Shown: in pieces, positions 1 through 64,000 of the stretch
How positions within the stretch are numbered: position 1 is the first letter of the stretch
How the letters are laid out: each line of letters starts with the position of its first letter
Assembly (NCBI GenBank): GCA_028286565.1
Contig: JAQBRH010000004.1
Coordinates: 122,168 to 186,167, forward strand
Direction: 5' to 3'
Origin: Parcubacteria group bacterium
Lineage (GTDB): Bacteria > Patescibacteriota > Minisyncoccia > Phycocordibacterales > Zambryskibacteraceae
DNA length: 64,000 nt
Translations under genes and position numbers: made by a program
Notes under the pieces: model-generated
The model's input: only the letters and a program-made list of their open reading frames with translations
What the model was told of the DNA's origin: nothing
The model's database searches: none

Positions 1-82
1 GGGCAAAACGCTCGAGCGGAGAAAGAGAGAGCTTGGTTTCTTTGACCGGATTCCGGAGGATCGGACGCTTGTCGCGAACTTC

Positions 83-697
83 TTGAAGCGTCGGAAGCTC
101 GTGTTTGTATTGCATACAGTAATAGTAGGCGGTTCTCGTACGTTAGTAAATAGGACAATATGTGCTATACTCACCCTAATAAACAAAGAATTGCAGACGA
201 CCCGCATTAACCATCGCATTACCGCCCGAGAGCTACGCGTTATCGGACCCGCCGGAGAGAACTTCGGCGTTATCCCTCTCGAGGAAGCCCTCCGCAAAGC
301 CGGAGAGCTTGGCCTTGACCTCATTGAGATCTCCCCTAACGCAAACCCTCCTGTAGCCAAGATCTCGGACTTCGGCAAGTATCAATACGAAGAGAACAAG
401 AAGCAAAAACTGGCCAAATCCAAATCCCATTCGGTCGAAGTAAAGACAGTCCAGGTCAAGCTCGGCACCGGAGACCACGACCTCAGCCTCAAAGCCAGGA
501 AGACCTCAGAGTGGCTCGCCGAGGGTAACCGGGTCAAGGTGGACCTCTTTCTCCCTGGACGAGCCAAGTACCTCGATGAGAAGTTCCTCAAGGAGAGGAT
601 CGAGCGCATGCTGAAGCTCCTCACTGTGCCCCACAAAGTGGCCGCCCCTGCGGTCAAAAGCCCTAAAGGCATGACGGTCATCGTCGAAAAGGCCTAG
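83..697 (+). CDS. infC: Translation initiation factor IF-3
   Basis: The ORF translation (INHRITARELRVIGPAGENFGVIPLEEALRKAGELGLDLIEISPNANPPVAKISDFGKYQYE...) matches the IF-3 N- and C-domains. The frame is open back to the window start. The true start is probably internal, e.g. TTG at 191 just before RINHRITA, and IF-3 classically uses atypical start codons. Confidence 0.85.
   Translation: MKRRKLVFVLHTVIVGGSRTLVNRTICAILTLINKELQTTRINHRITARELRVIGPAGENFGVIPLEEALRKAGELGLDLIEISPNANPPVAKISDFGKYQYEENKKQKLAKSKSHSVEVKTVQVKLGTGDHDLSLKARKTSEWLAEGNRVKVDLFLPGRAKYLDEKFLKERIERMLKLLTVPHKVAAPAVKSPKGMTVIVEKA
143..171 (+). promoter_or_regulatory. Candidate sigma70-type promoter for infC: -35 TTAGTA (143-148), 17-nt spacer, extended -10 TGc-TATACT (163-171)
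   Basis: Hexamers and 17-nt spacing read directly from sequence. A similar TGnTATACT extended -10 recurs upstream of ndk and of the 86-aa gene. Confidence 0.45.
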
Positions 698-785
698 AGA
701 GTCTACATAAACGGCCAAAGCTGGACAAAATCCGGCAAATCCGTAATATATACAACCTAGCCCCACGAGGGCCACTTCTAAAAAT

Positions 786-977
786 ATGGCTATGAAGACC
801 AACAAATCCTACGCGAAACGCCTCAAGGTCACAAAGACCGGTAAGATCTTGGCGCGCAAGACCGGACAGAACCACTTCAATTCCAAGGAGCGCCGAGCCC
901 AGAAGCTCGGAAAGAAGGGAAAGGTCGAATTTCATATGTCGAACAAAGAACGAAGCCGCTTCCTCGTGAACATGTAA
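786..977 (+). CDS. rpmI: 50S ribosomal protein L35
   Basis: 63-aa highly basic protein (MAMKTNKSYAKRLKVTKTGKILARK...) in the canonical position between infC and rplT. Confidence 0.9.
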   Translation: MAMKTNKSYAKRLKVTKTGKILARKTGQNHFNSKERRAQKLGKKGKVEFHMSNKERSRFLVNM

Positions 978-993
978 TCTATTATTTAATCCC

Positions 994-1338
994 ATGACCA
1001 GAGTCAAAAAAGGCGTAAACGCCCTCAAATCCAGACGAAATATCCTCCGAAAGGTAAAAGGATACAGACACGGACGATCGACCAAAGAGCGCCAGGCGAA
1101 CGAGGCCATCTTCCACGCCGGCACTTACGCCTTCGCCCACCGCAGAGACAAGAAGGGAGATTTCCGCCGACTCTGGAACGTCAAGATGAGCGCGAGCCTC
1201 AAAGAGCTTGGAACCTCATACTCGAAGTTCATCAATGCGTTGAAAAAGTCCGAGATCGCCCTCGATCGAAAGATCCTCGCCCACCTCGCCGAATTCCATC
1301 CGGAAACATTCAAAAAGATCGTCGAAACAGCAAAATAA
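994..1338 (+). CDS. rplT: 50S ribosomal protein L20
   Basis: 114-aa basic protein (MTRVKKGVNALKSRRNILRKVKGYRHGRS...) completing the conserved infC-rpmI-rplT operon. Confidence 0.95.
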   Translation: MTRVKKGVNALKSRRNILRKVKGYRHGRSTKERQANEAIFHAGTYAFAHRRDKKGDFRRLWNVKMSASLKELGTSYSKFINALKKSEIALDRKILAHLAEFHPETFKKIVETAK

Positions 1339-1343
1339 AAAAA

Positions 1344-1366
1344 CTCCGGGAAACCGGAGTTTTTTA
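1344..1366. terminator. Bidirectional rho-independent terminator (ctccgg-gaaa-ccggag with flanking A and T runs)
   Basis: Perfect 6-bp GC-rich stem and GAAA loop, followed by TTTTTTATTT on plus and preceded by an A-run. It sits between convergent rplT and a small minus-strand ORF. Confidence 0.7.
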
Positions 1367-1367
1367 T

Positions 1368-1532
1368 TTATCGACTGATCTTGAATCCTATATAAATGCC
1401 GATGATGGCGCCGATGGCGCTGCAGAAGACGCCGGAAAAAGAGAGCGAGCCCGCGCCCCAGAGAGCCGGGACGAAGTTCCCTACCGTAGAACCCACGAAC
1501 ATCCCGAACCATATCATTTGTTTTTGATCCAT
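1368..1532 (-). CDS. Small hydrophobic Gly-rich protein of 54 aa (MDQKQMIWFGMFVGSTVGNFVPALWGAGSLSFSGVFCSAIGAIIGIYIGFKISR)
   Basis: Hand translation of the minus strand: ATG at 1532, TAA at 1368-1370, below the 60-aa cutoff of the ORF track. Single TM-like Gly-zipper peptide, in tight tandem with the downstream gene (3-nt gap). Confidence 0.35.
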   Translation of the reverse strand: MDQKQMIWFGMFVGSTVGNFVPALWGAGSLSFSGVFCSAIGAIIGIYIGFKISR

Positions 1533-1534
1533 GA

Positions 1535-2899
1535 TTATAGATCTAGTTCATAGTGCTTCCCTCTTTCGGGCTGGACGGCGGTGACGCCGAGCTCGTCGTG
1601 AAGGCGCTGACAGAGGAAGGCCGCGGCCCTCGGCTCGCCCATAGCCACGAATACTTTCTTCACCGTCTCCGCTGTGTGAGAAGCAAATTCGACGAGGCCA
1701 TTCGAATCTTTATGCGCGCTGAATCCGTCGATCTTCTCTACGTGAGCGCGAAGCGGGATCCGCTCGCCTTTGATGAATACCTCCTTGCCTCCCTCTTCGA
1801 TGATGCGGCCGAGGGTGCCGACGGCTTGGTAGCCGACGAGGAGAAGGGTGGCGTTCGGATCAGGGAGAAAGGTCATCTCGTGGTTGACGATCCTGCCCGC
1901 GGTCGACATGCCCGATCCGGCCATGATGATCTTCGGTCCGGGAATGCGGACAAGCTCGTGAGACTCGCGCGCCTGGGCGATGGAGCGGAGCTTTGGGAAG
2001 ACAAAGATATCATCTCCGGCTTTGATGTCCGCCTGGACCGACGGCTTATATTCTTTCGAAACCCGTTCATAGATCTGCGTCACTCGGATGGCGAGCGGAG
2101 AGTCGAGGAACACCGGGACGGTCGGGATCTCTTTTGATTCAAAAAGTTCGTTCAGCTTGTACAAGAGGACTTGAGTCCGCTCGAGAGAGAAAACCGGGAT
2201 GAGAAGTGTGCCCTTCTTCTCTATGACTCGTCTGAGGACATCCTTGAATTTTTGGTCCCTGACGGCTTTGTCCTCGTGGTTCCTATCCCCGTACACCGAA
2301 TCCATAAGGAGATAGTCGAGGCCGGAAACGTTCTCAGTGTCTCGAAGCAGGGCCGAAGGAGAGTTGCCCAGATCTCCCGTGAAGAGGATGGATCGGCCCG
2401 AAGAGAATGTAAATTTGTACATGGCCGACCCGAGAATGTGGCCCGCATCAAAAAGTTCGACAGAAAAGCCTTCAAAGTCCTGTTTTGCATGATACTCGAT
2501 CGGACGCCACATATGCATAGTCCGATCAACGTCGTGGGCGGTGTAGAGAGGCAGGGTGCCTTCTCTTCTGGCATTACCTTCGGTGATCTTCGCCGTATCC
2601 ATAAGCATCAATTCGGCGATGGCTTTCGTCTCAGGCGTCGAATAGATGATCCCTTTAAAGCCGTCCTTCACGAGCTTTGGGATCTTGCCGATGTGATCTA
2701 TGTGAGCGTGTGTGATGAAGAGAAGATCGATAAGAGTAGGATCATAATCGAACTTCGAAGCGTTCACTTCATCCGCTCCATGCACGCCCTGAAGCAACCC
2801 GCAGTCGATAAGACATTTTTTAGATCCGGTCTCAAGCAAAAAATTGGCGCCGGTCACGGCCCCGACCCCCCCGTAGCATGTAAGGGCAGGTTTAGACAT
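1535..2899 (-). CDS. MBL-fold beta-CASP family ribonuclease (RNase J / CPSF-like)
   Basis: HxHxDH motif (ITHAHIDHIG), about 450 aa, with the C-terminal beta-CASP region typical of RNA-processing metallo-beta-lactamases. Assigned on motifs only. Confidence 0.8.
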   Translation of the reverse strand: MSKPALTCYGGVGAVTGANFLLETGSKKCLIDCGLLQGVHGADEVNASKFDYDPTLIDLLFITHAHIDHIGKIPKLVKDGFKGIIYSTPETKAIAELMLMDTAKITEGNARREGTLPLYTAHDVDRTMHMWRPIEYHAKQDFEGFSVELFDAGHILGSAMYKFTFSSGRSILFTGDLGNSPSALLRDTENVSGLDYLLMDSVYGDRNHEDKAVRDQKFKDVLRRVIEKKGTLLIPVFSLERTQVLLYKLNELFESKEIPTVPVFLDSPLAIRVTQIYERVSKEYKPSVQADIKAGDDIFVFPKLRSIAQARESHELVRIPGPKIIMAGSGMSTAGRIVNHEMTFLPDPNATLLLVGYQAVGTLGRIIEEGGKEVFIKGERIPLRAHVEKIDGFSAHKDSNGLVEFASHTAETVKKVFVAMGEPRAAAFLCQRLHDELGVTAVQPERGKHYELDL

Positions 2900-3308
2900 A
2901 TCTTTTTATTCCGGCGAGGAACCCCGCGAGCGCGCCGCCGAACGTGTCCGCCAAGAGATCATGAAATGTATCGAGCGCATATCCTTCGGTCGACTGGGTC
3001 AGGCCGTTTGCATACTCAAAGAGCTCCCATCCTGCTCCGACGACAACGGTCAAGAAGAGCGAGGTAAAGAATATTTTCTTCCTGCTCGGCAGCTCCGAGC
3101 CGAAGATCCCCGAATACAGAGAGAGCCACACCATGAAAAATCCGACGCCTACCCCTCCGGTGAAGTGCACAAGGTTATCGAACCACCACGCCGTCCAATA
3201 CAGATACAGATAGCTGCCCAAAAGGTGCAAGATGAACATAAGAAAAAAGAGCCCGAGAGAAACAAAAAGGAATTTAGACTTCATGTGATCATTATAACCC
3301 TTCGACAA
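2892..3308 (-). CDS. Integral membrane protein of unknown function (4 predicted TM segments)
   Basis: Hydrophobic ORF ending 2 nt upstream of the beta-CASP gene start. The track start is TTG at 3308. The internal ATG at 3284 (MKSKFLFVSLGLFF...) lies 6 nt downstream of a perfect TATAAT, suggesting a leaderless start. Confidence 0.6.
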   Translation of the reverse strand: MSKGYNDHMKSKFLFVSLGLFFLMFILHLLGSYLYLYWTAWWFDNLVHFTGGVGVGFFMVWLSLYSGIFGSELPSRKKIFFTSLFLTVVVGAGWELFEYANGLTQSTEGYALDTFHDLLADTFGGALAGFLAGIKRYV

Positions 3309-3320
3309 GCTTAGGGTAAA
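3291..3320 (-). promoter_or_regulatory. Candidate promoter: -35 TTTACC, 17-nt spacer, -10 TTATAAT; ATG 6 nt downstream (leaderless)
   Basis: Read on the minus strand: ctgTTTACC-ctaagcttgtcgaaggg-TTATAAT-gatcac-ATG. Confidence 0.45.
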
Positions 3321-3333
3321 CAGATACTAAAAA

Positions 3334-3357
3334 TCTGCTCCGAAGAGCAGAGTTTTA
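3334..3357. terminator. Bidirectional terminator hairpin tctgctc-cgaa-gagcaga with A-run and T-run flanks
   Basis: 7-bp stem plus tetraloop, flanked by aaaaa and gtttta; lies downstream of ndk on the minus strand. Confidence 0.6.
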
Positions 3358-3546
3358 GTAGGGTTATTTTCAGTATACCCTAGTTATAAAACTAGGTGGG
3401 TGCCCGCAATTCGTGACCAAGATCTCGAATGATGTAAGACTCCCTGAAAAAAGTTTGCTAGATAATACCTCAAATAACCCTTGCCATATTATACTCTCCC
3501 CGTCCTTCTTGGGAACCTGAAAACCTCTGGATAAGAGAGTACGAAA

Positions 3547-4149
3547 TTATTCGAGAATGCCGTCAATGTTCGCATCGTAGAGTATCTTCTCTTGGATCGA
3601 TGTATAGCCGATGAGCTCTTCGGGTCTCCACCAGATCTGTATCTCCCGCTCGGCTTCTTCTATCTTGTCTGAACAGTGCATGAGGTTCCTGACCGCTCGG
3701 CCGTCGACGTTGGCTATCTCATATGAATCGAGGGTAAGGTCTCCTCGGATAGTGCCGACGTCGGAGGTGGTAGGTTCGGTGCCACCGACGAGCTTTTTCA
3801 CGATATCCACCGCCTTGTTGCCTTCTACAACGAATCCGACGATCGGCCCGAGAGTGAAGTATCTATAAAGAGCGTCCAAAATGCCTCGACCGTATTCGAG
3901 AGCGGTCTTTTCTGCGGTTCCGCCGTTCTTAATGAGAGCATCAATGGTCCTCTGCCCCGCCTTCTCACACCAAGCGTCGTCCTTGCCATAATGTTCGACG
4001 GTTTTGTCCATAGCCGGGACGAACATCTTGAGCCCGACGATCTTGAGACCGGTCCGCTCGATCCGGCTGATGATCTCCCCTACGAGTCCCCGCTGTACGC
4101 CGTCGTGCTTCACCACCACGAATGTCCGCTCTTTCTTTGGATGATTCAT
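3547..4149 (-). CDS. ndk: Nucleoside diphosphate kinase (long form with an insertion)
   Basis: N-terminal ERTFVVVKHDGVQRGLVGEIISRIERTGLKIVGLKM is the classic NDK fold signature. The protein is 200 aa, longer than the typical ~140. Confidence 0.9.
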   Translation of the reverse strand: MNHPKKERTFVVVKHDGVQRGLVGEIISRIERTGLKIVGLKMFVPAMDKTVEHYGKDDAWCEKAGQRTIDALIKNGGTAEKTALEYGRGILDALYRYFTLGPIVGFVVEGNKAVDIVKKLVGGTEPTTSDVGTIRGDLTLDSYEIANVDGRAVRNLMHCSDKIEEAEREIQIWWRPEELIGYTSIQEKILYDANIDGILE

Positions 4150-4167
4150 ATGATTTTGTTAGAAAAT

Positions 4168-4177
4168 GAGTATACCA
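4168..4177 (-). promoter_or_regulatory. Extended -10 element TGGTATACT upstream of ndk
   Basis: Minus-strand read ctgGTATACTcat. The start codon lies 19 nt downstream, after a terminator that closes the upstream gene. Confidence 0.4.
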
Positions 4178-4183
4178 GACCCA

Positions 4184-4217
4184 ATAAAAAAAGCTCGCCC
4201 TACACGGAGACGAGCTT
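4184..4217 (-). terminator. Terminator hairpin (aagctcg...cgagctt) overlapping the stop codon of the 111-aa gene, followed by a T-run on minus
   Basis: 7-bp stem; the minus strand reads hairpin then tttttttattggg. Confidence 0.5.
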
Positions 4218-4535
4218 GGAAAGAATGCCCCCGACGAGCTGCTTGGTGGGGAGCTTCCCGAAATGAGGCTCGGGGATCGGATCGATGACGCTGACCATGA
4301 AGGCCACCTCGAGGAGCTCCTTCCTAAGGGCGGACAAGAGGGACGGGGCCGCGTTCTTGTCCTCATCATCATACGGTCCGCAGGTGAACTCCTGGCCTTT
4401 GAATTCCACGTGTATGCAGTACATCGGACTCTCCGGAGGGGGTGTCTCGCGGTAGCTTACTATACCCACAACGCTCGCGCCAGCAAAAGAAAAACCGCCA
4501 AGCACGTGAGGTGCGGCGGCTATTAAGAAGGACAT
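4200..4535 (-). CDS. Hypothetical protein (111 aa)
   Basis: ORF whose start overlaps the upstream 146-aa gene by 13 nt (translational coupling) and which ends in a terminator; no recognisable motifs. Confidence 0.45.
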   Translation of the reverse strand: MSFLIAAAPHVLGGFSFAGASVVGIVSYRETPPPESPMYCIHVEFKGQEFTCGPYDDEDKNAAPSLLSALRKELLEVAFMVSVIDPIPEPHFGKLPTKQLVGGILSKLVSV

Positions 4536-4963
4536 AACTCTAAATAAAAGAAATTGTGCGCTCGAAGAAACTCAACCAGCTCTCCTGAAGTGAGGCTGCG
4601 TCCAAGCTCCTTCTGAACAGCTAGCACCTCAGCGGCAATTAAGGCACGCTTAGTGTGCCTTGCAGAAAAACCCTGAGCTTGAAATTCTTCTACTCGGCTC
4701 GCCCACTCTCTGGTCCAAATTGAGAACCTGGACATAGGACGGAAACGGTTATTCGCGTCATCCCACACACGCACAGCGCGCAATCCCCGCAATCTGTCAT
4801 GAGGGTTTATACCGTGCTTGTTGCATTGTTGTCTTGCCCACTCTCGTGTTCGGTCAAAAATAAGTCCAATGTCGTGGAGGGAATATTGCTCTTCCTCAAT
4901 CAGCAACCTAAGTGAGGGCACGAAGTCTTTATGGCTCACAAGAGAGCTCGCCTTACGTCCCAT
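4523..4963 (-). CDS. Hypothetical protein (146 aa) with a C-terminal helix-turn-helix-like segment
   Basis: C-terminal TKRALIAAEVLAVQKELGRSLTSGELVEFLRAHNF resembles a DNA-binding HTH. Assigned on pattern only. Confidence 0.45.
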   Translation of the reverse strand: MGRKASSLVSHKDFVPSLRLLIEEEQYSLHDIGLIFDRTREWARQQCNKHGINPHDRLRGLRAVRVWDDANNRFRPMSRFSIWTREWASRVEEFQAQGFSARHTKRALIAAEVLAVQKELGRSLTSGELVEFLRAHNFFYLELCPS

Positions 4964-5031
4964 GAGGCTCCTATGGAAAAGAACGGGGGAATTTTTATCT
5001 AAGGTTATTATATCACACTTATTATAAAAAT

Positions 5032-5817
5032 CTAGTCCCTCGTCAAAACGATGTTTCCTTCTTCGGTGATGGCCACTGTATGCTCAAAATGGGCGCTCCT
5101 TGAGCCGTCCTTGGTCTTTATCGTATATCCGTCGTCCGTCAGTTTGATGCCCGGCTTGCCGATGTTCACCATCGGCTCTATAGCTATGACCATGCCCGGG
5201 ACAAGCTTCTCGCCTTTCCCCGCCCGTCCGAAATTCGGCACGTAGGGATCCTCGTGGACCGCATATCCGACGCCGTGTCCGACCAGATCTTCGGCCAGAG
5301 AGAACCTGGATGCATTCACAACATCGGTGATAGCTTCGCCGATATCTCCGATGTGGCTTCCCGGCTGTGCGGCACTGATCCCCGCTTCGAGCGCGACCTT
5401 CGTCACCTGGAGAAGCGTTCGGGCTTCATCGTCTATGGCCCCTACTCCGACCGTGATCGCCGAATCGGTGAACAGCCCTTTATGAATGATAGAAAGATCG
5501 ATGGTCACGATGTCCCCCTGCTTCAAGACCTTCGGGACTTCGTTCGGGATACCGTGCACGATCTCGTCGTTTATTGAAACGCAGAGCACCGCGGGGAACG
5601 GCCGTGAAGCGCCCTCGGGCCGATAGCCGAGATGAGCCGGCTTGTCCCCTCCTTCTCGGACAAGTCGCGCCGCCTCTTCTTCGAGGATAAGGGTCGACAT
5701 CCCCGGTTCGACCATTTCGGCGAGGGCGCGAAGAATTTCCGCGTGGCGCTTGCCTCCTTCGCGGAGAATTTCTATCTCTTCTCTGGTCTTAGTTTTTATC
5801 ATACTGATATTTGGCAA
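5032..5817 (-). CDS. map: Methionine aminopeptidase type I
   Basis: Pita-bread fold motifs (GIPN...DIVTIDL...HGVGYAVHE...IAIEPM...EHTV). The likely true start is MIKTKT at 5799. Confidence 0.95.
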   Translation of the reverse strand: MPNISMIKTKTREEIEILREGGKRHAEILRALAEMVEPGMSTLILEEEAARLVREGGDKPAHLGYRPEGASRPFPAVLCVSINDEIVHGIPNEVPKVLKQGDIVTIDLSIIHKGLFTDSAITVGVGAIDDEARTLLQVTKVALEAGISAAQPGSHIGDIGEAITDVVNASRFSLAEDLVGHGVGYAVHEDPYVPNFGRAGKGEKLVPGMVIAIEPMVNIGKPGIKLTDDGYTIKTKDGSRSAHFEHTVAITEEGNIVLTRD

Positions 5818-6397
5818 TGATGTCCGAGTGGACCTTCTCGATCGGCTGTTCGCCGTTCACTTCGATGTAGAGGTAGTCCGAATTATGCTTATAGTACTCG
5901 ATGGCCGGCACGACATCCTTCTCAAACCAATCGAGCCGCTTGTTTATCTTCGCAAGCGTCGTGTCGTCCATGCGCCCTCGGGCGAGGAGATGCGTCTCCG
6001 ACCATTTCCTGCCGACCTCGATGTTGATGACCACGGGCCGTTCGCGCTTGTAGAATTTGATCGCCGTATCGAGCATTTCCGCCTCCGGCCTCGAACGAGG
6101 CGCTCCGTCGAAGATAAGATGCATATCGGCTTCGAGCTCGGAGAGAAGCATGTCTCCCCACATGAGCCCCGCAAGGAATGCCGGCTGAAGCGTGCCCTGC
6201 TCGTAGATATCTTTGGAAAGCTTGGCGGAAAAGGTCTTCTCGCGGATAAATGAGCGGAATTTTTCTCCTGTTTCCACATAGAGGATCTGCCGCTTCTCTT
6301 TGTCCAAGAGATTAATGCGGTTGCGAATGAGCGTGGCTTGCGTGCCCTTGCCCGAGCCGGAACGGCCGATAAGAATAATAGTAGTGAGTTCCACCAC
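5789..6397 (-). CDS. adk: Adenylate kinase
   Basis: P-loop GRSGSGKGTQA with NMP-binding and LID regions, in the canonical position downstream of secY. Confidence 0.95.
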   Translation of the reverse strand: MVELTTIILIGRSGSGKGTQATLIRNRINLLDKEKRQILYVETGEKFRSFIREKTFSAKLSKDIYEQGTLQPAFLAGLMWGDMLLSELEADMHLIFDGAPRSRPEAEMLDTAIKFYKRERPVVINIEVGRKWSETHLLARGRMDDTTLAKINKRLDWFEKDVVPAIEYYKHNSDYLYIEVNGEQPIEKVHSDIIAKYQYDKN

Positions 6398-6414
6398 CTT
6401 ATTCTACCTTACTC

Positions 6415-7686
6415 TTAATATTCTTTAACGGAAATTTGCGCATCGATCTTCTTGACGAGATCGATAACCACCGACACGACGATGAGGAGCGCGGTGCCTC
6501 CGATAGCGAGCGACTGAATGCCCGTGATCGCCTTGAGGATGAGAGGGAGGACGGCGATGAATCCGAGGAAGAGTGCTCCGACGAGGGTAAGGCGGGTCAG
6601 GATGCGAGAGATATAGTCTGCGGTCGGCTGGCCCGGTCGAACTCCGGGGATGAAGGCGCCTGATTTCTGAAGGTTCGTTGAGATCTGATCCGGATCAAAG
6701 GTAACGGCGGTGTAGAAGTAGGTGAAGAGGAAGACCAGGATGAAGTAGGCGATAGCATAGAAAAGCTGATTAGCCAGAAGGCCAAGAAGCACCGTCGAGA
6801 TGTGCTTGACCGCCGCAACCGAAGAATTAACCAAGAACTGGAGGATCATCTGCGGGAAGAGAAGGATCGAAAGGGCGAAGATGATCGGAATAACGCCGGC
6901 CTGGTTCACGCGAAGCGGAAGGTATGTTGATACTCCTCCTGAAGAAGCACCGCCTCTTGCCTGCTTGGCATAGGTGATGGGGATCGGCCGCTCGGCTTCG
7001 GTGATGTAGACCACCCCGAAGATCACAAGGAGGGTGACGACGATGCCGACGGCGTAGACCGGAAGGAGGGCGGGGGTAAAGGTGATCTGAAGCTGGGCAA
7101 GGCTCGCCGGAAGGCGCGAGACGATACCCGCAAAGATGATAAGGGAAATTCCGTTCCCCGCTCCGAATTCGCTAATGAGCTCGCCGAGCCAGACGAGGAG
7201 CATCGAACCCGCCACGACGACCAGGATGTCGAGGGCAAAGGCCGAGAATGAGAGATGAGGAAGCACTCCCTGTCTTTGGAAGAGAACGATGAAAGAGAAG
7301 GCCTGAAGAACCGCCAAAGGGACCGAGAGGAGGCGGGAGTATTGCGCAAAGCGCCGTCGTCCGGCATCGCCTTCGTCCTGATACATGGCTTTCATCTTGG
7401 GCACCATGAACGTCAGGAGCTGCATGATGATCGAGGCGGTGATGAACGGGCCGACCCCGAGCATGACGACCGAGAGCGTCGAGAGGCCGCCTCCGGAGAA
7501 AATATTCAAAAGGTTCAAGAACTGGCTGCCGTTAAAGAGGCTCTGCAGACGAGCGGCGTCGATGCCCGGGATCGGGATGACCGCCAGCACTCGTGAGGCG
7601 ACCAAAAGCCCGAGGGTAACGATTATCCTACGACGCAAGGTATCGTCCATAAAGACGAGCCGTAATTTTTCAAAAAAGGCCTTCAT
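6415..7686 (-). CDS. secY: Preprotein translocase subunit SecY
   Basis: 423-aa 10-TM protein with SecY signature regions, at the end of the spc operon. Confidence 0.97.
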   Translation of the reverse strand: MKAFFEKLRLVFMDDTLRRRIIVTLGLLVASRVLAVIPIPGIDAARLQSLFNGSQFLNLLNIFSGGGLSTLSVVMLGVGPFITASIIMQLLTFMVPKMKAMYQDEGDAGRRRFAQYSRLLSVPLAVLQAFSFIVLFQRQGVLPHLSFSAFALDILVVVAGSMLLVWLGELISEFGAGNGISLIIFAGIVSRLPASLAQLQITFTPALLPVYAVGIVVTLLVIFGVVYITEAERPIPITYAKQARGGASSGGVSTYLPLRVNQAGVIPIIFALSILLFPQMILQFLVNSSVAAVKHISTVLLGLLANQLFYAIAYFILVFLFTYFYTAVTFDPDQISTNLQKSGAFIPGVRPGQPTADYISRILTRLTLVGALFLGFIAVLPLILKAITGIQSLAIGGTALLIVVSVVIDLVKKIDAQISVKEY

Positions 7687-7691
7687 GGTAG

Positions 7692-7970
7692 TTAGGCGTT
7701 AGGAGCCTTCTTCGCACGCTTCTCGGCGAGATGAGCCCGGAGCGATGCGCCGACAAGCTTAACCTCTCGTGACTTGAATGAGTTTTTGCCTCGTCCGCGA
7801 AGCTTTGGGAAGCGCTTGATGAAATCGCGAAGTTCAGGGCGCTTCTTGCGTCCGGCTCGAGCGTTCTGACCTTTGGTCCCCTTTCCGCTGGTCTTTCCGC
7901 GAGTACCGCCTCGTCCAACCTGCTGAGAGGTTACGCGCTTGGTCCTGGCTTTAAGTGTGTGAGACTGCAT
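7692..7970 (-). CDS. rplO: 50S ribosomal protein L15 (short form)
   Basis: N-terminal GRGGTRGKTSGKGTKGQNARAG Gly/Arg-rich L15 signature, but only 92 aa; sits between secY and rpsE. Confidence 0.75.
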   Translation of the reverse strand: MQSHTLKARTKRVTSQQVGRGGTRGKTSGKGTKGQNARAGRKKRPELRDFIKRFPKLRGRGKNSFKSREVKLVGASLRAHLAEKRAKKAPNA

Positions 7971-7990
7971 AAAATTATGTATAGTGAAAA

Positions 7991-8641
7991 CTATTTTGAA
8001 GGTCTGATCTTCGTGTGTTCGAGCTGCCTCAAAGCTTCGATGGCAACATAGGCATTGTTGATGCTGTTCTTCGATCGGGACAAGAGCTTGGAAGAAACTT
8101 CCTTGATGCCCGCGAGTTCGAGGACGGTTCGGATGCTTGATCCGGCGAGCATTCCCTTGCCCGGAGCGGGCATGATCTTCACTCGGGAAGCCGCGTACTT
8201 GGCCTCGATCTCATGAGGAATGGACATGTTCGCGGTGGTGTTCACTTTGATCATGTTCTTCTTTGCGTCTCGGAAAGCCTTCTCGATAGCGAGCGGAGTG
8301 TCCGTCGCCTTTCCTTGTCCGACTCCGACGACGCCCTTCCTGTTACCTGCAACGACGCAGACAGAGAAAGCGAATCGGCGTCCTCCGGAGGTCACTCGAG
8401 TCACGCGCCTGAGGCTCACGATCTTTTGATCAAATTCGGGCTTCTGTCTTGTGTCTCGGCGAGGGCCTCGATTTCGTTGGCCGCTCTTTCCTCCTCTGCC
8501 TCGATCCCCTCCTCTGTCGCCTCCGCGTCCGCGAGATCGATCGAATTCAGGAGCTGGGGCAGCGGCCTGGACCAGAGGAACAACCGCTTCGGCGATCGGA
8601 GCTTCGGTAACTGCTGCGGTTGGGATGATTGTTTCGTCCAT
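7991..8641 (-). CDS. rpsE: 30S ribosomal protein S5 with an N-terminal low-complexity extension
   Basis: Core FDQKIVSLRRVTRVTSGGRRFAFSVCVVAGNRKGVVGVGQGKA matches S5. The ~60-aa N-terminal extension is rich in A/G/R/D. Confidence 0.95.
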   Translation of the reverse strand: MDETIIPTAAVTEAPIAEAVVPLVQAAAPAPEFDRSRGRGGDRGGDRGRGGKSGQRNRGPRRDTRQKPEFDQKIVSLRRVTRVTSGGRRFAFSVCVVAGNRKGVVGVGQGKATDTPLAIEKAFRDAKKNMIKVNTTANMSIPHEIEAKYAASRVKIMPAPGKGMLAGSSIRTVLELAGIKEVSSKLLSRSKNSINNAYVAIEALRQLEHTKIRPSK

Positions 8642-8645
8642 TGTT

Positions 8646-8960
8646 TTAAAATTTAAGTCCGGCTTCTCGGGCGCTGTCTGCGAGGATCTTTACCTTGCCT
8701 GTATATACATACCCGCCTCGGTCGAACACGACGGCTTCCACTTTCTTCGCGAGTGCGCCCTTGGCGATCTCTGCACCGACCTTCTTCGCATCAGTGCCTT
8801 TGGCTGCGGCGAGGGTCACTCCCTTGGTGTCGTCGATGATCTGAGCATAGAGAGATGTGTTCGATTTGAAAACGCAGAGGCGAGGGCGCGCCGCTGTACC
8901 GGATACGGTTGATCGTATCTTCTTGTGGTTCCTATCTCGTTTTTCTTTAGTGGTAGCCAT
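8646..8960 (-). CDS. rplR: 50S ribosomal protein L18
   Basis: 104-aa protein ([20 protein letters not shown]...[26 protein letters not shown]) matching L18. Confidence 0.93.
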
Positions 8961-8974
8961 TGTTGTGTATCACA

Positions 8975-9508
8975 CTATGCCGACTTCTTGCCCTGCTTCC
9001 TCTTGATCACTTCGCCGTCGTATCGCATACCCTTGCCTTTATACGGTTCGGGCTTCTTCAAGGCGCGGAGCGAAGCGGCGAACTGGCCGACGGCTTCTTT
9101 GTTGATACCGGAAACAGTGATGAGGTTCTTCTCTGCGGTCACCTTGATCCCGGCCGGGATAGCGACGATAACGGGGTGAGAGAATCCGAGAGCGAGCTGG
9201 ATGGAATCCCCTTTTACCTCTGATTTAAAACCGATGCCTTCGAGAATGAGCTTCTTTTCGAACGGCTTGTTGACCCCTTCGACCATGTTCTTCAAGTGCG
9301 AAGCGTAGGTGCCCCAGAGTGCGCGGGATTCAAGCGTCTCTCGCTTTGGATGGAGGGTAACCAAGTTGCCTTCTACCTTGACCACGATGATCGGATCAAA
9401 GATCTTTGAAAGCTCCCCTCCCGGACCCTTGATGGATACGGTAGAACCCGAGAGATTGATCTCGGTCTTCGGAGGAAGGGTGATGATTTGTTTGCCGATT
9501 CGTGACAT
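8975..9508 (-). CDS. rplF: 50S ribosomal protein L6
   Basis: 177-aa two-domain L6 (MSRIGKQIITLPPKTEINLSGSTVSIKGPGGELS...). Confidence 0.95.
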   Translation of the reverse strand: MSRIGKQIITLPPKTEINLSGSTVSIKGPGGELSKIFDPIIVVKVEGNLVTLHPKRETLESRALWGTYASHLKNMVEGVNKPFEKKLILEGIGFKSEVKGDSIQLALGFSHPVIVAIPAGIKVTAEKNLITVSGINKEAVGQFAASLRALKKPEPYKGKGMRYDGEVIKRKQGKKSA

Positions 9509-9518
9509 AAATATGAAA

Positions 9519-9905
9519 TTACCAGATCGAGAAGAGCACTTCTCCGCCGAGCTTGTTCTTCTTTGCCTCTCGGCCGCTCATGATGCCCTTAGGAGTTGAT
9601 ATGACGAGTGACCCATAGCCGCTCTTGACCGGGCGGATCTCGGACGACTTCTTGTAGACTCGCTTTGAGGTCTTTGAAAGCCGCTTGATCCCTTTGATCT
9701 TTGGAATGCGGTTTTCGAGAATGATGCCGACTTCAAGCACCGGTCGATTATTGGCCATCTTCTTCTCGACCGACTTCACGAACCCTTCGGACTTCAAGAC
9801 GTTTGCGATGTTCTCTTTGACCGCCGAGTATGGGACAACGGCCAAATCTCTGCCGGCCTTGCCTGCATTGGAGAGCTGAACGATCATGTTTGCGATAGGG
9901 TCCAT
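9519..9905 (-). CDS. rpsH: 30S ribosomal protein S8
   Basis: 128-aa protein (MDPIANMIVQLSNAGKAGRDLAVVPYS...). Confidence 0.95.
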   Translation of the reverse strand: MDPIANMIVQLSNAGKAGRDLAVVPYSAVKENIANVLKSEGFVKSVEKKMANNRPVLEVGIILENRIPKIKGIKRLSKTSKRVYKKSSEIRPVKSGYGSLVISTPKGIMSGREAKKNKLGGEVLFSIW

Positions 9906-9912
9906 AGATGAT

Positions 9913-10101
9913 TTACCAAGAAGCCTTCTTTACTCCGGGGATCTTGCCTTCGTTGGCAAGCTCTCTGAAGCAGATACGGCAGAGACCGAAGTCTCGCATG
10001 AATCCTCGTCCTCGACCGCATCGAAAACAGCGGTGAGTGGCCCGAGTGCTGAATTTCGGGGTCTTTTTGGATCGTGCGATGACTGAGGTCTTTGCCATGT
10101 G
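9913..10101 (-). CDS. rpsZ: 30S ribosomal protein S14 type Z (zinc-binding)
   Basis: 61-aa protein with a CxxC...CxxC zinc ribbon ([23 protein letters not shown]). Start taken at [12 protein letters not shown] rather than the track start. Confidence 0.9.
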
Positions 10102-10399
10102 AATAGAAAACGGCTTCAAAGCCGATGTGCTAGCTTATCATAGCCAATCCATATATTGCAAGGCCGTTTAGGAAAGGTCTATACTCAAGGGAGACCCCCT
10201 GTTCCCTGTCCTAAGGACCCCCGTGAATGTACATATAATTATCGAGCTGGCCCGAGGATTTGAGCCCGAGATCGGGCTTCTAGCCCTGATGTTCGCCTTT
10301 TGGCCCATCCTAGAGAAACCCAAGCCCTGGCTTCCCAAACCAATTTCTCGTCACCCGGACTATCCCATGCTCAGATCGCACGCCGACCTTGTAGCCGAA

Positions 10400-10444
10400 G
10401 AGGAGGAAGAGAACAAGAAACGCCCAAAGCCGCCCGAAGGCGGT
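10400..10444 (-). terminator. Terminator/attenuator-like hairpin (ccgcc-cgaa-ggcgg) plus U-rich tract directly after the rplE stop, inside the spc operon
   Basis: Minus-strand read TAA...ACCGCCTTCGGGCGGCTTTGGGCGTTTCTTGTTCTCTTCC. The U-tract is imperfect. Confidence 0.4.
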
Positions 10445-10459
10445 TGTTCATTTCTTCTT

Positions 10460-10993
10460 TTACTTTTTGAAAGGAAACCCGAGATGTTCAAGGAAGGCTT
10501 GGACTTCCTTCTTTGACTTCGCAGTGGTGACGATAGTGATGGCCATGCCGAAAACGTCCTTCAGTTCTTCATCGGCGGTTTCGGGGAAGATGGTGTGCTC
10601 CTTGATGCCGAGGGTGTAGTTCCCCATATCGTCGGCGGCGTCTCGTGAAATGCCACGGAAGTCCTTGGTTCGAGGAAGGGAGATGTGGATCAACTTCTCG
10701 AGGAAGTCGTGCATGCGGGCTCCGCGAAGCGTCACCTGGTAGCCGACGAGGTCTCCCTCGCGTGATTTAAAGTTCGCAATAGCGACCTTGGCGGTTCGGG
10801 CGGCGGCCTTCTGTCCGGTGATCTTTGAAAGGCGGTCTTCGATCAATTTGATCTTGGCCTTGTCCTTCACCGAGCCGACGCCGACGGAAATAACCACCTT
10901 CTTGATCGAAGGAGACTGCATCGGGTTCTTGTAGCCGTGCGTCTTCGTCATCTCCTCATACGCCGACTTAGTTTTGTGTTTAAGAGTTTCCAT
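10460..10993 (-). CDS. rplE: 50S ribosomal protein L5
   Basis: 177-aa L5 (ISVGVGSVKD...GYQVTLRGARMHDFLEKLIHISLPR...). Confidence 0.95.
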   Translation of the reverse strand: METLKHKTKSAYEEMTKTHGYKNPMQSPSIKKVVISVGVGSVKDKAKIKLIEDRLSKITGQKAAARTAKVAIANFKSREGDLVGYQVTLRGARMHDFLEKLIHISLPRTKDFRGISRDAADDMGNYTLGIKEHTIFPETADEELKDVFGMAITIVTTAKSKKEVQAFLEHLGFPFKK

Positions 10994-10998
10994 TTTAT

Positions 10999-11307
10999 TT
11001 ATTCGATACTTGCTCCGGACTTTTTCGAAACGCGGACCATTTTCTCTCCTACTTTCTTCATCCCTACTCGAGTAGGCTTTTTGGTTTTTGGATCAAGGAT
11101 CGAGACGAGTGAGACGTGCATCGGATACGACTTCTCGATGATCTGGCCCTTCACCCCGGACTTCGTGGCCTTCTTGTGGACCTTGCGGATGTTCATCCCT
11201 TCGATCAAGACCTTCATTTCTTTAGGCAGCGCCTTCAAGACCTTGCCGGTCTTGCCTTTGTCTTTGCCTCCTCGAACTATGACTGTGTCTCCTTTTTTGA
11301 TCTTCAT
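10999..11307 (-). CDS. rplX: 50S ribosomal protein L24
   Basis: KOW motif (MKIKKGDTVIVRGGKDKGKTGKV). Confidence 0.93.
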   Translation of the reverse strand: MKIKKGDTVIVRGGKDKGKTGKVLKALPKEMKVLIEGMNIRKVHKKATKSGVKGQIIEKSYPMHVSLVSILDPKTKKPTRVGMKKVGEKMVRVSKKSGASIE

Positions 11308-11334
11308 AAATTTATTTATAGTGAGGGTCTCGAA

Positions 11335-11706
11335 CTATACGACCTCCGGGGCTAGAGAGATGATCTTCTGGAATCCCCTTTCTCCGATCTCCCGAGGGAT
11401 AGGTCCGAAGACGCGTCCGGCCTGTGGTTCTTTCTTGGCCTTATCCAAGATGACCACCGCGTTCTCATCAAAGCGAACATACGAGCCGTCCTTCCTGCGG
11501 AAAGGCGCCTTCTGGCGAACGACAACCGCATAGAGGACATCCTTTTTCTTCACCGCCTTTCGAGGCTCGGCCTTCTGGATCGAGAGAACGACGATGTCTC
11601 CGAGCTGCGCATAGCGCTTCTTCGAGCTGCCGAGCACCTTGAACACTCGTCCGATCTTTCCTCCGGAGTTGTCAGCGATCTCGACGATGGTCTGGGGCTG
11701 TACCAT
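11335..11706 (-). CDS. rplN: 50S ribosomal protein L14
   Basis: MVQPQTIVEIADNSGGK...VVVRQK... classic L14. Confidence 0.97.
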   Translation of the reverse strand: MVQPQTIVEIADNSGGKIGRVFKVLGSSKKRYAQLGDIVVLSIQKAEPRKAVKKKDVLYAVVVRQKAPFRRKDGSYVRFDENAVVILDKAKKEPQAGRVFGPIPREIGERGFQKIISLAPEVV

Positions 11707-11712
11707 AAATAG

Positions 11713-11952
11713 TTATATGACTTTGAATTTCTTGTCCTTGGAGATCGGCTTGGTCTCCGCGATGCGGACCTTCTCGCCGATCCGCTTGGTGTTGCCGGCG
11801 TCGTGGGCCTTGAACTTCTTCTTGTGCTTCACGAACTTGCCGTATTTCGGATGCTTCTCGTAGCGTTCGATCAAGACGACGATAGTGTCCTTCATCTTGT
11901 CCGAGACGACAACTCCTTCGAAGATCTTTGTTTTTGTAGCTTTAGCTTCCAT
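11713..11952 (-). CDS. rpsQ: 30S ribosomal protein S17
   Basis: 79-aa OB-fold protein (KIFEGVVVSDKMKDTIVVLIERYEKHPKYGKFVKHKKKFKAHD). Confidence 0.93.
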   Translation of the reverse strand: MEAKATKTKIFEGVVVSDKMKDTIVVLIERYEKHPKYGKFVKHKKKFKAHDAGNTKRIGEKVRIAETKPISKDKKFKVI

Positions 11953-11953
11953 A

Positions 11954-12136
11954 TTATTTGTTGCGATTGAGCTCGGTCATGATGCGGGCGATATCCTTCT
12001 TTGCCTCTCGGCCGGCCTTCACATTCTTCTTCGCGCCCGAAGCTCCGAAGCGGAAATCCCGGAGAGCGACTCGCTTGTCCGCGAGGGCTTTCTGGAGTTC
12101 AGGGGCGGCTTTGCCGATGTATGAGGTCTTTTTCAT
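11954..12136 (-). CDS. rpmC: 50S ribosomal protein L29
   Basis: 60-aa helical protein in the canonical slot between rplP and rpsQ. Confidence 0.85.
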   Translation of the reverse strand: MKKTSYIGKAAPELQKALADKRVALRDFRFGASGAKKNVKAGREAKKDIARIMTELNRNK

Positions 12137-12141
12137 AGTAG

Positions 12142-12561
12142 TTATATGCGGGCAACGATCTTCGTCTTGACGGGCAACTTAGTACCGGCCTTTCGAAGGG
12201 CTTCCTTGGCCACAGCCTCGGGAACTCCGTCGACCTCAAAGAGGATCCGGCCGGCTCGAACGGCGGCTACATAGCCTTCAAGTTCTCCCTTACCCTTTCC
12301 GAGCTTCACTTCTGCAGGTTTTTTAGTATACGGCATGTCGGGGAAAATGCGAATCCAGAGGCGGCCGGACTTCCCGATCGATCGAGAGAGCACTTTTCGA
12401 GCGGCTTCGATCTGGTTCGAGCGGATCCTCTGGGGAGCCATGGCCTTCAAGCCGAAAGATCCGAAAGCGACGGTCACTCCGCGGGTATCGGCGCCGACCT
12501 TTAGAGGGTTCTTCCTCATCGTGTGCCACTTTCTGAATTTAACTTTCTTTGGGAACAGCAT
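12142..12561 (-). CDS. rplP: 50S ribosomal protein L16
   Basis: MLFPKKVKFRKWHTMR... classic L16. Confidence 0.97.
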   Translation of the reverse strand: MLFPKKVKFRKWHTMRKNPLKVGADTRGVTVAFGSFGLKAMAPQRIRSNQIEAARKVLSRSIGKSGRLWIRIFPDMPYTKKPAEVKLGKGKGELEGYVAAVRAGRILFEVDGVPEAVAKEALRKAGTKLPVKTKIVARI

Positions 12562-12572
12562 GATAGTGAATA

Positions 12573-13250
12573 TTATTTCTGAACGTTAGCGTCCTTTTCG
12601 AAAATATCTCCCTTGTAGATCCAGACCTTCACGCCGAGAGTACCGTACGGCATGATCGCTCGAGTCGAGGCATAGTCCACGTCCGCGCGGAAGGTCTGGA
12701 GAGGGATCCGGCCGAGCTTTCTGTCTTCGGTTCGGCTCATGGTCGCTCCGCCGAGTCGTCCGGCGAGGAAGATGCGGACTCCGAGGACATCGCGGTTCGC
12801 CATGACCTTTTCGAGCGTCGACTTCATGACGCGCCTGAATGGGAGGCGTTTCTCAAGGCCTTCAACTACCATCTGGGAGACGATGGCGGCGTTCGATTCT
12901 GGCGAGCGGACTTCTTTTATGTCGAGCTTGAGGTCGACCTTCGCATCATAGAGCTTATGCTTTATCAAAAGCTTCTTCACGTCTTCACGGAGCTTGGTGG
13001 CGCCGTCTCCCTGTCGGCCGATGATCATACCGGGACGAGAGGTGCCGATGATGACGCGGAGGGCCTTTTGATTGCGTTCGATCTCTATATCGGATACAAA
13101 AAATCCCTTGAGCTTCTTTTCAAGGAACTGGCGAATAAGGACATCCCCCTTGAGGAATTCCTGATATTTGCCCTTAGGAGAGAACCATCGTGACTTCCAG
13201 TCGCGGAGGATACCAAGGCGGTGTGAATATGGATGTACTGTGTGGGACAT
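12573..13250 (-). CDS. rpsC: 30S ribosomal protein S3
   Basis: KH and S3-C domains. Start placed at MSHTVHPYSHRLG (13250) so that it abuts the rplV stop at 13252; the track ORF extends to 13307 into rplV. Confidence 0.95.
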   Translation of the reverse strand: MSHTVHPYSHRLGILRDWKSRWFSPKGKYQEFLKGDVLIRQFLEKKLKGFFVSDIEIERNQKALRVIIGTSRPGMIIGRQGDGATKLREDVKKLLIKHKLYDAKVDLKLDIKEVRSPESNAAIVSQMVVEGLEKRLPFRRVMKSTLEKVMANRDVLGVRIFLAGRLGGATMSRTEDRKLGRIPLQTFRADVDYASTRAIMPYGTLGVKVWIYKGDIFEKDANVQK

Positions 13251-13251
13251 A

Positions 13252-13626
13252 TTATTTTGAAATTTTCTTCGAAGACTTCTTCTCTTTCTTCGGTGCTCCT
13301 TCCGCAAGGATCACGTTCACGTGAGCAGTTCGCTTCCTAAGGACGAATGCTCGGCCTCGGGACATCGGCAGGCGCCTATAGAGGATCTTTCCTCCGTCGA
13401 CCCTGATCTCCTTGACCACGAGGTTGTCGAGCGAGAGCTCGAGGTTCTTGGCATTGGCCAGGGCGGACGCGAGGAGCTTCTGGAGAGGGGCGGCGGCGCG
13501 CTTTGGGACGAACGACAGGGTGACCAAAGCATCCTCGACCTTTTGGCCGCGGACCATGTCAGCCACCACTCGGACCTTGCGAGGAGACTGTCGATAATCT
13601 GAAAGTGTAGCTTTTGCTTCGGCCAT
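13252..13626 (-). CDS. rplV: 50S ribosomal protein L22
   Basis: 124-aa L22 (MAEAKATLSDYRQSPRKVRVVADMVRGQKVEDALVTLSF...). Confidence 0.93.
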   Translation of the reverse strand: MAEAKATLSDYRQSPRKVRVVADMVRGQKVEDALVTLSFVPKRAAAPLQKLLASALANAKNLELSLDNLVVKEIRVDGGKILYRRLPMSRGRAFVLRKRTAHVNVILAEGAPKKEKKSSKKISK

Positions 13627-13631
13627 AATGG

Positions 13632-13970
13632 TTATTTCTTATCTGCGGACCCCTTGGCGGCCTTAGCGGCGGAGACTTCTGCCTCCTTTTTCTTGATCTC
13701 GAGGTCCTTTTGCATCTTTCCTCCGTGCTTGGTGAACTTCCTGGTGAGGGAGAACTCTCCGAGTCTGTGGCCGACCATGTCTTCGCTCACGAAGACCTCG
13801 ATATGGTCCTTGCCGTTGTGGACGCCGAAAGTAAACCCGACCATCTCAGGAGCGATCTGCGAGGCTCGGGCCCAGGTCTTGATAACACCGGTTGTACCGG
13901 GTTTCTTGCCCTCTATCTTTTTAAGGACGCGAGGGTCGACATATGGGCCTTTTTTGCTTGATCGTGTCAT
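13632..13970 (-). CDS. rpsS: 30S ribosomal protein S19 with a lysine-rich C-terminal tail
   Basis: Core [14 protein letters not shown]...[35 protein letters not shown] matches S19, with an extra ~25-aa K/A-rich tail. Confidence 0.95.
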
Positions 13971-14008
13971 GAGAAATAAAGAAAGCTCGCACGAGCTTCG
14001 GGAAATAT

Positions 14009-14035
14009 AGTATAGAAATCAGGCTTTAATGTCAA
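14009..14035 (-). promoter_or_regulatory. Strong consensus promoter for rpsS: -35 TTGACA, 15-nt spacer, -10 TATACT, followed by a 5'-UTR hairpin (13993-14008)
   Basis: Minus-strand read TTGACA-ttaaagcctgatttc-TATACT...cccgaagctcgtgcgagctttc...ATG. It shows that rpsS heads its own transcription unit after the S10-cluster split. Confidence 0.5.
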
Positions 14036-14036
14036 A

Positions 14037-15473
14037 TTGGGCCTCTCTGCATGCTATGATATCCGCATGGATTCGGACCGCATGAGGTTAAAAGCTCTCG
14101 AAAGGGAAAAACTCGAGAAGGAAAAGGCTATCCATCCTGAGTTTTTCCCCGAGCAGGCCTGGGTGGACGATAAAGAACTCCTCGAAACCTTGGGTATTCA
14201 TATACCGAACAAGGAGAACCTCCCAAGTGCTTATCTCAAGCTCCTTCCGAGTGACTTCATAGTGGAAGAAGAAACCCAGACCGGGTACCAAACTGACACC
14301 CTCCCTGAACGTACTGCCCTAACAGGAGAAGATGGAGGCACTGTGTATGCGACGCTCGTCAAATGCGGGCTTTCGACCATTGAAGCGGTGGATGAGCTGG
14401 CTAAGCTTTTGAACACAACCAAAGACAAGATCCAGTACGCCGGCATCAAAGACAAGGACGCCGTCACCTCTCAAGAAATTTCTTTTAGAGGCTCTTCGCT
14501 TGAAGCGATAAAGAATATGCGCTCTCCCCATTTCTTCCTCAAGGATGTACGCCCGGGCAAGGGCATCGTGATGCGAGGAGGACTTAACGCAAATAGATTT
14601 ACTATCCTCCTGCGAATAGGAGAAGACATGGAAGATAAGGCTAAGATGAAAAATGCCCTCGAAGCTCTTGAGAGGGTAAAGAATGAAGGGTTTTATAATT
14701 ATTTTTATCTTCAAAGGTTCGGTTCTCCGCGTCTCAATAACTACAAATGGGGGCTTTCTATACTTAAGGGTGACTACGAAAAGGCTGTTCGAGGGCTTAT
14801 CTCGGATCCGGGACTTCGAGAGATACCGTTTTTCTTGAAACAAAGAGAGGAGATCATCGCTCTGGCTCCCGATTGGGCCAAGGTGCTCGCCCGACTGAAT
14901 GAATTCCCTCTCGTCTTCCCTAGCGAGATCAGGGTAGTAGGGCATCTCGTGCAAAAACCGACCGATTTTCTTGGAGCTCTGATGAAGATCGAGGAGCAAG
15001 TTGTACTCTGGGTAAGCGCGGTCGCGTCTCTCATGTATAACCGCAAAGTGAGCGCATACCTCATGGCAGGAATGGAACCCCCCCGCACGCTCCCCCTCTT
15101 CCTCAGTCCGGACAAGAACGATTGGCTGCCCTATATGGAAGATATGGAAAATGTGGGGATCTTCCCTCCTAACTTCAATACTCTTCGGTCATTCCAGCGA
15201 ATATCCATTATGCATAAAGAGATAGAAACCAAGGACAAACCGAAGATCCATGCGGCAGAGGTCATCGCCGAAGGGATCGTGGTCAATTTTTCTCTTGGAA
15301 AAGGAGAATACGCGACCACTTTCCTCTCTCATTTCGTAAATTTATTGAACGGCTGGCCTCCGAAAGAAATGAATGGCGAGATCATCGACCTCAAAAAGCA
15401 TTTGGGCCAAGAACCTCTTGAAAAGACTCTCAAGTATTTCGAGACTGTAAATCTATCCAAGAAAAACGAGTAA
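14037..15473 (+). CDS. truD: tRNA pseudouridine synthase, TruD/Pus7 family
   Basis: Family motifs PSDFIVEE (PEDFxVxE), YAGIKDKDAVTSQ (GxKD catalytic-Asp loop) and NYFYLQRFG (NYFGxQRFG). The likely true start is MDSDRMRL at 14067, 6 nt after a TATGAT -10, i.e. leaderless. Confidence 0.75.
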   Translation: MGLSACYDIRMDSDRMRLKALEREKLEKEKAIHPEFFPEQAWVDDKELLETLGIHIPNKENLPSAYLKLLPSDFIVEEETQTGYQTDTLPERTALTGEDGGTVYATLVKCGLSTIEAVDELAKLLNTTKDKIQYAGIKDKDAVTSQEISFRGSSLEAIKNMRSPHFFLKDVRPGKGIVMRGGLNANRFTILLRIGEDMEDKAKMKNALEALERVKNEGFYNYFYLQRFGSPRLNNYKWGLSILKGDYEKAVRGLISDPGLREIPFFLKQREEIIALAPDWAKVLARLNEFPLVFPSEIRVVGHLVQKPTDFLGALMKIEEQVVLWVSAVASLMYNRKVSAYLMAGMEPPRTLPLFLSPDKNDWLPYMEDMENVGIFPPNFNTLRSFQRISIMHKEIETKDKPKIHAAEVIAEGIVVNFSLGKGEYATTFLSHFVNLLNGWPPKEMNGEIIDLKKHLGQEPLEKTLKYFETVNLSKKNE

Positions 15474-15480
15474 AAGAAGA

Positions 15481-15509
15481 GGCCGAACCCGTAGGTTCGG
15501 CCTTTGTCC
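15481..15509. terminator. Bidirectional terminator ggccgaacc-cgta-ggttcggcc between convergent truD and the 188-aa gene
   Basis: Perfect 9-bp stem with U-rich flanks on both strands. Confidence 0.7.
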
Positions 15510-15528
15510 ATTGAAGGACCCTTCTCAC

Positions 15529-16095
15529 TTACTGAACTGCCGCCGCGTGACGACTGTCCATCTCGGCGTCAGCCGGCCGGTCGATGCGCTCGATCCCGGC
15601 GGGAACTCGCTTCTCGTTCGTGAAGAAGAACTTCACGAGGACAAGCTTGATCTCGTCGAGCCGGACACCGTCGGTAACCGGGCCTTCGAAGCCGGCAGGG
15701 ACGATGCCGAGTACGTCATCGCGAACGGTGACGTTCTGCTTCGGCGAGCCCTGTTGGACACCGACGAAGTTGATCGTCAGCACGCCGTTCGGATTCAGCC
15801 AGATGTGGCAGAACCAGGGCGTCGATGCGAGGTCGCGAAGCGCTTCGGTCGTCGCACGGCTGAGCTCCGCGATCGGAGTGCCAGCCGGCGAGTACGCGAG
15901 TGTGACAACGAACTTGGTAGTGGCGCCTTCCTTCTGCTGCTTGTGCATCTGAGCGCGATCGAGGCCAAAGCCTGCGTTCGTGAGTGCTCGACGGACGAGC
16001 TCTGCGCTCACCATCTTCTCGTTGTTGTAGATCTGCACACCGGTGTCGACGCGTCCATCGCGGATACGTCCGACTGCTGCGAGATTCTCGGTCAT
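15529..16095 (-). CDS. Hypothetical protein (188 aa); visibly GC-richer than its neighbours
   Basis: Long ORF bounded by terminators on both sides, with no recognisable catalytic motif. The segment GVLTINFVG is weakly reminiscent of small heat-shock protein beta-strands; this is not established. Confidence 0.5.
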   Translation of the reverse strand: MTENLAAVGRIRDGRVDTGVQIYNNEKMVSAELVRRALTNAGFGLDRAQMHKQQKEGATTKFVVTLAYSPAGTPIAELSRATTEALRDLASTPWFCHIWLNPNGVLTINFVGVQQGSPKQNVTVRDDVLGIVPAGFEGPVTDGVRLDEIKLVLVKFFFTNEKRVPAGIERIDRPADAEMDSRHAAAVQ

Positions 16096-16214
16096 GCGAC
16101 TTCCTCCGGGCTTCTGCCCTAGTGGTAAGTGAGGAGTGAATGTACATCAGGTACCTGCCTGATTTGTTAATCATATCATATTCAATACCCAATGTCAAGA
16201 ACAACTAAGGCGCA

Positions 16215-16241
16215 GAAAAGGGCCCAACTGGGCCCTTTTCC
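16215..16241. terminator. Bidirectional terminator gggccc-aact-gggccc
   Basis: Perfect 6-bp GC stem flanked by aaaag and ttttcc. Confidence 0.65.
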
Positions 16242-16273
16242 GGCTATTTCGGTATTATCTAGCGTATACCGAG

Positions 16274-16963
16274 TTAGCGCTTGTCGCTCATTTCGCCGCG
16301 AACGCGTTCGATGAAGCGTCCTGCCGCTTCCTGTCCGCCGAGGCCGAAGGAGAGGCCAAGGGCAAGAGAGATAGCGATCACGATGCCTGTGAAGAGAGTT
16401 TGCGAGAATGCCGCTGCGATACCAAGCTGTGAAAGAGCGACGAGGATGGTGAAGATCCAGATTGCCCACTTGGCGATCGTGCCTGCGAAGTGCGCTGAGG
16501 TGATCTGAGCGCTCTTTGCTGCGGTGACGACCACTCGGTCGACCACATCCCCTACCACGCCTCCGACGAGGAGGATGAGGGCTGCGACGATAACACGAGG
16601 GAGGTACGCAATGACAACGTCCTGGAGGAATACGTTGACCTGGTTAAGGCCGAGGACGTTGAAGGCTGCGATAAGGAACACGAGGATCACGAACCACTTG
16701 ACGAGACCGCCGATGAAGGCGCCTGAGTCGAGGTTCATGCCGCTTCGTCGAAGGAATGTTTCAAATCCTGCTCGGCGAAGCGCTTCGTCAACACGGAGAG
16801 ATCGGAACACCTGCCAGATCGCTCGGCCAAAGAGTGCGCCGATGAGCCATCCCAAGATGAGGATGATGATCGCGATAATAAGGTTTGGAACAAAGCTGAC
16901 GATCCCTAACCAAAGATTTTGGAAGGAAAGAGTCAATACTTGTCCCCATGTAGTCATAATCAT
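16274..16963 (-). CDS. Membrane protein with internally repeated conserved-TM-helix modules (MscS N-terminal-like)
   Basis: 229 aa, 5-6 TM segments and two similar halves (LWLGIVSFVPNLIIAIIILILGW... and AKWAIWIFTILVALSQLGIAAAF...). Assigned on pattern only. Confidence 0.6.
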   Translation of the reverse strand: MIMTTWGQVLTLSFQNLWLGIVSFVPNLIIAIIILILGWLIGALFGRAIWQVFRSLRVDEALRRAGFETFLRRSGMNLDSGAFIGGLVKWFVILVFLIAAFNVLGLNQVNVFLQDVVIAYLPRVIVAALILLVGGVVGDVVDRVVVTAAKSAQITSAHFAGTIAKWAIWIFTILVALSQLGIAAAFSQTLFTGIVIAISLALGLSFGLGGQEAAGRFIERVRGEMSDKR

Positions 16964-17079
16964 ATATTCTGGACTGTAGACCGTTACTTATTAATTACCA
17001 CCCGATGTGGTTATGCCCTATTATACACCTCTATTTCTGATTTAAATCAACTCTTGGCCCGACTGTGGATAGGAATCGC

Positions 17080-17640
17080 CTAGAGCCCGAGTTTGTTGTG
17101 GATCTTCTTGTGGTTAAAATCGAGAATATCGCGGACAAGCTTGTCGTAGAGGCCCAAGCGATAGTGGAAATCGGCGGTCTCAAAAGCCGCATAGCGGATC
17201 TCTCGGCCAAGTTCGGCTTCGATCGACTCTATGGCGTGGATAAGGATCCCCTTCTTCAAATGGTCGCCGACAACAAGGAGGTCGACCCGAGCTTCGGGGT
17301 CATGAAGGAATACGCCGGAGATGAGCACGAGCTTGAGGGCGCCGCCGCGGGCCAGCTTTTTTATGAGCTCCTTTTCGGTGATCGGGGTCGCATCGACGAG
17401 GAAATGCTCGAGGGGCTTTAGGTATCTGTATACGGTGTTCAAGGTGTAGCCCTTGGCCCTCTTCCTGATGAGGCCGGAGCGGTGGAGATTTCTGATCTCT
17501 CGGGCGACGAGCGGGCGTCGTTCTTGGGTTCGTTCGGCGACGGTCCCGGCATCATAGACGGAGCCCGGATTAAAGACAAAGAGGCGCATGATCTTTACTT
17601 TAGCCTCTCCGCCGAATATCTGAGCAACCGATTTGGTCAT
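17080..17640 (-). CDS. Hypothetical protein with an N-terminal winged-helix DNA-binding-like domain
   Basis: N-terminal KVKIMRLFVFNPGSVYDAGTVAERTQERRPLVAREIRNLHRSGLIRK resembles a wHTH. The C-terminal part (LVLISGVFLHDPEARVDLLVVGDH...) might be a degenerate nucleotidyltransferase-like fold; this is uncertain. Confidence 0.55.
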   Translation of the reverse strand: MTKSVAQIFGGEAKVKIMRLFVFNPGSVYDAGTVAERTQERRPLVAREIRNLHRSGLIRKRAKGYTLNTVYRYLKPLEHFLVDATPITEKELIKKLARGGALKLVLISGVFLHDPEARVDLLVVGDHLKKGILIHAIESIEAELGREIRYAAFETADFHYRLGLYDKLVRDILDFNHKKIHNKLGL

Positions 17641-17724
17641 GGGGCCATTCTACACATATCCCCTGCGAGGCGCCAGGGCAATAAAAAGCTGGCATAAATT
17701 GCCAGCTACCCCTTCCGATTTGGT

Positions 17725-18177
17725 TCAGGTTCCAAATATAGCGTTGACTAGTCTCCTGGCATCAGCATCTCGAGCAGCATCGGCATCTCGAGCGGCATGA
17801 GCAACCTGAGCTTGCCACCTTATGGCATCTTGAGCCCAGCCGCAAGGCACATACAAATGCTCAGGCTTGAAGTCATTGCAGAGTTTGGCTAGGTTATCGA
17901 CCTTCACCTTAACGAAATCGATCTGCTTTTGCTCCTGATCGAAAGTCATGACCCACAGTTCCTTGCGCACTTTGCCTTTGTTCTCGAGATGCATCCTGCG
18001 TGTGTCGAGCAGAACGTGTGCACTCTCGGTGGTCTGCACCAGTCCTCTACTACGTAACAACTCCCAGACTTCGCTTAGAAGACACCACCCCCAGTAGGCC
18101 ATCTTTCCCGCACGTTCGAATTCGTCTGAATTACCGTGGAGGTGATATGTCTGGGGTAACACCGGAAGAAGTTGCAC
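17725..18177 (-). CDS. Hypothetical protein (150 aa) with a short ARDADA tandem repeat at the C-terminus
   Basis: ORF with no motifs. A 21-nt near-perfect tandem duplication at about 17760-17805 encodes ARDADAARDADARR. Confidence 0.45.
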   Translation of the reverse strand: MQLLPVLPQTYHLHGNSDEFERAGKMAYWGWCLLSEVWELLRSRGLVQTTESAHVLLDTRRMHLENKGKVRKELWVMTFDQEQKQIDFVKVKVDNLAKLCNDFKPEHLYVPCGWAQDAIRWQAQVAHAARDADAARDADARRLVNAIFGT

Positions 18178-18277
18178 GATGGATCCTTCCTGCCTTGGGC
18201 AGGTGGCTTAAGGATAATGGGTGCACGGGGTGTGCAGTCCGAAAATTAAAATATCACAACATTATAGGTTAGTCAAC

Positions 18278-18355
18278 ACAAAACCCCGCCATGCGGGGTT
18301 TTGTCCCCTCTCCCTACCTAGGAGAGGGGAGACACGGCGTACGGGTGAGGTTATT
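18278..18355 (-). repeat. Copy A of a ~70-nt 3'-flank element: two tandem hairpins (ccccgc/gcgggg and ccctctcc/ggagaggg) plus U-tract, abutting a stop codon
   Basis: Near-identical to 21118-21186 (aaaa-cccc-gcgggg-ttttgtc-cctctcc...taggagagggg...ggtgaggttattt). Acts as a terminator for minus-strand transcription. Confidence 0.7.
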
Positions 18356-18419
18356 TGAGTGTTACTTTTCCACCAGCCGTCGTCGCAAGCTCCTCCTTAA
18401 GAACCCTCGGTTCTCAACG
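18351..18419 (-). pseudogene. Degenerate duplicated 3' end of rplL (encodes ...EPRVLKEELATTAGGKVTLK then stop)
   Basis: Hand translation of the minus strand gives GGKVTLK-stop, identical to the C-terminus of the intact rplL 150 nt away (..EEAGGKVTLK), preceded by a related LKEEL segment and an in-frame TGA upstream. Confidence 0.55.
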
Positions 18420-18502
18420 AAAAATGCCCATATGGGCATTTTTCTGCTTTCCTCCACGGGAGACCAGATGTTCTCCCGACCCCTCTCAAGCTGTCGTAAA
18501 AG

Positions 18503-18991
18503 TTACTTTAAAGTAACTTTTCCTCCAGCTTCTTCGATTCGCTTCTTCAATTCTGCGGCTTCTTCGTTCTTCATATCGGTCTTCAACATAGAAGGAGCTG
18601 CGTCGACGAGATCCTTGGCTTCCTTGAGGCCGAGTCCGAGGATTTCCTTGACCACCTTGATGACGGCGATCTTGTTCGCACCGCCGTCGGTGAGCTCAAC
18701 GTTCGCGGTCGACTTTGCGTCTTCTGCAGGACCCGCTGCGGCGGCCGGGCCGGCTGCGGCGACGGCGGTAGCCGAGACGCCGAACTTCTCTTCGAATACC
18801 TTGACGAGTTCGTTAAGGTCGAGGACAGACATCTCTTCGATCTCCTTTACGATCTTTGAGAACTTCGCAGGAACTGCGACTTCTTTCTCCGCCTTGGCTT
18901 CAGGCTTAACTTCCGCCTTAGCCTCTGCTTTGGCCTCGGGAGCGGGAGCGGCAGTTTCCTCCGCCGGTGCTGTGTTTGTAGTGTCGTCCAT
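18503..18991 (-). CDS. rplL: 50S ribosomal protein L7/L12
   Basis: Ala/Glu-rich hinge and C-terminal domain (GGANKIAVIKVVKEILGLGLKEAKDLVDAAPSMLK...EEAGGKVTLK). Confidence 0.93.
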   Translation of the reverse strand: MDDTTNTAPAEETAAPAPEAKAEAKAEVKPEAKAEKEVAVPAKFSKIVKEIEEMSVLDLNELVKVFEEKFGVSATAVAAAGPAAAAGPAEDAKSTANVELTDGGANKIAVIKVVKEILGLGLKEAKDLVDAAPSMLKTDMKNEEAAELKKRIEEAGGKVTLK

Positions 18992-19009
18992 TGTGGTAAT
19001 TTTAATTTA

Positions 19010-19498
19010 TTAAGACTTCTTCTCTGCTATCTGACCGAGCGCGATAGCGAAACGCTGTATCGGAGAATTGATGATGTTCACGAACATGCCTCGGAGCACC
19101 GGAGTGGTCGGGATCGTAGCGATCCCCTCCATCTCGGACTTCGACATGTATCTTCCTTCGAAAACTCCGCCGAGGATCTTCAATCCTTCAGGGAATTTCT
19201 TCTGGAATCCGTAGACTCCTCTCGCCGGAGCGATGAGGTCATCGGACCAGGCCATAGCGAGCTCGCCTGTGAGTTCGGGCTGAGCGCCTTCGAACTTTTC
19301 GGAATCGAGCACGCGCTTGGTCAAGGATTTCTTGGCCACCGAGTACGACACTCCCTCTGTTTTGAGGGTGCGGCGCATGGCGGAAGCCTGCGAAACCTTG
19401 AGGCCGTGGAAGTTGACGAAGACGAGGGACTTGGCGCTCTTTAGAGCATCCGCGAGCTTGTCTACAATTTCTCCTTTCTTGGCTTTGGATATTGCCAT
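19010..19498 (-). CDS. rplJ: 50S ribosomal protein L10
   Basis: 162-aa L10 (MAISKAKKGEIVDKLADALKSAKSLVFVNFHGLKVSQASAMRRTLK...) immediately upstream of rplL. Confidence 0.93.
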   Translation of the reverse strand: MAISKAKKGEIVDKLADALKSAKSLVFVNFHGLKVSQASAMRRTLKTEGVSYSVAKKSLTKRVLDSEKFEGAQPELTGELAMAWSDDLIAPARGVYGFQKKFPEGLKILGGVFEGRYMSKSEMEGIATIPTTPVLRGMFVNIINSPIQRFAIALGQIAEKKS

Positions 19499-19664
19499 GC
19501 TGTTAATGGTTAACGAACAAAAAAAGACCCATATAAGGCCTCGACATCCACATATGAAATGGGAGTGAGAGAGATCTCGGAAGGAGCTTAGTACCCTTGC
19601 GGGCTGCCTTCTGTCTTCGACCTTACGGGGATTACTTTATAGGAAAACGGAGAAAAGTCAAATA
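19499..19664 (-). promoter_or_regulatory. Long 5' leader of rplJ (candidate L10 autoregulatory leader) with upstream -35 TTGACT / -10 TAAAGT
   Basis: About 150-nt untranslated region between a terminator (19665-19690) and the rplJ start. L10 operons classically carry a structured leader bound by L10-(L12)n. The structure here was not verified. Confidence 0.35.
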
Positions 19665-19690
19665 AAAAAATCCTGACCGTAGTCAGGAAA
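19665..19690 (-). terminator. Terminator cctgac-cgta-gtcagg plus T7 run (minus orientation)
   Basis: Minus-strand read tttcctgactacggtcaggattttttt; it overlaps the stop of the 91-aa ORF at 19683. Confidence 0.6.
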
Positions 19691-19958
19691 CTTGGGATAC
19701 AACTCTCAGGCCCAGTCGCGCCGCATGGAAGCGCCGATAGGAAGAAATGTTCGGGATAGTCTCCGTAAGCTCTCGGAGCTTTTTGTGAAGCTCATCCGGA
19801 TTGTAGCGGATAAAAGCTCTCCGACTACCGCCTCTTCTTTCTACGCACCAGAGGCAGAAGTCGAGATACAGCCATTCCGCAAGACCGAAGATCGCAAGGG
19901 CAAAGAATACATAAGACGCAGCCAATGGGCGCATACGCTCCTCTCTGAGAAAGGACAT
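19683..19958 (-). CDS. Possible small membrane protein (91 aa)
   Basis: ORF ending in the terminator above, with a hydrophobic segment YVFFALAIFGLAEWLYLDFCLWCV. A competing plus-strand ORF overlaps it, so the call is low confidence. Confidence 0.3.
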   Translation of the reverse strand: MSFLREERMRPLAASYVFFALAIFGLAEWLYLDFCLWCVERRGGSRRAFIRYNPDELHKKLRELTETIPNISSYRRFHAARLGLRVVSQVS

Positions 19959-20014
19959 GGGTCTAAAGCCAGACTATCTTAATTAAAATAAAAAGCAAAT
20001 AAAAAAGCACGAAA

Positions 20015-20290
20015 TTATTCGCGCTGAGCGGGAACGTAATGTTCGACGGTGCAGGCAGAAACACTCTCGATCGCAAGGGGGTTTTTCGCCCGCAGCGTAT
20101 TGCATCGCTTGAGCAGAAGTTCTGCACGCTGCTGAATGAAGACTGTGGGCGCGTCCGTCTGAGCGAGGACGAGCAAGTGGCCAATGTCAGAGATGATCTT
20201 GCGCCGAAGCTTGAGTCTCTCAGGATCAGCTCTGTTAGCCTGAGCATCCTCTTCTGCGGTGGGCATTTCGTCGATATCGGGACCGGGCAT
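20015..20290 (-). CDS. Hypothetical small protein (91 aa, acidic N-terminus)
   Basis: GAGGA RBS 6 nt upstream of the ATG and a perfect TTGACA -35 further upstream. A competing plus-strand ORF (20039-20332) cannot be excluded. Confidence 0.35.
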   Translation of the reverse strand: MPGPDIDEMPTAEEDAQANRADPERLKLRRKIISDIGHLLVLAQTDAPTVFIQQRAELLLKRCNTLRAKNPLAIESVSACTVEHYVPAQRE

Positions 20291-20398
20291 TGTGTCCTCA
20301 CTGGTAAAAGAGCGTGTACCTTACTCCTTTAAGAAATATCATTTCAACCAACTAATGTCAATCAAAAAACTCGGGGATTTTTGAATTTTAAACGTGTA

Positions 20399-20737
20399 TT
20401 ACTTCGGTTCAACAATTACCGCTGTGCCGTAGGCGAGGACTTCGGTGACGCCCTGCATCAGCTCTGTGGTGTCGTATTTGAACCCTATGACGGCGTTTGC
20501 GCCCATTTCTGCAGCATGGGTGAGCATCAGGTCAAAAGCATCTTCTCTGGTCTTCTCGCAGAGTTCGGTCAGGATCGTGATGTTCCCTCCGATGAGAGTC
20601 TGGAGCCCCGCTCCGATCGATCCGACGATCGAACGCGAACGCACAATGATGCCTCGAGAAATACCGATATTCTTTACTACCTTATACGCATCGAGCTCGA
20701 ACGCTGTGGTCACCATGTTGTGGGGTATTGTTGTCAT
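20399..20737 (-). CDS. YbjQ/UPF0145 family protein
   Basis: ~110-aa protein with the typical Gly-rich repeated pattern (GIIVRSRSIVGSIGAGLQTLIGGNITILTE...GANAVIGFKYD...GTAVIVEP). Confidence 0.8.
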   Translation of the reverse strand: MTTIPHNMVTTAFELDAYKVVKNIGISRGIIVRSRSIVGSIGAGLQTLIGGNITILTELCEKTREDAFDLMLTHAAEMGANAVIGFKYDTTELMQGVTEVLAYGTAVIVEPK

Positions 20738-20809
20738 AAACCTATTTTAACACAAGCAAAAATCAATTTTTACGTGAGATATCCCAGGAGAGAAGGGATA
20801 AATTAAACC

Positions 20810-21103
20810 TCAGGAAGTCCAAATGGAACTGATAATCCAAACTGAACCGAGGATCAGGATGACCGCAGAGACTCCAAACAAAGTAATAAATCTTCCCTCT
20901 TGTTGTTTTCTGACTTCACTCACCAGTCCCACAATCAGTCCAAGAATTGCAACAATAGCTACGATTATCGCAGCACCGTAAATGCCAAAAGCGACTCCGA
21001 AGCCTTCCGCACCGCTAGCTGTATTGCTTTCGTATATCCAAAAGAATAAATGCACAACTACCACAGCTATAAGTGAAAGAAACACCTTGGTAATTATTTT
21101 CAT
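20810..21103 (-). CDS. Small membrane protein (97 aa, 3 TM)
   Basis: Start taken at the internal ATG (MKIITKVFLSLIAVVVVHLFF...). The track ORF runs upstream into rplB and is not credible. The ATG lies 6 nt after a TATACT (leaderless pattern). Confidence 0.55.
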   Translation of the reverse strand: MKIITKVFLSLIAVVVVHLFFWIYESNTASGAEGFGVAFGIYGAAIIVAIVAILGLIVGLVSEVRKQQEGRFITLFGVSAVILILGSVWIISSIWTS

Positions 21104-21117
21104 ATATACAGTATATA

Positions 21118-21186
21118 CACAAAATCCCCTTGCGGGGACTTTTGTCTCCCTCTCCTTTCGTCTAGGAGAGGGGTGGGGTGAGGTTA
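21118..21186 (-). repeat. Copy B of the ~70-nt tandem-hairpin 3'-flank element, immediately after the rplB stop codon
   Basis: The alignment to 18278-18355 is near-identical across both hairpins and through the stop codon (ggtgaggTTAttt). Confidence 0.7.
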
Positions 21187-22023
21187 TTTCTTTCCGACCT
21201 TTCGTCTTCGGACGATGAATTTGTTCGAGTATTTCTTTGCTCGGCGGGATTTCTGGCCCTTTCCGGTCGGCTTGCCGTAGATAGAGATCGCTCGGCGTCG
21301 TCCTCGACCCTGGCGGCCTTCTCCTCCTCCGTGCGGGTGGTCGACGGGGTTCATGGCCGTACCGCGGACGGTAGGGCGAATGCCAAGCCATCGTGAGCGT
21401 CCGGCCTTCCCGAGGTTTGTGAGGCGGTTCTCATCGTTCGAGACCTCGCCGATGGTTGCCCAGGCGTTCTCAGGGACCTTCCTCACTTCGCTCGAAGGCA
21501 TCTTGATGTCCACGTAGCCTCCGTCCTTGGCCGAGACCTCGACATAGTTCCCTCCTGATCGAGCTACTCGCGCGCCTCCTTGAGACTTGAGCTCGACGTT
21601 GTAGATAAATGTTCCGACGGGGATGTTTTTGAGGGGAAGCTTGTTGCCGGGAACGAGCGGAGCATTATCTGAAGCGATGAAAGTATCTCCGACCTTCACA
21701 TTCTTCGGGAGAAGGGCGTATCGCCTCTCTCCGTCCTTGTAGGCCACGAGTCCGATGAATCCCGAGCGGTTCGGATCGTATTCAACGGTCTTCACGGTGA
21801 AGGGGACGTTCGGCTTGTTGTATGTAAAATCAATGTCTCGGAACAATCTTTTGTGCCCGCCACCCTTGTGTCGAGTAGTGATGCGCCCGGTGTTGTTGCG
21901 TCCGTTCGCTCGGCGAAAACCGGTGGTAAGGGACTTCAAAGGCTCGCTCTTCGTCAAGAACTTCTTGAATTCGACGTGAGTCGTTTGTCGGTTCGATTTG
22001 GTTGTGGGTTTGTATCGTTTCAT
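21184..22023 (-). CDS. rplB: 50S ribosomal protein L2
   Basis: 279-aa L2 (..GRNNTGRITTRHKGGGHKRLFR..., C-terminal GGGEGRQGRGRR...). Confidence 0.97.
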   Translation of the reverse strand: MKRYKPTTKSNRQTTHVEFKKFLTKSEPLKSLTTGFRRANGRNNTGRITTRHKGGGHKRLFRDIDFTYNKPNVPFTVKTVEYDPNRSGFIGLVAYKDGERRYALLPKNVKVGDTFIASDNAPLVPGNKLPLKNIPVGTFIYNVELKSQGGARVARSGGNYVEVSAKDGGYVDIKMPSSEVRKVPENAWATIGEVSNDENRLTNLGKAGRSRWLGIRPTVRGTAMNPVDHPHGGGEGRQGRGRRRAISIYGKPTGKGQKSRRAKKYSNKFIVRRRKVGKK

Positions 22024-22054
22024 CGCTGTTTTTTATTGCTCGCGGGCTCGCAGA

Positions 22055-22348
22055 TTATATGACGTCGATCTTATCGTCCTTTTTCAAATAGACGTAGGCC
22101 TTCTTGCCGCCGCCCTTCACTCCCCGCTTGCCGCCTCGAAAGACCTTCTTTGTTGGGATGGCGAGGAGGCGAACCTTGATCGGAGTGACCTTGTAGGCGT
22201 CCTTGATCGAAGCGATGACGGATCTATGCGTCGCATCTTCGGTCACTTCGAATACGTAGACCCGATCCTTGTCCGCCTTCAAAGCCGCCTTCTCGGTGAT
22301 GCGAGGGCGAAGGAGAACGGTAGCCGGTTTGATGTGGATCTGGGTCAT
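22055..22348 (-). CDS. rplW: 50S ribosomal protein L23
   Basis: 97-aa protein in the canonical position between rplD and rplB. Confidence 0.93.
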   Translation of the reverse strand: MTQIHIKPATVLLRPRITEKAALKADKDRVYVFEVTEDATHRSVIASIKDAYKVTPIKVRLLAIPTKKVFRGGKRGVKGGGKKAYVYLKKDDKIDVI

Positions 22349-22349
22349 G

Positions 22350-23126
22350 TTATTTCTTTGAAGCGGTTACCTTCTTGGCCTTGCTCTTCGAAGCCTTTGG
22401 CGTAGTAGGGGCTTTCTTCTCCCTGCCCGCAACGCTCTCGCTTGCGAGGCGGGCGGGTCCTCCAAAATAATTCTTGCCCGGAAGGAGGTCGATCGAGACC
22501 GAAGGGTTTTCGATCACAACGTATTTATATTTAAGAAGCGCAAGCGGATGGAGGTTTCGGGTTTCAACGACCTCGAAGTTGCCGAGGTTGCCCATGGCTC
22601 TCTCGACATCCTTGTTCTTCGTTGAAAGGGCGACGATGGCCGAGTTGTTTCTCTTTGAGACCAATGTCTCGAACCCCTTGATGCCGGCGAATCCTTTCAT
22701 GAGCGCGATCGCATTTTTTGTCTTTGGTTCGGTCATGCCGATCGAATCAACAAAGAGCACTTCCCCGTCCTTGAACTTGCGCGAAAGGAGGGTGAAGAAG
22801 GCCTTGGCCTTCATCTTCTTCGAGATCTTCCTCTCGAAGTTCTTCTCGTTTCGTGGTCCGTGGGTGATACCTCCGCCGACCCAGATAGGAGATCGAGTAG
22901 ATCCGTGTCGGGCACGGCCGGTTCCCTTCTGCTGCCACGGCTTCTTACCTCCTCCGCGGACCTCAGAACGATCCTTGGTATGAGCGATGGCCTTGCGCTT
23001 CGAGGATTCGAGCGAGGTCGCTACCTGGTGGACAAGGTCGGAGTTCCAGTGCAAGCCGAAGAGATTCTCCGGGAGGGAGACTGAGCTGACCGCTTTGGCA
23101 TTCTTGTCGTAGACTTTTGCTTCCAT
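22350..23126 (-). CDS. rplD: 50S ribosomal protein L4 with a C-terminal K/A-rich extension
   Basis: Core RGGGKKPWQQKGTGRARHGSTRSPIWVGGGITHGP matches L4, followed by an ~40-aa lysine-rich tail. Confidence 0.95.
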   Translation of the reverse strand: MEAKVYDKNAKAVSSVSLPENLFGLHWNSDLVHQVATSLESSKRKAIAHTKDRSEVRGGGKKPWQQKGTGRARHGSTRSPIWVGGGITHGPRNEKNFERKISKKMKAKAFFTLLSRKFKDGEVLFVDSIGMTEPKTKNAIALMKGFAGIKGFETLVSKRNNSAIVALSTKNKDVERAMGNLGNFEVVETRNLHPLALLKYKYVVIENPSVSIDLLPGKNYFGGPARLASESVAGREKKAPTTPKASKSKAKKVTASKK

Positions 23127-23127
23127 G

Positions 23128-23760
23128 TTACTTGTTTATTTTTGGAGAAAGGGATTTGATCTCGACGAGGGTTCCGCGTCGTCCGGGAACGGCTCCGCCG
23201 ATCATGATCTCGTGCGTTTCAGGCACGATCTTCACGATCTTGAGGTTCTTGACCGTCACACGGTCCCCTCCCATGCGGCCTGCCATGCGCATACCGGCCA
23301 TGACTCGGCCTCCGGCTCGTCCGCCGCCTCCGATGGATCCAGGCTCGCGTTCGGAGTGCTTCTGACCGTGTGAGCGTCGGCCTCCTTTAAAGCCGTGCCG
23401 CTTTACTACTCCCTGAAATCCCTTGCCTTTGGAAATGGCAGTCACTGAGACCGTATCCCCTTCGGCAAAGATCGAGAGATCGATCGTGTCCCCGACGTTC
23501 AATGTTTCCGCATCCGTCAGGCGATACTCCTTCAGGTGAGCGTGCTTCGCTCCCTTCATGTGGCCGAGGATCGCTTTGGTGATGTTCTTCTCGCGCTTTT
23601 CACCAAACCCGATCTGGGCCGCTTTGTATCCGTCTCTCGTCATGTCCTTCAAAGCGACGACGGTCGAAGGGGTCGCCGAAAGCACCGTGACCGGATAGGT
23701 CAGGCCTTGTTCGTCGAAGACTTGGGTCATCGCAACTTTTTTGGCAAGAAGAAATTTCAT
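23128..23760 (-). CDS. rplC: 50S ribosomal protein L3
   Basis: 210-aa L3 (..GTSKGKGFQGVVKRHGFKGG...). Confidence 0.95.
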   Translation of the reverse strand: MKFLLAKKVAMTQVFDEQGLTYPVTVLSATPSTVVALKDMTRDGYKAAQIGFGEKREKNITKAILGHMKGAKHAHLKEYRLTDAETLNVGDTIDLSIFAEGDTVSVTAISKGKGFQGVVKRHGFKGGRRSHGQKHSEREPGSIGGGGRAGGRVMAGMRMAGRMGGDRVTVKNLKIVKIVPETHEIMIGGAVPGRRGTLVEIKSLSPKINK

Positions 23761-23787
23761 GGCGGTGGAGTCTGTAGAGTTCAGACG

Positions 23788-24153
23788 TTAGATGAGTTTA
23801 ACGTCAATGTTCACTCCTGAGGGAAGACTGAGGTTTGTTAAGGACTCGATGATCTTCGGGGTCGGGTTCACTATATCGATGAGCCGTTTGTGTATTCGCA
23901 TCTCGAATTGTTCTCGCGCGTTCTTGTACACGAATGCAGCTCGGTTCACCGTATAGATCTTTTTCTCCGTCGGCAGAGGGATCGGTCCTTGCACTTCCGC
24001 GTCGAAGCGGAGAGCGGTATCGATGATCTGCTTCACGGAGACATCAAGGATCTTCGACTCATATGCGCGAACGCGTATGCGAAGGAGCGAACGGTCAGGC
24101 GCTGCGGCCTTCGCTTTCGAAGCTTTCTTTTCCTTGGTTGTTTCCTTGGTCAT
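23788..24153 (-). CDS. rpsJ: 30S ribosomal protein S10 with an N-terminal K/A-rich extension
   Basis: Core [71 protein letters not shown] matches S10. Confidence 0.93.
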
Positions 24154-24176
24154 TGTAAGGTGCTAGTAGAGGATGC

Positions 24177-25367
<1,191 letters not shown>

Positions 25368-25607
25368 TGTATTTTAAAGTGAGTTAATGAGACGAAGAGA
25401 GCGCGCGAGAACTGTTGCTCTCTTCGGCCCAGAACCGGTAATAAGCGCGCAGTAAAGCCATATACATCTGATTCTTATAAAGATTAGATCTCAAAGAGCC
25501 AAACGAACATAGCACATAACGCGTAAGCGCTATCTTAGCAGAGGGGTCAAAATAGTCAATGCCTTACGGGCTAAAACGGCAGGATAAGAAAAAATCCCAG
25601 CTTTCGG

Positions 25608-25940
25608 CTAGGACGAACGGCGGCGGAACATGAGCGACCGAGAGCTGAACGGCTCTTTGGGCGAATCTCCATAGACCTCGAAGGGAAACTCGGCGGCTTG
25701 AAGCCAGATATTCGTGATCCGGACATGCTCTTCGGTCATGCCAGGGGATCGGCATACCTCGCCGAAGCCATAGGCGGTGATGAGTACCTTGCAAAGGTCC
25801 AAGTCCCCTTCAAAGTGGACGAGCATATTCTCGTACGTCTCCTTGTCCGGCTTGCTCGGTGCTTCTGCGCGCGGTTTTGCGACAGCACCGCAGTCCGAGC
25901 CCACATATGTGGCCACTTCATCTGATCCGGGGTTCGACAT
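25608..25940 (-). CDS. Hypothetical protein (110 aa)
   Basis: ORF only; sits between the 105-aa ORF and tuf. A hairpin without a U-tract (25404-25437) follows it. Confidence 0.3.
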   Translation of the reverse strand: MSNPGSDEVATYVGSDCGAVAKPRAEAPSKPDKETYENMLVHFEGDLDLCKVLITAYGFGEVCRSPGMTEEHVRITNIWLQAAEFPFEVYGDSPKEPFSSRSLMFRRRSS

Positions 25941-26010
25941 GCATACCTCTCTTTGGAGTGCGAGTCTGCAGCTACTCTATACCAAGTCAGAGGTAAAAGA
26001 AAAGACCCCG

Positions 26011-26328
26011 TTATTCCGGGGTCACACGCTTGAGGATCACCTTGCCTTCTCTGGTAAGGCGGACTCGATGGGGCTTCTTGTGCTGGACAAAAACCCCGTT
26101 CATCCCTCCAACAATGGATCGCGCCCCTGAAGGAAGGTCGTTGATCTTGCACTCACCGGTCTTCGAGAGGAGGGCGAGGACAACGCGCGCGCCCTCCGCT
26201 TTGAAGAATCGGCTATAATCGGCCAGTTCATCAGGAGTCGGAAGGTCATCCTCGTCCGGGCCTGCAGATGTATACATATGCATGTCTCCACAAAGGGTCT
26301 GGGGACACTGTACTGAAACAAAAGACAA
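26011..26328 (-). CDS. Hypothetical small protein, possibly winged-helix-like (start uncertain; MHMYTS at 26283 is plausible)
   Basis: C-terminal RVVLALLSKTGECKINDLPSGARSIVGGMNGVFVQHKKPHRVRLTREGKVIL resembles a wHTH. Assigned on pattern only. Confidence 0.35.
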   Translation of the reverse strand: MSFVSVQCPQTLCGDMHMYTSAGPDEDDLPTPDELADYSRFFKAEGARVVLALLSKTGECKINDLPSGARSIVGGMNGVFVQHKKPHRVRLTREGKVILKRVTPE

Positions 26329-26334
26329 AAGAAA

Positions 26335-26350
26335 AGCCCCTCTCGGGCTC
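26335..26350 (-). terminator. Terminator agccc-ctctc-gggct followed by a U-rich tract, closing the 609-aa gene
   Basis: Minus-strand read agagcccgagaggggcttttcttttgtcttttg. Confidence 0.55.
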
Positions 26351-26370
26351 TTACAACCTCTGCCTCCTAT

Positions 26371-28200
26371 TTATCTCATAAGCCTGAACTTGAGGAATTC
26401 CTTGATGGTCATACTTAGCTCCTCTCCCGCCGGCTTAAGGGTCTCGAGCGCCAAAGCGCTCTTAACGGACTCATCGGATGCACTCGCGTCGGCGATCTTC
26501 TGCAAAGCCTCGGCGACGCTAGTGTGCTCCGGATCGATCGAATTGTAGATGCTTTCCGAAACCCCGAGCTCATGGCTCAGTTCTACAGGACTTACTTCAG
26601 ACAAAGGAAGGATAGGTTCATGCAGATCTATAGAATTATCCATGGCCTTCGATATTTCCGGCTTGGTATCCATAAGGCCGTGGAGCTTATTGACCTTCTC
26701 TTGGACGAGATCAGAAATTTTGTACGCGGGCTCGGGAGGAGCTTCGTGGATAGGCAGGACCGGTCCTGCGTGAGGCAAAGCAGTTACAGTTTCTGCCTCG
26801 GGGACGGCTTCATGCACTTCTACCTCCGGGACAAGAGCAGTGTGGGCCGTATCTACTGATGAAAGATCGGCCCTCGCTTCGAGAGCGACCGCTTGGACAT
26901 GCGCTAAATTTTCCCACAGACGATAGAAAGAGGTGGTAATGGTTTCGACCGTGGCCGCAGCTACCAAGGTCTTGCCTGCGAACCGAGCATATCGCGCCGC
27001 CATGGCCAGCCCGTCGACGGTTCCATACTGAGTGACGATCTTATCGAATTCCTGGAGGGTTTTTTCTTGTTTGGCAAAAAGGGCTTGTTTCTTTGTTTCT
27101 TTCTCTCTGGGAGAAAGTTTTGGATTGTTTTCTATTTTTGAAATTTTCTTTTCAAGGCTTTCTACGATCGAACTCACTTCCCTCTTCAGCATGCCTTGAA
27201 CGAATTTGTTCGCTTCCGCCGGAGTAGCTCTGCCCAATCTCTCCATGAGGTCTTTTGGCATCTTCTCTGTATAGGCCTTTTTGAGGTCTTCCGCCGTGAT
27301 TTCATGACCTTGGGATTCATCTTCGGCCTTTGTATAAATATTCCAAGCTTCTTCCTCTGCCTTATCCACATCAGCAAGTCTTGTCTGCTCGATCACCTCT
27401 TCGTTTTGCAGACGGACTTCTAGGGCAGCATCTCCGCCTCTGGCCACTCCGGCGCCGGCAAGCATCACGTAGCGGAGCGGAGAAGCGATGGCGTTGCCCG
27501 CAAAGTCGGCCGCGATACGTCCGTATTTCATCACATTTCCGGCCAAAGAAAGGGCATTCGAGATACGGGCGGTCTTCCCGTTCTTTGCATCAATGCCTTT
27601 TTGATACGCGGCATCGGCATCTTTAGTAAAAGAATCCCTGAGGGCGCCGCACCATTTGTTTACCGGATGATCCTCGCCGATCTTTTTTATCGTGTCCGAA
27701 TTGAACCAGCCGGCAAAGATCCTGTTCTTCTTTTCATCGAGGTTGAAGCCTATCCTATTCAGTCCCCACCCGATCTTTTCCCTTTCCGGAGCAGGGATAG
27801 CCTCTATCTCTGCCGCCGCCTTATCCTCCCAGCTTTCTTCCGATCCTTCTGAGACTTCTGAACTTCCGCCGAATAAAGACTTAGCCTTTCCCCAAAAGGT
27901 TTGCTTCTTGGATTTTTGTCTTTCAGCTACCTTGGTTAAAAATTCCGCTGAAGAATACGTAAAAGCTGGATTCGGGTCCCATGTCTCACCTTTATGAGGG
28001 TGTTTAAGTTCAGGCCCGGTCGGTTCAGGAGCGGGCGCTTCATCTTTTTTGGCCTTTGGCTCTTGTTCGATCGGCATTGCTAGAGAGATCTCTCTTTCGA
28101 GCATCTTCTCTGCTTCTTCTTGAGTAACAGGAATAGGAACTTCCACATCCCTCGGATTTTCTGGAGAATTACTCGAATTGTTCTCGAATCTTTCGGACAT
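26371..28200 (-). CDS. Large acidic hypothetical protein (609 aa) inserted between fusA and tuf
   Basis: Uninterrupted 1.8-kb ORF with no TM segment and no catalytic motif, rich in E/K/A/S. It has its own upstream terminator/promoter region (28231-28272) and a downstream terminator, so it is monocistronic. Confidence 0.7.
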   Translation of the reverse strand: MSERFENNSSNSPENPRDVEVPIPVTQEEAEKMLEREISLAMPIEQEPKAKKDEAPAPEPTGPELKHPHKGETWDPNPAFTYSSAEFLTKVAERQKSKKQTFWGKAKSLFGGSSEVSEGSEESWEDKAAAEIEAIPAPEREKIGWGLNRIGFNLDEKKNRIFAGWFNSDTIKKIGEDHPVNKWCGALRDSFTKDADAAYQKGIDAKNGKTARISNALSLAGNVMKYGRIAADFAGNAIASPLRYVMLAGAGVARGGDAALEVRLQNEEVIEQTRLADVDKAEEEAWNIYTKAEDESQGHEITAEDLKKAYTEKMPKDLMERLGRATPAEANKFVQGMLKREVSSIVESLEKKISKIENNPKLSPREKETKKQALFAKQEKTLQEFDKIVTQYGTVDGLAMAARYARFAGKTLVAAATVETITTSFYRLWENLAHVQAVALEARADLSSVDTAHTALVPEVEVHEAVPEAETVTALPHAGPVLPIHEAPPEPAYKISDLVQEKVNKLHGLMDTKPEISKAMDNSIDLHEPILPLSEVSPVELSHELGVSESIYNSIDPEHTSVAEALQKIADASASDESVKSALALETLKPAGEELSMTIKEFLKFRLMR

Positions 28201-28230
28201 GGCAAATATTTTGTAGTTTTAATATAACAC

Positions 28231-28253
28231 AAAAGCCCCGAACGGGGCTTTTG
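28231..28253. terminator. Bidirectional terminator gccccg-aa-cggggc after fusA
   Basis: 6-bp GC stem flanked by aaaa and ttttg. A TGtTATATT extended -10 follows on the minus strand, ahead of the 609-aa gene. Confidence 0.65.
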
Positions 28254-28272
28254 CTATATCTCGATCCTGTGG

Positions 28273-30441
28273 TTAGGCGGCCTTGGCCCCGGTACGGGTC
28301 TCGATGATGGTTGTGGCCACGTTCACAGGCACGACCGCATAGTGGTCGAACTCCATTGTGCTTGATCCCCGGCCTTCGGTCATCGAACGGAGGTTCGTGA
28401 CGTATCCGAACATTTCCGAAAGTGGGACCATGGCTCGGATGACCTTGAGCTCGTTCCTGTCTTCCATGGCTTCGATCTGGCCACGCTTGCCTGAGAGGTT
28501 GCCGGTGATGTCTCCCATGAACTTCTCCGGGACGACGACCTCGACCTTCATGATCGGCTCAAGGATGACCGGTTTTGCTCTCCTCGCTGCTTCCTGGAAG
28601 GCCTGGCTCGCGGCGATCTTGTAGGCGATCTCCGAGGAGTCGACGTCGTGGTATGAACCGAAGGTCAATTCTGCGGAGATATCGGTCATCTTGTAGCCGG
28701 CGAGAATGCCTCGCTCCATAGCTTCCTTGATGCCCTTCTCGACTGCGGGGATGAATTCCTGAGGGATGACTCCTCCCTTGATCGAATCGATGAATTCGAA
28801 TCCTTCTTCTCGATGAGCGTTCTTAGGCACTTTTTCTTCGGGATCGTACTGGGGAAGAGGCTTGATCTTGATCTTGACGTGTCCATACTGGCCCTTACCT
28901 CCTGTCTGCTTAATGTATTTGTTCTCGACCTCGGCTTCGCCCTGGATGGTTTCTTTGTAGGATACCTGAGGCTTGCCGACGTTCGCTTCGACGCCGAACT
29001 CTCTCTTCATGCGGTCGACGATGATCTCGAGGTGAAGCTCACCCATACCCATGATGACGGTCTCTCCTGTATCCTGGTCGGATTTAATGCGGAAGGTAGG
29101 ATCTTCGTCCGAAAGGCGCTTGAGGGCAAGGCCCATTTTCTCTTGGTCGGCCTTGGTCTTTGGTTCGATACGAAGGGAGATAACAGGCTCTGGGAAGGTG
29201 ATCTGGTCGAGGATGATCGGATTTTCTTCGTCAGAGAAGGTGTGCGAGGTCTTCGCGTCCTTCAGTCCGACGGCGGCGGCGATCTCTCCGGAGAAGACCT
29301 TCTTCACTTCCTCTCGCTGATCGGCCTGAAGGCGTACGATACGGCCGAGGCGCTCTTTCTGTCCGGTAGTTGAGTTGTATATATACGAACCTGATTCGAT
29401 CGTTCCAGAGTACACGCGGAAGAAGGTCAGCTGCCCGACGAATGGATCGGCCTGGAGCTTGAAGGCGAGAGCGGAGAATGGCTCCTCATCGGAGGCGTGG
29501 CGCTGGATCTCAAGTCCGGTGTTAGGGTCGAGGCCGGTGATAGGAGGGATGTCGAGAGGAGACGGGAGGTAGTCGACGACGGCGTCGAGGACGAGCTGAA
29601 CTCCCTTGTTCTTGAGCGCCGATCCGGCCATGACCGGGAAGATCTTGTTATCAATGACCGCTTTTCGAAGAGTATCCTTCAAAGCGGTGATGTCGATCTC
29701 TTTGCCTTCGAGGTAGGCGTTCATGAGGGCTTCGTCGTTTTCGACGATCCTCTCCACGAGTTCCGCTCGATATTTCGCCGCGTCAGCCTTGAGGTTGTCC
29801 GGGATCTCCTTTTCGACCACCGTGATACCCATGTTGCCTTCGAAGTAGTATGCCTTCATTTTCAAAAGGTCGATCACTCCGTCGTGGGCGTCTTCTTCTC
29901 CGATAGGGATCTGGAGGCGGACGGCTTTCTTTGAGAGTCGATCGAGGATCGATCTGTATGAGCGTTCAAATGATGCTCCGGTTCGGTCGAGCTTGTTGAT
30001 GAAGCAGATGCGTGGCACATGAGCTTCTTCCGCGTATCTCCAGTTGGTTTCTGATTGAGGCTCAACTCCGGCCACGCCGTCAAAGACGACGACCGCGCCG
30101 TCGAGCACGCGAAGAGATCGCTTCACTTCCACGGTGAAGTCGATGTGTCCGGGGGTGTCGATGACGTTGAATCTGACCTTTTTCTCTTTCTTCAAGCGAT
30201 CCGCGTCTGAGAAATAGCTAGGCGCCCAAAAGCAGGTGATGGCCGCGGCGGTGATGGTGATGCCTCGCTCGCGCTCCTGTTCCATCCAGTCGGTGGTCGT
30301 TCCTCCGTCGTGCACTTCCCCGATCTTGTGCTGGGCTCCGGTATAGAAAAGCACGCGCTCGGACGTGGTGGTCTTGCCGGCGTCGACGTGGGCTACGATC
30401 CCGAAGTTTCTGACCCTCTCAAGCGGATAATCTCGTTCCAT
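28273..30441 (-). CDS. fusA: Elongation factor G
   Basis: AHVDAGKTTTSE, DTPGHIDF and NKLD motifs; 722 aa covering all five EF-G domains. Confidence 0.98.
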   Translation of the reverse strand: MERDYPLERVRNFGIVAHVDAGKTTTSERVLFYTGAQHKIGEVHDGGTTTDWMEQERERGITITAAAITCFWAPSYFSDADRLKKEKKVRFNVIDTPGHIDFTVEVKRSLRVLDGAVVVFDGVAGVEPQSETNWRYAEEAHVPRICFINKLDRTGASFERSYRSILDRLSKKAVRLQIPIGEEDAHDGVIDLLKMKAYYFEGNMGITVVEKEIPDNLKADAAKYRAELVERIVENDEALMNAYLEGKEIDITALKDTLRKAVIDNKIFPVMAGSALKNKGVQLVLDAVVDYLPSPLDIPPITGLDPNTGLEIQRHASDEEPFSALAFKLQADPFVGQLTFFRVYSGTIESGSYIYNSTTGQKERLGRIVRLQADQREEVKKVFSGEIAAAVGLKDAKTSHTFSDEENPIILDQITFPEPVISLRIEPKTKADQEKMGLALKRLSDEDPTFRIKSDQDTGETVIMGMGELHLEIIVDRMKREFGVEANVGKPQVSYKETIQGEAEVENKYIKQTGGKGQYGHVKIKIKPLPQYDPEEKVPKNAHREEGFEFIDSIKGGVIPQEFIPAVEKGIKEAMERGILAGYKMTDISAELTFGSYHDVDSSEIAYKIAASQAFQEAARRAKPVILEPIMKVEVVVPEKFMGDITGNLSGKRGQIEAMEDRNELKVIRAMVPLSEMFGYVTNLRSMTEGRGSSTMEFDHYAVVPVNVATTIIETRTGAKAA

Positions 30442-30507
30442 AAAGTGATAAATTTCGGCTAAAAATAAAAAGCTCCTACGGCTTTGATGGCATTAGAATA
30501 CATGATT

Positions 30508-30538
30508 TATCCCTTTTGGGCAATAGAAAAAGCCCTAT
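30508..30538. terminator. Bidirectional terminator (agccc...gggct) downstream of the 86-aa gene
   Basis: The hairpin is flanked by A and T runs on both strands. Confidence 0.5.
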
Positions 30539-30588
30539 TGAACGCCTGGGCTTTTTCATACCAAAATTCACGCTCAGAATTTCTCGTC

Positions 30589-30849
30589 CTAGCCTGCGAG
30601 ATTTGTACTACGCGACTTTATAATAGCCTTAATCTGACTAATATCTTCCGGAGACAAATTTGCTCTTTGTATATCATGAGCAAGACCCGCTCTTTCCTCT
30701 TCATTATCCGCTAGCTCTCCAAAAAATGAAGGATTCTCTCCTTTATCTGTTTTTTCTGCCGCTTTTGTACGAAAGCGATCTCCAGCAATTGCCATCTCCT
30801 CGGCCTTCAAAGAATTGTCTACCAAATCATCTGATGATTCTATTCCCAT
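30589..30849 (-). CDS. Small acidic hypothetical protein (86 aa) inserted between rpsG and fusA
   Basis: ORF flanked by terminators on both sides, with a TGGTATACT extended -10 (30876-30885) 26 nt upstream of its ATG. No motifs. Confidence 0.5.
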   Translation of the reverse strand: MGIESSDDLVDNSLKAEEMAIAGDRFRTKAAEKTDKGENPSFFGELADNEEERAGLAHDIQRANLSPEDISQIKAIIKSRSTNLAG

Positions 30850-30894
30850 AATCTTTGATTAAATTGTTATATAAACAGTATACCAAACAAAAAA

Positions 30895-30918
30895 CTCCCT
30901 TTCGGGAGCTTTTGTTTG
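30895..30918. terminator. Bidirectional terminator ctccc-tttc-gggag after rpsG
   Basis: Perfect hairpin flanked by aaaaaa and cttttgtttg. Confidence 0.65.
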
Positions 30919-30935
30919 TATCTATATAGTGAGGA

Positions 30936-31406
30936 TTACCAAGCGAAGTGAGCGAAAGCCTTGTTGGCTTCGGCCATCTTGTGGGTATTCTCTCGCTTCT
31001 TCACCGCTTCCCCTTCGTTGTTCGAAGCCGAGATGATCTCTTCGGCGAGCTTTTCATGCATAGGCTTGCCTTTCTTCGATCGGGCGGCGTCGATGATCCA
31101 CTTCATGGAGAGCTGCTGGCGTCGCTCAGGGCGGACTTCTCGAGGGATCTGGTAGTTCGCGCCTCCGACTCGTCGGCTTCGGACTTCCATAGTAGGGCCG
31201 GTATTCTTGAGCGCAAGCTCGAAGAGTTCCAAAGGATCCTTTACCTTGGCCGTTTCTTTGATCTCGTCGAGGGCTCTGTAGACGACCGCTCGGGCGGTGG
31301 TTTTCTTGCCTTCGAGCATCACATAGTTGATGAACTTGGCGACCTTTTCTGATTCATAGACCGAATCAGGAACGATGGCTGGCTTTGTTTTAAGTTTGCG
31401 TCTCAT
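30936..31406 (-). CDS. rpsG: 30S ribosomal protein S7
   Basis: 156-aa S7 ([35 protein letters not shown]...). Confidence 0.97.
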
Positions 31407-31419
31407 TGAAAATTGTAAA

Positions 31420-31836
31420 TTACTTCCCTGCCTTAGGTCGCTTGGCTCCGTATCGGCTTCGAGACTGGCGTCTCTTGTCTACGCCCTGGGCGTCGAGAAG
31501 CCCTCGAACGATGGTATAGCGGACTCCGAGGTCCTTGACGCGTCCTCCGCGGATAACGACCACCGAGTGCTCCTGGAGGTTGTGGCCCATGCCCGGGATG
31601 TAGGCGGTCACTTCCGAGCCGTTCGAGAGGCGGACACGGGCGATCTTTCGGATAGCCGAGTTAGGCTTCTTTGGGGTCTTGGTGGTCACCTTGGTGCAGA
31701 CGCCTCGCTTGAAAGGAGAGTTAAAGAATACGGGTCGGTTCTTGATGGTATTGAACCCGCGCGTCAAAGCGATCGCCTTGGATTTCTTGGCGGTCTTGGA
31801 TCGCTTTCGTTTGACTAGCTGGTTGATTGTAGACAT
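31420..31836 (-). CDS. rpsL: 30S ribosomal protein S12
   Basis: [14 protein letters not shown]... and the [13 protein letters not shown] streptomycin loop. Start taken at the internal ATG rather than the track start. Confidence 0.97.
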
Positions 31837-31898
31837 AAAAAACCTCCCAAAAGGAGACATACACTGTACTAAATCAATCTTTAAAAGGCAAGCCCCGC

Positions 31899-32519
31899 TT
31901 AGGAAAGCGGCAAACCGGTGATGAGGGTGAAGAGGCCCCCGACGATCGGCGAGACGAACCCCCAGCCGTAGAATATAAAGAGAAGGACCAGGACGAACCC
32001 GTATCTCTCGAAAAAGTGCCTCATCTTGTACATCCTCTCCGGAAAAAGGGCGAACAAGAGCTTGGAGCCGTCCAAGGGAGGCAAGGGCACGAGGTTAAAG
32101 ACTGTGAGGACGAGGTTGACGAGGACGATCATCATGGTGATCTCTGCAAATCCGGCGTTCCCTACCCCGTGAACTAGCGAGAATCTGAGGAAAAGGCCGA
32201 AAACAACGGCCAAGATCAGATTCGAAGCCGGTCCGGCCAGGGCGACGAGAGCTTCCGGCCACCTCCCCGGACGGAGATTGTATGGGTTATACGGCACGGG
32301 TTTGGCCCAGCCGAAGATGAATCCGCCCGTAAAGTAGGCGATGACGGGTACGATAAAGGACCCAACGAGATCGAGGTGCTTTAAGGGATTCAAAGTGAGT
32401 CGGCCTTCGAGCTTGGCCGTCGGGTCCCCGAGGTAATTTGCCATGTATCCGTGCGACACTTCATGAATGACCACGGACATGATAAGGATGGCTATCTGGA
32501 AGATAAAAGCGGTAGTCAT
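31899..32519 (-). CDS. Site-2 protease family (M50) membrane metalloprotease
   Basis: HEVSHG (HExxH) in a TM segment and a downstream LDG motif ([14 protein letters not shown]); 206 aa. Confidence 0.85.
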
Positions 32520-32574
32520 AGATAGGTAGTATATCAGTTGCTTCTTTATGTTTATATGGTAGGATATCCCGACT

Positions 32575-32817
32575 ATGGCAAAGATTTGTCCGGTAACAAA
32601 AAAGGGATCGATGATGGCTGGAGGCTACTCCAACCGGACTCGTGCTACCCAATTCAACCCCACCGGTTCGGTCCGAAAATACACGAACCTTCAGAAAAAG
32701 AGGATCTACGTTCCCGAGCTGAAGAAGACGATCACCCTTACCCTTTCGACCAAGGCTATAAAGACCATCCAAAAGCGCGGAGCGCACTCGGTTCTGAAGA
32801 AAGCGGGCATCATCTAA
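32575..32817 (+). CDS. rpmB: 50S ribosomal protein L28
   Basis: MAKICPVTKKGSMMAGGYSNRTRATQFNPTGS... is the typical L28 N-terminus; 80 aa. Confidence 0.9.
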   Translation: MAKICPVTKKGSMMAGGYSNRTRATQFNPTGSVRKYTNLQKKRIYVPELKKTITLTLSTKAIKTIQKRGAHSVLKKAGII

Positions 32818-32835
32818 TCCGACCTTGGTCGGATT
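32807..32835 (+). terminator. rho-independent terminator after rpmB (atccgacc...ggtcggat plus T-run)
   Basis: Inverted repeat followed by tttgattcttt. Confidence 0.65.
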
Positions 32836-32900
32836 TTGATTCTTTATATAAAGCATGGTATTACAGTTGTAGAGCTGTACCGTCTCTCACTCTAGGAACC

Positions 32901-33044
32901 ATGAGGAATCTTGTCATCGCCGCCGGCGTCTTCGCTCTCGCCATCGGATACGCGGGGCTCACCGACTCCCACAAGCGCGGCCCGCGCGTCACCCACCGCT
33001 TCAAGACCCACCAAGTCCGGAGGAATGCCCTCTTCGTGTAGCTC
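32901..33044 (+). CDS. Possible 47-aa membrane-anchored peptide (MRNLVIAAGVFALAIGYAGLTDSHKRGPRVTHRFKTHQVRRNALFV)
   Basis: Hand-translated sub-ORF with AGGAA 5 nt upstream of the ATG and a weak hairpin plus T-run afterwards. Not supported by any motif. Confidence 0.25.
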
Positions 33045-33076
33045 TCCGCTCGATCATCTCTGATGTTCGGGCTTTT

Positions 33077-33934
33077 TTATTTTGTTACCAGGACTATCCC
33101 ATCCGTCTCGAATTGAATGGTGCCGAGCTCAGCCGTCGACAGGATCTTTGCGCCGATCTTTTTTAATATATCGAGCGTCTCGGCGTGAGGATGGCCGTAT
33201 GGATTATTCTTGCCTGCGGATATGATCGCGTACTCCGGAGCGACAGCCTCTGCATATGGGAGAGAAGTTGATGTGCGGGATCCATGATGCCCGGCCTTCA
33301 GAACCGTACTCTTCAAAACGGCTGGATCTAATCCAAGCAAAATGTATTCGGCTTTCTTGGTCGAATCGCCGGTGAGGAGAAATGATGTATTCCCGTACAC
33401 GAGTCGAGCGACGATCGAAGCGTCGTTCGTCTCCCAATTCGAAACGTCCTGATCCGGGAAGAGGATCTCGAGACGAACTCCGTCTCCGAAGTTCACGACC
33501 ATCCCTCTTCTCGCCAAGAGATGAGGAATATTTTTCTCATTGATCCTCCTCCGCAGTTCATCGTCGACCTTGTTCGGGGATTCAACGCCGGGTTCGAGGA
33601 AGGCTCCGACGTCGAAGCGCGATACCACGTCGGGCAATCCTCCGATGTGGTCTTTGTCCGGATGCGATTCGATCACCATGTCGATCCGCGTATCTCCAAA
33701 GGGCAATATCTTCCCGAGCTCAGTGAGAACTTTTGCATTCGGACCGCCGTCGAGGAGAATGCGCCCGTGGGTCGGTGAATCGATGAAGATCGAATCGCCC
33801 TGGCCGACGTCGAGAAAATACACATGGAGGAGATCCGATGGCTGCTTCTGCCATACGCAGATCCACACCGCCACCGAAGCCAAGAGAAGCGCCCCGAGCA
33901 ACGCTTCTCTCCAATATCGTTTTAGAAGATCCAT
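33077..33934 (-). CDS. comEC: ComEC/Rec2-type MBL-fold domain protein (C-terminal module of the DNA-uptake channel) with its own N-terminal TM anchor
   Basis: Metallo-beta-lactamase motifs (FLDVGQGDS...IESHPDKDHIGG...KAGHHGS) typical of the ComEC C-terminal domain. Confidence 0.8.
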   Translation of the reverse strand: MDLLKRYWREALLGALLLASVAVWICVWQKQPSDLLHVYFLDVGQGDSIFIDSPTHGRILLDGGPNAKVLTELGKILPFGDTRIDMVIESHPDKDHIGGLPDVVSRFDVGAFLEPGVESPNKVDDELRRRINEKNIPHLLARRGMVVNFGDGVRLEILFPDQDVSNWETNDASIVARLVYGNTSFLLTGDSTKKAEYILLGLDPAVLKSTVLKAGHHGSRTSTSLPYAEAVAPEYAIISAGKNNPYGHPHAETLDILKKIGAKILSTAELGTIQFETDGIVLVTK

Positions 33935-33959
33935 CTATTCATTATAAAAGAAAAAGACC

Positions 33960-34283
33960 CTACCCTGGTGTGGGCGGGTCTTGACGACGATCACCCTGGC
34001 GACGGTCCGTCTGTCGGCGATCGGTGTCTCTACGCCTCTCTTCTTTGAGAAGTTCGTCGACTTTGCTGCCGCGGCTTTGTATTCTTTCTTTAGTATCAGT
34101 TGAGAAGACCAGAAAGGAATGCCCATCTACTCGCACCCTTCTGTATTCTCCCCTCGCTAACCCGCCTACCAGGCTAAGGATCTCTTCCCAAGTCTTCTCG
34201 CAATCGAGTGTACCCTCCAGATCCACCAGAATGTCTGACGGATAACGGTTCTCGAAAGCCCTTCTCTGTTCGGGCGTCAACAT
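33960..34283 (-). CDS. Hypothetical protein (107 aa) with C-terminal DRRQ-type basic repeats
   Basis: ORF between the comEC MBL gene and sod. Its C-terminus RRRDTDRRQTDRRQGDRRQD is encoded by about three degenerate 15-nt tandem repeats. Confidence 0.35.
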   Translation of the reverse strand: MLTPEQRRAFENRYPSDILVDLEGTLDCEKTWEEILSLVGGLARGEYRRVRVDGHSFLVFSTDTKERIQSRGSKVDELLKEERRRDTDRRQTDRRQGDRRQDPPTPG

Positions 34284-34413
34284 GCCGCACCTGCATCGAT
34301 GAGGGTTCTGCGTACCGATTGTCTACCCCTATATGTACCATACTGGCGGGCCTCTGCAAGCAAAAGCTCCGGAAATCGGTGTATAATAAAAGCCTAAAAG
34401 TAGCCCTACAAAT

Positions 34414-35010
34414 ATGAAGATATTCGAAGAAACAAAATTTAATATTCCCGAATTAAAGGGGATCTCGGCCAAGTCGGTTGAAGAACACCTCAAGCTCTAC
34501 TCGGGGTATGTAAAGAATGCGAACACCATCCTCCAAAAGATCGACGAGTATGCGAAGGATTCTGAAGCGAATGCCTATGCCCTTGGAGAACTTCAACGGA
34601 GATTCGGGTTCGAGTTCGACGGCATGCGAAACCACGAGATATATTTCTCTCACTTTGAAGGAGCTCCAACTGCGCTCAGTGCAAGCGGATCCTTATACAA
34701 AAAAATAGAAGAGGAATTCGGATCATTCGACGGATGGCTCGCACGGTTCAAATCTATCGCTCTCACCCGCGGCGTTGGCTGGGCCGTTCTCTATGTTGAT
34801 CCGAAGACCGATCGCCTCTTGAACGCCTGGATCGACGAACAGCACCTCGGCCACCTCACGGGGCTCTCCCCCGTCCTCATGCTCGATGTATGGGAGCATT
34901 CGTTCGTTTTGGATTATCTTCCGAGCGGCAAGAAAAATTATGTTGAGGATTTCTTCGTCAACCTTAATTGGCAGACGGCTGAAGCGAACTTCGCAAACGC
35001 CAAACGATAG
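34414..35010 (+). CDS. Fe/Mn-type superoxide dismutase
   Basis: C-terminal DVWEHSF..YL signature (the D-x-WEH metal-ligand motif) and a mid-protein NHEIYF motif. The N-terminal His pair is only partly conserved (EEHLKLY). Confidence 0.8.
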   Translation: MKIFEETKFNIPELKGISAKSVEEHLKLYSGYVKNANTILQKIDEYAKDSEANAYALGELQRRFGFEFDGMRNHEIYFSHFEGAPTALSASGSLYKKIEEEFGSFDGWLARFKSIALTRGVGWAVLYVDPKTDRLLNAWIDEQHLGHLTGLSPVLMLDVWEHSFVLDYLPSGKKNYVEDFFVNLNWQTAEANFANAKR

Positions 35011-36466
35011 CTCCGAAAACAAGATAGATGAGTACTGCAAGCCACCACGAGAGGTGGCTTATGCGTATGCTCGCCCACGGGAGAGAGCCGAGAGTATGAG
35101 CGACAAAGAGAATGTATGCGAGAAGTATGTGAGAAACATACGCGAACGGCAGGGCGATATACGGATGAATGAAAGCGAGCAGCGTCGCAAAAAATCCTGC
35201 GAGCATCGTGAACGGCACGAACACCAAGATCAAAATATTCGAAACGAGAGATACGACCGAAACACTCCCCACCGAATATACGAGGTACGGCAGGACGGTG
35301 ATCTGCGTCGCGACGGTCGTGGAAAGGATGGACCGCATCCCCCACCGTTCGGGCACGCGTACAAAATATTTCTTGATGATCGGTTCGACATACACAAGCG
35401 CGAGTACGGCAAGGAATGATAGCTGGAACGAAGGATCGAAGACGAGGATCTTCGGATTCAAGACGAGCATGAGGAACGCCGCCGAGAGAAGCGCCCGGGG
35501 CATCGAATACCCGCGCCCCAGCGTTTTGCCCATAAGCACGATGAGGGCCATGACGGCGGCGCGGACAACCGTGGCCGTCGCTCCGGTCATGAGGGTAAAA
35601 AGAATGATGCCTACCCCGGATATCACGGAGGCCCTGCGGGAACCGAGAAATCCGAGGAGCAACAAGAAAAATTCGGCGATGATGGTGATGTTATACCCGG
35701 AGAGAACGACGATGTGCACCACGCCCGCCCGTTTGAATTCATCAAGGACCGAAGCGGGCAATGCTTGTTTGCCCGAAACAAGAAGGCCGGCAAGGAGCGA
35801 AGACTCGGGTTCCGGCAAAATGCTGTTCATCCTATTTGTGAACGCGGATTTGATGCGAAGGAGAAATGCTTTGAGAAAATTCCCCTGCCCGGATCCGAGA
35901 ACTTCGACCTTGGCGAAACTTTCCGTGTAATAGATATCATCCTTGGATAGGTACGCGGCATAATCGAAGGTGCGCCCCGTGTCACTCTCGATGATCCCCG
36001 GTTTCTTTAATTTCCCCGTCACCCGCGCGCGATCTCCGTACGAGACGCGTGTGAGCAAGGGCGTACTCACGAGGATCTTGTCCGTATCCGTCTTCAGCAC
36101 AAAGCGCATGTCGTTCTCCCTGTTCTCCGGCTCGCTTACCACCACTCCTTCTCTCGTGATGACGGTATCGATGCCCGACTCGAGCAGAGGCTCGGGAGTG
36201 TGAAAATCTTTTATATCGAACCGCACTATTCCGGCTCCGAATGAAAGAAAGAACAGAAAGAGAAGAATATTTCTCCTGTCCGCACCATAGATCGCTCCGC
36301 CGATGAGCATGATGAAACACGCGGCCAGAGGCGAGATAGAGAAGAAAGATGAAACGAGGACGCCGAACATGAAGCCCCATATGAAAAGAAAAACGCCCCT
36401 CTGCGGGTCGTCCTCGAATTTCTTATAAAGCTCTTGGAGAGACTGAAAGCGGTACATAATATTCAT
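34964..36466 (-). CDS. comEC: ComEC/Rec2 N-terminal and competence (channel) domains
   Basis: Polytopic membrane protein with the competence-domain pattern (..LPASVLDEFKRAGVVHIVVLSGYNITIIAEFF..). Start taken at MNIMYRF (36466) to avoid overlap with rnhA. The 3' end overlaps the convergent sod gene by 47 nt. Confidence 0.8.
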   Translation of the reverse strand: MNIMYRFQSLQELYKKFEDDPQRGVFLFIWGFMFGVLVSSFFSISPLAACFIMLIGGAIYGADRRNILLFLFFLSFGAGIVRFDIKDFHTPEPLLESGIDTVITREGVVVSEPENRENDMRFVLKTDTDKILVSTPLLTRVSYGDRARVTGKLKKPGIIESDTGRTFDYAAYLSKDDIYYTESFAKVEVLGSGQGNFLKAFLLRIKSAFTNRMNSILPEPESSLLAGLLVSGKQALPASVLDEFKRAGVVHIVVLSGYNITIIAEFFLLLLGFLGSRRASVISGVGIILFTLMTGATATVVRAAVMALIVLMGKTLGRGYSMPRALLSAAFLMLVLNPKILVFDPSFQLSFLAVLALVYVEPIIKKYFVRVPERWGMRSILSTTVATQITVLPYLVYSVGSVSVVSLVSNILILVFVPFTMLAGFFATLLAFIHPYIALPFAYVSHILLAYILFVAHTLGSLPWASIRISHLSWWLAVLIYLVFGAIVWRLRSSLQPSAN

Positions 36467-36911
36467 GTCGTAGTCCGTCGAAGAGAAGCGGCTCGTGCCC
36501 GTCCGCGAACTCGGTGGCGATCTCGTCGCACCGCTCGTTCGCATGAACTCCGGAGTGCCCCGGCACGACGACCCATCTGATATCTTTATCCTTTGAGGCG
36601 GCGAGCAGCTCTTGCCAGAGGTCTTGGTTCAAAACGGGCTTCTTGGCTGCGGTTTTCCAATTATTGTTCTGCCAGCCCTTCACCCAGACAGTGATGCCTT
36701 TGACGATATATTCGGAGTCCGTATGAAGTTCGATGTTCCCGTCGGATACCTTGAGCGCTTCGATGACCGCCCGCAGCTCCATTCTGTTATTTGTGGTTTG
36801 AGCCTCTCCGCCCCCAAGCTCTCGCACCCGGTCCGCTTCGGCTACGATCGCTCCCCACCCCCCGGGCCCGGGGTTCCCTCTTGAAGATCCGTCGGTAAAG
36901 ATTGTGATCAT
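36423..36911 (-). CDS. rnhA: Ribonuclease HI
   Basis: TDGSSRGNPGPGGWGAIV...ELRAVIEAL...TDSEYIV matches RNase H catalytic DEDD residues. Confidence 0.93.
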   Translation of the reverse strand: MITIFTDGSSRGNPGPGGWGAIVAEADRVRELGGGEAQTTNNRMELRAVIEALKVSDGNIELHTDSEYIVKGITVWVKGWQNNNWKTAAKKPVLNQDLWQELLAASKDKDIRWVVVPGHSGVHANERCDEIATEFADGHEPLLFDGLRHEYYVPLSVSPRAL

Positions 36912-38572
36912 GCTCCTATAATATCAATGATTCGGAGGCGAAGCTCGGGGCGGTTCCTAAAATACGACTTTTCGAGATGGGCAGTGACGGCTACCGAATT
37001 CCCCGGATCGAGAGGCACGCCGATCGAGTCGAGAGTGGTGAAGAAAGAGATGGCCTTCACATCCCTCCCGCCCGGAGAGCGGAGAATAACTTCGAGATGG
37101 TCGCCGGTCTTTCCAAAATTCTTGGCGCTCTTTACTTCGGCATCAATATGAAAAATAGGCTTCGGGTTTCCCGTGCCGAACGGAGAAAGCTTGTCGATAG
37201 TGTCCCACAATCTTTCTCCGATGTGAGCGAGGTTAAGGGCGATGCCCTTCGTTTCTTTTTTGGATTCCCCTTCTTCCAATAGTTCGATCGCTTTCGAGAG
37301 TTCTTTTTCGAGGCGAGAGACATTTTCAAGCGTGAGGGAGAATCCCCCCGCCCCCGCGTGCCCGCCGTATTCTATAAAACATTCCGCCGCGCCGGACATC
37401 AGATCATGCAGATGATATCCGTTGTAGGAACGGCACGAGCCCTTGAGCACGCCGTCGCCGTCCCTTCCCCAGACGAACACGGGGCGGGAATATTCTTCGA
37501 CGAGAGTGTTCGCCACAAGGCCGAGGAGTGACGGTCTCCACTCCGGATTACCTATGACGATCACTTTGGGCAGATCTTGGCGCGTGGCCAAATGAGCCTT
37601 GGCTTCCTTCACGAGCCCTGCGACCACGCCTTTTCGTTCGTTGTTTATCTTTTCCAAATGGAGCGCGAGCTTTTCGGCTTCGAGCGGACTCCGGGTCGAG
37701 AGAAGCCTGAAGGCGTCTTCGGGCTTGCCCATCCTCGAGGCTGCATTGATCCTCGGGGTGATCATAAAGGCGATGTCGTCTTCGGAAATATGCGCCTGAT
37801 CCATATTCAGCTTCTTGAAAAGCGAGGCGAGGCCCGGGCGCGGGGACTTTTTTAAAACATCGAGGCCGTACTTTGCAAAGATCCTATTCTCCCCGACAAG
37901 CGGGACCATGTCCGAGAGCGTGGCGATGCCCACCATGTCGAGGGACCATTTTTCCATCCCTTCTTTGATGCCGAATCGCTCTTTCATGAGGACCGCCTGG
38001 ATAAGCTTAAAGCCGACGGCCGCGCCGCACAGCTCCGGGAAGGGATACGTTGAATCTTTTCTTTTATGATCGACGATCGCAAACGCTTTCGGCAACAGTT
38101 CCCGTCCATCCGCCTGCACAGGCAAGTGATGGTCCGTGATGATCACCTCTATGCCCTTTTCATTCGCATACTCGACCTCGTGCAGATCGGCTATGCCGCA
38201 GTCGATGGTGATAAGGAGCGTCGCTCCTTTCTCCGCCGCGGCGTCTATGGCGTCGCAGTTGAGGCCGAAGCCTTCGTCGTGCCGGTGAGGAATATAAAAC
38301 GACACCTTGTCATAGTCCGCTCTATGAAAAAAATCCGAGAAGACAACCGCTCCGGGAATGCCGTCCGCATCATAGTCCGAGAAGACCATGATGTGCTCTT
38401 TGTCCCGCATGGCCCGTATCACACGATCCCGGGCTTTCTCCATATCCGGCAAAAGCAGCGGATCATGAAGTTTTTTGTAGTCAGGATGCAAAAAATCCTC
38501 TACTTCGGAGGACGGAAGACCTCGTTCAAGGAGCAGTGTTTCAAGGATCGAATCGAGCTCGGAAGGCGACAT
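36908..38572 (-). CDS. recJ: Single-stranded-DNA-specific exonuclease RecJ
   Basis: DHH motifs (FSDYDADGI, ITDHHLP) and a DHHA1 domain; 554 aa. Confidence 0.93.
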   Translation of the reverse strand: MSPSELDSILETLLLERGLPSSEVEDFLHPDYKKLHDPLLLPDMEKARDRVIRAMRDKEHIMVFSDYDADGIPGAVVFSDFFHRADYDKVSFYIPHRHDEGFGLNCDAIDAAAEKGATLLITIDCGIADLHEVEYANEKGIEVIITDHHLPVQADGRELLPKAFAIVDHKRKDSTYPFPELCGAAVGFKLIQAVLMKERFGIKEGMEKWSLDMVGIATLSDMVPLVGENRIFAKYGLDVLKKSPRPGLASLFKKLNMDQAHISEDDIAFMITPRINAASRMGKPEDAFRLLSTRSPLEAEKLALHLEKINNERKGVVAGLVKEAKAHLATRQDLPKVIVIGNPEWRPSLLGLVANTLVEEYSRPVFVWGRDGDGVLKGSCRSYNGYHLHDLMSGAAECFIEYGGHAGAGGFSLTLENVSRLEKELSKAIELLEEGESKKETKGIALNLAHIGERLWDTIDKLSPFGTGNPKPIFHIDAEVKSAKNFGKTGDHLEVILRSPGGRDVKAISFFTTLDSIGVPLDPGNSVAVTAHLEKSYFRNRPELRLRIIDIIGA

Positions 38573-38634
38573 CCGGCTATTCTACCACGCGGGTCTCCCA
38601 TGCGAGATTGACGCTCTTGTATTATGATGAACCC

Positions 38635-39552
38635 ATGAGATCAAGACTAAAACGGAGCCTCGACCGAGGCGAAGCTATGGAAGGGTTGGTAGTGCTTGTG
38701 GGGTTATTCATCATTATTTTCGCCTTTGTCATCCCGCGCAAGGGTCCTCCGGCCGCCCAAAGCATCCCTTCTCTCACGGGAGGCAAGCCCCAGGCCGCCT
38801 GGACGACGACCGGCTCTCGATCATCCGGCACACAGGGAGGAGGTTCGAACTCTTCCCTTTCTATATACAAAGGCAACGCCGCGTATGAATACGACCCTCA
38901 GAGCGAATACATAGAGATAGAGAACAGAGGCACCGGCTCCGTCGACATCACCGGCTTTCGTTTAAAGAACGCCAAGGATGCCAAGACGTTCCAGGTCGGC
39001 TCGAGCGTACAGCGCTTTGCTTCGGACGTGGCCGAGATACCGAACGTCGTGCTCAAGGCCGGAGGCAAGGCGGTGGTCGTTTCCGGTCCCGCGCCGCAAG
39101 CCTCTCCGTATAAGGTCGCGAATTTTGAAGAGAATATGTGCTCGGGGTATCTTGCTCACATAAACGGATATTCCTTCAGCCCGGGCCTCGCCGAGAATTG
39201 CCCTCTTCCGAGACAAGAAGCGGGCTACCAAGGCCTCGACCGAGGATGCCAGGATTTCTTGAACAGCTTCACTTCCTGTCATATCCCGACATACGAAGGA
39301 CTCGACCAGAATCGCCGGTCGTGCAACGGTTGCATCGACGGCGTCGGCGGGCTTTCGAACTCATGCGTCGCTTTCATCAAGAGCCACTTTGATTATCCGT
39401 CCTGCCTCTTGAACCATGGGAGCGATCAGAATTTTAAAAGCGGAGTATGGCGCGTGTACCTCGGCCGCACATGGGAAATGTGGGCCAAAGATCACGAAAC
39501 TATTTCTCTCTTGGATCGTTTAGGGAACGTGGTGACCTCAATATCGTACTAG
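38635..39552 (+). CDS. Secreted/membrane-anchored protein with a lamin-tail-like domain and a Cys-rich C-terminal region
   Basis: N-terminal TM (LVVLVGLFIIIFAFVIP). YIEIENRGTGSVDITGFRL resembles the LTD beta-sandwich signature. 12 Cys in the C-terminal 150 aa. Start placed at the MRSRLKR ATG. Confidence 0.6.
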   Translation: MRSRLKRSLDRGEAMEGLVVLVGLFIIIFAFVIPRKGPPAAQSIPSLTGGKPQAAWTTTGSRSSGTQGGGSNSSLSIYKGNAAYEYDPQSEYIEIENRGTGSVDITGFRLKNAKDAKTFQVGSSVQRFASDVAEIPNVVLKAGGKAVVVSGPAPQASPYKVANFEENMCSGYLAHINGYSFSPGLAENCPLPRQEAGYQGLDRGCQDFLNSFTSCHIPTYEGLDQNRRSCNGCIDGVGGLSNSCVAFIKSHFDYPSCLLNHGSDQNFKSGVWRVYLGRTWEMWAKDHETISLLDRLGNVVTSISY

Positions 39553-39576
39553 TTCGACAGGCTCACTATAAATAAA

Positions 39577-39945
39577 ATGGAAGACTGCATCTTTTGTAAA
39601 ATTGTAAGAAAAGAGATCCCCGTTGAGATCGTGTATGAAGATGAGAATTTCGTTGCCTTTCTTGATATTCATCCCGAGTCCCCGGGGCACGTACAAGTGA
39701 TCCCTAAGGCGCATATCCGCTGGGTATGGGACGTCCCAAATGTCGGGGCATATTTTGAAGCAGCAAGGAAGATCGCTATCGCACAGCGCAAAGCATTTAA
39801 CACCGATTGGGTCCTCTCGCGAATTGTCGGAGAGGAAGTCGAGCATGCCCACATATGGGTCTACCCGGATTGGAACGTCGAAGGAGATAAAACCGATCTT
39901 AAGACAAACGCAGAAAAGATCCGAAGTGCTATAGCTTCTCTATAG
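39577..39945 (+). CDS. HIT-family (histidine triad) hydrolase
   Basis: N-terminal CIFCKI and the histidine triad VEHAHIWV. Confidence 0.9.
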   Translation: MEDCIFCKIVRKEIPVEIVYEDENFVAFLDIHPESPGHVQVIPKAHIRWVWDVPNVGAYFEAARKIAIAQRKAFNTDWVLSRIVGEEVEHAHIWVYPDWNVEGDKTDLKTNAEKIRSAIASL

Positions 39946-41067
39946 TTTCTTGAGAGCGTCGATGCCGGGAAGACTGCCCTTGGAGAGGAAATCGAGCATC
40001 GCCCCTCCTCCGGTCGAGATGAAAGAGAACTTCCCAAAGAGCCCGAGCTCTTTGATGGCCGCAAGCGTATCCGCTCCTCCGACGATTACTTCCCTCTCGC
40101 TCTGAGCAAGCATCCGCGCCAGGGCCAAAGTTCCTTCTTTGTATCCCTTTTCATAATTTCCGAGCGGTCCGTTCCAGAGGATGAACTGAGAATCATGGAT
40201 CTTTGTGCGGAGCGCTTCAAGCGTCTTTGGGCCCGCATCCATGATAACGTCGTGCTTTTCCATATCGGCGGGCAAGATCCCGAGGCTTTCTTCTCCGCGT
40301 TTGACGAGGACATCTTCCGGAAGCACAACTTTGCCTGAAGCGAATTTCTCCTTGAGGGCAAAATGTCCTTCCGAGACCAAGGAATCCCCGATCGGCTGCC
40401 CCAGCTCGACGAAGAAGTTGTGCGTCAGGGCTCCTCCGACGAAGATCGAGTCCGCGACGGTGATGAATTTCTCAATAAGAGGGATCTTGGTATCGAACTT
40501 CGCACCGCCGAGGATAAAGAGGAAGGGACGCTTGGGATAAAAGGCCTTTGAAAGCCGCTTCACTTCTTCGGTGAAATGCAGCCCGGCGAATCCCGGCAAC
40601 AGCTTCGGGATGCCGATGATCGACGCATGTTCTCTGTGGGAGGCGGAGAATGCCTCATTTATATATATATCTCCCAGTTCGGAGAGGGCTACGGCAAAAT
40701 TCCTATCATTGTCTTTCTCGCCTGCGTGCTTTCTGAGATTTTCAAGGAGGATAACCTCCCCTTCTTTCATCGAATCGATCTTTTTCTTCACCTCGTCCCC
40801 GACGGTCTCTTTGGAGAAAGAAAGATCGAGAAGCGTGCTCGCGTGCTCGTAGACCGCTTCGAGCGAATCGGTTTCTTTAGATTCGAGATGGGAAATAAGA
40901 ACAACCTTTGCGCCCGCTTTCGAGAGGTGCTCGATCGTCTGAAGCGACTGCCGGATACGATAGTCTTCTCTCACTTCGCCTTGCTGAAGAGGCACATTCC
41001 AATCTACCCGTACGAGTGCTCGTCTGCCTCGAAGATCCTGCGCTTCAAAAAGGGTCTTAAAATCCAT
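39940..41067 (-). CDS. pgk: Phosphoglycerate kinase
   Basis: 375 aa with N- and C-domain PGK signatures (..RVDWNVP.., ..GGGA..). Confidence 0.97.
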   Translation of the reverse strand: MDFKTLFEAQDLRGRRALVRVDWNVPLQQGEVREDYRIRQSLQTIEHLSKAGAKVVLISHLESKETDSLEAVYEHASTLLDLSFSKETVGDEVKKKIDSMKEGEVILLENLRKHAGEKDNDRNFAVALSELGDIYINEAFSASHREHASIIGIPKLLPGFAGLHFTEEVKRLSKAFYPKRPFLFILGGAKFDTKIPLIEKFITVADSIFVGGALTHNFFVELGQPIGDSLVSEGHFALKEKFASGKVVLPEDVLVKRGEESLGILPADMEKHDVIMDAGPKTLEALRTKIHDSQFILWNGPLGNYEKGYKEGTLALARMLAQSEREVIVGGADTLAAIKELGLFGKFSFISTGGGAMLDFLSKGSLPGIDALKKL

Positions 41068-41090
41068 TATATGTACCTTCCAGTATACAC

Positions 41091-41852
41091 CTAGGCGTGG
41101 GTTTCAAGGGCGGCCGCGATCTCGCCGAACATCTTCGGATCAAGCGAGGCGTGTCCCACCAAAAATCCGTTCACTCCGGTCTCGATAAGCGCCTTGGCAT
41201 TATCGCCTTCTACAGATCCTCCATAGAGAATGGGGATCATCTCCGCCGCTTCTCGGCCGAAGATATCCGTCAGCACCTTCTTTATAAAAATAACCATCTG
41301 CGCGAGGTCGGTCGGCTGCATGGCCTCCTTTGAACGCTTGCCTATGGCCCATACCGGCTCGTAGGCGATGATGAGCTTGCCTGCATCATCTTTTCTGCGG
41401 ACGCCTTCCAAGGAAAGCCTCAGTTCCTCGCGAATAAATTCAAAATGCTCGCCTTCCGCATCCCTCTCTTTTTCTCCTACGCACAAAAGCGGCGTGATCC
41501 CCGATCGGAGGGCGCATTTGATCTTGTCCGATGCGACCTCGTTCGTCTCGCCGAGGGCTCTTCGCTCGGAGTGTCCGATGATCGAAAGCTTTACTCCGAA
41601 TGATTTGAGGATATCGGGCGTTGTAGCCCCCGTGTACGTTCCCTCTGGGGCAAAAAAGATGTCTTGAGAGGCAAGATTCCCGAATCCTTTGATCTTTTTT
41701 GACACCGTCTCAAGATACGGAAGCGGAGGCGCGATATACGTAGCAAGCTTTTTGTACTGAGCGGACTTCTTGGCGAGCCCGCTCGCGATCGAAGCGGCCC
41801 GAGCAAGCGAGTCGGGGTGATTCTTCCAGTTGCCTACAAGTATTGGTTTCAT
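41091..41852 (-). CDS. tpiA: Triosephosphate isomerase
   Basis: NWK, IGHSERR and YGGS motifs. Confidence 0.97.
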   Translation of the reverse strand: MKPILVGNWKNHPDSLARAASIASGLAKKSAQYKKLATYIAPPLPYLETVSKKIKGFGNLASQDIFFAPEGTYTGATTPDILKSFGVKLSIIGHSERRALGETNEVASDKIKCALRSGITPLLCVGEKERDAEGEHFEFIREELRLSLEGVRRKDDAGKLIIAYEPVWAIGKRSKEAMQPTDLAQMVIFIKKVLTDIFGREAAEMIPILYGGSVEGDNAKALIETGVNGFLVGHASLDPKMFGEIAAALETHA

Positions 41853-41885
41853 AAAGATAGTATACCAGTAGAGACGTACGGCGGC

Positions 41886-43346
41886 TTAATTATTTTCAAC
41901 TTCCTGCCACGAGATGACCTGATATTGGTCGGATGTGAGGGGAAAAGATGGAGGAGGGGCATATAAGAGGTTCGGATCGTAGACAATGGTTCGTGTCTGA
42001 TAGCCCGTACCGTCCGTGTAGGCAAAGCCATAGCGAGTGGCGCTGCCGATCATCCCGTAGAGAGTGAGCGAGGTTCGGGTGTTATACGGAGAACAGCCTG
42101 AACCGTAATAATAACGCCCAACACGGCCATTTTGAGCCATAAGCGCCGCATCGATCCGGAGGGTAGTGAGGCCTTGCATGCCTACGTTTATATCTCCTTG
42201 GGACACAAGCGACAGCACATCGAGGCCGTTATAGTTTGTATAGAGGAGATTGTTGTTCACGGTAATGGACGGGCGTGTCGAGGGATTGTCCGGGAAGCGG
42301 GCGGCTGCCACAGTCACGCGCGCGGTATTTATCTGCCCTTCGACCCAGGCGTTGTCTTCGACAAAGACAATGCCGTTCGCCGGATTCGGATAGTTGCCCA
42401 CAAAGGTGGTGCTGTTCGGCATCCATGTCCCCCATCCCGTCTGCGAAGCTGAATTCGTACAACTGCCGGCGGGGCTGATGAGGTTCGTGACTTTGTAGAC
42501 ATCGAATGTGTCATTTGTTTTGAAAATGATCTTGTATCCCTGCCTTCCCGAACTTGAAAGATATTTCCCCGCGGCCTGCGCGTCCGTCTTCATCTGGGAG
42601 AGATTGGCGGTAATGCCCGTGAAGTCGACCGCAGGAACCGGGAACTGCCTTCCGGCGATAAACACATCGGCGCGGGGAGTTAAGGAGCTCGGAGGAGCTT
42701 CAAGAGGGCGGAAGTTGTCATCTACCCCGGATGCGGGAGGAATATTCTTGTGCGTATGGACGCCGAACTCGACGGCGCCCGTATGATCGGGGTCATTGTA
42801 GGTAGAGAGCGCGCTCGTTACCACATTGTGGGCGATGCCGTCAAAATGGATGCCCCCGTTCGAATGGAGAGGGCCGAACACTTCGGTGTCCTCGCCGATG
42901 CGGAGATCCGAGTTGCCTACGACCGCGAACTTGGCAAAAGAAGGAATGGCAAATTTTGCGATAATGGTTCTCTTGGCTGAACTATCGAGCGCGGACACCC
43001 CTACGGATCTGATAGTGACGAGCGTAGAGCCGAGAAGCGGAGGCGTAATGGTCAGGGTGAATGTACCCAACAGATCTCCGCTCTTATCATAAAAATTGTG
43101 GACCGACGGAGTTGAACTGCCCGTACCGTCCGTATAATCGGTCTTTGCGTGCGCGAGGTGCCAGCGATAATACTCGATCCCCGCTTCCGCCGCCTGGAAA
43201 GCCTGCTCTCGGAGGATGCCGATCCTTCCGGCCTTCATGTTGGTGTTCGCAAAGGTGATAAGCCCGCTGATCACGATCACCGCAATGCCCGCAAATACGA
43301 GCATCTGGATGAGAAAATATCCCTTTGAATATGTATGTTTTTTCAT
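41886..43346 (-). CDS. Type IV pilin-like / minor pseudopilin protein (degenerate prepilin N-terminus KGYFLIQ)
   Basis: N-terminal hydrophobic helix after a Gly-aromatic motif that lacks the Glu+5 residue; 486-aa Thr/Gly/Asn-rich extracellular body. Located directly downstream of two canonical prepilin genes. Confidence 0.5.
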   Translation of the reverse strand: MKKHTYSKGYFLIQMLVFAGIAVIVISGLITFANTNMKAGRIGILREQAFQAAEAGIEYYRWHLAHAKTDYTDGTGSSTPSVHNFYDKSGDLLGTFTLTITPPLLGSTLVTIRSVGVSALDSSAKRTIIAKFAIPSFAKFAVVGNSDLRIGEDTEVFGPLHSNGGIHFDGIAHNVVTSALSTYNDPDHTGAVEFGVHTHKNIPPASGVDDNFRPLEAPPSSLTPRADVFIAGRQFPVPAVDFTGITANLSQMKTDAQAAGKYLSSSGRQGYKIIFKTNDTFDVYKVTNLISPAGSCTNSASQTGWGTWMPNSTTFVGNYPNPANGIVFVEDNAWVEGQINTARVTVAAARFPDNPSTRPSITVNNNLLYTNYNGLDVLSLVSQGDINVGMQGLTTLRIDAALMAQNGRVGRYYYGSGCSPYNTRTSLTLYGMIGSATRYGFAYTDGTGYQTRTIVYDPNLLYAPPPSFPLTSDQYQVISWQEVENN

Positions 43347-43960
43347 AGGTTATCTTTAATGTTGCGAGGCGCAACTTCCGTCACGATCGAGATGGTATTC
43401 GGAGAGCGGTTTGGGTCCTTATCGATCAGGACGGTCACCTTTATTAAGCGGACCGCCGACGGAGTAACCGGGATGGACAGCGGGGTCGTAGTGCCCGCAT
43501 ACGTCGAGTCGTAATAATCGAACATCGGGGTCGAGGTGCCGTTCACGATCTCCGTCACAAGCGTGGTGACGGTCTCGGAATTGAGGTTGTATGAAGATGG
43601 ATTTCCGGACGGAGAGACAACCCCTTTTTTCAAAGTGCGGCTGCCTTGATCCAAAAAATACCGGATCCGATCCATCGATCCGTTGCCGTTGATGTCCGCG
43701 TAGAAGATGAGCGTACTCGTCGCCACCGTATCCAGAGGATATGAGCCGAGGGCCGAAGGAGCGATAGTGCGCAGCTCAGCCACCATGATCTTCAAGATCT
43801 TCCGGCCTTCGAGCTGGGCGGTAAGGCTGTTATACACGCCTGAATTCAGGATAAAAATATTTCGTATAAATTGGGATACGGCAAACCCAATGACGATCAT
43901 GATCCCGATAGAGATAATAAGTTCCGCGAGGGTAAATCCTTTTGTGGGCGAATGCGACAT
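43343..43960 (-). CDS. Type IV prepilin-like protein (canonical KGFTLAELII N-terminus)
   Basis: Prepilin peptidase motif G-FTLAE-L followed by a hydrophobic helix. Start placed at MSHSPTKGFTLAEL. Confidence 0.7.
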   Translation of the reverse strand: MSHSPTKGFTLAELIISIGIMIVIGFAVSQFIRNIFILNSGVYNSLTAQLEGRKILKIMVAELRTIAPSALGSYPLDTVATSTLIFYADINGNGSMDRIRYFLDQGSRTLKKGVVSPSGNPSSYNLNSETVTTLVTEIVNGTSTPMFDYYDSTYAGTTTPLSIPVTPSAVRLIKVTVLIDKDPNRSPNTISIVTEVAPRNIKDNL

Positions 43961-43962
43961 GG

Positions 43963-45732
43963 TTATGGGGCGAGGATCACTGAGAGCGACTGCCAGGCGG
44001 AACTCACGCTCACAGAACCCGTATATGTAGTATAGCCCGGCTCCGAGACGGTAACGGAGTACGTTCCCGAAGAAAGTCCGGAGAATGCGACTTGTCCCGG
44101 AGGCACGCATCCGGAAGTAAATGTGAACGACACATCGGACAGATTCGGGGTAGCGGTGCTCGAGGCGGTGCTGAGGAATAATTTGTACTTGGCATAACGG
44201 GAATTTGCGTGCCGGGTCGAGAGATCGCGCTCTGAAAGCGTATAGTAGCTGCCCCCGGTGCCGTCCGGACCGACGAACGCATACGCTCCCCCGTCGTTGT
44301 TTGAAGCGAATTGGAACTTAACGCTATTCGGCCCCGCAGCGGCGGGCTCGGAAGTAGGATTCCAGCTTATTTCTTGGAAGGTCGAGGTCGTCCCCGTGTC
44401 GAAAGCTGAGGAGATCAATTCCCCGCTCGGAGCATAACTGCCAAAGACTTGAGAGATCTTTACGTCCCCTGCCGGGCTGCCGGTCGATACGCTGAGTGAG
44501 CTTTGATACTTGGTCGGATCGCTTGAGGTGGCTTGACCGGATCCTCCTGACCAATCACTTTGAGTAATGGAACCGCGGCCGGTAAGCAGGGTTTGCGGCG
44601 AACCGTTAGAGATGGTCACTGACGCTCCTGAGATCGGCAGACCGGTGGAAGAATCAGAAACGGAGACAAGGAGCGTATTCGGATTTTTTGGTCCAAATAC
44701 AAGCTGCAGGGGTTGATTTGAGTTCGGCAGCACCGCGAGTGGCAAGAGCGGATTGGTGCCGATAAGCTCCCAAGTCGCGCTCGTATTGGTGAACGAATAT
44801 GTATCCCACTCGAGATTTGAGATGGTTTTCTGTCCCGCACTGTCTGTCGTGAGATTTTGATTATATTTATACACCGAAGGAGTGCCTATAAGCTTTGAAC
44901 CCTTCATGGTAAAAGGAATGGAGGAGACCGGGGAACAGGAAGAATCGACGGTGGAAACATTGAGAGTGCTTGTTTTATCTATGGCGAAACTCACCTGTGT
45001 CACTTGCTGAAGAGCGACCGTCGCATGGGGCTTGGTCGGATTCGAATTCCCCGCTCCCCCAAGAGGATATGTTTGATCGGTCGAATACCCGGGCTTTGAG
45101 ACGCTGATGCGATAACTCGAAGCAAACGGAGGAACATCGACGATCTGAAGTATCCCCTGAGCATTCGTGGTGTCATCGATCGTTAGGGTCGGCGTGGTCG
45201 ATGAGTTTGCAATGTGCACGTCCGCATCAGAAACAGGCTGGCCGTTCGCATCGAATGTCTGAACGAAGAGAGCCCCGTTCGTCGAAGCCGTTTCAAGGTT
45301 CCGCGGCGAGACCCGCCCAGTAAAGATGACCGGTGCAAAGTTTTTGCACGTCCCGCACAGCACTTCCACCTCAACGAGCTTGTAGTCGGCAGGAGACGTA
45401 TCGTTTGGAGTAGCGCCGATCCGGCCGTCAAAGGGGTCGTCGACGTTTCTGATCGTGGTCGTCACCTGAAAGCTGATGTTGTCGCGGACAATGGTTTGCA
45501 CATGCGGAACGATGCCGTTCGGGATGCCGCCCGGCTCCCCGACGTTCGCATACGGCAGATTTCGGACGACTTCAAATTCTTCGTTCGCAAGATCGGACGC
45601 TAGGATCTTAAAATGCGAGGACGAGACCGTCGCATAGACCGAGGCATAGCTTTGATAGATAGCCATGGCGACGATAACGAATATCGTCACCCCGACCAGG
45701 ATCTCGACCAGAGTAAAGCCTCGTTGTTTCAT
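43963..45732 (-). CDS. Large type IV prepilin-like protein (589 aa; RGFTLVEIL N-terminus) with a long beta-rich extracellular region
   Basis: Canonical prepilin N-terminus, then ~550 aa rich in S/T/G/N. Start placed at MKQRGFTLVEIL. Confidence 0.7.
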   Translation of the reverse strand: MKQRGFTLVEILVGVTIFVIVAMAIYQSYASVYATVSSSHFKILASDLANEEFEVVRNLPYANVGEPGGIPNGIVPHVQTIVRDNISFQVTTTIRNVDDPFDGRIGATPNDTSPADYKLVEVEVLCGTCKNFAPVIFTGRVSPRNLETASTNGALFVQTFDANGQPVSDADVHIANSSTTPTLTIDDTTNAQGILQIVDVPPFASSYRISVSKPGYSTDQTYPLGGAGNSNPTKPHATVALQQVTQVSFAIDKTSTLNVSTVDSSCSPVSSIPFTMKGSKLIGTPSVYKYNQNLTTDSAGQKTISNLEWDTYSFTNTSATWELIGTNPLLPLAVLPNSNQPLQLVFGPKNPNTLLVSVSDSSTGLPISGASVTISNGSPQTLLTGRGSITQSDWSGGSGQATSSDPTKYQSSLSVSTGSPAGDVKISQVFGSYAPSGELISSAFDTGTTSTFQEISWNPTSEPAAAGPNSVKFQFASNNDGGAYAFVGPDGTGGSYYTLSERDLSTRHANSRYAKYKLFLSTASSTATPNLSDVSFTFTSGCVPPGQVAFSGLSSGTYSVTVSEPGYTTYTGSVSVSSAWQSLSVILAP

Positions 45733-45733
45733 A

Positions 45734-46948
45734 TTAAATATTATTGACCAGAGAATACGTAGGCGCGAGCATCGAGATGGCAAAGACCCCGACGCCCGCC
45801 CCGATGATGATCATGAGCACGGGCTCGATGATGGTCGAAAGGTCCTTGGTCTTTTCCTCAACCTCCGCTTCGTAGTAGATGGCAACTTGGAGAAGCATAT
45901 CCGAGATCTTGCCCGTTTCTTCTCCGACGGCGATCATCTCCCCGACGAATGGAGGGTACAGGCCCTCATATTCCATGAACACCGAAGACATCGGCTCTCC
46001 TTTTTGGATGACCGTGCGGGCCACGTCGAGGGTTTTTTTGTACAAAGAGTTCTGCACCACATCGATCGTGACGCCGAGAGCCACCACCACGTCTACTCCG
46101 GAAGAAAGGAGCGAGGAAAGAGTGCGCGCGGCGCGAGCGCTTTGGACCTCCTTCACGATCTCTCCGATGACCGGGATGCGGATAGAAACGATATCCATGA
46201 CCCGCTGGCCGGGAGCGCTCTTTAGCGCGAAGGTCCCGCCGACGATAAGCCCGAGAAGCGCGCCCAGCACGATAAAGGTATGGTTAACCATGAAATCGCT
46301 CGCGGCGATGATCACCCGAGTAGAGAGAGGGAGCTCTGCGCCGATACCCTTGAAGGTAGCCGTCAGGGTAGGCACCATGTACACGAGCATTAGGATGGCG
46401 ATGACGATCATGGCCGAGAGGATGACCGCCGGATAGATAAGCGCACCCTTGACCTTTTTGGTCAAAGCAAAGGATTTATCCATCTGGCTGGCGACGATCT
46501 CAAGCGAGTTCGAGAGGTTCCCCGACTCTTCACCGGCCTTCACCATCGAGACGAAGAGGGACGAGAAGATATGAGGGCGCTTTCGCATGGAGTCCGAGAG
46601 AGTTTCTCCCTTGCTGACGTCGGAGGCAAGATCCGAGAGGAGCTGCTTCAAGTTCTTGTTCTTGGCCTGCTTTTCCATCACGGCAAGCGCTCGGGTCACC
46701 GAAAGACCGGCCTTGATCATGGTGCCCAGATTCCTGGCAAGGAGGATCTTGTCATGGGTCTTGATGCCTTTAAAGAGACTGTTGAAAATACCCCCGAGAG
46801 AAATCCCCGGGCGCGTTTCTTTGACCTCGATAACTGTCCCGCCTTCTTCTCTGATGGCCGCATAGAGCTCCACTCGGCTTGCGGCTTCATGGGTACCCTG
46901 ATATGACTTCCCTTCTTTATCTTTGGCTGTGTATGAATATATGGTCAT
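45734..46948 (-). CDS. pilC: Type IV pilus assembly platform protein PilC / GspF family
   Basis: Two repeated T2SS-F domains with 3 TM segments (..GETLSDSM.., ..GEPMSSVF..). Confidence 0.93.
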   Translation of the reverse strand: MTIYSYTAKDKEGKSYQGTHEAASRVELYAAIREEGGTVIEVKETRPGISLGGIFNSLFKGIKTHDKILLARNLGTMIKAGLSVTRALAVMEKQAKNKNLKQLLSDLASDVSKGETLSDSMRKRPHIFSSLFVSMVKAGEESGNLSNSLEIVASQMDKSFALTKKVKGALIYPAVILSAMIVIAILMLVYMVPTLTATFKGIGAELPLSTRVIIAASDFMVNHTFIVLGALLGLIVGGTFALKSAPGQRVMDIVSIRIPVIGEIVKEVQSARAARTLSSLLSSGVDVVVALGVTIDVVQNSLYKKTLDVARTVIQKGEPMSSVFMEYEGLYPPFVGEMIAVGEETGKISDMLLQVAIYYEAEVEEKTKDLSTIIEPVLMIIIGAGVGVFAISMLAPTYSLVNNI

Positions 46949-46966
46949 GTGTGTGATGAGCTCGAA

Positions 46967-48718
46967 CTATTCAGATATGACGCGGAGCACTTCTTCGATC
47001 GTGGTGACGCCCTCAACCGCTTTGAACACCCCGTCCTCGATCATAGTCATCATACCGTCTTTCTTGGCTTGCTCTTCTATCTCATGGATAGATGCGCCCT
47101 TGATCACAAGATTACGAATGGTTTCGGTTACTTTCAAGGCTTCATGGATGCCGATCCGGCCCTGGTAGCCGTCTTCGCTGTCCGCGCTCGCTTTTGGCCT
47201 CCAAAACGGGACTTTGTCCCAATCGGCTCCCTTCTCAACGAGCTTCTCTTCTTTCATGAGCGCCATCATGCGATCAAGATCGACGATCTTTCCGAGGGAA
47301 GCGATCTCTTCTTTATTCAAAAAATATTTTTCTTTGTTCTCTCCGATCTTCCTGATCAGACGCTGGGCGATCACCACATTCAAGGTCGACACGAGGAGGA
47401 ACGGCTCAACCTTCATGTCGACGAGTCGAGGGATGGCTCCGGCGGCGGAGTTGGTGTGAAGGGTCGAGAGCACCAAGTGCCCGGTCAGGGCCGCGTTCAC
47501 CGAGAGCGCGGCGGTCTCATTGTCTCGGATCTCTCCCACCATGATGATGTCCGGGTCCTGGCGAACGAGCGTACGCAACCCTTGGGCAAAGCTGAATCCG
47601 ATCTCCGGACGCACTTGGGTCTGGTTGATCCGCTTCATTTGGTATTCGATCGGATCTTCAATGGTAGAAATGTTGACGTCCGGCGTGTTCAACACATCGA
47701 GCACTGTGTAGAGGGTCGTCGTTTTACCCGAGCCGGTCGGACCGGTCGTGAGGATAAGTCCGGTGGTCGACTTCATGGCTTTGTGGATCACTTCGAGCGC
47801 ATAGCCGTGGAATCCGAGGCTCTCGAGGGTAAATCCGGATACGGATTCTCGGAGGAGGCGCATGACGGTCTTTTCTCCGTAGTAGACCGGGAGCGTCGAA
47901 ACGCGGAACGAGACCTTTTCTCCGTTCATGTCTATTTTGAATCGCCCGTCCTGAGGCACGCGCTTTTCATCAAGCTTCAGATTTGAAAGCACCTTGATGC
48001 GCGCGGTGATGCCCGAAGCGGTGTTCTTTGGCAGAACCATGGCGTCGTGGAGAAGCCCGTCGATCCTATAGCGGACCAAAACCTGCAGCTCTTCGGGCTC
48101 TATATGGATATCGGATGCGTCCTGGATGATGGCGTGCTTCAAGAGCGTGTCGACGATGCGGACGACGGGCACGTCTTCGGCAAGCTTTTTAAGATCCTTT
48201 TCATCCGCCTCTTCCCCTTCCTTCTCGGATACGGCGCGGAGAGAGCCCGCTTCCTTTTGGATAATGTCGCCGAACTCCGCCTTCAGGCTCTTTTGATACA
48301 GGAGAAGCGCCCACTTCATGGATTCGTTGTCGGTTAGGCGGGGCAAAATTCGGAGACCCACCTTTTTCTTGACGAAGTCTATAGCCGTCAGGTCTTCGGT
48401 ATCGAGCATGGCCACTTCGAGCGTCGCTTCGCCTTTTTTAAAGGCTACGATGTTGTGGTTTCGGGCGATCGGCTCAGGGATGAGAGAAAGGACTCCGAAA
48501 TCGAGCTTCTGGTTTTTAAGGTCAACGAAAGGAATGCCGAGGATATAGGCCTGCATCCGGCGGAGATCATCGTCGGTAATAATGCCTTTTTGGGCCAAGA
48601 GCTTCCCTATGTTCGTTTTCTTCTCGAGAGCCTCTTTGGCCGCTTCTTCTATCTCTTTCTTCGAGACAAGTCCCGAATCAAGAAGAAAATTTTTTAACTG
48701 AGTCTCATCAATGTGCAT
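46967..48718 (-). CDS. pilB: Type IV pilus assembly ATPase PilB / GspE family
   Basis: Walker A GPTGSGKTTTLY, Asp box, Walker B and His box. Start taken at MHIDETQL (ATG 48718) because the track ORF extends further upstream. Confidence 0.95.
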   Translation of the reverse strand: MHIDETQLKNFLLDSGLVSKKEIEEAAKEALEKKTNIGKLLAQKGIITDDDLRRMQAYILGIPFVDLKNQKLDFGVLSLIPEPIARNHNIVAFKKGEATLEVAMLDTEDLTAIDFVKKKVGLRILPRLTDNESMKWALLLYQKSLKAEFGDIIQKEAGSLRAVSEKEGEEADEKDLKKLAEDVPVVRIVDTLLKHAIIQDASDIHIEPEELQVLVRYRIDGLLHDAMVLPKNTASGITARIKVLSNLKLDEKRVPQDGRFKIDMNGEKVSFRVSTLPVYYGEKTVMRLLRESVSGFTLESLGFHGYALEVIHKAMKSTTGLILTTGPTGSGKTTTLYTVLDVLNTPDVNISTIEDPIEYQMKRINQTQVRPEIGFSFAQGLRTLVRQDPDIIMVGEIRDNETAALSVNAALTGHLVLSTLHTNSAAGAIPRLVDMKVEPFLLVSTLNVVIAQRLIRKIGENKEKYFLNKEEIASLGKIVDLDRMMALMKEEKLVEKGADWDKVPFWRPKASADSEDGYQGRIGIHEALKVTETIRNLVIKGASIHEIEEQAKKDGMMTMIEDGVFKAVEGVTTIEEVLRVISE

Positions 48719-48806
48719 TGAAAATATTTTATCACGATTATGGATATTAAAATCAACAAAAGAAAAAGGCCCACGCAACTTCGCGTGGGTCCGTACATCA
48801 TTTACT

Positions 48807-50123
48807 TCATGGAGCAACCGGCTCATATACATCCACCGGCTCTTCAGCACTCGCTCCGAACTTCTTTACCCGCTCACCCTGGTGAGCTTGGGGAAGCGAG
48901 AGACGTGTGTTGAGCGTACGCTCCGCAGCTGCGACAGCATCCATGAGCTGGATGTATGCCACGTCTTCCAGACTGAAGGTGCTGCTGGACCACATCACCG
49001 AGGCCCATGAGTTGGTGTGCCCAAAGCTCAGCACATGGCCGATTTCATGGCGAACGGTGCCGCCGTTATGGAAGTCGTCCCCCGTACGGGCGTTGACCGA
49101 TCCATAACTGAAATCACGGCCAGATATGGCGCCGAAACTTCCTCCTGCATGCGTTCCACCTGCGATTTTCAGCTCGATTGATCCGATAGGACCCGTGCAA
49201 GCTGTCTGGGAACTCGAGGCGGCAAACACCACCCTGCCCACAATCTGTTGAATGACTGCGGCAAAGGACCAGAAGCTTGCCGAATCATCGGCAGACATGG
49301 TTCCGAGAGCCGTTGTGCAAGCAAGAGTGGGTATGGCGCGGGGGTAACTGCCTACCGTGTATTTCCACGGCTTTCCTACCTGCCGACCACGTGTATAGAA
49401 CCCAGAAACTTCTCCCGATCCAGCTGGCGGAGCATAGGCGGCCTCAAGATCAACTGTGATCTTGGCGCCACCGTAGAGATCTCCCTTGATCGTCCACACC
49501 GCCGGAATACCGACAATGTTGAACGAAGAGAAGTACCGCTTTGGCACTCGGCCGAAGAAATCCTTCATCCTGGCACTTGGATCGATCGCCCGGAACACAA
49601 CAGTGTCTCCGAGAGCGAACTTGGTCGGAAGCGAGAAGGTACAATCGTTATGCACCTGAGTCGCATCTTCCTTGTTCTCTCCGGCAAAGACCATCGTACC
49701 CGTCGGGCATGATGAGCCGTCTGCCATTGCAATCTGCCCAATGATCAGAGGAGCGGCAACTACCACTTCAACGGAATCGACTTTCGTGACACCGCTCGCC
49801 GTGACTGCCGCCTTGATCACATGCTTCCCGATGGAAGCAGTGACACCTGAGCATAGCGTGACGGGGATACCGTCAACTGTGCACGAGATCTGAACATTCG
49901 ATAGCGTACTCGGAGAGTACCCTACCGTTACAGGGATCGTGGCGTTCGGCCACGTTGCCTGGGTCGGGTTCACTACGGCTGGCGCCGAGATGGAAGCTGA
50001 CACGAGGGCTTGTGTAGCCGTTGTGTCAACCGGATCGATACGAGGCTTGGTAGCCCCGTCCCCGCCGCAAGCGACGAGTGCGGCCGCCACAGCGGTCGCG
50101 AGACGCGCGAATGTCGGACGCAT
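48807..50123 (-). CDS. Predicted lipoprotein zinc metallopeptidase (metzincin HExxHxxGxxH)
   Basis: Signal peptide with lipobox LVAC-GG and catalytic HEIGHVLSFGH. The gene is visibly GC-richer than the flanking pilus genes. Confidence 0.7.
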   Translation of the reverse strand: MRPTFARLATAVAAALVACGGDGATKPRIDPVDTTATQALVSASISAPAVVNPTQATWPNATIPVTVGYSPSTLSNVQISCTVDGIPVTLCSGVTASIGKHVIKAAVTASGVTKVDSVEVVVAAPLIIGQIAMADGSSCPTGTMVFAGENKEDATQVHNDCTFSLPTKFALGDTVVFRAIDPSARMKDFFGRVPKRYFSSFNIVGIPAVWTIKGDLYGGAKITVDLEAAYAPPAGSGEVSGFYTRGRQVGKPWKYTVGSYPRAIPTLACTTALGTMSADDSASFWSFAAVIQQIVGRVVFAASSSQTACTGPIGSIELKIAGGTHAGGSFGAISGRDFSYGSVNARTGDDFHNGGTVRHEIGHVLSFGHTNSWASVMWSSSTFSLEDVAYIQLMDAVAAAERTLNTRLSLPQAHQGERVKKFGASAEEPVDVYEPVAP

Positions 50124-50253
50124 GGAACACCCTCCTTATGAGTTTATGAAGCAAACGATGACGAAGATCAGTGGGATACAATAATCCCAAGCCTAAGTCA
50201 ATAGTACTTTATATATAGGAATGTGTCAAGACTCTTACAACTCAAGTTGTGGA

Positions 50254-50733
50254 TTACTGGCGGACGACAAAACTGAGGAGAACGTTCATTCTTTGATCAT
50301 TTGGTGTGATGGTGATGGTAAGTTCCCCATTACCTTTTGTCGCAATATAGGCGGTATGCGAAACCGACTTGTCACCTAAGGTTATTTTATACCCCTTGTC
50401 TTTAAGATAGTTTGCGTAAATAACCGAGAGTTCTTCCTGCTGTTTCGCCGAAAAATAGCTTACGTTCGAAACCGTTGCCTTTCTATCGGGATACGAAAGG
50501 GTTTCAGACTGAGTGACATTCTCTATCTCTATAGGAATATCACTTGGTAAACCCGCAGGAAGCTTGCTTTGTCCTTGGACCGATGCGACATCCACGGGAT
50601 CGTAGATTACATTCTCGCTTGAGAACTTTGTTGCTGGCGTGCTTGATCTATATTTCATGAACAAGAGAACTCCGGCGACGACCAGAACCGCTACCAAGAG
50701 AACGGGCAGGATGGGTTTAGTTTTGTTTTCCAT
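50254..50733 (-). CDS. Membrane-anchored hypothetical protein (159 aa)
   Basis: N-terminal TM (ILPVLLVAVLVVAGVLLF) followed by a soluble domain; no motifs. Confidence 0.5.
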   Translation of the reverse strand: MENKTKPILPVLLVAVLVVAGVLLFMKYRSSTPATKFSSENVIYDPVDVASVQGQSKLPAGLPSDIPIEIENVTQSETLSYPDRKATVSNVSYFSAKQQEELSVIYANYLKDKGYKITLGDKSVSHTAYIATKGNGELTITITPNDQRMNVLLSFVVRQ

Positions 50734-50738
50734 ATATG

Positions 50739-53060
50739 TTAGATTTCTTGGAATCGAGGATTAAGGTTCACTTGGATGGTCCCTGCCGGACAGGTCCCTC
50801 GTGATCCGTTCCTGTCCGTCACAGTTGCTTGAGCGGTCTTTAAACCGGAAGTTGTGTATTGAACACCGAACGAGGCAGTTGTCGGAGACGGGCTCGGAAG
50901 GCTCGGTCCGGACCATGCATACGTATACGGGGCAACTCCTGTGCCGGAGACGGAGGCGTTCCACGTCACCGTATTCCCAACGATGGTAGTACCGGAAGGA
51001 TTAGAGGTACAGGAGACTGAGATGGCCGCAGAGGGAGTAACGGTCAGGGTGAAAGAAGTTGTCTTGTTGGGAGTACCGGCGGAAGACCCTGTTACTGTGA
51101 TCGGATAGTTCCCCGTTGCCGTTCCTGCCGCGATAGACATGGTGATATTCGAACTACACGTCGGAGTTGCGGGGAAACAGCTCGAAGGAGTGGCGGTGCT
51201 TCCCGGAGGCATGCCCGATGCAGACAGGGTCACCGGTTGAGAACTGCCCGAGATCAATGTCTCAGTAATGGTGATCGCCTGCGCACCTCCTTGAGGTATA
51301 GAGACACTTCCCGGGCTTGATAGAGAGTAGTTGAATGAAGGGCCGGAAGCAGCGTAGGTAAGAGTGTATGTACCGCTTTGTCCCGGAGAAAGAGGCATTG
51401 AAGCTCCTCCGGAATTAACGCTGTTTGTTACCGTAGGGCCGGTATACCCGGACACTGCAGCAGGAGAGATCACGTATGTAGACCCGCCCGCGGCCGGAGT
51501 GACTGTGTACGATCCGCTTGTTCCGGAACCGGATACCCCCCCGGGAGCAACCGTCCACGATGTAGCCACATTCGAAGAGACGTTTATGGCCGCAGTGGTA
51601 GGAGCAGAAACGTTGACCGTCGCGCTTGCGGACGGATTCGATCCGCCGACACTTGATATACAGCTGATGGTGTACGTGGTGTTCGAGACCGGAGAGACAG
51701 CCTTGTTTCCGTTCGTCGCAGAAGAGGAATTCCAGTTTGCGCTTGGTGCAGTGCCTGAGCACGAGCTCACGTTAGTTCCGGACCAGGTCAGCGTAGCGGA
51801 ATTCCCGCTTATGATCGTTTGAGAAGCCGGGGTCAAGGTAACCGAAGCGACCGGATTGACGGTCACCACGGCCGAGGCGGTATAGGATATATTGTTAGTA
51901 CCAGTACACGTCTTTGAATACGACGTATTCGATCCGGGAGAGACGTCGGTGAATCCGTTCGTAGCAGTACCGCTCCAGAAGTTAGCGTCGCACGAGCTCA
52001 TACCTGTTGTAGCCCATGTCACTCTTGAAATTCCGCCCGAAGAAATAGTAGGAGGATTTGCAGTAACACTTATCGTCGGAGTGGAGGCACAGCTTGATGA
52101 ATTATTTCCTTGGTATGTACAGACGGGGCCGCCGTAAGATGGATCGCCGTTAACACTGACGTTCGTCCAGGGACTGCAGTTATTCGCTTCATCGGACTCA
52201 GAAACAACCCCTGTACTGTCCGCACATGATCGAACCGAATATACATACGGCTGATTTGTAACGACGGTATATGTCGAGGGTGAAGTTACAGAGGTTGATT
52301 GGGAAGTATTAAGGATAGGCGTCGGAGCATCCCAGAGAGTACTTATCGTTCCGGAACCATTTGAACCTGACGCAACCTGGAAATTGGTGTATGAAGCTGC
52401 GGCGTCTGCAGCACCCGCGTTCGAGACCTGAGCAACAAACGTATTAGCTTGGCCGGAAGTAACCGGGCTCGGGGCGCTGACTGAAGTTGCAATTAAATCT
52501 GGAGATTGAACACGCTGGCAGTTAAGAATAAAGGAAGATGAACCACCTGGATATATTAATTGAGAATTTGGAGTTGCCCCTAAGTAATTCCATCCTGCCG
52601 GCACAGAAGCAGAGATACTTACGTTAGTGCCTCCCGCAGCAGGATTGAATGTAAAGCCACCATCATCTACTCCGCCTTGTGAAAGCCCTGAGCCCGTAGC
52701 CATCCATGAAGTACCGAAGGGACAAGTGCCCTGGGCGCTGTTTGCATATATTGCCACTGTTGCAGGAGGAGGAGATGCCGGCGGGGAGAACCATATAATT
52801 TGATAATGAAAATCAGTACCGTTGTTCCACAACTGACCGTCTTGAGGATTAGATCCAAAGTCTTCGCAATATCCCGTATAAGTTGTAGTGGGGTCAGAGT
52901 AGAGCGTATCGCACGGTGGATAACCTGGCCAAGGAAAAGGATTAGGATTTTGCGCATGTACGGAAGATCGCACAAATCCGAGGCCTCCGATAAGCAAAAC
53001 CCCAAAGATAGCTACAGGCAGACAAATATTAAAAAACTTGGAACTAGACATTTTTTTCAT
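50739..53060 (-). CDS. Large secreted Ser/Thr/Gly-rich surface protein (773 aa), possible adhesin with repeated beta-sandwich modules
   Basis: N-terminal signal anchor, extreme S/T/G/N bias, and recurring modules (..TLTWSGTNVSSCSGTAPS.., ..VTWNASVSGTGVAPYTYAWSGPS..). Confidence 0.6.
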   Translation of the reverse strand: MKKMSSSKFFNICLPVAIFGVLLIGGLGFVRSSVHAQNPNPFPWPGYPPCDTLYSDPTTTYTGYCEDFGSNPQDGQLWNNGTDFHYQIIWFSPPASPPPATVAIYANSAQGTCPFGTSWMATGSGLSQGGVDDGGFTFNPAAGGTNVSISASVPAGWNYLGATPNSQLIYPGGSSSFILNCQRVQSPDLIATSVSAPSPVTSGQANTFVAQVSNAGAADAAASYTNFQVASGSNGSGTISTLWDAPTPILNTSQSTSVTSPSTYTVVTNQPYVYSVRSCADSTGVVSESDEANNCSPWTNVSVNGDPSYGGPVCTYQGNNSSSCASTPTISVTANPPTISSGGISRVTWATTGMSSCDANFWSGTATNGFTDVSPGSNTSYSKTCTGTNNISYTASAVVTVNPVASVTLTPASQTIISGNSATLTWSGTNVSSCSGTAPSANWNSSSATNGNKAVSPVSNTTYTISCISSVGGSNPSASATVNVSAPTTAAINVSSNVATSWTVAPGGVSGSGTSGSYTVTPAAGGSTYVISPAAVSGYTGPTVTNSVNSGGASMPLSPGQSGTYTLTYAASGPSFNYSLSSPGSVSIPQGGAQAITITETLISGSSQPVTLSASGMPPGSTATPSSCFPATPTCSSNITMSIAAGTATGNYPITVTGSSAGTPNKTTSFTLTVTPSAAISVSCTSNPSGTTIVGNTVTWNASVSGTGVAPYTYAWSGPSLPSPSPTTASFGVQYTTSGLKTAQATVTDRNGSRGTCPAGTIQVNLNPRFQEI

Positions 53061-53143
53061 TTATCTTTTTATTAAATTCTTATTATTATAATAACAGAAA
53101 AAGGACAAGGAAGTTTTGACTATCCCCTGCTCCGTGCCATACT

Positions 53144-53557
53144 TTGAACATGTCCCCCCTCTCCAAAAATGAATCCTCCCGATTCTGGAGGTATCTGACG
53201 AACATTTGGACCCTTCTCTTTTTTGCCCTGATTATCGACGACTTTCTCCACCGTGGGGCCTACGAAGTGCTTATCGGACCGGCGGCGGCTATCTACACGG
53301 CCTGCCTCACCATATATAGCGCCGAGAAGGAGTTCGAAAGGTGGCAGTTCTACTTCATAGGCAAGCACCCGGGTGAAGTGTACGTAGCCCTGTGGACCCT
53401 CCTCCTCTTTGGGATCTTTGCCGCCGACATTGCGACCGGAAGCGACTACAGGGTCAGCCCGGAGATCATCGCTACATATATAGTAGTTCTCGGAGTTTTG
53501 GCCATTACCAAGAAATCCAAGGCGATCTTTAAGGAACGCTGCGAGCCTCGCGAATAA
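53144..53557 (+). CDS. Small membrane protein (3-4 TM)
   Basis: Hydrophobic ORF ending 2 nt before xth. Confidence 0.45.
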   Translation: MNMSPLSKNESSRFWRYLTNIWTLLFFALIIDDFLHRGAYEVLIGPAAAIYTACLTIYSAEKEFERWQFYFIGKHPGEVYVALWTLLLFGIFAADIATGSDYRVSPEIIATYIVVLGVLAITKKSKAIFKERCEPRE

Positions 53558-53558
53558 C

Positions 53559-54359
53559 ATGACCTCGATCATCACCTGGAACGTGAATGGTATCCGAGCC
53601 GTACACAAAAAAGGCTTATTTGTGCCCTTTATAGAGGAATACAACCCGGATATCCTCGCCCTTCAGGAAACCAAGGCCGAGCGCGGCCAAGCTGAGATCG
53701 ATCTGCCTGCATATAAAGAGTACTGGAACTCTTCGACCAGAAAGAAAGGCTACAGCGGGACGGTCATTTTCACCAAAGACGAGCCCGAGGCCACGAACAT
53801 CGGTTTCCCTATGGATATAGTAGAGAAATATGGCCTAGATAAAGACTCCTACGGCGATCCGAACGCCGAAGGCCGGGTCATTACGGCCGAATATAAGGAC
53901 TTTTTCCTTGTGAATTCTTATACCCCGAACTCCAAACCCGACCTCTCTCGCCTCTCGCTTCGGCACAAGCAATGGGACCCGGCTTTCCTTGAATATGTAA
54001 AACGACTGGACGAAAAGAAGCCCGTCATCTTTACCGGAGATCTGAATGCCGCCCACACCGAGGACGATCTGGCCAATCCAAAGGCCAATGAAGGCGAGCA
54101 CGGCTTCACCAAGGAAGAGCGCGAAGGGATAGACAAGATCATCGCCGCAGGGTTCGTGGACGCCTTTAGGGAGTTCACAAAAGGCAACGGGCACTACACG
54201 TGGTGGAGCCACTTTGCCTATGCGCGAGAGCGAAATGTCGGCTGGAGAATAGACTACTTTTTCGTTTCAAAACGGCTGATGAAGCGGGTAAAAAGTGTTG
54301 AGATCCTTGATCATATTCTCGGTTCTGACCATTGTCCGGTTCGAATTGTCCTTGACTGA
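53559..54359 (+). CDS. xth: Exodeoxyribonuclease III (AP endonuclease)
   Basis: WNVNGIRA, LQETK and C-terminal SDHCPV motifs of the ExoIII/APE1 family. Confidence 0.93.
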   Translation: MTSIITWNVNGIRAVHKKGLFVPFIEEYNPDILALQETKAERGQAEIDLPAYKEYWNSSTRKKGYSGTVIFTKDEPEATNIGFPMDIVEKYGLDKDSYGDPNAEGRVITAEYKDFFLVNSYTPNSKPDLSRLSLRHKQWDPAFLEYVKRLDEKKPVIFTGDLNAAHTEDDLANPKANEGEHGFTKEEREGIDKIIAAGFVDAFREFTKGNGHYTWWSHFAYARERNVGWRIDYFFVSKRLMKRVKSVEILDHILGSDHCPVRIVLD

Positions 54360-54394
54360 TTTCCCCTCACAAAAGGACATCAAGTTTTGTTATT

Positions 54395-54410
54395 TGTGGA
54401 GTTATCCACA
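54395..54410. promoter_or_regulatory. Perfect DnaA box TTATCCACA embedded in a 16-nt palindrome TGTGGAgtTATCCACA, next to an AT-rich tract
   Basis: Exact 9-mer consensus at 54402-54410, with a second perfect box in opposite orientation at 54827-54835. Confidence 0.5.
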
Positions 54411-54667
54411 GTTTTTATTTATTTTTGTCCTTTAAGGAGTATACTTCTATCCAGACGCAAAGCAGTGAATGTGGTTCCATCTGAACAACGCGAACTGCGG
54501 CATGGCACCTTGGGGTTAGTCGACGAACCCCTGAAAGAAGTGTTTGGTTTAAGAAGTGGGCCAACGCGAGGACGACATATCGACACCTTTATTTATGCGA
54601 TATAGTCTGTACATCGCTCCCCTCTTTTGCTGAGACTTCCTTTCCCTGGTCAGCCAGCAGCTGACAA

Positions 54668-54700
54668 CCCCGCCCCGCAGTTCGCCATGCGTGGCGGTTT
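54668..54700 (+). terminator. Hairpin cgcca-tgcg-tggcg followed by TTTTTTATTT in a non-coding region
   Basis: Terminator-like structure with no credible upstream CDS; it could mark the 3' end of an ncRNA. Confidence 0.4.
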
Positions 54701-54826
54701 TTTATTTGCCCAGAGCGGGAGATCAGGAGGATTGTCCTTCACCCGTCCCTTATACATAAGTGCTAAACTTAATAGGTGTCTTGAAAGCCCTTGGTTGAGC
54801 GGTGACTATACAACAGTTCTCGAATA

Positions 54827-54835
54827 TGTGGATAA
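54827..54835. promoter_or_regulatory. Second perfect DnaA box (TGTGGATAA, the reverse complement of TTATCCACA)
   Basis: Exact consensus, 425 bp from the first box, in the same 590-bp non-coding region. Confidence 0.5.
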
Positions 54836-54951
54836 CTATGGGGAAACTGTGTATTACGGACAGTTTTATAAAGTCATATGGCCTTAAGTCCCTTATTTTA
54901 AGCCATATTTTGGAAATAGATTTCACGTGAAACTATACACATAGGTTACAC

Positions 54952-55383
54952 ATGGAACAAGATAGAAGAACAGCCAAGCGTAAGCTTGGGGATATAGGAG
55001 AGTCTATAGCCTGTGATTATCTCACGAAGCATGGCTTTGCAGTCCTCGAAAGGAACTACCTGCGCAAATGGGGAGAGATCGATATCGTGGCCAAGAAGGG
55101 CAAGATCCTGCGCTTTATAGAGGTAAAGAGTGTTTCGTGTGTAACATTGCCTCCAATCGTTCCACATGTAACCTTGGGCCGTAGCCAGGCGGGCGAGGCG
55201 GATGGGTATAGGCCGGAAGACAATGTTCATCCTCAAAAGCTCCGCAGGCTGGCTCGGACCATACAGACATATCTCTTAGAGAAGAGGCTGGACGGGGATT
55301 GGCAATTGGACATCGTCACGGTCAAAATAAGCGAAAAGGACCGGATGGCCCGGGTAGAGATGATCGAGAATATTATTATCTAG
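54952..55383 (+). CDS. yraN: YraN/UPF0102 family endonuclease-like protein
   Basis: GEIDIVAKKGKILRFIEVKS matches the UPF0102 signature (GEIDLI...FVEVK); carries a ~30-aa insertion. Confidence 0.8.
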   Translation: MEQDRRTAKRKLGDIGESIACDYLTKHGFAVLERNYLRKWGEIDIVAKKGKILRFIEVKSVSCVTLPPIVPHVTLGRSQAGEADGYRPEDNVHPQKLRRLARTIQTYLLEKRLDGDWQLDIVTVKISEKDRMARVEMIENIII

Positions 55384-55401
55384 GTTTCTTGTGTAACAGC
55401 G

Positions 55402-55860
55402 TCAACCTTGAATATATAAATACCAACGAGTATTTTTCTTCCCATTTATATAAAAGTCATACCACTGCCTCATGAATTTGGCCTTGGTCATGCGTCGGAA
55501 ACCTCCAAGCTCCGGATCCATCATCCAGAGAGTCCTGCCTGTCATCTTGTATACAACCGAATAATGGCCGTCTGCAGGCGCCCCATAGTCAGACCACCAA
55601 TTGACGAGCACCGGGGTGTCCGAATCCACGAGAGTTTTCAATTCATTCCAAGTGCCCTTGTCCTTTGTTTTGACCTTAAATCCGAGCTTTTTGAGGCCTT
55701 TGGCAAGAGCTTCGGGCTCCGTCCCATTCTCAGTCGTGGTACCACAAAGACGGCCAAGTTCCGGCTCGGTCATATTTTTGCCATAGTATTGGACCAAAGA
55801 CACAAGGCTCGCCGGCCCACAGAAGCTCGCGCTTTGGCGGATAGGTTTGAGGCTGATCAT
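55402..55860 (-). CDS. Peptidase C39-like cysteine protease domain protein (standalone)
   Basis: QSASFCGPASLVSLVQYYG resembles the C39 catalytic Q...CGxAxL..YYG block, and a downstream His (..ADGHYSVVY..) is consistent with the Cys/His dyad. Start placed at MISLKP to avoid overlap with the tRNA. Confidence 0.65.
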   Translation of the reverse strand: MISLKPIRQSASFCGPASLVSLVQYYGKNMTEPELGRLCGTTTENGTEPEALAKGLKKLGFKVKTKDKGTWNELKTLVDSDTPVLVNWWSDYGAPADGHYSVVYKMTGRTLWMMDPELGGFRRMTKAKFMRQWYDFYINGKKNTRWYLYIQG

Positions 55861-55872
55861 AGAGTATCGAAT

Positions 55873-55946
55873 GGTGCGGGATGGGGGAATCGAACTCCCG
55901 ACCACAGTTTGGAAAACTGTTGTTTTACCACTAAACTAATCCCGCA
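55873..55946 (-). tRNA. tRNA-Gly (anticodon UCC), CCA encoded
   Basis: Manual fold: acceptor gcgggat/atcccgc, anticodon stem acagt/actgt with loop tttccaa, T-loop ttcgatt, 3' ACCA. Confidence 0.8.
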
Positions 55947-55986
55947 GTTGTCCTAATCTAGCAAACTTAGGACTTTCTATCAATTT

Positions 55987-56060
55987 TGGTCGGGGCGCTG
56001 GGAATCGAACCCAGACCACATGCTCCCAAAGCAAGTATACTACCACTATACTACGCCCCG
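55987..56060 (-). tRNA. tRNA-Pro (anticodon UGG), CCA encoded
   Basis: Manual fold: C1-G72 acceptor cggggcg/cgccccg, A73, anticodon loop tttggga (G37), T-arm ctggg-ttcgatt-cccag. There is one U-U mismatch in the anticodon stem. Confidence 0.7.
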
Positions 56061-56071
56061 ATTATTCACTG

Positions 56072-56144
56072 GGTCGGGCTGCTGGGAATCGAACCCAGGT
56101 CTCACGAACCCGAATCGTGAATACTACCGCTGTACTACAGCCCG
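56072..56144 (-). tRNA. tRNA-Pro (anticodon CGG), CCA not encoded
   Basis: Manual fold: acceptor cgggctg/cagcccg with C1-G72 and A73, anticodon stem cacga/tcgtg with loop ttcgggt, T-arm ctggg-ttcgatt-cccag. The 3' end reads ACCC. Confidence 0.7.
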
Positions 56145-56186
56145 CAATACAGTATCCTACCATCCGACCTTAGAGAAAGCTATACT

Positions 56187-57239
56187 ATGTCCGTGAGATC
56201 AACCGTCTTATTCCTGGTCGGCATTCTCCTTATCGGGGGATCTATTTTTTACTTTCTAAAGCAGCCGGCTCCGGACCGCCGAGCTTCGGCTTATGCATAT
56301 GATTCGAGCGTATGCAACACCGACTCGGACAAAAGCGCCTGCCTCAGCACCTTCTATGCCCACCTCGTCGACGCGTACGGAGCAAAGACGGCGATCGAGG
56401 ACTTGAAAACGCGAGGCGGGGAAGATCAGAGCGTGATGGGCCGATGCCACCCCTACATGCACACCATAGGGGAGAGCGCTTCGGAAAAATACAAAACCGT
56501 TTCTGAGGCCTATCTCTATGGAGATCCGTTCTGCTGGAGCGGGTATTACCACGGCGTCCTCGAAGGCGTGACGGCGAAGATCGGGGAAGAAAAGCTCCTG
56601 GCGAGCTTGAATTCGATCTGTGCGGACATCCCGGGCAAAGGAACCTACAGCTTCAACTACTACAACTGCGTGCACGGCCTCGGCCACGGGATCATGGAGC
56701 TCAAGGGAGACGAGCTCTTTGATTCGTTGAAGACCTGCGACAGCCTCATCGGAGATTGGGAACAGCAGTCCTGCCAGAGCGGGGTCTTCATGGAAAATGT
56801 CATTTTGTATACGAACTACGGCAAATCCGCCTACCTGAAGCCCGAAGAACCCCTCTATCCGTGCACGGCGGTCGAGGACAAATATAAATATCAATGCTAC
56901 CTCGGGCAAACCTCGTTCGCCTTGGAAGCGTCTCAGTATGATTTCAAGAAGGTGGCCGATCTCTGCACGACGGTTAAAGGACAATATAGAGATATATGTT
57001 TCCAAAGCCTCGGGCGAGATGCGGCGAATCAGGCAGGCCATGGATCTCCTAAGACAAGAACGACCTGCGACCTTGCTTCCATCCATACGGACAGAATGAA
57101 TTGTTATGTAGGAGCAGTGAAGGAATTTATCTCATATTACCACTCGATAACGGAAGCCAATGGCTTTTGCGGAGCGCTTGATGAAGCGGATAAAACCTCA
57201 TGCGTGCAGACGGGGGAAGAGTACTACAAAGCCTTCTGA
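56187..57239 (+). CDS. Membrane-anchored Cys-rich secreted protein (350 aa, ~20 Cys) of unknown function
   Basis: N-terminal TM (VLFLVGILLIGGSIFYF), then a domain with many spaced Cys and a GLGHG motif; no family recognised. Confidence 0.55.
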   Translation: MSVRSTVLFLVGILLIGGSIFYFLKQPAPDRRASAYAYDSSVCNTDSDKSACLSTFYAHLVDAYGAKTAIEDLKTRGGEDQSVMGRCHPYMHTIGESASEKYKTVSEAYLYGDPFCWSGYYHGVLEGVTAKIGEEKLLASLNSICADIPGKGTYSFNYYNCVHGLGHGIMELKGDELFDSLKTCDSLIGDWEQQSCQSGVFMENVILYTNYGKSAYLKPEEPLYPCTAVEDKYKYQCYLGQTSFALEASQYDFKKVADLCTTVKGQYRDICFQSLGRDAANQAGHGSPKTRTTCDLASIHTDRMNCYVGAVKEFISYYHSITEANGFCGALDEADKTSCVQTGEEYYKAF

Positions 57240-57281
57240 CCCTCGATTTTTTAGCCTAAATACGCTATTATCTCTTTTCGA

Positions 57282-57352
57282 GCGGCTATGGTTTAGTGGT
57301 AGAACACGTCCTTGCCAAGGACGGGATTCGGGTTCGATTCCCGGTAGCCGCA
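57282..57352 (+). tRNA. tRNA-Gly (anticodon GCC), CCA not encoded
   Basis: Manual fold: acceptor gcggcta/tagccgc, anticodon stem cgtcc/ggacg with loop ttgccaa, T-loop ttcgatt. Confidence 0.8.
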
Positions 57353-57364
57353 CACGGAAATATT

Positions 57365-57439
57365 GCCTCCGTAGCTTAATGGATAAAGTACTTGTCTTCG
57401 GAACAAGTGATGTGGGTTCGATTCCTGCCGGAGGCACCA
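57365..57439 (+). tRNA. tRNA-Arg (anticodon UCG), CCA encoded
   Basis: Manual fold: acceptor gcctccg/cggaggc, anticodon stem cttgt/acaag with loop cttcgga (G37), T-loop ttcgatt, 3' ACCA. Confidence 0.8.
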
Positions 57440-57467
57440 AAAGTTTTCAGGGCGTATACTAATTTCA

Positions 57468-58931
57468 ATGGTTACACTAAAGATCCCCAAAGAGATACAC
57501 GCTGTTTCAACTATTCTCAAAAAAAATAATTTTGAGGCTTTTGTCGTGGGAGGATCCGTTCGCGATCTCTTGATCGGACGAACTCCGACGGACTGGGACC
57601 TCACGACGTCCGCTACTCCGGAGAAAATAGTGGAGCTTTTTCCCCACACCTTTTATGAGAACGATTACGGCACCGTCGGAGTAGTAAACGACGAGACCGA
57701 AGATGAAACTCTTAAAACCGTAGAAGTAACTCCGTACCGGATCGAATCCGGCTATTCTGATTTCCGCCGCCCGGACAAAGTTGAATGGGGAAAGACGGTG
57801 GATGTTGACCTCGCGCGCCGAGACTTCACCATGAATGCGATCGCCTACGATGTGGATACAAAGACGCTTGTGGATCCATTTCACGGAGAAGAGGACATCC
57901 GGAAGAAGCTTATCCGCACAGTAGGGAAGCCGGATGAACGTTTCAGCGAAGACGCTCTCCGCATGCTGAGAGCCATCCGCCTCTCGGCCACGCTCGGCTT
58001 CGCCATCGAGCACGACACTCAGAAAGCGATCGAAGATAACAAGCAGCTGCTCGCCCATATTTCCAAAGAACGCATCAGAGATGAGTTCATAAAGATCATT
58101 TTGTCCGAAGCTCCGGCTCAAGCGCTCGACCTCGCCGCACGACTCGGCGTGCTCAAATATATCTCTCCGGAACTTTTGAAGGGCATCGGCGTCGAACAGA
58201 ACCGAGCGCACGCGTACACCGTCTGGGAACATCTTCTGCGTTCGCTCCAGCACGCCGCAGATAAAAAATATCCGCTTCATGTTCGGGTCTCCGCTCTTCT
58301 TCATGACATAGCCAAGCCCCACACCAGAAAATGGTTGAATGATCAGTGGACCTTTTACGGACACGAAGTGGTCGGAGCAAAGATCGCGAAGAGCTTACTG
58401 AACGATCTGAAATTTCCAAAAGAGATCGTGGACAAGGTGCACAAACTCGTTCGCTGGCATATGTTCTTCTCGGATACCGAAGAGATCTCGCTCTCGGCTG
58501 TTCGTCGCATGGTGCGAAACGTCACTCCGGAGCTCATTTGGGACCTCATGGATGTTCGTGCGGCGGACAGGATAGGCACTGGCAGGCCAAAGGAAGCTCC
58601 GTACCGCCTCAGGAAGTACCACGCGATGATCGAAGAGGTCATGCGCGATCCGATCAGCGTAAAGCAGCTCAAGGTGAACGGGGGAGATATCATGAAGATA
58701 ACGAGCGCTCCGGCGGGACCGCATATCGGTTTCATCTTGGAAATTTTGCTCTCAGAAGTGCTTGAAGATCCAAAGTTGAATACAAAAGAATATTTGGAGG
58801 ACAAGGTCCGGGAGTTACACGCACTTTCTCCGGAGGAACTTTCACAGCTCGGAAGGGAAGCGCGAATGAGGAATGAGCTCGAGGATGAGAAGGAGGTAGA
58901 GAAGATCAAAGGCAAACACGGGGTGAAGTAG
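57468..58931 (+). CDS. cca: tRNA nucleotidyltransferase (CCA-adding enzyme) with a C-terminal HD domain
   Basis: Pol-beta nucleotidyltransferase head (GGSVRDLLIGRTPTDWDLTT), tRNA-NT body and an HD motif (LLHDIAKP); 487 aa. Confidence 0.85.
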   Translation: MVTLKIPKEIHAVSTILKKNNFEAFVVGGSVRDLLIGRTPTDWDLTTSATPEKIVELFPHTFYENDYGTVGVVNDETEDETLKTVEVTPYRIESGYSDFRRPDKVEWGKTVDVDLARRDFTMNAIAYDVDTKTLVDPFHGEEDIRKKLIRTVGKPDERFSEDALRMLRAIRLSATLGFAIEHDTQKAIEDNKQLLAHISKERIRDEFIKIILSEAPAQALDLAARLGVLKYISPELLKGIGVEQNRAHAYTVWEHLLRSLQHAADKKYPLHVRVSALLHDIAKPHTRKWLNDQWTFYGHEVVGAKIAKSLLNDLKFPKEIVDKVHKLVRWHMFFSDTEEISLSAVRRMVRNVTPELIWDLMDVRAADRIGTGRPKEAPYRLRKYHAMIEEVMRDPISVKQLKVNGGDIMKITSAPAGPHIGFILEILLSEVLEDPKLNTKEYLEDKVRELHALSPEELSQLGREARMRNELEDEKEVEKIKGKHGVK

Positions 58932-58990
58932 TTGACACTCATAATAAAATAGGTTATTATCCAAATAGATCACTCTTCCCTCGAGGCTCC

Positions 58991-59362
58991 ATGAAGAAAG
59001 TTCTTCTGATCGAAGACAACGAAATGTTCGTCAAAGCTTTCAAAGCTCTGACCAAGCACAAAGCGCCGGAGATCATCCTCCTCACCGCAGAATCAATCTG
59101 GGATGGACGCGCGCTCATGGACACCCACAAAGATTGGGATCTGGTGATCCTCGACGGGTCGATCAATGCTCCGCTCGACGGACTTGAGCTGATCGAAGAA
59201 CTGCGTACCTGGAACTATGAAGGACCCATCCTCACTATCGCCGGGACAGGAACCGACCGTCAGAAAATGCTCGAGTTCGGAGCTACTGACGAAGCCGACA
59301 AAACTCTCGGTCCATCTAAAGTGATCGAGAAGGCGCTGGAGATACTCGCACGAGCCACATGA
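58991..59362 (+). CDS. Single-domain response-regulator receiver (CheY-like) protein
   Basis: MKKVLLIEDNEMF...DLVILDGSI...GPILTIAG matches a REC-domain layout of 123 aa with no output domain. No histidine kinase is present in the window. Confidence 0.7.
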   Translation: MKKVLLIEDNEMFVKAFKALTKHKAPEIILLTAESIWDGRALMDTHKDWDLVILDGSINAPLDGLELIEELRTWNYEGPILTIAGTGTDRQKMLEFGATDEADKTLGPSKVIEKALEILARAT

Positions 59363-59374
59363 ACATTGCTGAAT

Positions 59375-59400
59375 GCCGCAACACACCGCGGCGTTTTTTA
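59375..59400 (+). terminator. Terminator gccgc-aacacac-gcggc plus T6 after the receiver gene
   Basis: GC stem followed by ttttttatttat. Confidence 0.65.
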
Positions 59401-59411
59401 TTTATACACAA

Positions 59412-59438
59412 ACAAAAAATCCTCTTTGCGGGAGGATC
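59412..59438 (-). terminator. Terminator atcctc-tttgcg-gaggat plus T-run after hup (minus)
   Basis: Minus-strand read caaaagatcctcccgcaaagaggattttttgttt. Confidence 0.65.
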
Positions 59439-59461
59439 TTTTGCAATGATCTGTAAAAAGA

Positions 59462-59734
59462 TTATTTGACTGCGTCTTTCAGGGCCTTTGCGGGGCGGAA
59501 CTTGGGAACGCGCATTGCGGGAACCGAGATCGATTCGCCGGTACGAGGATTTCGCGCCATGCGAGCCGCTCGAGTCTTCGTCGAGAAGATGCCGAGGCCA
59601 GCGATCGATACTTCGCCTCCTTTTTTCAAAGAAGAAACGATCGAATCGATGATAGTGTCGACGACTTCTTCCGCTTGTACCTTCGTACCGCCGAGCTTGC
59701 CGTGAACTGCTTCCACGATTAATGCTTTATTCAT
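59462..59734 (-). CDS. hup: HU-family nucleoid DNA-binding protein
   Basis: 90 aa with the HU arm GLGIFSTKTRAARMARNPRTGESISVPAMRVPKFRPAKALKD. Confidence 0.93.
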   Translation of the reverse strand: MNKALIVEAVHGKLGGTKVQAEEVVDTIIDSIVSSLKKGGEVSIAGLGIFSTKTRAARMARNPRTGESISVPAMRVPKFRPAKALKDAVK

Positions 59735-59857
59735 TTTGCTTGCTTAAACCGCTGATAAACGTTTGATCAGGATTTGGAATCCTATAAAAATTATATAGGA
59801 AGCCATTTTTTAAGCAACAACCTTGAAAATCTGGAACTTTATTGTATAAAAATCAGT

Positions 59858-61387
59858 TTATCTGGCGAACTCGATGGCGCGCTGTTCGCGGATGACATTC
59901 ACCTTGATCTCGCCCGGATATTTAAGATCGCGCTCGATCTTTAAAGCTATATCCCTGGCCATTTTCTGAGCTTCAAGGTCGGTCACTTTCTCCGGAGTGA
60001 CGAAGACTCGGATCTCTCGGCCCGCCTGAAGGGCATAGGCCTTTTCGACTCCGGGGAAGGCAAGAGCGATGCCTTCAAGGTCGCCAAGGCGCTTCAAATA
60101 GTGCTCAACTGTGTCCCGGCGGGCGCCCGGGCGGCCTCCGGAGATAGCATCCGCGGTCTGGACGATGATCGACTCGATAGTTTCGTACGGATATTCTCCG
60201 TGGTGAGCTTGCATGGCTTTGATCACATCCTCGGATACATTAAATTTCTGCAGGATCCTGCGTCCGATCTCCACGTGCGTGCCTGAAACTTCATGATCGA
60301 GAGCTTTGCCTATGTCGTGGAGAAGGGCGCCGGCCTTGGCCACCGCGACGTTCGCTCCGAGTTCTTCGGCGATCATGCCCGCGAGGTGGGCCATCTCGAC
60401 CGAGTGGTTAAGCACATTTTGTCCATATGACGTTCGGAAGAAGAGGCGCCCGAGGATAGCAAGGAGTTTTGGATCAAGGTTATAGACTCCGCACTCAAAG
60501 GCCGCGGCTTCGCCTTTCTCTTTGATCATCTTATTTATTTCAGCGCGAGCGTTCTCGACGAATTCTTCGATCTTCGCCGGCTGAATGCGCCCATCGACGA
60601 GAAGATTCTCGAGAGCGAGCTTCGCGACCGCCCGGCGCACGGGGTCGAACGAAGAGAGGGTGATGGATCCGGGAGTGTCATCAACGATCACTTCGACTCC
60701 CGTCGCTCGTTCGAAAGCTTTGATGTTGCGGCCTTCCTTACCGATGATCTTGCCCTTGAGCTCGTCCGAAGGAAGGGGGACAGAGGTGGCCATCACTTCG
60801 CCTGTGACAGAAGAAGCGAGGCGCTGGATCACGGTAGATAATATTTCTCGAGCTCGATCGGACAAGCGCTCTTCGGCCTGGCTTTCGAGCTTTTGCATGC
60901 GGACCAAGAGATCCTCCTCTGCGTTCCTCTCCGCGAGGGCCAGAAGCTCTTCTTTTGCCTCTTCGACCGAAAGACCCGCCACCTTGGCGAGTTCTTGGTT
61001 GCGGAGCTGGATCAGCTCGTCGGCCCGTTCGCGAATGGCGCGGATCTCCGAGGCTTTCTCTTTTATATATTCGGCTTCTTTATCAATATCGACCTGGCGC
61101 TTGTCCAAGAACTCCTCCTTTTTGACCAAGCGGTCCTCGGTCTTCTTGGTTCTCTCTTCGCGCTCGCCGATGACGGTCTCTGATTTATCCAAAAGCTCGC
61201 TCGCCTTTGCCTCTGCCTCGTCAATGACCGCTTCGGCCTCTTCTCGGGCCCGAAGTTCCATCTGTTTGATGTCGAGCTCCATCGAACCCTTGCGGCCGAG
61301 GGAGATGATGAGGCGCAGCAAATAGCCGAACCCTGTACCGGCGGCGGCGGCGAGCAATGCTAATAAAAAAGCTAACTTAAGCGACAT
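59858..61387 (-). CDS. rny: Ribonuclease Y
   Basis: N-terminal TM, coiled coil, KH domain (GKIIGKEGRNIKAFERATGVEVIVDD) and HD domain (LLHDIGKALDHEVSGTHVEIG). Confidence 0.93.
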   Translation of the reverse strand: MSLKLAFLLALLAAAAGTGFGYLLRLIISLGRKGSMELDIKQMELRAREEAEAVIDEAEAKASELLDKSETVIGEREERTKKTEDRLVKKEEFLDKRQVDIDKEAEYIKEKASEIRAIRERADELIQLRNQELAKVAGLSVEEAKEELLALAERNAEEDLLVRMQKLESQAEERLSDRAREILSTVIQRLASSVTGEVMATSVPLPSDELKGKIIGKEGRNIKAFERATGVEVIVDDTPGSITLSSFDPVRRAVAKLALENLLVDGRIQPAKIEEFVENARAEINKMIKEKGEAAAFECGVYNLDPKLLAILGRLFFRTSYGQNVLNHSVEMAHLAGMIAEELGANVAVAKAGALLHDIGKALDHEVSGTHVEIGRRILQKFNVSEDVIKAMQAHHGEYPYETIESIIVQTADAISGGRPGARRDTVEHYLKRLGDLEGIALAFPGVEKAYALQAGREIRVFVTPEKVTDLEAQKMARDIALKIERDLKYPGEIKVNVIREQRAIEFAR

Positions 61388-61538
61388 TTGCGGAATGGAT
61401 CCGCTTTCGAGTCTCTATATGGTGGGGTTGGAAAGGAAGGCGAGGCGGTCAGACGGACGTGGAGGGAAGGACAGAGGGTACCGAAAGCGAACAGTTTCAA
61501 TTAATCGTGTAGAGGGGAACAATTAGAGAGTACCCTAC

Positions 61539-62114
61539 CTAGAGAACTTTGTCTATGATGCCGTACTTTTTGGCGTCATCCGCTCCCATAAAAAAGTCTC
61601 GGTCAACATCCTTCTCGACTTTTGATACTGGCTGCCCTGTAGCCGAGGCCATCATTTTAATCAGACTGTTCTTGGTTTTAAGGAGCCATTCGGCGCGAAT
61701 AACGATGTCGGAGGCCTGCCCCTCGGCTCCTCCAAGGGGCTGGTGGATCATCACTTCAGAATTAGGGAGAGCAAATCTTTTGCCCTTAGCCCCGGCTGCT
61801 AACAGCCAAGCTCCTCCGGAAGCTGCCATGCCTACACACAAAGTCGAAACATCCGGTTTTATGTGGTTCATAGTATCGATCATCGCCAAGGTGGCAGTTA
61901 CCGAACCGCCGGGAGAATTGATATACAGAGAGATGTCTTTCTTCGCATCTTCTGACTGGAGAAAGAGAAGCTGGGCAATGACGATGTTGGCCGAATCATC
62001 GTCGATAGGACCGGTGAGAAATATGATCCGCTCCTTGAGGAGACGTGAATATATATCATAGGCGCGTTCGCCGAGAGGGGACTTCTCTATAACTGTGGGT
62101 ACGAGGTAACTCAT
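61539..62114 (-). CDS. clpP: ATP-dependent Clp protease proteolytic subunit
   Basis: Catalytic triad context [11 protein letters not shown] (Ser), MIHQPLGG (His) and downstream Asp. Start taken at [11 protein letters not shown] because the track ORF adds an implausible S/K-rich 44-aa N-terminus. Confidence 0.95.
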
Positions 62115-62151
62115 GCCGACACTATATATAAAAGGAGGAAGAGAATCAACT

Positions 62152-62420
62152 TTAGTGGCCGAGCTTGAGGGCGCCGATCTCTTTTTCGATCTGGGCGAGC
62201 TCTTCTTCGAGGGCGGGGAGCTTGCTCTCATGCAGGACCTCATCATGATCCGTACCGTTGTTGAGCTCGAGGGAAACGCGATGAGCTTCGGCTTCGACCT
62301 CTTCGTTCAATTTCCGTGCCTTATCTGCGAGAGTGTCCATTTCTCCTTGTCGCAGGGGATCATGAGCGGCCGGAGTGTTTTCAAGATAAAACTTCGAATA
62401 CGATTCTGTTTGTTTTTCCA
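62152..62420 (-). CDS. Small coiled-coil hypothetical protein (~86-89 aa)
   Basis: ORF preceded by a terminator (62441-62470) and a TATATA box abutting the ATGs (leaderless pattern). Heptad-like C-terminus ([17 protein letters not shown]). Confidence 0.4.
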
Positions 62421-62473
62421 TACTAGGCATTATATAGATAAAAATAAAAAAAGCCCGTACACGCGTACGGAGC

Positions 62474-62773
62474 TCATTTGACGACAAATCCGCTTATGTG
62501 CTCGGCCATGGCGCGCAGAACGAGGGGATCGAGAACCTCGGCCGACTGACCCGAGATCTGCAGCTCGAGAAGCCGGTTGTTCAGGGCCCGATTGTAGTCG
62601 GTGTACCTCACCAACAGAGCGTTGCGAGAGATGGTTCTGCTTTGTAGATAAGCGTCGAGGTGCATTAGGTGATCTCTACACGCTTCATCCCCCAGCAAGT
62701 CTCTCACCAGGGCAAGGTTTTTTGAGTCTATCACCCCGAGCCCGTCGACTTTCTCATGACTAACGGCAGACAT
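62474..62773 (-). CDS. Hypothetical protein (99 aa)
   Basis: ORF followed on the minus strand by the hairpin gctccgtac-gcgt-gtacgggc plus a T-run; no motifs. Confidence 0.4.
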   Translation of the reverse strand: MSAVSHEKVDGLGVIDSKNLALVRDLLGDEACRDHLMHLDAYLQSRTISRNALLVRYTDYNRALNNRLLELQISGQSAEVLDPLVLRAMAEHISGFVVK

Positions 62774-62868
62774 GCACGCCTCCGAAGGTTCAGCTCTTTA
62801 GAAACTATGCTCCGGCTTCTAGTCTAAAGCAAGCAAAGAAAAAGCCCCGCGCAAAGCGGAGCAGGATA

Positions 62869-64000
62869 CTAAGGAACTTTCAGGAGCGTGAAACGACGTT
62901 CCGGACTCAGCCACTTTAGAGCTGAACGGACATCCTCCATGGTGAGCTTGCGAAGCGAGTCTCTGCTCTCTTTACAAGTAACCACCTTTTGCTCTTTTTC
63001 AAGATCTTTGAGAGCGCTGCCTCGGATAGCCGTCCCGTTCAGATCGCTCATGTCATAGGAGGCAAGCGACTGGTTAAGGGTCTTTTCAAAGAGATCTTCA
63101 CTGCTTCCTACCAGAGCAACGGACTTGGTTATGACTTCCTCGATACTGTCGACAGCCTTCAAGACCAAGGCCGAAGAGAATACCGAGAAGTCAATGACAT
63201 CCTGGTGGTAGGAACGCTCGGCTCTGATCTCATAGGCCCATCCGCGAGTTTCTCTCACTTCGTCAAACAAGATCCGGTTTAGCATCTCGCTCATGATGTA
63301 CACAGAGAAATCTTTGACCGATCCGGCGGGAATCACGCAGGCGCTGCCATAACTAGCAACTTCCCTCGCAGCATTAGTAACGATGTGCTTAGAAAATTCA
63401 AACACGTGGCGGCTCTCGGACGGAGCGGGATACGCTTCGAGTGGTGAGAGCAGGGGCTGGCGATCTCCAGATCTGATACGGCCCAGTGGGCTTTTTTCAA
63501 GAAGATCGACCGCCTTTTCCAGCGAAAGTCCGCCGACGAACACCATGCTCATGTTTCGAGCTGCATAATGTTCATCATGGAAAAGCTGCAGATCCGATTG
63601 AGCAATGCGACAGATCGACTCGGGCGATCCCATAGGCGAAAGATATCGACCGAGCCAGTGCGCCCCATACAGAACCTGGTTGAACTTTCCTTGGAGGTCA
63701 GCGAGCACCTTCACGGGATTTCTGCGCTGGTATTCGCCGAGAATTACTTCGCGTTGAATTTCTACAAAATTTTCTATTGGCCTCTCGGCAAATATCGCCC
63801 CGAAAATATCCAAGGCCTGACGCAAAATTGCATCATGTGTTGGTACAAAGAAGTGATATTTCGTCGCGTGATAATTCGTGGCGCCGAGTCTCACTCCGCC
63901 GCCCGTACTTTCAAAGAACTTGCGGATCTCGAGGTAGGGAACTGGTGTGTTGCGTGACACCAGGTGCTCTACAAAATGGGCAGAACCCTCAAGCCCGACA
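62869..64000 (-). CDS. M16 (pitrilysin/insulinase) family zinc peptidase, N-terminally truncated by the window edge
   Basis: The minus-strand reading frame continues past the track start. The last codons in the window encode ..GSAHFVEHLV.., the inverted HxxEH zinc-binding motif of M16. The region shown is the inactive C-terminal half-domains. Confidence 0.85.
   Translation of the reverse strand, partial: VGLEGSAHFVEHLVSRNTPVPYLEIRKFFESTGGGVRLGATNYHATKYHFFVPTHDAILRQALDIFGAIFAERPIENFVEIQREVILGEYQRRNPVKVLADLQGKFNQVLYGAHWLGRYLSPMGSPESICRIAQSDLQLFHDEHYAARNMSMVFVGGLSLEKAVDLLEKSPLGRIRSGDRQPLLSPLEAYPAPSESRHVFEFSKHIVTNAAREVASYGSACVIPAGSVKDFSVYIMSEMLNRILFDEVRETRGWAYEIRAERSYHQDVIDFSVFSSALVLKAVDSIEEVITKSVALVGSSEDLFEKTLNQSLASYDMSDLNGTAIRGSALKDLEKEQKVVTCKESRDSLRKLTMEDVRSALKWLSPERRFTLLKVP

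Follow-up and report, generated by a model that had tools for sequence, protein, structure and literature searches.

How did 7.2 kb of DNA come to lie between rplB and rpsS in a Parcubacteria genome, and what does the interruption mean for the ribosomal-protein cluster around it? In the window (the whole 64,000-nucleotide stretch analysed here; features are on the minus strand unless stated otherwise), rplB (L2; 21184–22023, Pfam Ribosomal_L2_N and L2_C) is the final gene of the upstream unit tuf-rpsJ-rplC-rplD-rplW-rplB and has 96% amino acid identity to its counterpart in the closest relative, L081. rpsS (S19; 13632–13970, Pfam Ribosomal_S19, 2e-32) heads the unit rpsS-rplV-rpsC-rplP-rpmC-rpsQ-rplN-rplX-rplE. 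The gap between them covers 13971–21183, or 7,213 bp. A preliminary description of this DNA had reported the split, and the analysis bears out its coordinates and gene identities as well as the gap contents that it listed: a TruD gene on the opposite strand, rplJ-rplL, a YbjQ gene, a repeat-transmembrane protein and a GC-rich 188-amino-acid open reading frame (ORF). It had also proposed two hypothetical genes with helix-turn-helix-like segments, of which one encodes a 186-amino-acid winged-helix protein and the second found no confirmation.

A break point shared across the lineage

We compared the window with the 80 nearest species (L2 identity 57–86%) and 2 extra loci; labels L001–L084 denote these related loci. 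In a set of 65 species representatives for which L2 similarity was the sole selection criterion, the median distance from L2 to S19 is 934 bp; the gap is longer than 300 bp in 86% of them and longer than 2 kb in 16. Gaps in relatives run from as little as 85 bp to over 10 kb, and rpsS is absent within 10 kb of rplB in four further genomes. The L3–L4, L4–L23, L23–L2, S19–L22, L22–S3 and S3–L16 junctions exceed 300 bp in only 0–1% of genomes. The L5-to-S14 junction (rplE|rpsN) is also open (median 884 bp, more than 300 bp in 66%), and every other spc junction is tight. At least two break points, rplB|rpsS and rplE|rpsN, recur throughout the lineage. Gap length can differ sharply between sister genomes (139 versus 7,356 bp; 722 versus 5,000 bp). 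With nearly all of the 65 related species gapped, the split is not specific to the window genome; the preliminary description had itself said that a lineage-wide layout would lower its novelty. We found no earlier report of such a slot in the literature searched.

Two hairpins lie directly 3′ of the rplB stop codon (21117–21173). The second, TCCCC-GCAA-GGGGA (21138–21125), is followed by TTTTGTGT and resembles an intrinsic terminator; a comparable terminator stands just 3′ of rplB in each of the two relatives inspected, L081 and L002. Under a strict definition (hairpin within 120 nucleotides of the stop), terminator-like hairpins occur after rplB in 21 of 77 loci (27%), compared with 1–7 of about 60–80 loci for other cluster genes. 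In many genomes, transcription may run on from rplB into the first cargo gene.

The rpsS promoter and its leader hairpin

Upstream of rpsS are a promoter with the boxes TTGACA (14035–14030) and TACTAT (14012–14007) separated by a 17-nucleotide spacer, a hairpin, GAAGCTC-gtgc-GAGCTTT (13999–13982), where the transcript is predicted to begin, and a U-rich linker without a Shine–Dalgarno sequence (13981–13971). Promoter and hairpin had been noted from the sequence; the −10 box, positioned by comparing relatives, lies 2 nucleotides from the TATACT originally proposed. Of 53 loci, 43 have promoter, hairpin and T-run together 5′ of rpsS, where chance would give 0.3, and the combination persists where the gap is only about 140–160 bp (L038, L039 and L048). 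The module was thus inherited rather than gained in the window genome, contrary to the suggestion that rpsS had newly acquired its promoter. The broader proposal that the split is functionally accommodated, and no recent accident, stands.

In the relatives, the stem begins 6–9 nucleotides past the −10 box, or 0–2 nucleotides from the predicted 5′ end. We counted 22 distinct stem sequences in which pairing is kept, with loops of 3–6 nucleotides and a T-run on one side only. A strict search of 1.33 Mb recovered 76 modules, including 43 before rpsS, 17 before tuf and 2 before rplC; in the window, fusA and rpsN have heads resembling that of rpsS. Promoters, terminators and leaderless starts in this study are consensus matches, and we infer that the promoter and terminator signals work in vivo.

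The rpsS hairpin and U-run look like an intrinsic terminator, an efficient version of which would block rpsS expression. Hairpins at the 5′ end are known to stabilize the Escherichia coli ompA and Bacillus subtilis aprE and ermC mRNAs. The rpsS hairpin is similar in lying 0–2 nucleotides from the predicted 5′ end, upstream of a highly expressed operon, and differs in that its stem runs directly into a U-run and that many genomes share the AAGCTC...GAGCTT stem, which is found at the head of several operons. We tentatively prefer to see it as a 5′-terminal stabilizer next to a U-rich site at which ribosomes would load. Attenuation in response to a protein or NTP is a rather doubtful alternative, and insulation against read-through an improbable one.

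Gene content and relative gene order match those of the E. coli S10 operon, which has an L4-responsive leader and attenuator, and the rpsS leader hairpin and U-run could in principle attenuate. Unlike that operon, the genes here do not form a single transcription unit, given the terminator after rplB and the promoter before rpsS. The rpsS leader, at just about 30 nucleotides and with the hairpin at its very start, is too short to hold an alternative structure. Rfam searches of the window and of 145 kb from relatives gave no match to the S10 leader or another known ribosomal-protein leader.

Because 43 of 53 loci carry the rpsS promoter module and a terminator follows rplB in the window and the two relatives inspected, we regard rplB|rpsS as an operon boundary, at which inserted DNA leaves co-transcription intact, making it a permissive slot, with a second of its kind at rplE|rpsN. 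A variable cargo slot at this boundary, holding a layered 7.2-kb block, is very probably the explanation of the locus. We propose that in Parcubacteria (GTDB class Paceibacteria) the str-S10-spc supercluster is cut into fusA | tuf-rpsJ-rplCDWB | rpsS...rplE | rpsN...secY. The upstream unit would end at the intrinsic-terminator-like site after rplB (the window and the two relatives inspected), and the rpsS unit would start at a σ70-type promoter, its predicted transcript opening with a short GC-rich hairpin and continuing into U-rich sequence that lacks a Shine–Dalgarno motif. Unrelated genes would be gained, lost and swapped quickly in between.

Layers of the 7.2-kb block

As the preliminary description proposed, the block is composite. 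Its sub-blocks are common to relatives at graded phylogenetic depth. We hypothesize that its first layer, an autonomous rplJ-rplL unit (with its own promoter, leader and terminator) together with the winged-helix and MscS-like genes, reached the slot by a single move in a clade's ancestor. rplJ (19010–19498, Pfam Ribosomal_L10) and rplL (18503–18991, Pfam L12_N and L12) are preceded by a promoter (TTGACT-16-TAAAGT) and a 5′ untranslated region of about 130 nucleotides that resembles an L10 leader (together 19499–19661) and ends, just before the ATG, in a hairpin and T-run (19542–19518). About 10 relatives conserve this leader, with compensatory changes at 4 of 5 predicted pairs in its helix, and it has no Rfam match. 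The L10(L12)4-binding rplJL leader (Rfam L10_leader) is an attenuation type known in Bacillus; here the promoter, leader length, compensated helix and terminator-like hairpin before the rplJ ATG are similar, and the winged-helix and MscS-like genes come next in place of rpoB. Linkage of rplJ-rplL to rplKA or rpoBC is seen in none of the approximately 13 loci in view, consistent with the relocation first suggested. Downstream of rplL is a scar (18275–18377) in which a diverged duplicate of its last 8 codons (AGGKVTLK and stop, 18377–18351) is followed by a copy of the post-rplB double hairpin (76% identity over the aligned element).

The 186-amino-acid companion (17080–17640) is Parcubacteria-specific, with 1,549 homologues, and comprises an N-terminal winged helix and a C-terminal alpha/beta domain. 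In a structure model (pLDDT 81), its N terminus models as a MarR/IclR-like winged helix, and only that part matches solved structures. The second companion is a 229-amino-acid membrane protein of MscS 'conserved TM helix' repeats (16274–16963; Pfam MS_channel_1st_1, 5e-16; a partial match to NCBIfam msc) that is 98% identical in L081. The module of rplJL and these two genes is within the slot in L001–L007, L012, L081 and L084, and the slot loci with enough markers form one clade in a neighbour-joining tree of six proteins, a quick distance tree without support values. In L019 this module is flanked by fusA and tuf, and in L015 and L025 it precedes tuf, the sequence in view there not including fusA.

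A second layer, TruD and the GC-rich gene, would have arrived later, adjoining the rpsS promoter. TruD (14067–15473, plus strand; 468 amino acids, Pfam 1.5e-51) is of the archaeal/Pus7 type and divergent from rpsS; its closest solved structures are Methanosarcina mazei 1z2z (archaeal, 1e-19) and human and yeast Pus7, with E. coli TruD at just 1e-5. Its motif YAGIKDKDAVT includes the GxKD aspartate of the family. The start at ATG 14067 agrees with a 100%-identical database protein and the 468-amino-acid homologue in L002, and TGcTATGAT lies 6 nucleotides 5′ of it, making the TruD mRNA a candidate leaderless transcript. Among the matches listed, all 120 TruD homologues have the same Pfam TruD domain and are about 458–516 amino acids long, and those that are named all come from the Parcubacteria group; TruD is a native Parcubacteria family. 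It occupies the slot in the window, L001, L002 and L084, is absent from L081, which has other genes there, and is located elsewhere in two distant Paceibacteria. The 188-amino-acid gene (15529–16095, GC 0.617) has homologues only in L001 (61%) and L002 (41%), a strong promoter-like site, TTGACA-17-TATGAT (16198–16170), and a Shine–Dalgarno-like GGAGGA. A 10-bp GC-rich hairpin (15480–15503) between this gene and the convergent TruD gene is likely to be a terminator that they share.

The youngest layer would comprise YbjQ, the small membrane ORFs and the 150- and 91-amino-acid ORFans. The YbjQ-family gene (20399–20737; Pfam YbjQ_1, 2e-27) also occurs in L081 (93% identity) and in no other locus examined. 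A small membrane-protein ORF of about 97 amino acids (20810–21103, GC 0.41), with TATACT 6 nucleotides before its ATG, has three hydrophobic segments in a crude scan and no Pfam or NCBIfam family. The 150-amino-acid ORFan (17725–18177, with its own promoter-like site at 18276–18248) is found in the window only. Two possible 91-amino-acid ORFs of uncertain gene status (19683–19958 and 20015–20290), each followed by a terminator-like hairpin (19688–19671 and 20025–20006), have no family in Pfam or NCBIfam and no homologue in 81 related loci. The core of the block (rplJL, the 186-amino-acid gene and the MscS-like gene) is clade-wide and only its edges are recent, namely TruD with the 188-amino-acid gene, and the 150- and 91-amino-acid ORFs.

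Alternatives and related systems

Selection could instead have coupled the cargo to the ribosomal proteins through co-regulation, with the winged-helix protein perhaps binding the palindromic hairpins as DNA operators. Such coupling would fit the translation-related nature of rplJL, TruD and the flanking genes (L10/L12 and a tRNA pseudouridine synthase), the presence of the winged-helix and MscS-like genes beside rplJL in every locus, whichever slot it occupies, and the recurrent stem at operon heads. We consider it unlikely, as the cargo of relatives is functionally miscellaneous and almost never shared: apart from a few small families, the gap ORFs are singletons (98 of them), and Pfam assigns a diacylglycerol kinase, a SAICAR synthetase, a Mur-ligase-like gene, PKD/CARDB proteins, a deacetylase, and a glutamate-kinase-type gene (AA_kinase and PUA) with an aldehyde dehydrogenase. 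Moreover, TruD is on the opposite strand and not confined to the slot in other Paceibacteria, and the window cargo genes inspected carry their own promoter-like sites, several being followed by terminator-like hairpins. The variable stems and loops and the one-sided T-run indicate an element that acts at the RNA level rather than a protein operator.

A single recent insertion of one foreign island, mobile or horizontally acquired, with the rpsS promoter evolving afterwards, is very unlikely. The heterogeneous GC content of the block parts (0.41–0.62; window mean 0.525), Shine–Dalgarno-like sequences at two genes where native genes have none, and several ORFs present in the window alone are what such an event might leave, but the graded sharing of sub-blocks, the rpsS module in cargo-free relatives and the native origin of TruD argue against it. 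Like genomic islands and hotspots, the slot has a fixed position, contents that differ between close relatives and mixed base composition. It differs in its ordinary chromosomal cargo, in either orientation, and in its lack of an island's hallmarks: the 7.2-kb block has no integrase or transposase, neighbouring tRNA gene or flanking (att) repeats, and a Pfam scan of 20 gap ORFs turned up neither kind of gene. That a chimeric contig joined the halves of S10 through unrelated DNA is barely credible, even for what is evidently a metagenome-assembled genome, as different studies have yielded at least 10 independently assembled metagenomic genomes with the order rplB, variable genes, rplJL, 186-amino-acid gene, MscS-like gene, variable genes, rpsS, and DNA identity to L081 spans the conserved junctions.

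We therefore retain the variable slot at an operon boundary. A published study of cluster breakup describes a similar pattern, in which unrelated gene sets (tusDCB, bfd-bfr, nrdHEF and ilv-leu) inserted at operon boundaries, relaxing selection for co-location so that the halves later part fully. That study places its breaks between the classical operons or, at rplL|rsmC, inside the rpoBC operon, whereas those here fall inside the S10 (rplB|rpsS) and spc (rplE|rpsN) operons of E. coli and Bacillus, affect most species of a large lineage and hold content that turns over between sister species. Our reading is that, in these ultra-small bacteria (Parcubacteria/Paceibacteria), an otherwise near-universal ribosomal-protein cluster has been divided into units with promoters of their own, and that unrelated, rapidly changing genes collect where it is divided.

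Ribosomal gene order in the window and its relatives

The ribosomal-protein genes of the window all lie on the minus strand. In the direction of transcription they run rpsL-rpsG-(86 aa)-fusA, then a 609-aa and two small hypothetical genes, then tuf-rpsJ-rplC-rplD-rplW-rplB, with rpsJ 23 bp after tuf. A block of 7.2 kb follows, then rpsS-rplV-rpsC-rplP-rpmC-rpsQ-rplN-rplX-rplE, a gap of 361 bp (10099-10459) and rpsN-rpsH-rplF-rplR-rpsE-(92 aa)-secY-adk-map. The preliminary description placed the end of rplB at 21184 and the start of rpsS at 13970, and both positions are correct.

The larger surroundings of the cluster also have features of their own. The 2.9 kb between fusA and tuf (25368-28272) hold the 609-aa hypothetical gene, which belongs to no family and is 57% identical in the closest relative (L081), and two small ORFs. 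Downstream of map, the usual infA-rpmJ-rpsM-rpsK-rpsD-rpoA-rplQ series is absent and two hypothetical genes and ndk are found instead (4200-4963 and 3547-4149, minus strand). Upstream of rpsL lies an M50 peptidase gene, not rpoBC, as in about 15-20 of those relatives that have this region in view.

We collected relatives by scanning the L2 protein against one genome per GTDB species, which gave the loci of the 80 nearest species, with L2 identities of 57-86%. All are Parcubacteria/Paceibacteria metagenome-assembled genomes (Zambryski-, Kaiser-, Nomura- and Campbellbacteria, Paceibacterota and similar). The 186-aa protein of the block led to a closer relative, L081, whose ribosomal proteins are about 96% and whose DNA is about 85% identical to those of the window. 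Spacers were measured after each ribosomal-protein gene had been placed by tblastn. The distance from rplB to rpsS has a median of 934 bp (n = 65); it exceeds 300 bp in 86% of loci and 2 kb in 16 of them, and four further genomes have no rpsS within 10 kb downstream of rplB. The L3-L4, L4-L23, L23-L2, S19-L22, L22-S3 and S3-L16 junctions are tight, with 0-1% above 300 bp (n = 57-78), and the S10-L3 spacer has a median of 78 bp, with 28% above 300 bp (n = 64). A second loose junction lies between L5 and S14 (rplE/rpsN; median 884 bp, 66% above 300 bp, n = 47), and all other spc junctions are tight (0% above 300 bp, n = 36-56). The lengths of the fusA/tuf and rpsG/fusA spacers likewise vary among the relatives.

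Given these lineage-wide spacer statistics, the rplB-rpsS junction is not conserved in the group: the split is lineage-wide across the sampled Paceibacteria, and within its own clade the window is unexceptional. The preliminary description had called the junction universal, which does not hold here, and had allowed that a layout shared by relatives would lower the novelty, which is the layout that we found. Its observation of the split is confirmed, and its interpretation is supported in part; the relatives are split too.

Content of the rplB/rpsS slot

In the direction of the operon, the block (13971-21183; 7,213 bp) begins with a double hairpin and terminator, a membrane ORF of about 97 aa, a YbjQ gene and two doubtful 91-aa ORFs. 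These are followed by the rplJ promoter and leader, rplJ, rplL, a sequence scar and a 150-aa ORFan, and finally by genes for a 186-aa winged-helix protein (17080-17640, minus strand) and a 229-aa MscS-type membrane protein (16274-16963, minus strand), a GC-rich 188-aa gene and, on the opposite strand, TruD. GC content is 0.41 in the membrane ORF, 0.48 in TruD and 0.62 in the 188-aa gene, and 0.53-0.56 in the ribosomal-protein genes. The block probably comprises three layers: rplJ-rplL with the 186-aa and MscS-like genes; TruD with the 188-aa gene; and YbjQ with the 150-aa and 91-aa ORFs.

The genes of the first layer occur together in the rplB/rpsS slot of ten relatives (L001-L007, L012, L081 and L084; the L003 contig ends after rplJ), and those carriers with enough markers form one clade in a distance tree. 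The same four genes lie between fusA and tuf in another relative (L019) and upstream of tuf in two more (L015 and L025), where fusA is out of view. None of the loci with this module has rplKA or rpoBC beside rplJL in view. None of the 1,549 homologues of the 186-aa protein is informatively named, and the protein stands beside rplJL in every locus seen. In a fold search with its structural model (pLDDT 81), a MarR/IclR-like winged helix was the only part with matches among solved structures; the C-terminal alpha/beta domain had none.

The rplJL unit has its own predicted promoter and a leader of about 130 nt (19499-19661, minus strand), and conserved structure lies between promoter and rplJ. 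A leader helix, GAAGG/CCTTC (CGTAAGGTCAAAGACAGAAGG...CCTTCCGAGA), shows compensatory changes at four of its five pairs across 12 sequences; 3' of it, just before the rplJ ATG, come a hairpin and a T-run. In this order of a helix and then a terminator-like hairpin before the ATG, the region resembles attenuation-type L10 leaders, a class that binds the L10(L12)4 complex; the Rfam L10_leader model gave no match to it at E up to 5.

The last eight codons and the stop of rplL recur in synonymously diverged form (AGGKVTLK*, 18377-18351), about 125 nt beyond the genuine stop. The double hairpin that follows this copy shares 76% identity with its counterpart after rplB (21117-21186, minus strand). 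Together, duplicate and double hairpin (18275-18377, minus strand) are a scar of recombination or gene conversion, marking remodelling at the boundary between rplL and the 150-aa ORF. A repeat search across the block gave a single lead, a 14-nt exact repeat that reflects the resemblance between the rplB terminator and the one behind the rplL remnant; pattern and blastn searches found no further copies of this terminator element, which is therefore not a dispersed repeat.

In the second layer, TruD scores 176 bits with Pfam against a cut-off of 27, and its closest PDB matches are archaeal TruD and eukaryotic Pus7, so that its earlier labelling as TruD/Pus7-like was correct. The start at ATG 14067 agrees with a 100%-identical database protein (468-aa form) and with a 468-aa homologue in L002. 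The translation contains YAGIKDKDAVT with a GxKD motif, whose aspartate we take, by E. coli TruD Asp80, to be the catalytic one; the substrate expected of the family is U13 of tRNA. In the window, L001 and L002, TruD and the 188-aa gene are the neighbours of the rpsS promoter, and TruD also has this place in L084; in L081 the position is taken by two unrelated genes, of 501 and 192 aa. Because TruD of the same type and length is common in Parcubacteria, and sits at unrelated positions in two distant members, its presence here represents relocation within the lineage, not recent import from archaea. As for the third layer, YbjQ is common to the window and L081 only, and no related locus has a counterpart of the 150-aa or 91-aa ORFs.

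Across the relatives, the ORFs of the rplB/rpsS gaps comprise 98 singletons and a few small families. Pfam searches of 20 of them returned many ORFans and ordinary genes, namely diacylglycerol kinase, SAICAR synthetase, a Mur-ligase-like protein, polysaccharide deacetylase, DUF3298, a glutamate-kinase-type gene (AA_kinase and PUA) with an aldehyde dehydrogenase, and PKD/CARDB surface proteins. Gap length differs between sister genomes, as defined by a distance tree of six concatenated proteins: 139 versus 7,356 bp, 722 versus 5,000 bp, and 145, 415 and 864 bp inside one small group. We compared the block with the hallmarks of a mobile genomic island, namely a recombinase gene and flanking repeats, att sites or a tRNA anchor, and found none of them. 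Pfam and NCBIfam detected no integrase, transposase or recombinase in the block, nor did Pfam detect an integrase or transposase in the 20 cargo genes of the relatives; the repeat search found no att-like flanks or direct repeats at the block edges; and no tRNA gene lies near the block, the nearest being at 55.9-57.4 kb. The content of the slot is hypervariable and is not mobile-element-like.

The operon boundary and the rpsS leader

A GC-rich hairpin and T-run lie directly 3' of the rplB stop in the window, L081 and L002. By strict definition, a terminator-like site occurs within 120 nt of the rplB stop in 21 of 77 loci, compared with 1-7 of some 60-80 for the cluster's other genes. In most relatives, the region upstream of rpsS has a TTGAC(A/T) box separated by about 17 nt from a TAnTAT -10 box, which is often extended to TGnTAnTAT. 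A hairpin of 5-8 bp with a 3-6-nt loop begins 6-9 nt past the -10 box, followed by a T-run, with the ATG 5-30 nt further on. As judged from these predicted signals, the rplB/rpsS junction is an operon boundary. The module persists in loci with an rplB-rpsS distance of no more than about 140-160 bp (L038, L039 and L048), and the boundary is therefore independent of cargo. In L074 and L078, rpsS looks leaderless.

In the window, comparison with relatives places the rpsS -10 box (TACTAT) at 14012-14007 and the predicted transcript start at 14001-13999, the first base of the hairpin. The GC-rich stem (13999-13982) is followed by CTTTATTT. Of 53 loci, 43 have the same feature, a terminator-like hairpin in leader position, where shuffled sequences would give 0.3; the mean folding z-score is -1.9. 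The 43 loci have 22 distinct stems, dominated by the classes AAGCTC/GAGCTT and CCCGC/GCGGG, and each of the five inner pairs is represented by 2-6 pair types. These results rest on enrichment over shuffles and on a loop-anchored tally; a MAFFT alignment of 37 leader hairpins put the stems out of register and was not used for the counts. Strict promoter, hairpin and T-run modules number 76 in 1.33 Mb of related loci, of which 43 precede rpsS, 17 tuf and 2 rplC, the last two in genomes in which rplC is split from rpsJ.

Other operon heads have comparable features. The window's fusA has such a head at 30486-30460, and its rpsN has a hairpin (GGCTTTGAAGCC) and T-run 2 nt before ATG 10098, with a terminator 3' of rplE. 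Promoter, early hairpin and T-run are seen at both tuf (25368-25559; leader of about 130-190 nt) and fusA (30442-30520), and the fusA hairpin AAGCCGTAGGAGCTTTTTATTTTT is like the rpsS leaders of other genomes. A motif upstream of rpsN (..ttctcctttaa..ttaaagaaaaaaagtgagatattaac..) is kept in many relatives and could be an undescribed leader.

The rpsS hairpin has the stem and U-run of an intrinsic terminator and does not end a transcription unit. Efficient termination is excluded, since the hairpin separates an essential operon from its promoter. Same-strand read-through into it has no source in the window, as its upstream neighbour TruD is divergent. Furthermore, none of 13 conserved genes checked (ribosomal proteins, tuf, fusA, MscS-like and 186-aa) has a Shine-Dalgarno-like motif in the 25 nt upstream. 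We therefore favour a 5'-terminal stabiliser with a U-rich stretch for ribosome loading. Alternatively, the hairpin may be a factor- or NTP-responsive attenuator, or an insulator, its 5' arm overlapping the start site. With autoregulatory ribosomal-protein leaders it shares a conserved RNA structure ahead of a ribosomal-protein operon; leaders of that kind would mimic the rRNA site of a protein encoded in their operon, and the window contains no rRNA gene. A role as a DNA operator for the winged-helix protein was rejected as the main reading, because the hairpins differ in stem sequence and in loop length and their T-run is found on just one side.

Shine-Dalgarno-like motifs were seen only at two cargo genes, the 188-aa and 150-aa genes (GGAGGA, AGGAAGGA). 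Exactly 6 nt before the ATG, -10-like hexamers occur at TruD (TGcTATGAT, 14052-14069, plus strand), the 186-aa gene (TAGAAT, 17640-17652, minus strand), YbjQ (TGtTAAAAT, 20737-20749, minus strand) and the small membrane ORF (TATACT, 21103-21115, minus strand), a spacing that suggests leaderless mRNAs for these four.

Comparison with known systems and implications

The cluster departs from the classical S10 operon on each of the three points compared: rplB is not followed by rpsS, a terminator-like hairpin with T-run and a promoter-like site are predicted between the two, and no L4-responsive S10 leader or other Rfam family was matched, either at the gathering score or at relaxed E values up to 5. 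Rfam searches of the window and 145 kb of relatives at gathering score, and of 13.5-25.8 kb at E up to 5, returned nothing relevant, and a survey of known and candidate ribosomal-protein leaders includes none for S19 (PMC7247131). In the literature searched, we found no earlier account of a split S10 cluster in Parcubacteria or the CPR, of rplB-rpsS insertions or of an S19 leader; Brandis 2021 alone offered a framework. Relative to that framework, the breaks described here fall inside the S10 and spc operons of E. coli and Bacillus, affect most species of a large lineage, hold content that turns over between sister species and are each followed by a unit that starts with a conserved, undescribed leader.

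We tentatively propose, as a possibility that we consider rather unlikely in its full form, that the promoter, 5' hairpin and U-tract at rpsS, tuf, fusA, rpsN and split-off rplC constitute a lineage-specific cis-regulatory leader, perhaps an attenuator or a protein-binding RNA, that replaces the L4 and S8 autogenous leaders in Paceibacteria. Such a leader would let the ribosomal supercluster split into independently controlled units, and genes relocating in these reduced genomes would land preferentially at the cuts rplB/rpsS and rplE/rpsN.

The series L3-L4-L23-L2-S19-L22-S3 ranks with the best-conserved gene orders of prokaryotes, and the placement of uncultured bacteria widely relies on conserved ribosomal-protein blocks. 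In a large lineage of the candidate phyla radiation, this order is routinely interrupted at two fixed sites, which carry fast-changing cargo. Co-transcription of the whole ribosomal cluster is thus dispensable, and a ribosomal block with a large gap is, in such genomes, no sign of misassembly. The presence, position and content of the slots are natural markers for relationships within Paceibacteria. Both the lineage-wide pattern and the leader merit further study. An undescribed leader of this kind may control ribosome synthesis where no known ribosomal-protein leader is detectable.

Follow-up and report, generated by a model that had tools for sequence, protein, structure and literature searches.

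Two adjacent genes, here called C and B, form a vertically inherited core pair across the Parcubacteria (Paceibacteria), where they are located behind rplJ-rplL. They are likely a regulator combined with a channel or sensor. The region around them, within a window of 64,000 nucleotides (the whole stretch of DNA analysed here), is a mosaic of these two core genes, one patchy accessory gene (A) and one open reading frame that is probably an artefact (D). Taken as a whole, i.e. including the core C-B pair, the regulator/membrane mechanism proposed below and the variable slots around the pair, we consider this mosaic reading rather probable.

Parcubacteria constitute a very large, uncultivated share of bacterial diversity and have tiny genomes. 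Since the genomes are that small, genes that are kept in every member are likely important. C and B are two genes of unassigned role, for which an ancestry and an anatomy are given here.

Organization of the locus

All four open reading frames that a sequence-only reading of this DNA had listed on the minus strand were found at the same coordinates: A (15529–16095, 188 aa), B (16274–16963, 229 aa), C (17080–17640, 186 aa) and D (17725–18177, 150 aa, with a GTG start). They are embedded in the ribosomal region, as had been claimed, A-B-C-D being flanked by rpsS and rplL. The adjacent genes rplL (18503–18991, minus strand) and rplJ (19010–19498, minus strand) were named after the Pfam annotation in related loci. 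The earlier statement that none of the four proteins belongs to a nameable family had to be abandoned for two of them. The profile searches that had been recommended gave matches for B in Pfam (PF05552) and NCBIfam (msc), and for C to the PADLOC model PDC-M05A. A phage origin was considered and rejected, since a PHROGs search yielded no match and a pattern scan of IMG/VR gave no relatives. Rfam matched nothing in the spacer between C and B, in the D cassette or in the ORF-free stretch of 54.4 kb, neither at the gathering threshold nor at E ≤ 1.

Conservation and synteny of the C-B pair

For comparison, 80 loci from different species were sampled, which were picked via C and limited by the peptide patterns used. 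In every locus with enough flanking sequence the order rplJ-rplL-C-B (L10-L12-C-B) is collinear. B was found in 78/80 loci, and the other two end at a contig edge. C is next to B in 78/78 testable loci, at C identities ranging from 44 to 92%, whereas D is never conserved and A is present in 8–9 loci. Hence, co-conservation is limited to C and B and does not extend to the four-gene cluster that had been assumed; the suggested lineage specificity holds in the sense of a Parcubacteria-wide C-B pair. Even for C relatives at 34% identity the order rplJ-rplL-C-B is retained. The rplJL context is absent for one relative at 30% identity, which is found on short contigs.

In clade 1 the block is located between rplB (L2) and rpsS (S19), as in the window, and in clade 2 it immediately precedes the 23S-5S rRNA genes in 23 of the 29 loci. 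Around the block, at least one rearrangement has taken place (S10 operon versus 23S), and variable genes have entered on every side. Between C and B, insertions of up to 2 kb are tolerated (L048, L082), and terminator-like hairpins occur in some loci. The fixed place beside rplJL, and in the sister clade beside 23S, suggests a link to growth or to the translation apparatus. In the literature, we found nothing specific on a relocation of rplJL in Patescibacteria.

Median identities amount to 77% for B, 77% for L2, 79% for S3, 60% for C and 65% for L22, and B thus evolves as slowly as L2 and S3. The length of B is 228–238 aa across 74 loci, and 228–233 aa in all except one of them.

C combines a winged helix with a degenerate nucleotidyltransferase domain

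By profile comparison, C is a homologue of wHTH-MNT antitoxin-like proteins, and its own catalytic signatures are degenerate. An N-terminal winged helix and a degenerate nucleotidyltransferase (NTase)-like C-terminal half had already been read from the sequence, and both are borne out by matches to PDC-M05A and by hhalign. C matches PDC-M05A (PDLC04368) with 6.6e-14, as do 60/60 members of the sampled C family, the best of them with 9.3e-21. PDC-M05A represents the NTase in a pair made up of NTase and HEPN (PMC12988326). Furthermore, hhalign aligns the C family over its full length (182 columns) with WP_181709906.1 at 98.2% probability and an E-value of 6e-14. The latter protein is a wHTH-NTase from the Burkholderia plasmid pMBR01 whose gene is followed by a small overlapping ORF, and passes Pfam Polbeta (5.7e-9) and NTP_transf_2 (1.2e-7).

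In this alignment the segments FGSTARG...SDIDL of the Burkholderia protein are placed opposite ISGVFL...ARVDL of C. The hG[GS] motif is not kept, because F-G-S faces S108-G109-V110 and Ser is replaced by Val; G109 is nearly invariant. The DxD/E carboxylate pair is not kept either, since S-D-I-D-L faces A-R118-V-D120-L with the first Asp exchanged for Arg. Within the C family D120 is invariant and the consensus reads SRxD (SRxDLL).

The AF2 model of C, calculated from a 60-sequence alignment (pLDDT 94), contains H89–97, E101–108, E121–126, H130–144 and E150–154, which is the element order of the NTase core. It replaced a first model from a 24-sequence alignment (pLDDT 66), for which the fold search returned wHTH only. 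The winged-helix fold is present, and the wHTH matches in the fold searches are DNA-binding regulators. Two fold searches with C gave no NTase structure among the matches listed, with wHTH proteins forming the top lists, and sequence and profile searches against the PDB returned wHTH only. Since the fold searches gave no NTase, the NTase assignment is based on the profile comparison and on the element order of the model. RsfS was also considered as an identity for the NTase-like domain and was dropped, the hhalign probability against E. coli RsfS being 0.2%.

C has the two-domain architecture of the MNT-HEPN (type VII TA-like) systems and PDC-M05A in common over its full length, and the order of the NTase-core elements is kept in its model. 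In contrast to those systems, which contain a HEPN partner, C adjoins a five-TM membrane protein: no HEPN or M05B partner was found in A, B or D with Pfam and PADLOC, and the gene downstream of C encodes a PF05552 membrane protein in 78/78 testable loci. Where the NTases of MNT-HEPN systems have GS and DxD, C has GV and RxD. Its C-terminal helices also contain FxTxDFxYR..DKLxRDILD, a motif that is new and strongly conserved. MNT-HEPN systems are patchy and mobile, whereas C is core, syntenic and slowly evolving. C also differs from regulators of the MarR/ArsR type. The effector or dimerisation domain of C would be the NTase scaffold instead of the helical dimer interface of MarR, and no palindromic operator was found, the conserved nearby element being an asymmetric 9-mer only.

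C descends from wHTH-MNT proteins that pair with HEPN toxins, and has lost both the HEPN partner and the two catalytic signatures. It would be a clear example of how an enzyme of the toxin-antitoxin type became a non-catalytic core protein. PADLOC-type scans could mark C-like genes as defence candidates although the genomic evidence points to housekeeping.

B resembles the membrane part of MscS

The description of B as a membrane protein made of two repeated modules agrees well with our results. Two stretches of B match PF05552 above the cutoff (E 5e-16), and the protein has five hydrophobic segments with positive-inside loops, for which an N-out/C-in topology is predicted. The match to NCBIfam msc (1.2e-21) is below the cutoff of that model (77 vs 100 bits). 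Residues 114–206, in the C-terminal half, align weakly with TM1-TM3 of MscS (E 0.007–0.03), including the Gly/Ala-rich last helix. B ends at residue 229, 19 residues past the last hydrophobic segment, and Pfam gave no match to the PF00924 beta-domain. Thus, B would roughly correspond to the membrane part of MscS minus the cytoplasmic vestibule.

B shares PF05552 with MscS and other proteins of this family, here in two modules. It differs from MscS, where beta-domain and vestibule are present, by the lack of both, by its duplicated first module, by its extreme conservation and by its fixed place beside C and rplJL. A five-TM family that is enriched in CPR bacteria has been annotated as mechanosensitive (PMC6744442); B likely belongs to this family, fam001364 (Meheust et al. 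2019). It may be regarded as a minimal MscS-like membrane protein with the slow evolution of a ribosomal protein.

Promoters, leader and a DnaA-box-like element

The mRNA of C appears to be leaderless and transcribed from a promoter of its own, whose -10 box TAGAAT (17647–17652, minus strand) is placed 6 nt upstream of the start codon. A TAGAAT, TACAAT or TATAAT sequence precedes the C ATG by exactly 6 nt in most of the 80 loci, and this -10 box frequently shares bases with the rplL stop codon or comes after a terminator hairpin. Other genes of the window show similar leaderless-type starts. A search of the literature on leaderless mRNAs in Patescibacteria gave nothing specific.

B would be expressed from a second promoter. 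Its -10 box TATAAT (17020–17025, minus strand) is part of GGTGTATAAT, a sequence that clade-1 loci keep in the spacer between C and B. The DnaA-box-like element CTATCCACA (17064–17072, minus strand) is found upstream of this promoter, the -10 box being located 38 nt downstream of it. A TTATCCACA-type box precedes B on the coding strand in 70/78 loci, about 115-fold enriched versus background, and it remains with B where insertions split C from B. The spacing between box and -10 box is bimodal across loci, 28–29 or 38–40 nt, i.e. one helical turn apart. In the B promoter TTATCCACA occupies a fixed helical face at either of these two distances upstream of the -10 box.

TTATCCACA equals the universal DnaA box, and the variants TTGTCCACA and TTATTCACA fit the degeneracy of DnaA boxes. 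Consequently, DnaA is no less likely than C to be the protein that binds here. Like DnaA-box-regulated promoters, that of B has the consensus 9-mer with the usual variants, helically phased to the -10 box. The box before B is a single one and does not form an origin-like cluster; dnaA is missing from its vicinity in the window, and the box is a candidate site for DnaA or C. The candidate for dnaA or an origin within the window, the ORF at 57468–58931, turned out to be a CCA-adding enzyme. The box was also considered as a part of the rplJ promoter; none was found within 400 nt upstream of rplJ.

The 5' leader of the B mRNA (16964–17014, minus strand) is conserved in clade 1 and contains no Shine-Dalgarno sequence. 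It would start with a short hairpin, ACCAC-AUCGG-GUGGU (17011–16997), near the 5' end. A hairpin at the same place is predicted in 24/27 B leaders with differing stem sequences and weak energies (mean z −1.1), and RNAalifold on a MAFFT alignment of B leaders gave no consensus structure. Downstream of B, an intrinsic terminator AAAAGGGCCC-AGTT-GGGCCCTTTT (16216–16239, minus strand) with hairpin and T-run can be read from the sequence, in agreement with the terminator placed earlier between B and A. Testable handles are offered by the fixed rplJ-rplL-C-B order, by the promoter that would yield a leaderless C mRNA and by the TTATCCACA element that is phased before B.

Proposed function and alternative explanations

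We propose that C is a non-enzymatic transcription regulator, whose dead C-terminal NTase domain may serve dimerisation or ligand sensing, and that B is a small membrane channel or a sensor of the membrane state. Both would work as a regulator/membrane pair, and either C or DnaA plausibly controls the B promoter. An interaction of C with B and a regulation of B by C are putative; the separate promoters and the terminator-like hairpins between the genes in some loci count against them. Of the regulatory, transport or defence module suggested previously, the regulatory/transport part can be retained for the C-B pair with its wHTH and MscS-like proteins. A role in defence is not supported. No HEPN or other effector partner was found beside C with Pfam and PADLOC. 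When tested as a toxin-antitoxin or defence island, C-B proved neither patchy or mobile nor fast-evolving and has a fixed position in all sampled loci, and a pattern scan of the viral contigs of IMG/VR found no relatives. In a more far-reaching version, C-B would be a Parcubacteria-specific core system in which an enzymatically dead wHTH-MNT pseudoenzyme, domesticated from a type-VII-like antitoxin, and a vestibule-less MscS-like channel couple the membrane or osmotic state to how the translation apparatus is expressed or functions. This version, which we regard as doubtful, would explain the lock to rplJL and, in the sister clade, to 23S. If true, such a coupling system might compensate for regulators that are missing in CPR bacteria.

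The lock to rplJL and to the 23S rRNA gene of the sister clade would be explained as well if C and/or B were factors of the translation apparatus, such as a regulator acting on the genes for rRNA or r-proteins, a membrane tether or a protein associated with the ribosome. Several factors for ribosome biogenesis and silencing are missing from CPR bacteria, among them the NTase-fold protein RsfS (PMC6744442), rplJ-rplL-C-B persists in two macro-contexts (S10 operon or upstream of 23S-5S), and conservation is at the level of r-proteins. Nevertheless, we consider such a role unlikely because C and RsfS are not related by hhalign (0.2%), the wHTH matches of C are DNA-binding regulators, the TTATCCACA box is missing up to 400 nt upstream of rplJ, and neighbourhood alone is weak evidence for separately transcribed genes. 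The separate promoters of C and B, together with the insertions of up to 2 kb tolerated between them (L048, L082), would also be compatible with two functionally unrelated housekeeping genes that stayed adjacent by historical inertia, as their genomes are small and seldom rearrange. However, one or more rearrangements of the context did occur (S10 operon versus 23S) and variable genes were inserted all round, yet the order is constant in 78 loci and in the relatives at 34% identity; we therefore give inertia little credence.

A toxin-antitoxin or abortive-infection pair, whether domesticated or still active, with B as membrane-depolarising toxin and C as the MNT-like antitoxin that keeps it in check, is a very improbable reading of C-B. 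The descent of C from MNT antitoxin-like proteins, the frequency of small membrane proteins among effectors and the presence of MazE/PemK and SocA/Panacea in neighbouring slots of related genomes could be taken to indicate such a pair. But C-B is present in every sampled locus with fixed position and order, B is conserved at the level of L2 and S3 unlike fast-evolving toxins, C is devoid of the catalytic residues that MNT antitoxins need for toxin AMPylation, the pattern scan of viral contigs found no relatives, and the separate promoters do not form one autoregulated operon. The notion that all four ORFs represent one inserted lineage-specific regulatory, transport or defence module, to which their contiguous, co-directional arrangement and the match of C to a PADLOC defence-candidate model might point, has hardly any probability left and is already refuted by the lack of co-conservation. 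D is missing from every one of the 80 loci as well as from the protein database, and A is confined to 8–9 loci; moreover, A, B, C and D have separate promoter-like sites and terminators, and the PDC-M05B/HEPN partner is absent.

Accessory sequences around the pair

D is located within a window-specific insertion of approximately 675 bp (about 18340–17665) and contains AARDADAARDADARR, the ARDADA tandem repeat noted before. Its status as a gene could not be upheld. D gave no match, not even to itself, among 5.8 billion protein clusters, and no tblastn or blastn match in the 80 related loci, including the closest relative (C 92% identical). Its own record contains no gene call for it, and its codon score is 0.015 compared with 0.167–0.472 for 23 confident genes. 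Because of the missing homologues, the missing gene call and the weak codon usage, D is probably non-coding, i.e. a strain-specific insertion whose ORF probably makes no protein. An orphan gene is still conceivable, since the D frame is the best of its six frames and is accompanied by an SD-like GGAAGGA, a promoter-like site (18248–18276, minus strand) and a terminator (17687–17707, minus strand).

A is a real but small and patchy family of soluble proteins, accessory and outside the conserved pair. It matches the protein annotated JWN89_505 exactly and has seven full-length homologues with 50–65% identity; the family is found in Parcubacteria only and includes circularly permuted members. HMM matches were obtained in 8–9 of about 45 clade-1 loci (approximately 20%) and nowhere in clade 2; in each case the match is placed between B and rpsS/truD. 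Pfam, NCBIfam, PADLOC and the PDB gave no match for A. As for GC content and codon usage, whose comparison had been recommended, A is indeed GC-richer (peak 0.62 versus approximately 0.52 in the flanks) and has a codon score of 0.31 in its own frame versus −0.04 in the best antisense frame. The gene caller's choice in a relative, a plus-strand ORF covering A (15511–16122), was rejected, since it reached 35 bits in tblastn versus 77 bits for the minus frame and a codon score of −0.05 versus 0.31. A is preceded by a promoter TTGACA-17-TATGAT (16170–16198, minus strand; 11/12 consensus match, with TG) and by the Shine-Dalgarno motif GGAGGA (16102–16107, minus strand), the latter being evident from the sequence itself. 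Downstream, A and the convergent truD have a hairpin terminator (15480–15503, minus strand) in common.

The slots around C-B gather accessory DNA, as exemplified by A, truD and the D cassette. Toxin-antitoxin genes, namely MazE/PemK and SocA/Panacea, are also found in the variable slots next to the pair in related genomes.

Gene order and co-conservation

The window comes from a contig of Parcubacteria (Paceibacteria). Its minus strand carries, in this order, rplB (21184-22023), ybjQ, rplJ (L10, 19010-19498), rplL (L12, 18503-18991), the four ORFs D (150 aa, 17725-18177), C (186-aa winged-helix protein, 17080-17640), B (229-aa membrane protein, 16274-16963) and A (188 aa, 15529-16095), and then rpsS, rplV, rpsC, rplP and rpmC; truD (14037-15473, plus strand) sits between A and rpsS. 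A sequence-only reading had put the four ORFs forward as one cluster and a candidate regulatory, transport or defence module. All of them are present where it had placed them, and its descriptions are accurate, including the ARDADA repeat, the two TM-helix modules of B and the terminator 3' of B. The co-conserved four-gene unit did not hold up.

Homologues of C were aligned and one genome per GTDB species was then scanned, which yielded a relative in 391 genomes; 80 loci were fetched and compared with the window proteins by tblastn. In all loci with sufficient flank rplJ-rplL-C-B are collinear. B was found in 78 loci, and the remaining two are truncated by contig ends. D gave no tblastn match in any of the 80 loci, and A occurs in 8-9, invariably between B and truD/rpsS. 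D and A are therefore not co-conserved with C and B, the outcome that the sequence-only reading had itself named as speaking against a four-gene unit, while a two-gene core of C and B is strongly supported.

The arrangement of the window, with the block between rplB and rpsS, is shared by 51 loci (clade 1; C 53-92% identical). In the other 29 (clade 2; C 44-53% identical) the block lies outside the S10 operon; in 23 of these B is followed on its own strand, after 0.4-1.2 kb, by the 23S rRNA gene and then the 5S gene, and most of the remaining six stop short of that point. The L10-L12-C-B order is kept even beside C relatives of merely 34% identity; one relative at 30% lacks it, and its contigs are short. 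Median identities to the window within clade 1 are 77% for B, 77% for L2, 79% for S3, 79% for L12, 69% for L10, 65% for L22 and 60% for C. In 74 loci B measures 228-238 aa, and all but one of these proteins fall within 228-233 aa. For a membrane protein, an evolutionary rate like that of universal ribosomal proteins is an unusually tight constraint. The C-B pair is core, syntenic with rplJL and not mobile.

Several features surround the pair. The transplanted rplJ-rplL-C-B block separates rplB from rpsS and so splits the S10 operon (window 13632-22023; loci L006-L085); in the sister clade this block instead immediately precedes the 23S-5S rRNA genes. Variable genes (ybjQ, bPH_2, truD, MazE/PemK, SocA/Panacea) occupy the slots flanking it. 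In clade 2, group I introns and LAGLIDADG endonuclease ORFs interrupt the 23S rRNA genes that follow B (L081:12628-19512, L085:12133-16870, L072:12284-17285). A 193-aa ORF (20810-21391, minus strand) shares about 200 nt with the 3' end of rplB and has a codon score of -0.18. Every one of its tblastn "homologues" lies at an rplB 3' end; in its N-terminal part it is probably a shadow of rplB in another frame, and a real gene, if any, would start further downstream.

C, a winged-helix protein with a degenerate nucleotidyltransferase domain

C has more than 1549 homologues in a database of 5.8 billion protein clusters, and its profile collects 1768 clusters at 50% identity, nearly all of 185-215 aa. 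Pfam gave no above-threshold match for C of the window. The PADLOC PDC-M05A models match it (6.6e-14) as well as all 60 diverse family members sampled (best 9e-21). In PDC-M05, a candidate system of two genes, the nucleotidyltransferase (M05A) is paired with a HEPN protein, as is typical of toxin-antitoxin modules (PMC12988326). Pfam and PADLOC scans of A, B and D found neither HEPN nor another partner.

A weak full-length tblastn match led from C to WP_181709906.1 of the Burkholderia plasmid pMBR01. This protein exceeds the Pfam thresholds for Polbeta and NTP_transf_2, and a small ORF follows and overlaps its gene. The C family aligns with it across both domains (hhalign probability 98.2%, 182 columns), which bears out the description of C as a winged helix plus a degenerate nucleotidyltransferase-like half. 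In the alignment the canonical FGSTARG.....SDIDLM stands opposite ISGVFL...EARVDLL in C. In contrast to the canonical minimal nucleotidyltransferase (MNT), C has Val110 in place of the Ser of the GS motif and Arg118 in place of the first catalytic Asp; D120 is invariant in the family, whose consensus is SRxDLL. C hence consists of a winged helix and a degenerate MNT domain. It is a domesticated descendant of a winged-helix-MNT protein of the antitoxin type and, judging from these motifs, probably non-catalytic. The C-terminal helices carry a very conserved new motif, FxTxDFxYR..DKLxRDILD. An RsfS-like role for C was rejected on the sequence level by hhalign.

B, an MscS-like membrane protein

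B contains two stretches of PF05552 ("Mechanosensitive ion channel, conserved TM helix") and is matched by NCBIfam "msc" under its cutoff. With a B-family profile, residues 114-206 align with TM1-TM3 of MscS structures (E 0.007-0.03). Hydropathy shows five segments; the Arg/Lys-rich loop 48-80 and the C-terminus are predicted to be cytoplasmic. B thus resembles the membrane domain of MscS. In contrast to MscS it has no beta-domain, and the chain ends 19 residues past the last TM helix. A five-TM family annotated as mechanosensitive channel is among the 106 CPR-enriched families of Meheust et al. 2019 (PMC6744442), and this is probably the family of B.

Promoters and leaders

A -10 box (TAGAAT, TACAAT or TATAAT) lies exactly 6 nt upstream of the C ATG in most of the 80 loci (window 17652-17647, minus strand), where it frequently overlaps the rplL stop codon or comes after a terminator hairpin. 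This spacing reads as a leaderless-mRNA signature and indicates that C would be transcribed on its own. Other first genes in the window share the pattern, so the leaderless start is a habit of the lineage. A -10 box 6-8 nt before the ATG, without a Shine-Dalgarno sequence, stands at several first genes of operons, for example at 33934, 38572, 41852 and 17640; leaderless mRNAs are hence apparently common in this organism, and most genes lack a Shine-Dalgarno sequence.

B has its own -10 box (GGTGTATAAT, 17025-17020, minus strand), and its leader, about 55 nt long, lacks a Shine-Dalgarno sequence; C and B are separately transcribed. A small hairpin of weak energy opens this leader. Its stem sequence varies among sub-lineages, and RNAalifold on a MAFFT alignment gave no consensus. 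Upstream of the B promoter lies a DnaA-box-like element (CTATCCACA, 17072-17064, minus strand), which 70 of 78 loci carry on the coding strand and which is enriched about 115-fold over the remaining sequence of the loci. Where insertions separate C from B it remains with B, and where the C-B spacer is short it falls inside the last codons of C (TAT CCA CAx, Y-P-H). Its distance to the -10 box of B is bimodal, 28-29 or 38-40 nt, so that the two classes are one helical turn apart. Such phasing would be expected of a protein-binding site obliged to face RNA polymerase. The binder may be DnaA, since the element and its variants fit DnaA boxes in sequence, or C, a predicted DNA-binding protein encoded next to it.

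The promoter architecture of B recurs, as TTATCCACA-N29-TATACT, at 54402-54445 (plus strand). It opens a stretch of about 560 bp without a long ORF (54387-54950), which contains an inverted TTATCCACA at 54827-54835 and in which Rfam found nothing, even at E<=1. The stretch may represent a non-coding RNA missed by annotation, or a region resembling an origin.

Possible function of the C-B pair

We propose that C acts as a regulator whose dead nucleotidyltransferase domain may serve dimerisation or ligand sensing, and that B may be a small channel or sensor. The two would act jointly, possibly with C or DnaA at the B promoter. The functional part of the sequence-only reading is supported in part. 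Its defence option, here a defence or toxin-antitoxin pair, is contradicted by the distribution and the conservation level of C-B, by the missing partner and by the absence of catalytic residues from C. A possible link to translation, which only the gene neighbourhood favours, is the most interesting alternative. A merely historical adjacency of C and B is hard to reconcile with a gene order that was kept when the entire block moved and when DNA was repeatedly inserted around it. As regulator and membrane protein, C and B are known kinds in new forms, a winged-helix-MNT member that became a pseudoenzyme and an MscS-like protein that lacks the vestibule, and not a new class of system. They form a well-defined, testable core-gene pair in a poorly understood phylum.

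The flanking ORFs A and D

A is a genuine accessory protein, soluble and patchily distributed, and identical to the annotated JWN89_505 ("Parcubacteria group bacterium"). It has a near-consensus promoter (TTGACA-17-TATGAT, 16198-16170, minus strand), the Shine-Dalgarno sequence GGAGGA and terminators on both sides; GC peaks at 0.62 over it. Its codon score of 0.31 is within the range of confident genes, compared with -0.05 for the antisense ORF. No match was found in Pfam, NCBIfam, PADLOC, PHROG or PDB. Apart from JWN89_505 there are seven full-length homologues (50-65% identity), and an HMM found weaker copies in L007, L011, L012, L017, L037, L041, L042 and L050. Six of these eight have the C-terminal 50-residue segment of the window type N-terminal to the core (HMM positions 135-186 ahead of 5-136 within one ORF) and are hence circular permutants: L007:11502-12155, L012:12528-13241, L017:12300-12977, L037:3223-3819, L041:11667-12233 and L050:11580-12233.

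D has no protein match at E<=0.01 in the database, its own sequence included, which indicates that the source record does not call it as a gene. Nor did blastn find it in the 80 loci; in the closest relative, whose C is 92% identical, the spacer is a different one of 353 bp. Its codon score (0.015) is below those of all 23 confident genes (0.167-0.472), and its own frame scores best of its six. D lies inside about 675 bp of inserted DNA specific to the window (about 18340-17665), which carries a promoter-like site and a terminator of its own as well as an SD-like GGAAGGA. The ORF is most likely non-coding and part of a recent insertion; that it is an orphan gene is less probable.

RNA motif and duplication at the rplL 3' end

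The sequence immediately downstream of rplL (18340-18515, minus strand) contains a structured RNA motif, about 150-180 nt long and without a match in Rfam, in which an outer helix closes a junction of three hairpins. Among eight sequences 91.6% of cells are paired, compared with 39-56% when the partners are slid; compensatory changes occur in 15 of 42 pairs, and none of 500 shuffles reached the observed score. The motif invariably follows the rplL stop directly and is present in both clades, in only about 10% of loci; copies are L054:7001-7179, L052:88-267, L037:58-223, L012:8790-8957, L053:5883-6047, L034:1-118 and L070:3724-3876.

At 18351-18398 (minus strand), about 105 nt past the real rplL stop, a relic of a second L7/L12 C-terminus (KEELATTAGGKVTLK*) supplies the 3' strand of the outer helix. 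A similar duplication of the rplL 3' end, without the insert, is present in L044. This suggests that DNA was repeatedly inserted at the rplL 3' end, each event duplicating that end.

Follow-up and report, generated by a model that had tools for sequence, protein, structure and literature searches.

The window analysed here is a 64-kb stretch of a genome from the Parcubacteria, a group of the Candidate Phyla Radiation (CPR), in which two similar structured elements lie behind ribosomal protein genes. Copy B (21117-21189) follows rplB, the gene of ribosomal protein L2 (21184-22023, minus strand; Pfam Ribosomal_L2_N and Ribosomal_L2_C), the stop codon of which occupies 21184-21186, and copy A (18276-18356) follows a 3' remnant of rplL with a stop codon at 18351-18353. 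All genes near the two copies are on the minus strand, and both copies are intergenic. The native rplJ (19010-19498, minus strand) and the intact, native rplL (18503-18991, minus strand) are found between them, and their products share 94-96% amino acid identity with those of the relative L002 (GCA_040384245), which is similar to the identity of the neighbouring genes. The L7/L12 protein encoded by this rplL has 162 residues, with an N-terminal extension of about 35 residues that is rich in Ala, Glu, Lys and Pro; it is likewise long in L002 (160 aa), whereas L003 and L004 have the usual 133-134 aa. The remainder of the S10/spc operon, rpsS through secY, continues from about 13970 downward, with rplB and rpsS separated by some 7.2 kb that contain the rplJL block. 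An S10 operon that is split in this manner, with a block of rplJ, rplL, o186 and the gene of an MscS-like protein, with or without TruD, between rplB and rpsS, is seen in the window (13500-22023) and, within L002-L004 and L128-L140, in every relative of at least about 73% L2 identity with a visible rplJ, and as the gap between rplB and rpsS ranges from about 30 nt to about 8 kb in more distant Parcubacteria, the junction looks like an insertion hotspot. In the str operon of the window, a 609-aa protein without Pfam match is encoded between fusA and tuf (26371-28200, minus strand), and unannotated genes of similar size lie just upstream of tuf in L002 (616 aa, after fusA) and L003 (572 aa), compared by size and position only.

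Downstream of the intact rplL come about 150 nt with a terminator-like hairpin, then the remnant, the stop-proximal and distal parts of copy A, and a 150-aa ORF. For this ORF, Pfam gave no match, and neither the protein database nor any of 83 related loci has a homologue. The hairpin (AAAATGCCC-ATAT-GGGCATTTT, 18421-18442, minus strand; fold and hairpin enumeration), placed between the stop of the intact rplL (18503) and the remnant, is probably the working rplL terminator. The remnant, recognized by translation (18351-18401, minus strand), consists of 16 codons, LKEELATTAGGKVTLK plus the stop codon, lies 150 nt downstream of the intact gene and directly abuts copy A. In its last nine codons, 6 of the 27 nucleotides differ from the end of the intact rplL, all of them synonymously, which suggests that the remnant is a piece of a different functional rplL, foreign (xenologous) or ancient, rather than the product of a recent local duplication. 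The interval between rplL and o186 cannot be aligned to L002, and the same holds for the interval after rplB and for about 760 nt between ybjQ and rplJ. The latter segment (19663-20423), between ybjQ and the leader of rplJ, is absent from L002, in which about 30 nt separate the two in the alignment. It contains two 91-aa ORFs without homologues in the 83 related loci as well as terminator-like hairpins at 19671-19688 and 20006-20025. The only other assembly with the exact rplB (L001, Logan SRR13312974, 3.2 kb) ends 20 nt past copy B, at about 21095 and at the start of a 97-aa membrane protein ORF; this end may be a coverage or strain-variation break at the variable segment. An exact-protein look-up of rplL gave no record.

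The earlier note had described A and B as a direct repeat that aligns almost base for base, through the stop codon itself. The repeat pair is real: on recomputation the copies, in direct orientation, reached a gapped local alignment score of 60, compared with a background maximum of 25 among unrelated 200-nt stretches from both strands of the window, and the similarity extends up to and across the stop codon (AAATAA followed by CCTCACCC). The near-identity was overstated, as 63 of the 86 alignment columns are identical, 5 are mismatches and 18 are gap columns, and it is because of these indels that gapless repeat finding over the whole window missed the pair, which gapped local alignment found. 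Alignment and motif searches gave no third copy of the element in the 64-kb window. The core CCTCTCC-N-GGAGAGG occurs in the window only at A and B, with a chance expectation of 0.01, and GGGTGAGG is likewise found in the window at these two sites only.

On the coding strand, each copy has the order TAA stop codon, leader CCTCACCC, spacer, hairpin 1 (CCCCTCTCC-loop-GGAGAGGG), ACAAAA, hairpin 2, TTTTGTGT. The tandem hairpins that had been noted, two GC hairpins and then a U-tract, were recovered in coding-strand folds of both copies (A, -41.2 kcal/mol, z = -3.9; B, -33.1 kcal/mol, z = -5.3), these being ViennaRNA folds that cover the hairpin part only and do not model a triplex. Leader and hairpin 1 stems are identical between the copies, and the spacer between them measures 1-2 nt in B and 13 nt in A. 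Hairpin 2 is a GC stem of 5-6 bp that is specific to each copy, CCCCGC/GCGGGG in A and TCCCC/GGGGA in B.

The stop-proximal part of each copy, leader and hairpin 1 together, has the build of an intrastrand triplex motif (TM). A finder of our own, which looks for a pyrimidine arm, its complement and a mirror repeat and allows G·G:C, A·A:T and T·A:T triads, returned A and B as the sole motifs in the 64 kb, both on the + strand and with 8 and 9 perfect triads, respectively, and returned none in 20 shuffles. On the G-rich strand, TM copy A (18306-18350, +) reads CCCTCTCC, CTACCTA, GGAGAGGG, GAGACACGGCGTAC, GGGTGAGG, with an unusually long second loop of 14 nt, and TM copy B (21148-21184, +) reads CCCTCTCCT, TTCGTCT, AGGAGAGGG, GTG, GGGTGAGGT, the last T being the complement of the final A in the rplB stop codon; both have a hairpin fold. 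Read on the coding (minus) strand, TM copy B is TAA-CCTCACCCC-A-CCCCTCTCC-TAGACGAAA-GGAGAGGG. The + strand, which is the template strand of the adjoining genes, carries the G-rich, triplex-capable form, and it is this strand that may form the triplex. An inverted TM-like motif just after the stop of the intact rplL (18455-18490; GAGAGGGG-tc-GGGAGA...TCTCCC, minus strand) is attributed to chance, with 6 triads and a z of about -1.5, and a stretch downstream of rplL in L002, CACTCACGT, that resembles the leader CCTCACCCGT is too short to weigh as a sign of a native leader.

Holder et al. 2015 (PMC4666352) assigned this kind of motif in E. coli to the G/C-rich class II intrastrand triplex motifs and listed 23 copies (TM_ECO) in strain MG1655 of the form CCCTCTCCC-loop-GGGAGAGGG-TTA/CCG-GGGTGAGGG; the earlier names cited there are BoxC (Bergler 1992) and PIT element (Hoyne et al. 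2000). The same E. coli motif was treated by Kaplan et al. 2016 (PMC5100583) as a switch between G-quadruplex, hairpin and duplex (HPG1/HPG2). The triplex has been seen in single-stranded DNA only; Holder et al. 2015 (PMC4666352) could detect it neither in vivo nor in duplex DNA. As to location, the same study reports no association of the E. coli motifs with gene class, distance to genes, phages, plasmids or transposons, and an association with local variability (PMC4666352).

Membership of A and B in the broad G/C-rich intrastrand triplex motif family is well supported by their sequences. The stems of both have at least 8 nt with at most 1 mismatch and more than 50% G/C, as the definition in PMC4666352 asks, and they match those of known members, namely the E. 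coli sequences in Table 1 of PMC4666352 and the lldD-trmL spacer. Read directly from MG1655, this spacer has the stop codon, 9 nt, CCCTCACCC, TAA, CCCTCTCCC, TCA and GGGAGAGGG, which is the layout of copy B. Like TM_ECO, also known as PIT or BoxC, A and B have three segments with nearly the same stems, CCCTCTCC(C), (G)GGAGAGGG and GGGTGAGG(G), and 24-25 of 27 stem positions are identical to TM_ECO no. 17; like TM_ECO, they are intergenic, can lie few nt past a stop codon (as behind E. coli lldD) and vary in presence among close relatives. There are differences as well: the stems of A and B are effectively 8 nt long, whereas those of TM_ECO have 9 nt, the first loop has 7-9 nt instead of 3-6, and the second loop, 3 nt in TM_ECO, has 3 nt in B and 14 nt in A. 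The inverted A+B pairing known from BoxC is absent here. Copies are very few in the host, a Parcubacteria (CPR) genome, and strict TM_ECO has been reported in Proteobacteria only. Neither copy matches the strict pattern CCCTCNCCC-N3-6-GGGNGAGGG-N3-GGGNGAGGG of Holder et al. 2015, since A has AGGAGAGGG and the 14-nt second loop, and B has T as the ninth base of the Y arm, a 7-nt first loop and GGGTGAGGT. With loops of 7 (or 9) and 3 nt, B falls within the limits of Hoyne (0-10 nt) and slightly above those of ITxF (1-6 nt), and the second of the two loops of A (7 and 14 nt) lies beyond both, so that the triplex potential of A is probably the weaker. The ITxF-type motifs (2015; abundant in Cyanobacteria and Enterobacteria) share the triad rule, stems of at least 8 nt, the G/C-rich composition and the intergenic position, but their loop limits would have missed variants with a long second loop such as copy A and L009, L026, L040, L059 and L066. 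Rfam gave no match at the element even at E <= 1; in the window, only tRNAs reach the gathering threshold, and the best local match is whalefall-1 with 21 bits compared with a threshold of 37. A coding function of the motif was discarded, as the frame that is open here (GEGWGEV) is interrupted by stop codons in other family members.

The motif is widespread. A pattern that covers only the hairpin and does not require the third segment, CCCTCTCCTAG-N2-10-GGAGAGGG, matches at least 120 genome stretches from many phyla, and the third segment (CCTCACCC upstream or GGGTGAGG downstream, with at most 1 mismatch and within 45 nt) is present in 115 of the 125 matches listed, compared with 4% at control positions. 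The 120 loci listed include about 25 from Patescibacteria/CPR, about 20 from Chloroflexota, about 16 from Cyanobacteria or Melainabacteria and 7 from Moraxellaceae, the remaining matches listed being from Ignavibacteria, Planctomycetes, Bacteroidota and Proteobacteria; the source genome is not among the matches listed for this pattern. Leader and hairpin are mostly 3-5 nt apart among the matches listed, with a tail to 36 nt in which spacers of 9-36 nt are a minority. In L006-L125, the leader covaries with the hairpin arm at mirror positions (CCTTCTCC with CCTCATCC, CCTTCCCC with CCCCATCC, and CCTCCTCT with ACTCCTCC), as predicted by selection on triplex-compatible symmetry. A T-to-A substitution in the leader (GGGTGAGG over GGGAGAGG) is strongly preferred across the same variants. 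A long second loop like that of copy A, or a hairpin inside the second loop, is found also in the five loci named above as beyond the ITxF limits. A small GC hairpin between leader and main hairpin marks a subfamily (L009, L026, L040, L047, L059, L066, L090, L121) that occurs in Saccharibacteria, Paceibacterota, Chloroflexia and others, and copy A resembles it with its unstructured spacer of 13-14 nt.

The full pattern of three segments, CCTCACCC-N-CCCTCTCC-N-GGAGAGGG, which specifies 24 bases and for which we roughly estimate well under one chance match, occurs in at least 120 viral contigs of IMG/VR (L207-L326, e.g. L221 and L228). IMG/VR includes prophages and some host DNA. Some of these viral contigs have 3-5 TM copies in a few kb, with up to 5 within 3-7 kb, often in one orientation per contig, and with some inverted pairs. 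The same TM 8-mers recur in Chloroflexota, Cyanobacteria, Moraxellaceae, CPR and viral contigs. Among the matches listed, the motifs often lie within a few nt of stop codons, and with respect to flanking genes they show no preferred orientation (20 vs 18 for 100 bacterial units and 29 vs 26 for 163 viral units). No flank consensus was detected in 261 TM units. In the clade of the source genome they are rare: in addition to the pair in the window, for which the earlier note had suggested a search for more copies, only 4 units were found in 816 kb of related loci.

Hairpin 2 is of a different nature. In both copies it is a GC-rich stem-loop with a U-tract directly after it on the transcribed strand, which is what defines an intrinsic terminator by sequence, and it would thus end transcription. 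It shares with intrinsic terminators of the bidirectional type the GC stem of 5-6 bp, the loop of 3-4 nt, the U-tract on the coding strand and the A-tract upstream, unlike hairpin 1, which has no U-tract of its own and belongs to a family that is inactive as terminator in E. coli: PIT elements lacked terminator activity there (Hoyne and Maher 2002, cited in PMC4666352), and published work reports no promoter activity for them either. Hairpin 2 of copy A (AAAA-CCCCGC-ATG-GCGGGG-TTTT, 18280-18302, minus strand; fold and hairpin enumeration) resembles a house style of this genome, and hairpin 2 of copy B (AAAAG-TCCCC-GCAA-GGGGA-TTTT, 21121-21142, minus strand; terminator scan, hairpin enumeration and relatives) appears to be the native rplB terminator, bidirectional in form through its A- and U-tracts. 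Terminators of the same style stand without a TM after fusA (CAAAAGCCCC-gttc-GGGGCTTTTGTGT, 28230-28253), which scored highest against copy A in the background scan once self matches were set aside, and, in similar form, after rpsG (30895-30908). As such terminators occur elsewhere without a TM, and as relatives keep the rplB terminator without hairpin 1, hairpin 2 is likely each locus's own terminator. The suggestion that each copy as a whole is a terminator can thus be kept for the distal hairpin 2 with its U-tract, a plausible intrinsic terminator, but not for the entire element, hairpin 1 being part of a repeat family.

The relatives also permit a comparison of filled and empty sites after rplB, the kind of structural variation for which a search in related strains had been proposed. 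In L002 (96% L2 identity) and in L126 and L127 (85% each), a terminator of the form AAAAGTCCCCG(C/A)AAGGGGA(C)TTTT (in L127 a closely similar form) follows 1-11 nt after the rplB stop codon, and leader and hairpin 1 are absent. The terminator is AAAAGTCCCCGCAAGGGGATTTTT in L002, the same except for a one-base loop difference in L126, and AAAAATCCCCCGAAGGGGATTTTT in L127. Aligned to these empty sites, the window has a discrete extra segment of 38 nt, CCTCACCCCACCCCTCTCCTAGACGAAAGGAGAGGGAG, which is flanked by the rplB stop codon and the terminator's A-tract. As L002 and the outgroups have no TM at this place, it is parsimonious to regard TM B as a discrete 38-nt gain in the lineage of the window. 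The filled and empty rplB sites show neither a target-site duplication nor terminal inverted repeats and thus lack the marks of a MITE. For copy A there is no orthologous empty site, because the region is rearranged. Both TM copies lie at or inside segments that vary between relatives, which fits the association with local variability reported for E. coli and does not imply causation; a link of the motifs to local rearrangements may exist.

A and B are new members of a known repeat family, in part belonging to a long-loop variant, and lie beside ordinary terminators. We consider it likely that each copy combines a TM-family member with an unrelated terminator in house style, that TM B was gained as a unit of about 38 nt, and that the rplJL block was neither delimited nor mobilized by the repeats. 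The stop-proximal part (leader, spacer and hairpin 1, about 38-46 nt) would be the widespread triplex-motif repeat, and the distal part (ACAAAA, GC stem and TTTTGTGT) the ordinary intrinsic terminator of this genome, at which transcription would end. TM B would have been gained ahead of the pre-existing rplB terminator, directly behind the stop codon of the gene, and a second, diverged TM lies after the remnant of a foreign or ancient rplL 3' end, in which case the resemblance of A and B would result from their common family together with similar neighbouring house-style terminators. The motif itself most likely has no locus-specific function and is most likely a selfish or neutral structured repeat, which may fold into a stable hairpin or, when the DNA is single-stranded, into a triplex, and which marks stretches that differ between the genome of the window and its closest relative.

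Less likely, but to be taken seriously, is a different origin of the pair, in which TM A came with foreign DNA that carried the rplL remnant, and ectopic gene conversion or template switching produced one copy from the other, in either direction. Both copies have the same orientation and identical junctions on either side (AAATAA next to CCTCACCC, and the end of GGAGAGGG next to ACAAAA), and both first loops begin with TAG. The identical junctions favour a copying of TM B from A, whereas the loops, which are very different (first loop 7 vs 9 nt, second loop 14 vs 3 nt) even though both TMs were gained after L002 had branched off, favour independent gains, and the flanking homology is very short for such a copying. 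An arrival with foreign DNA would agree with the purely synonymous differences of the remnant, as expected for the functional rplL of another lineage, and with the adjoining 150-aa ORF that has no homologue, but no donor sequence was found.

It is improbable that the element acts in the 3' UTRs of ribosomal protein mRNAs as a sense-strand RNA signal, such as a stabilizing or regulatory hairpin. Both copies follow stop codons of ribosomal protein genes in the same orientation, and in the RNA, hairpin 1 would form a highly stable stem shortly before the terminator, but the element is missing after the same genes in the closest relatives and has no Rfam family match, the orientation of the family among the matches listed is neutral, and the E. 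coli motifs are associated with neither gene class nor gene distance, all of which makes a sense-strand RNA function of the TM unlikely.

Still more improbable is the suggestion that the whole tandem hairpin of about 70 nt is a mobile terminator module, similar to MITEs or REP elements, that inserts after genes. What stands of it is that the stop-proximal 38-46 nt belong to a dispersed family whose members are often few nt from stop codons, and L139 also has a TM followed by a terminator. A and B have in common with MITEs, REP/BIME and REPIN elements that they are short, structured, intergenic and dispersed, often near the 3' ends of genes, but they lack target-site duplications, terminal inverted repeats and the GTAG/CTAC signature. 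The REP and REPIN elements are species-specific and of high copy number, which differs from the counts here, 2 in the 64 kb of the window and 4 in the 816 kb from relatives, and from a core that is common to several phyla. A mobile unit of 70 nt is contradicted also by the rplB hairpin 2, which pre-exists in relatives that have no hairpin 1, by the different hairpin 2 stems of A and B, by terminators of the same form without TM elsewhere in the window, by the variable flanks of the motif and by the lack of terminator activity reported for PIT elements in E. coli.

Least tenable is the view, favoured in the earlier note, that the direct repeats are the footprint of an insertion or duplication of the 2.8-kb segment with rplL, rplJ and ybjQ by recombination between them: the copies do flank this segment in direct orientation, and the rplL remnant beside copy A indicates some local rearrangement, but with 18 gap columns and 5 mismatches they have diverged too far to have recombined with each other recently, rplJ and the intact rplL are native, and rplJ and rplL lie between rplB and rpsS in every relative down to about 73% L2 identity that has enough contig, in none of them with a TM at either site. 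In these relatives (all those with a visible rplJ, down to about 73% L2 identity), the order rplB, a variable interval, rplJ, rplL, o186, the MscS-like gene and, further on, rpsS is found in L002, L003, L004/L005, L128-L131 and L137, and is partly visible in L132 and L135, and there is no TM after rplB or rplL; L140 has the block of rplJ, rplL, o186 and MscS instead 6 kb upstream of rplB. As the order is conserved in relatives without TMs, and as rplJ and rplL are as similar to L002 as their neighbours, the gene order long predates the TM copies.

For the annotation of this genome, the reading of A and B as TM-family members beside unrelated terminators removes a false lead, because the repeats are no evidence for a mobility of the rplJL block and the terminators are ordinary ones. 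It also means that TMs are present in the small genomes of the Candidate Phyla Radiation, and the precise gain of 38 nt between a stop codon and a conserved terminator constrains models of how TMs originate. The frequent occurrence of the TM core in viral contigs contrasts with the finding of Holder et al. that TM_ECO has no link to phages, plasmids or transposons (PMC4666352). It is possible, though for now only a tentative idea, that the triplex motif is an actively insertable unit of about 38 nt, with its core in at least ten phyla, CPR included, and in many viral contigs, and with the long-loop variants as a subfamily. If this is true, the variants with a long second loop or with a hairpin in the second loop would form an uncatalogued subfamily, the window would offer a clean pair of filled and empty sites (stop codon, 38 nt and pre-existing terminator, without target duplication), and the distribution of the motif would point to a horizontal, possibly phage-borne, spread of a structure-specific element.
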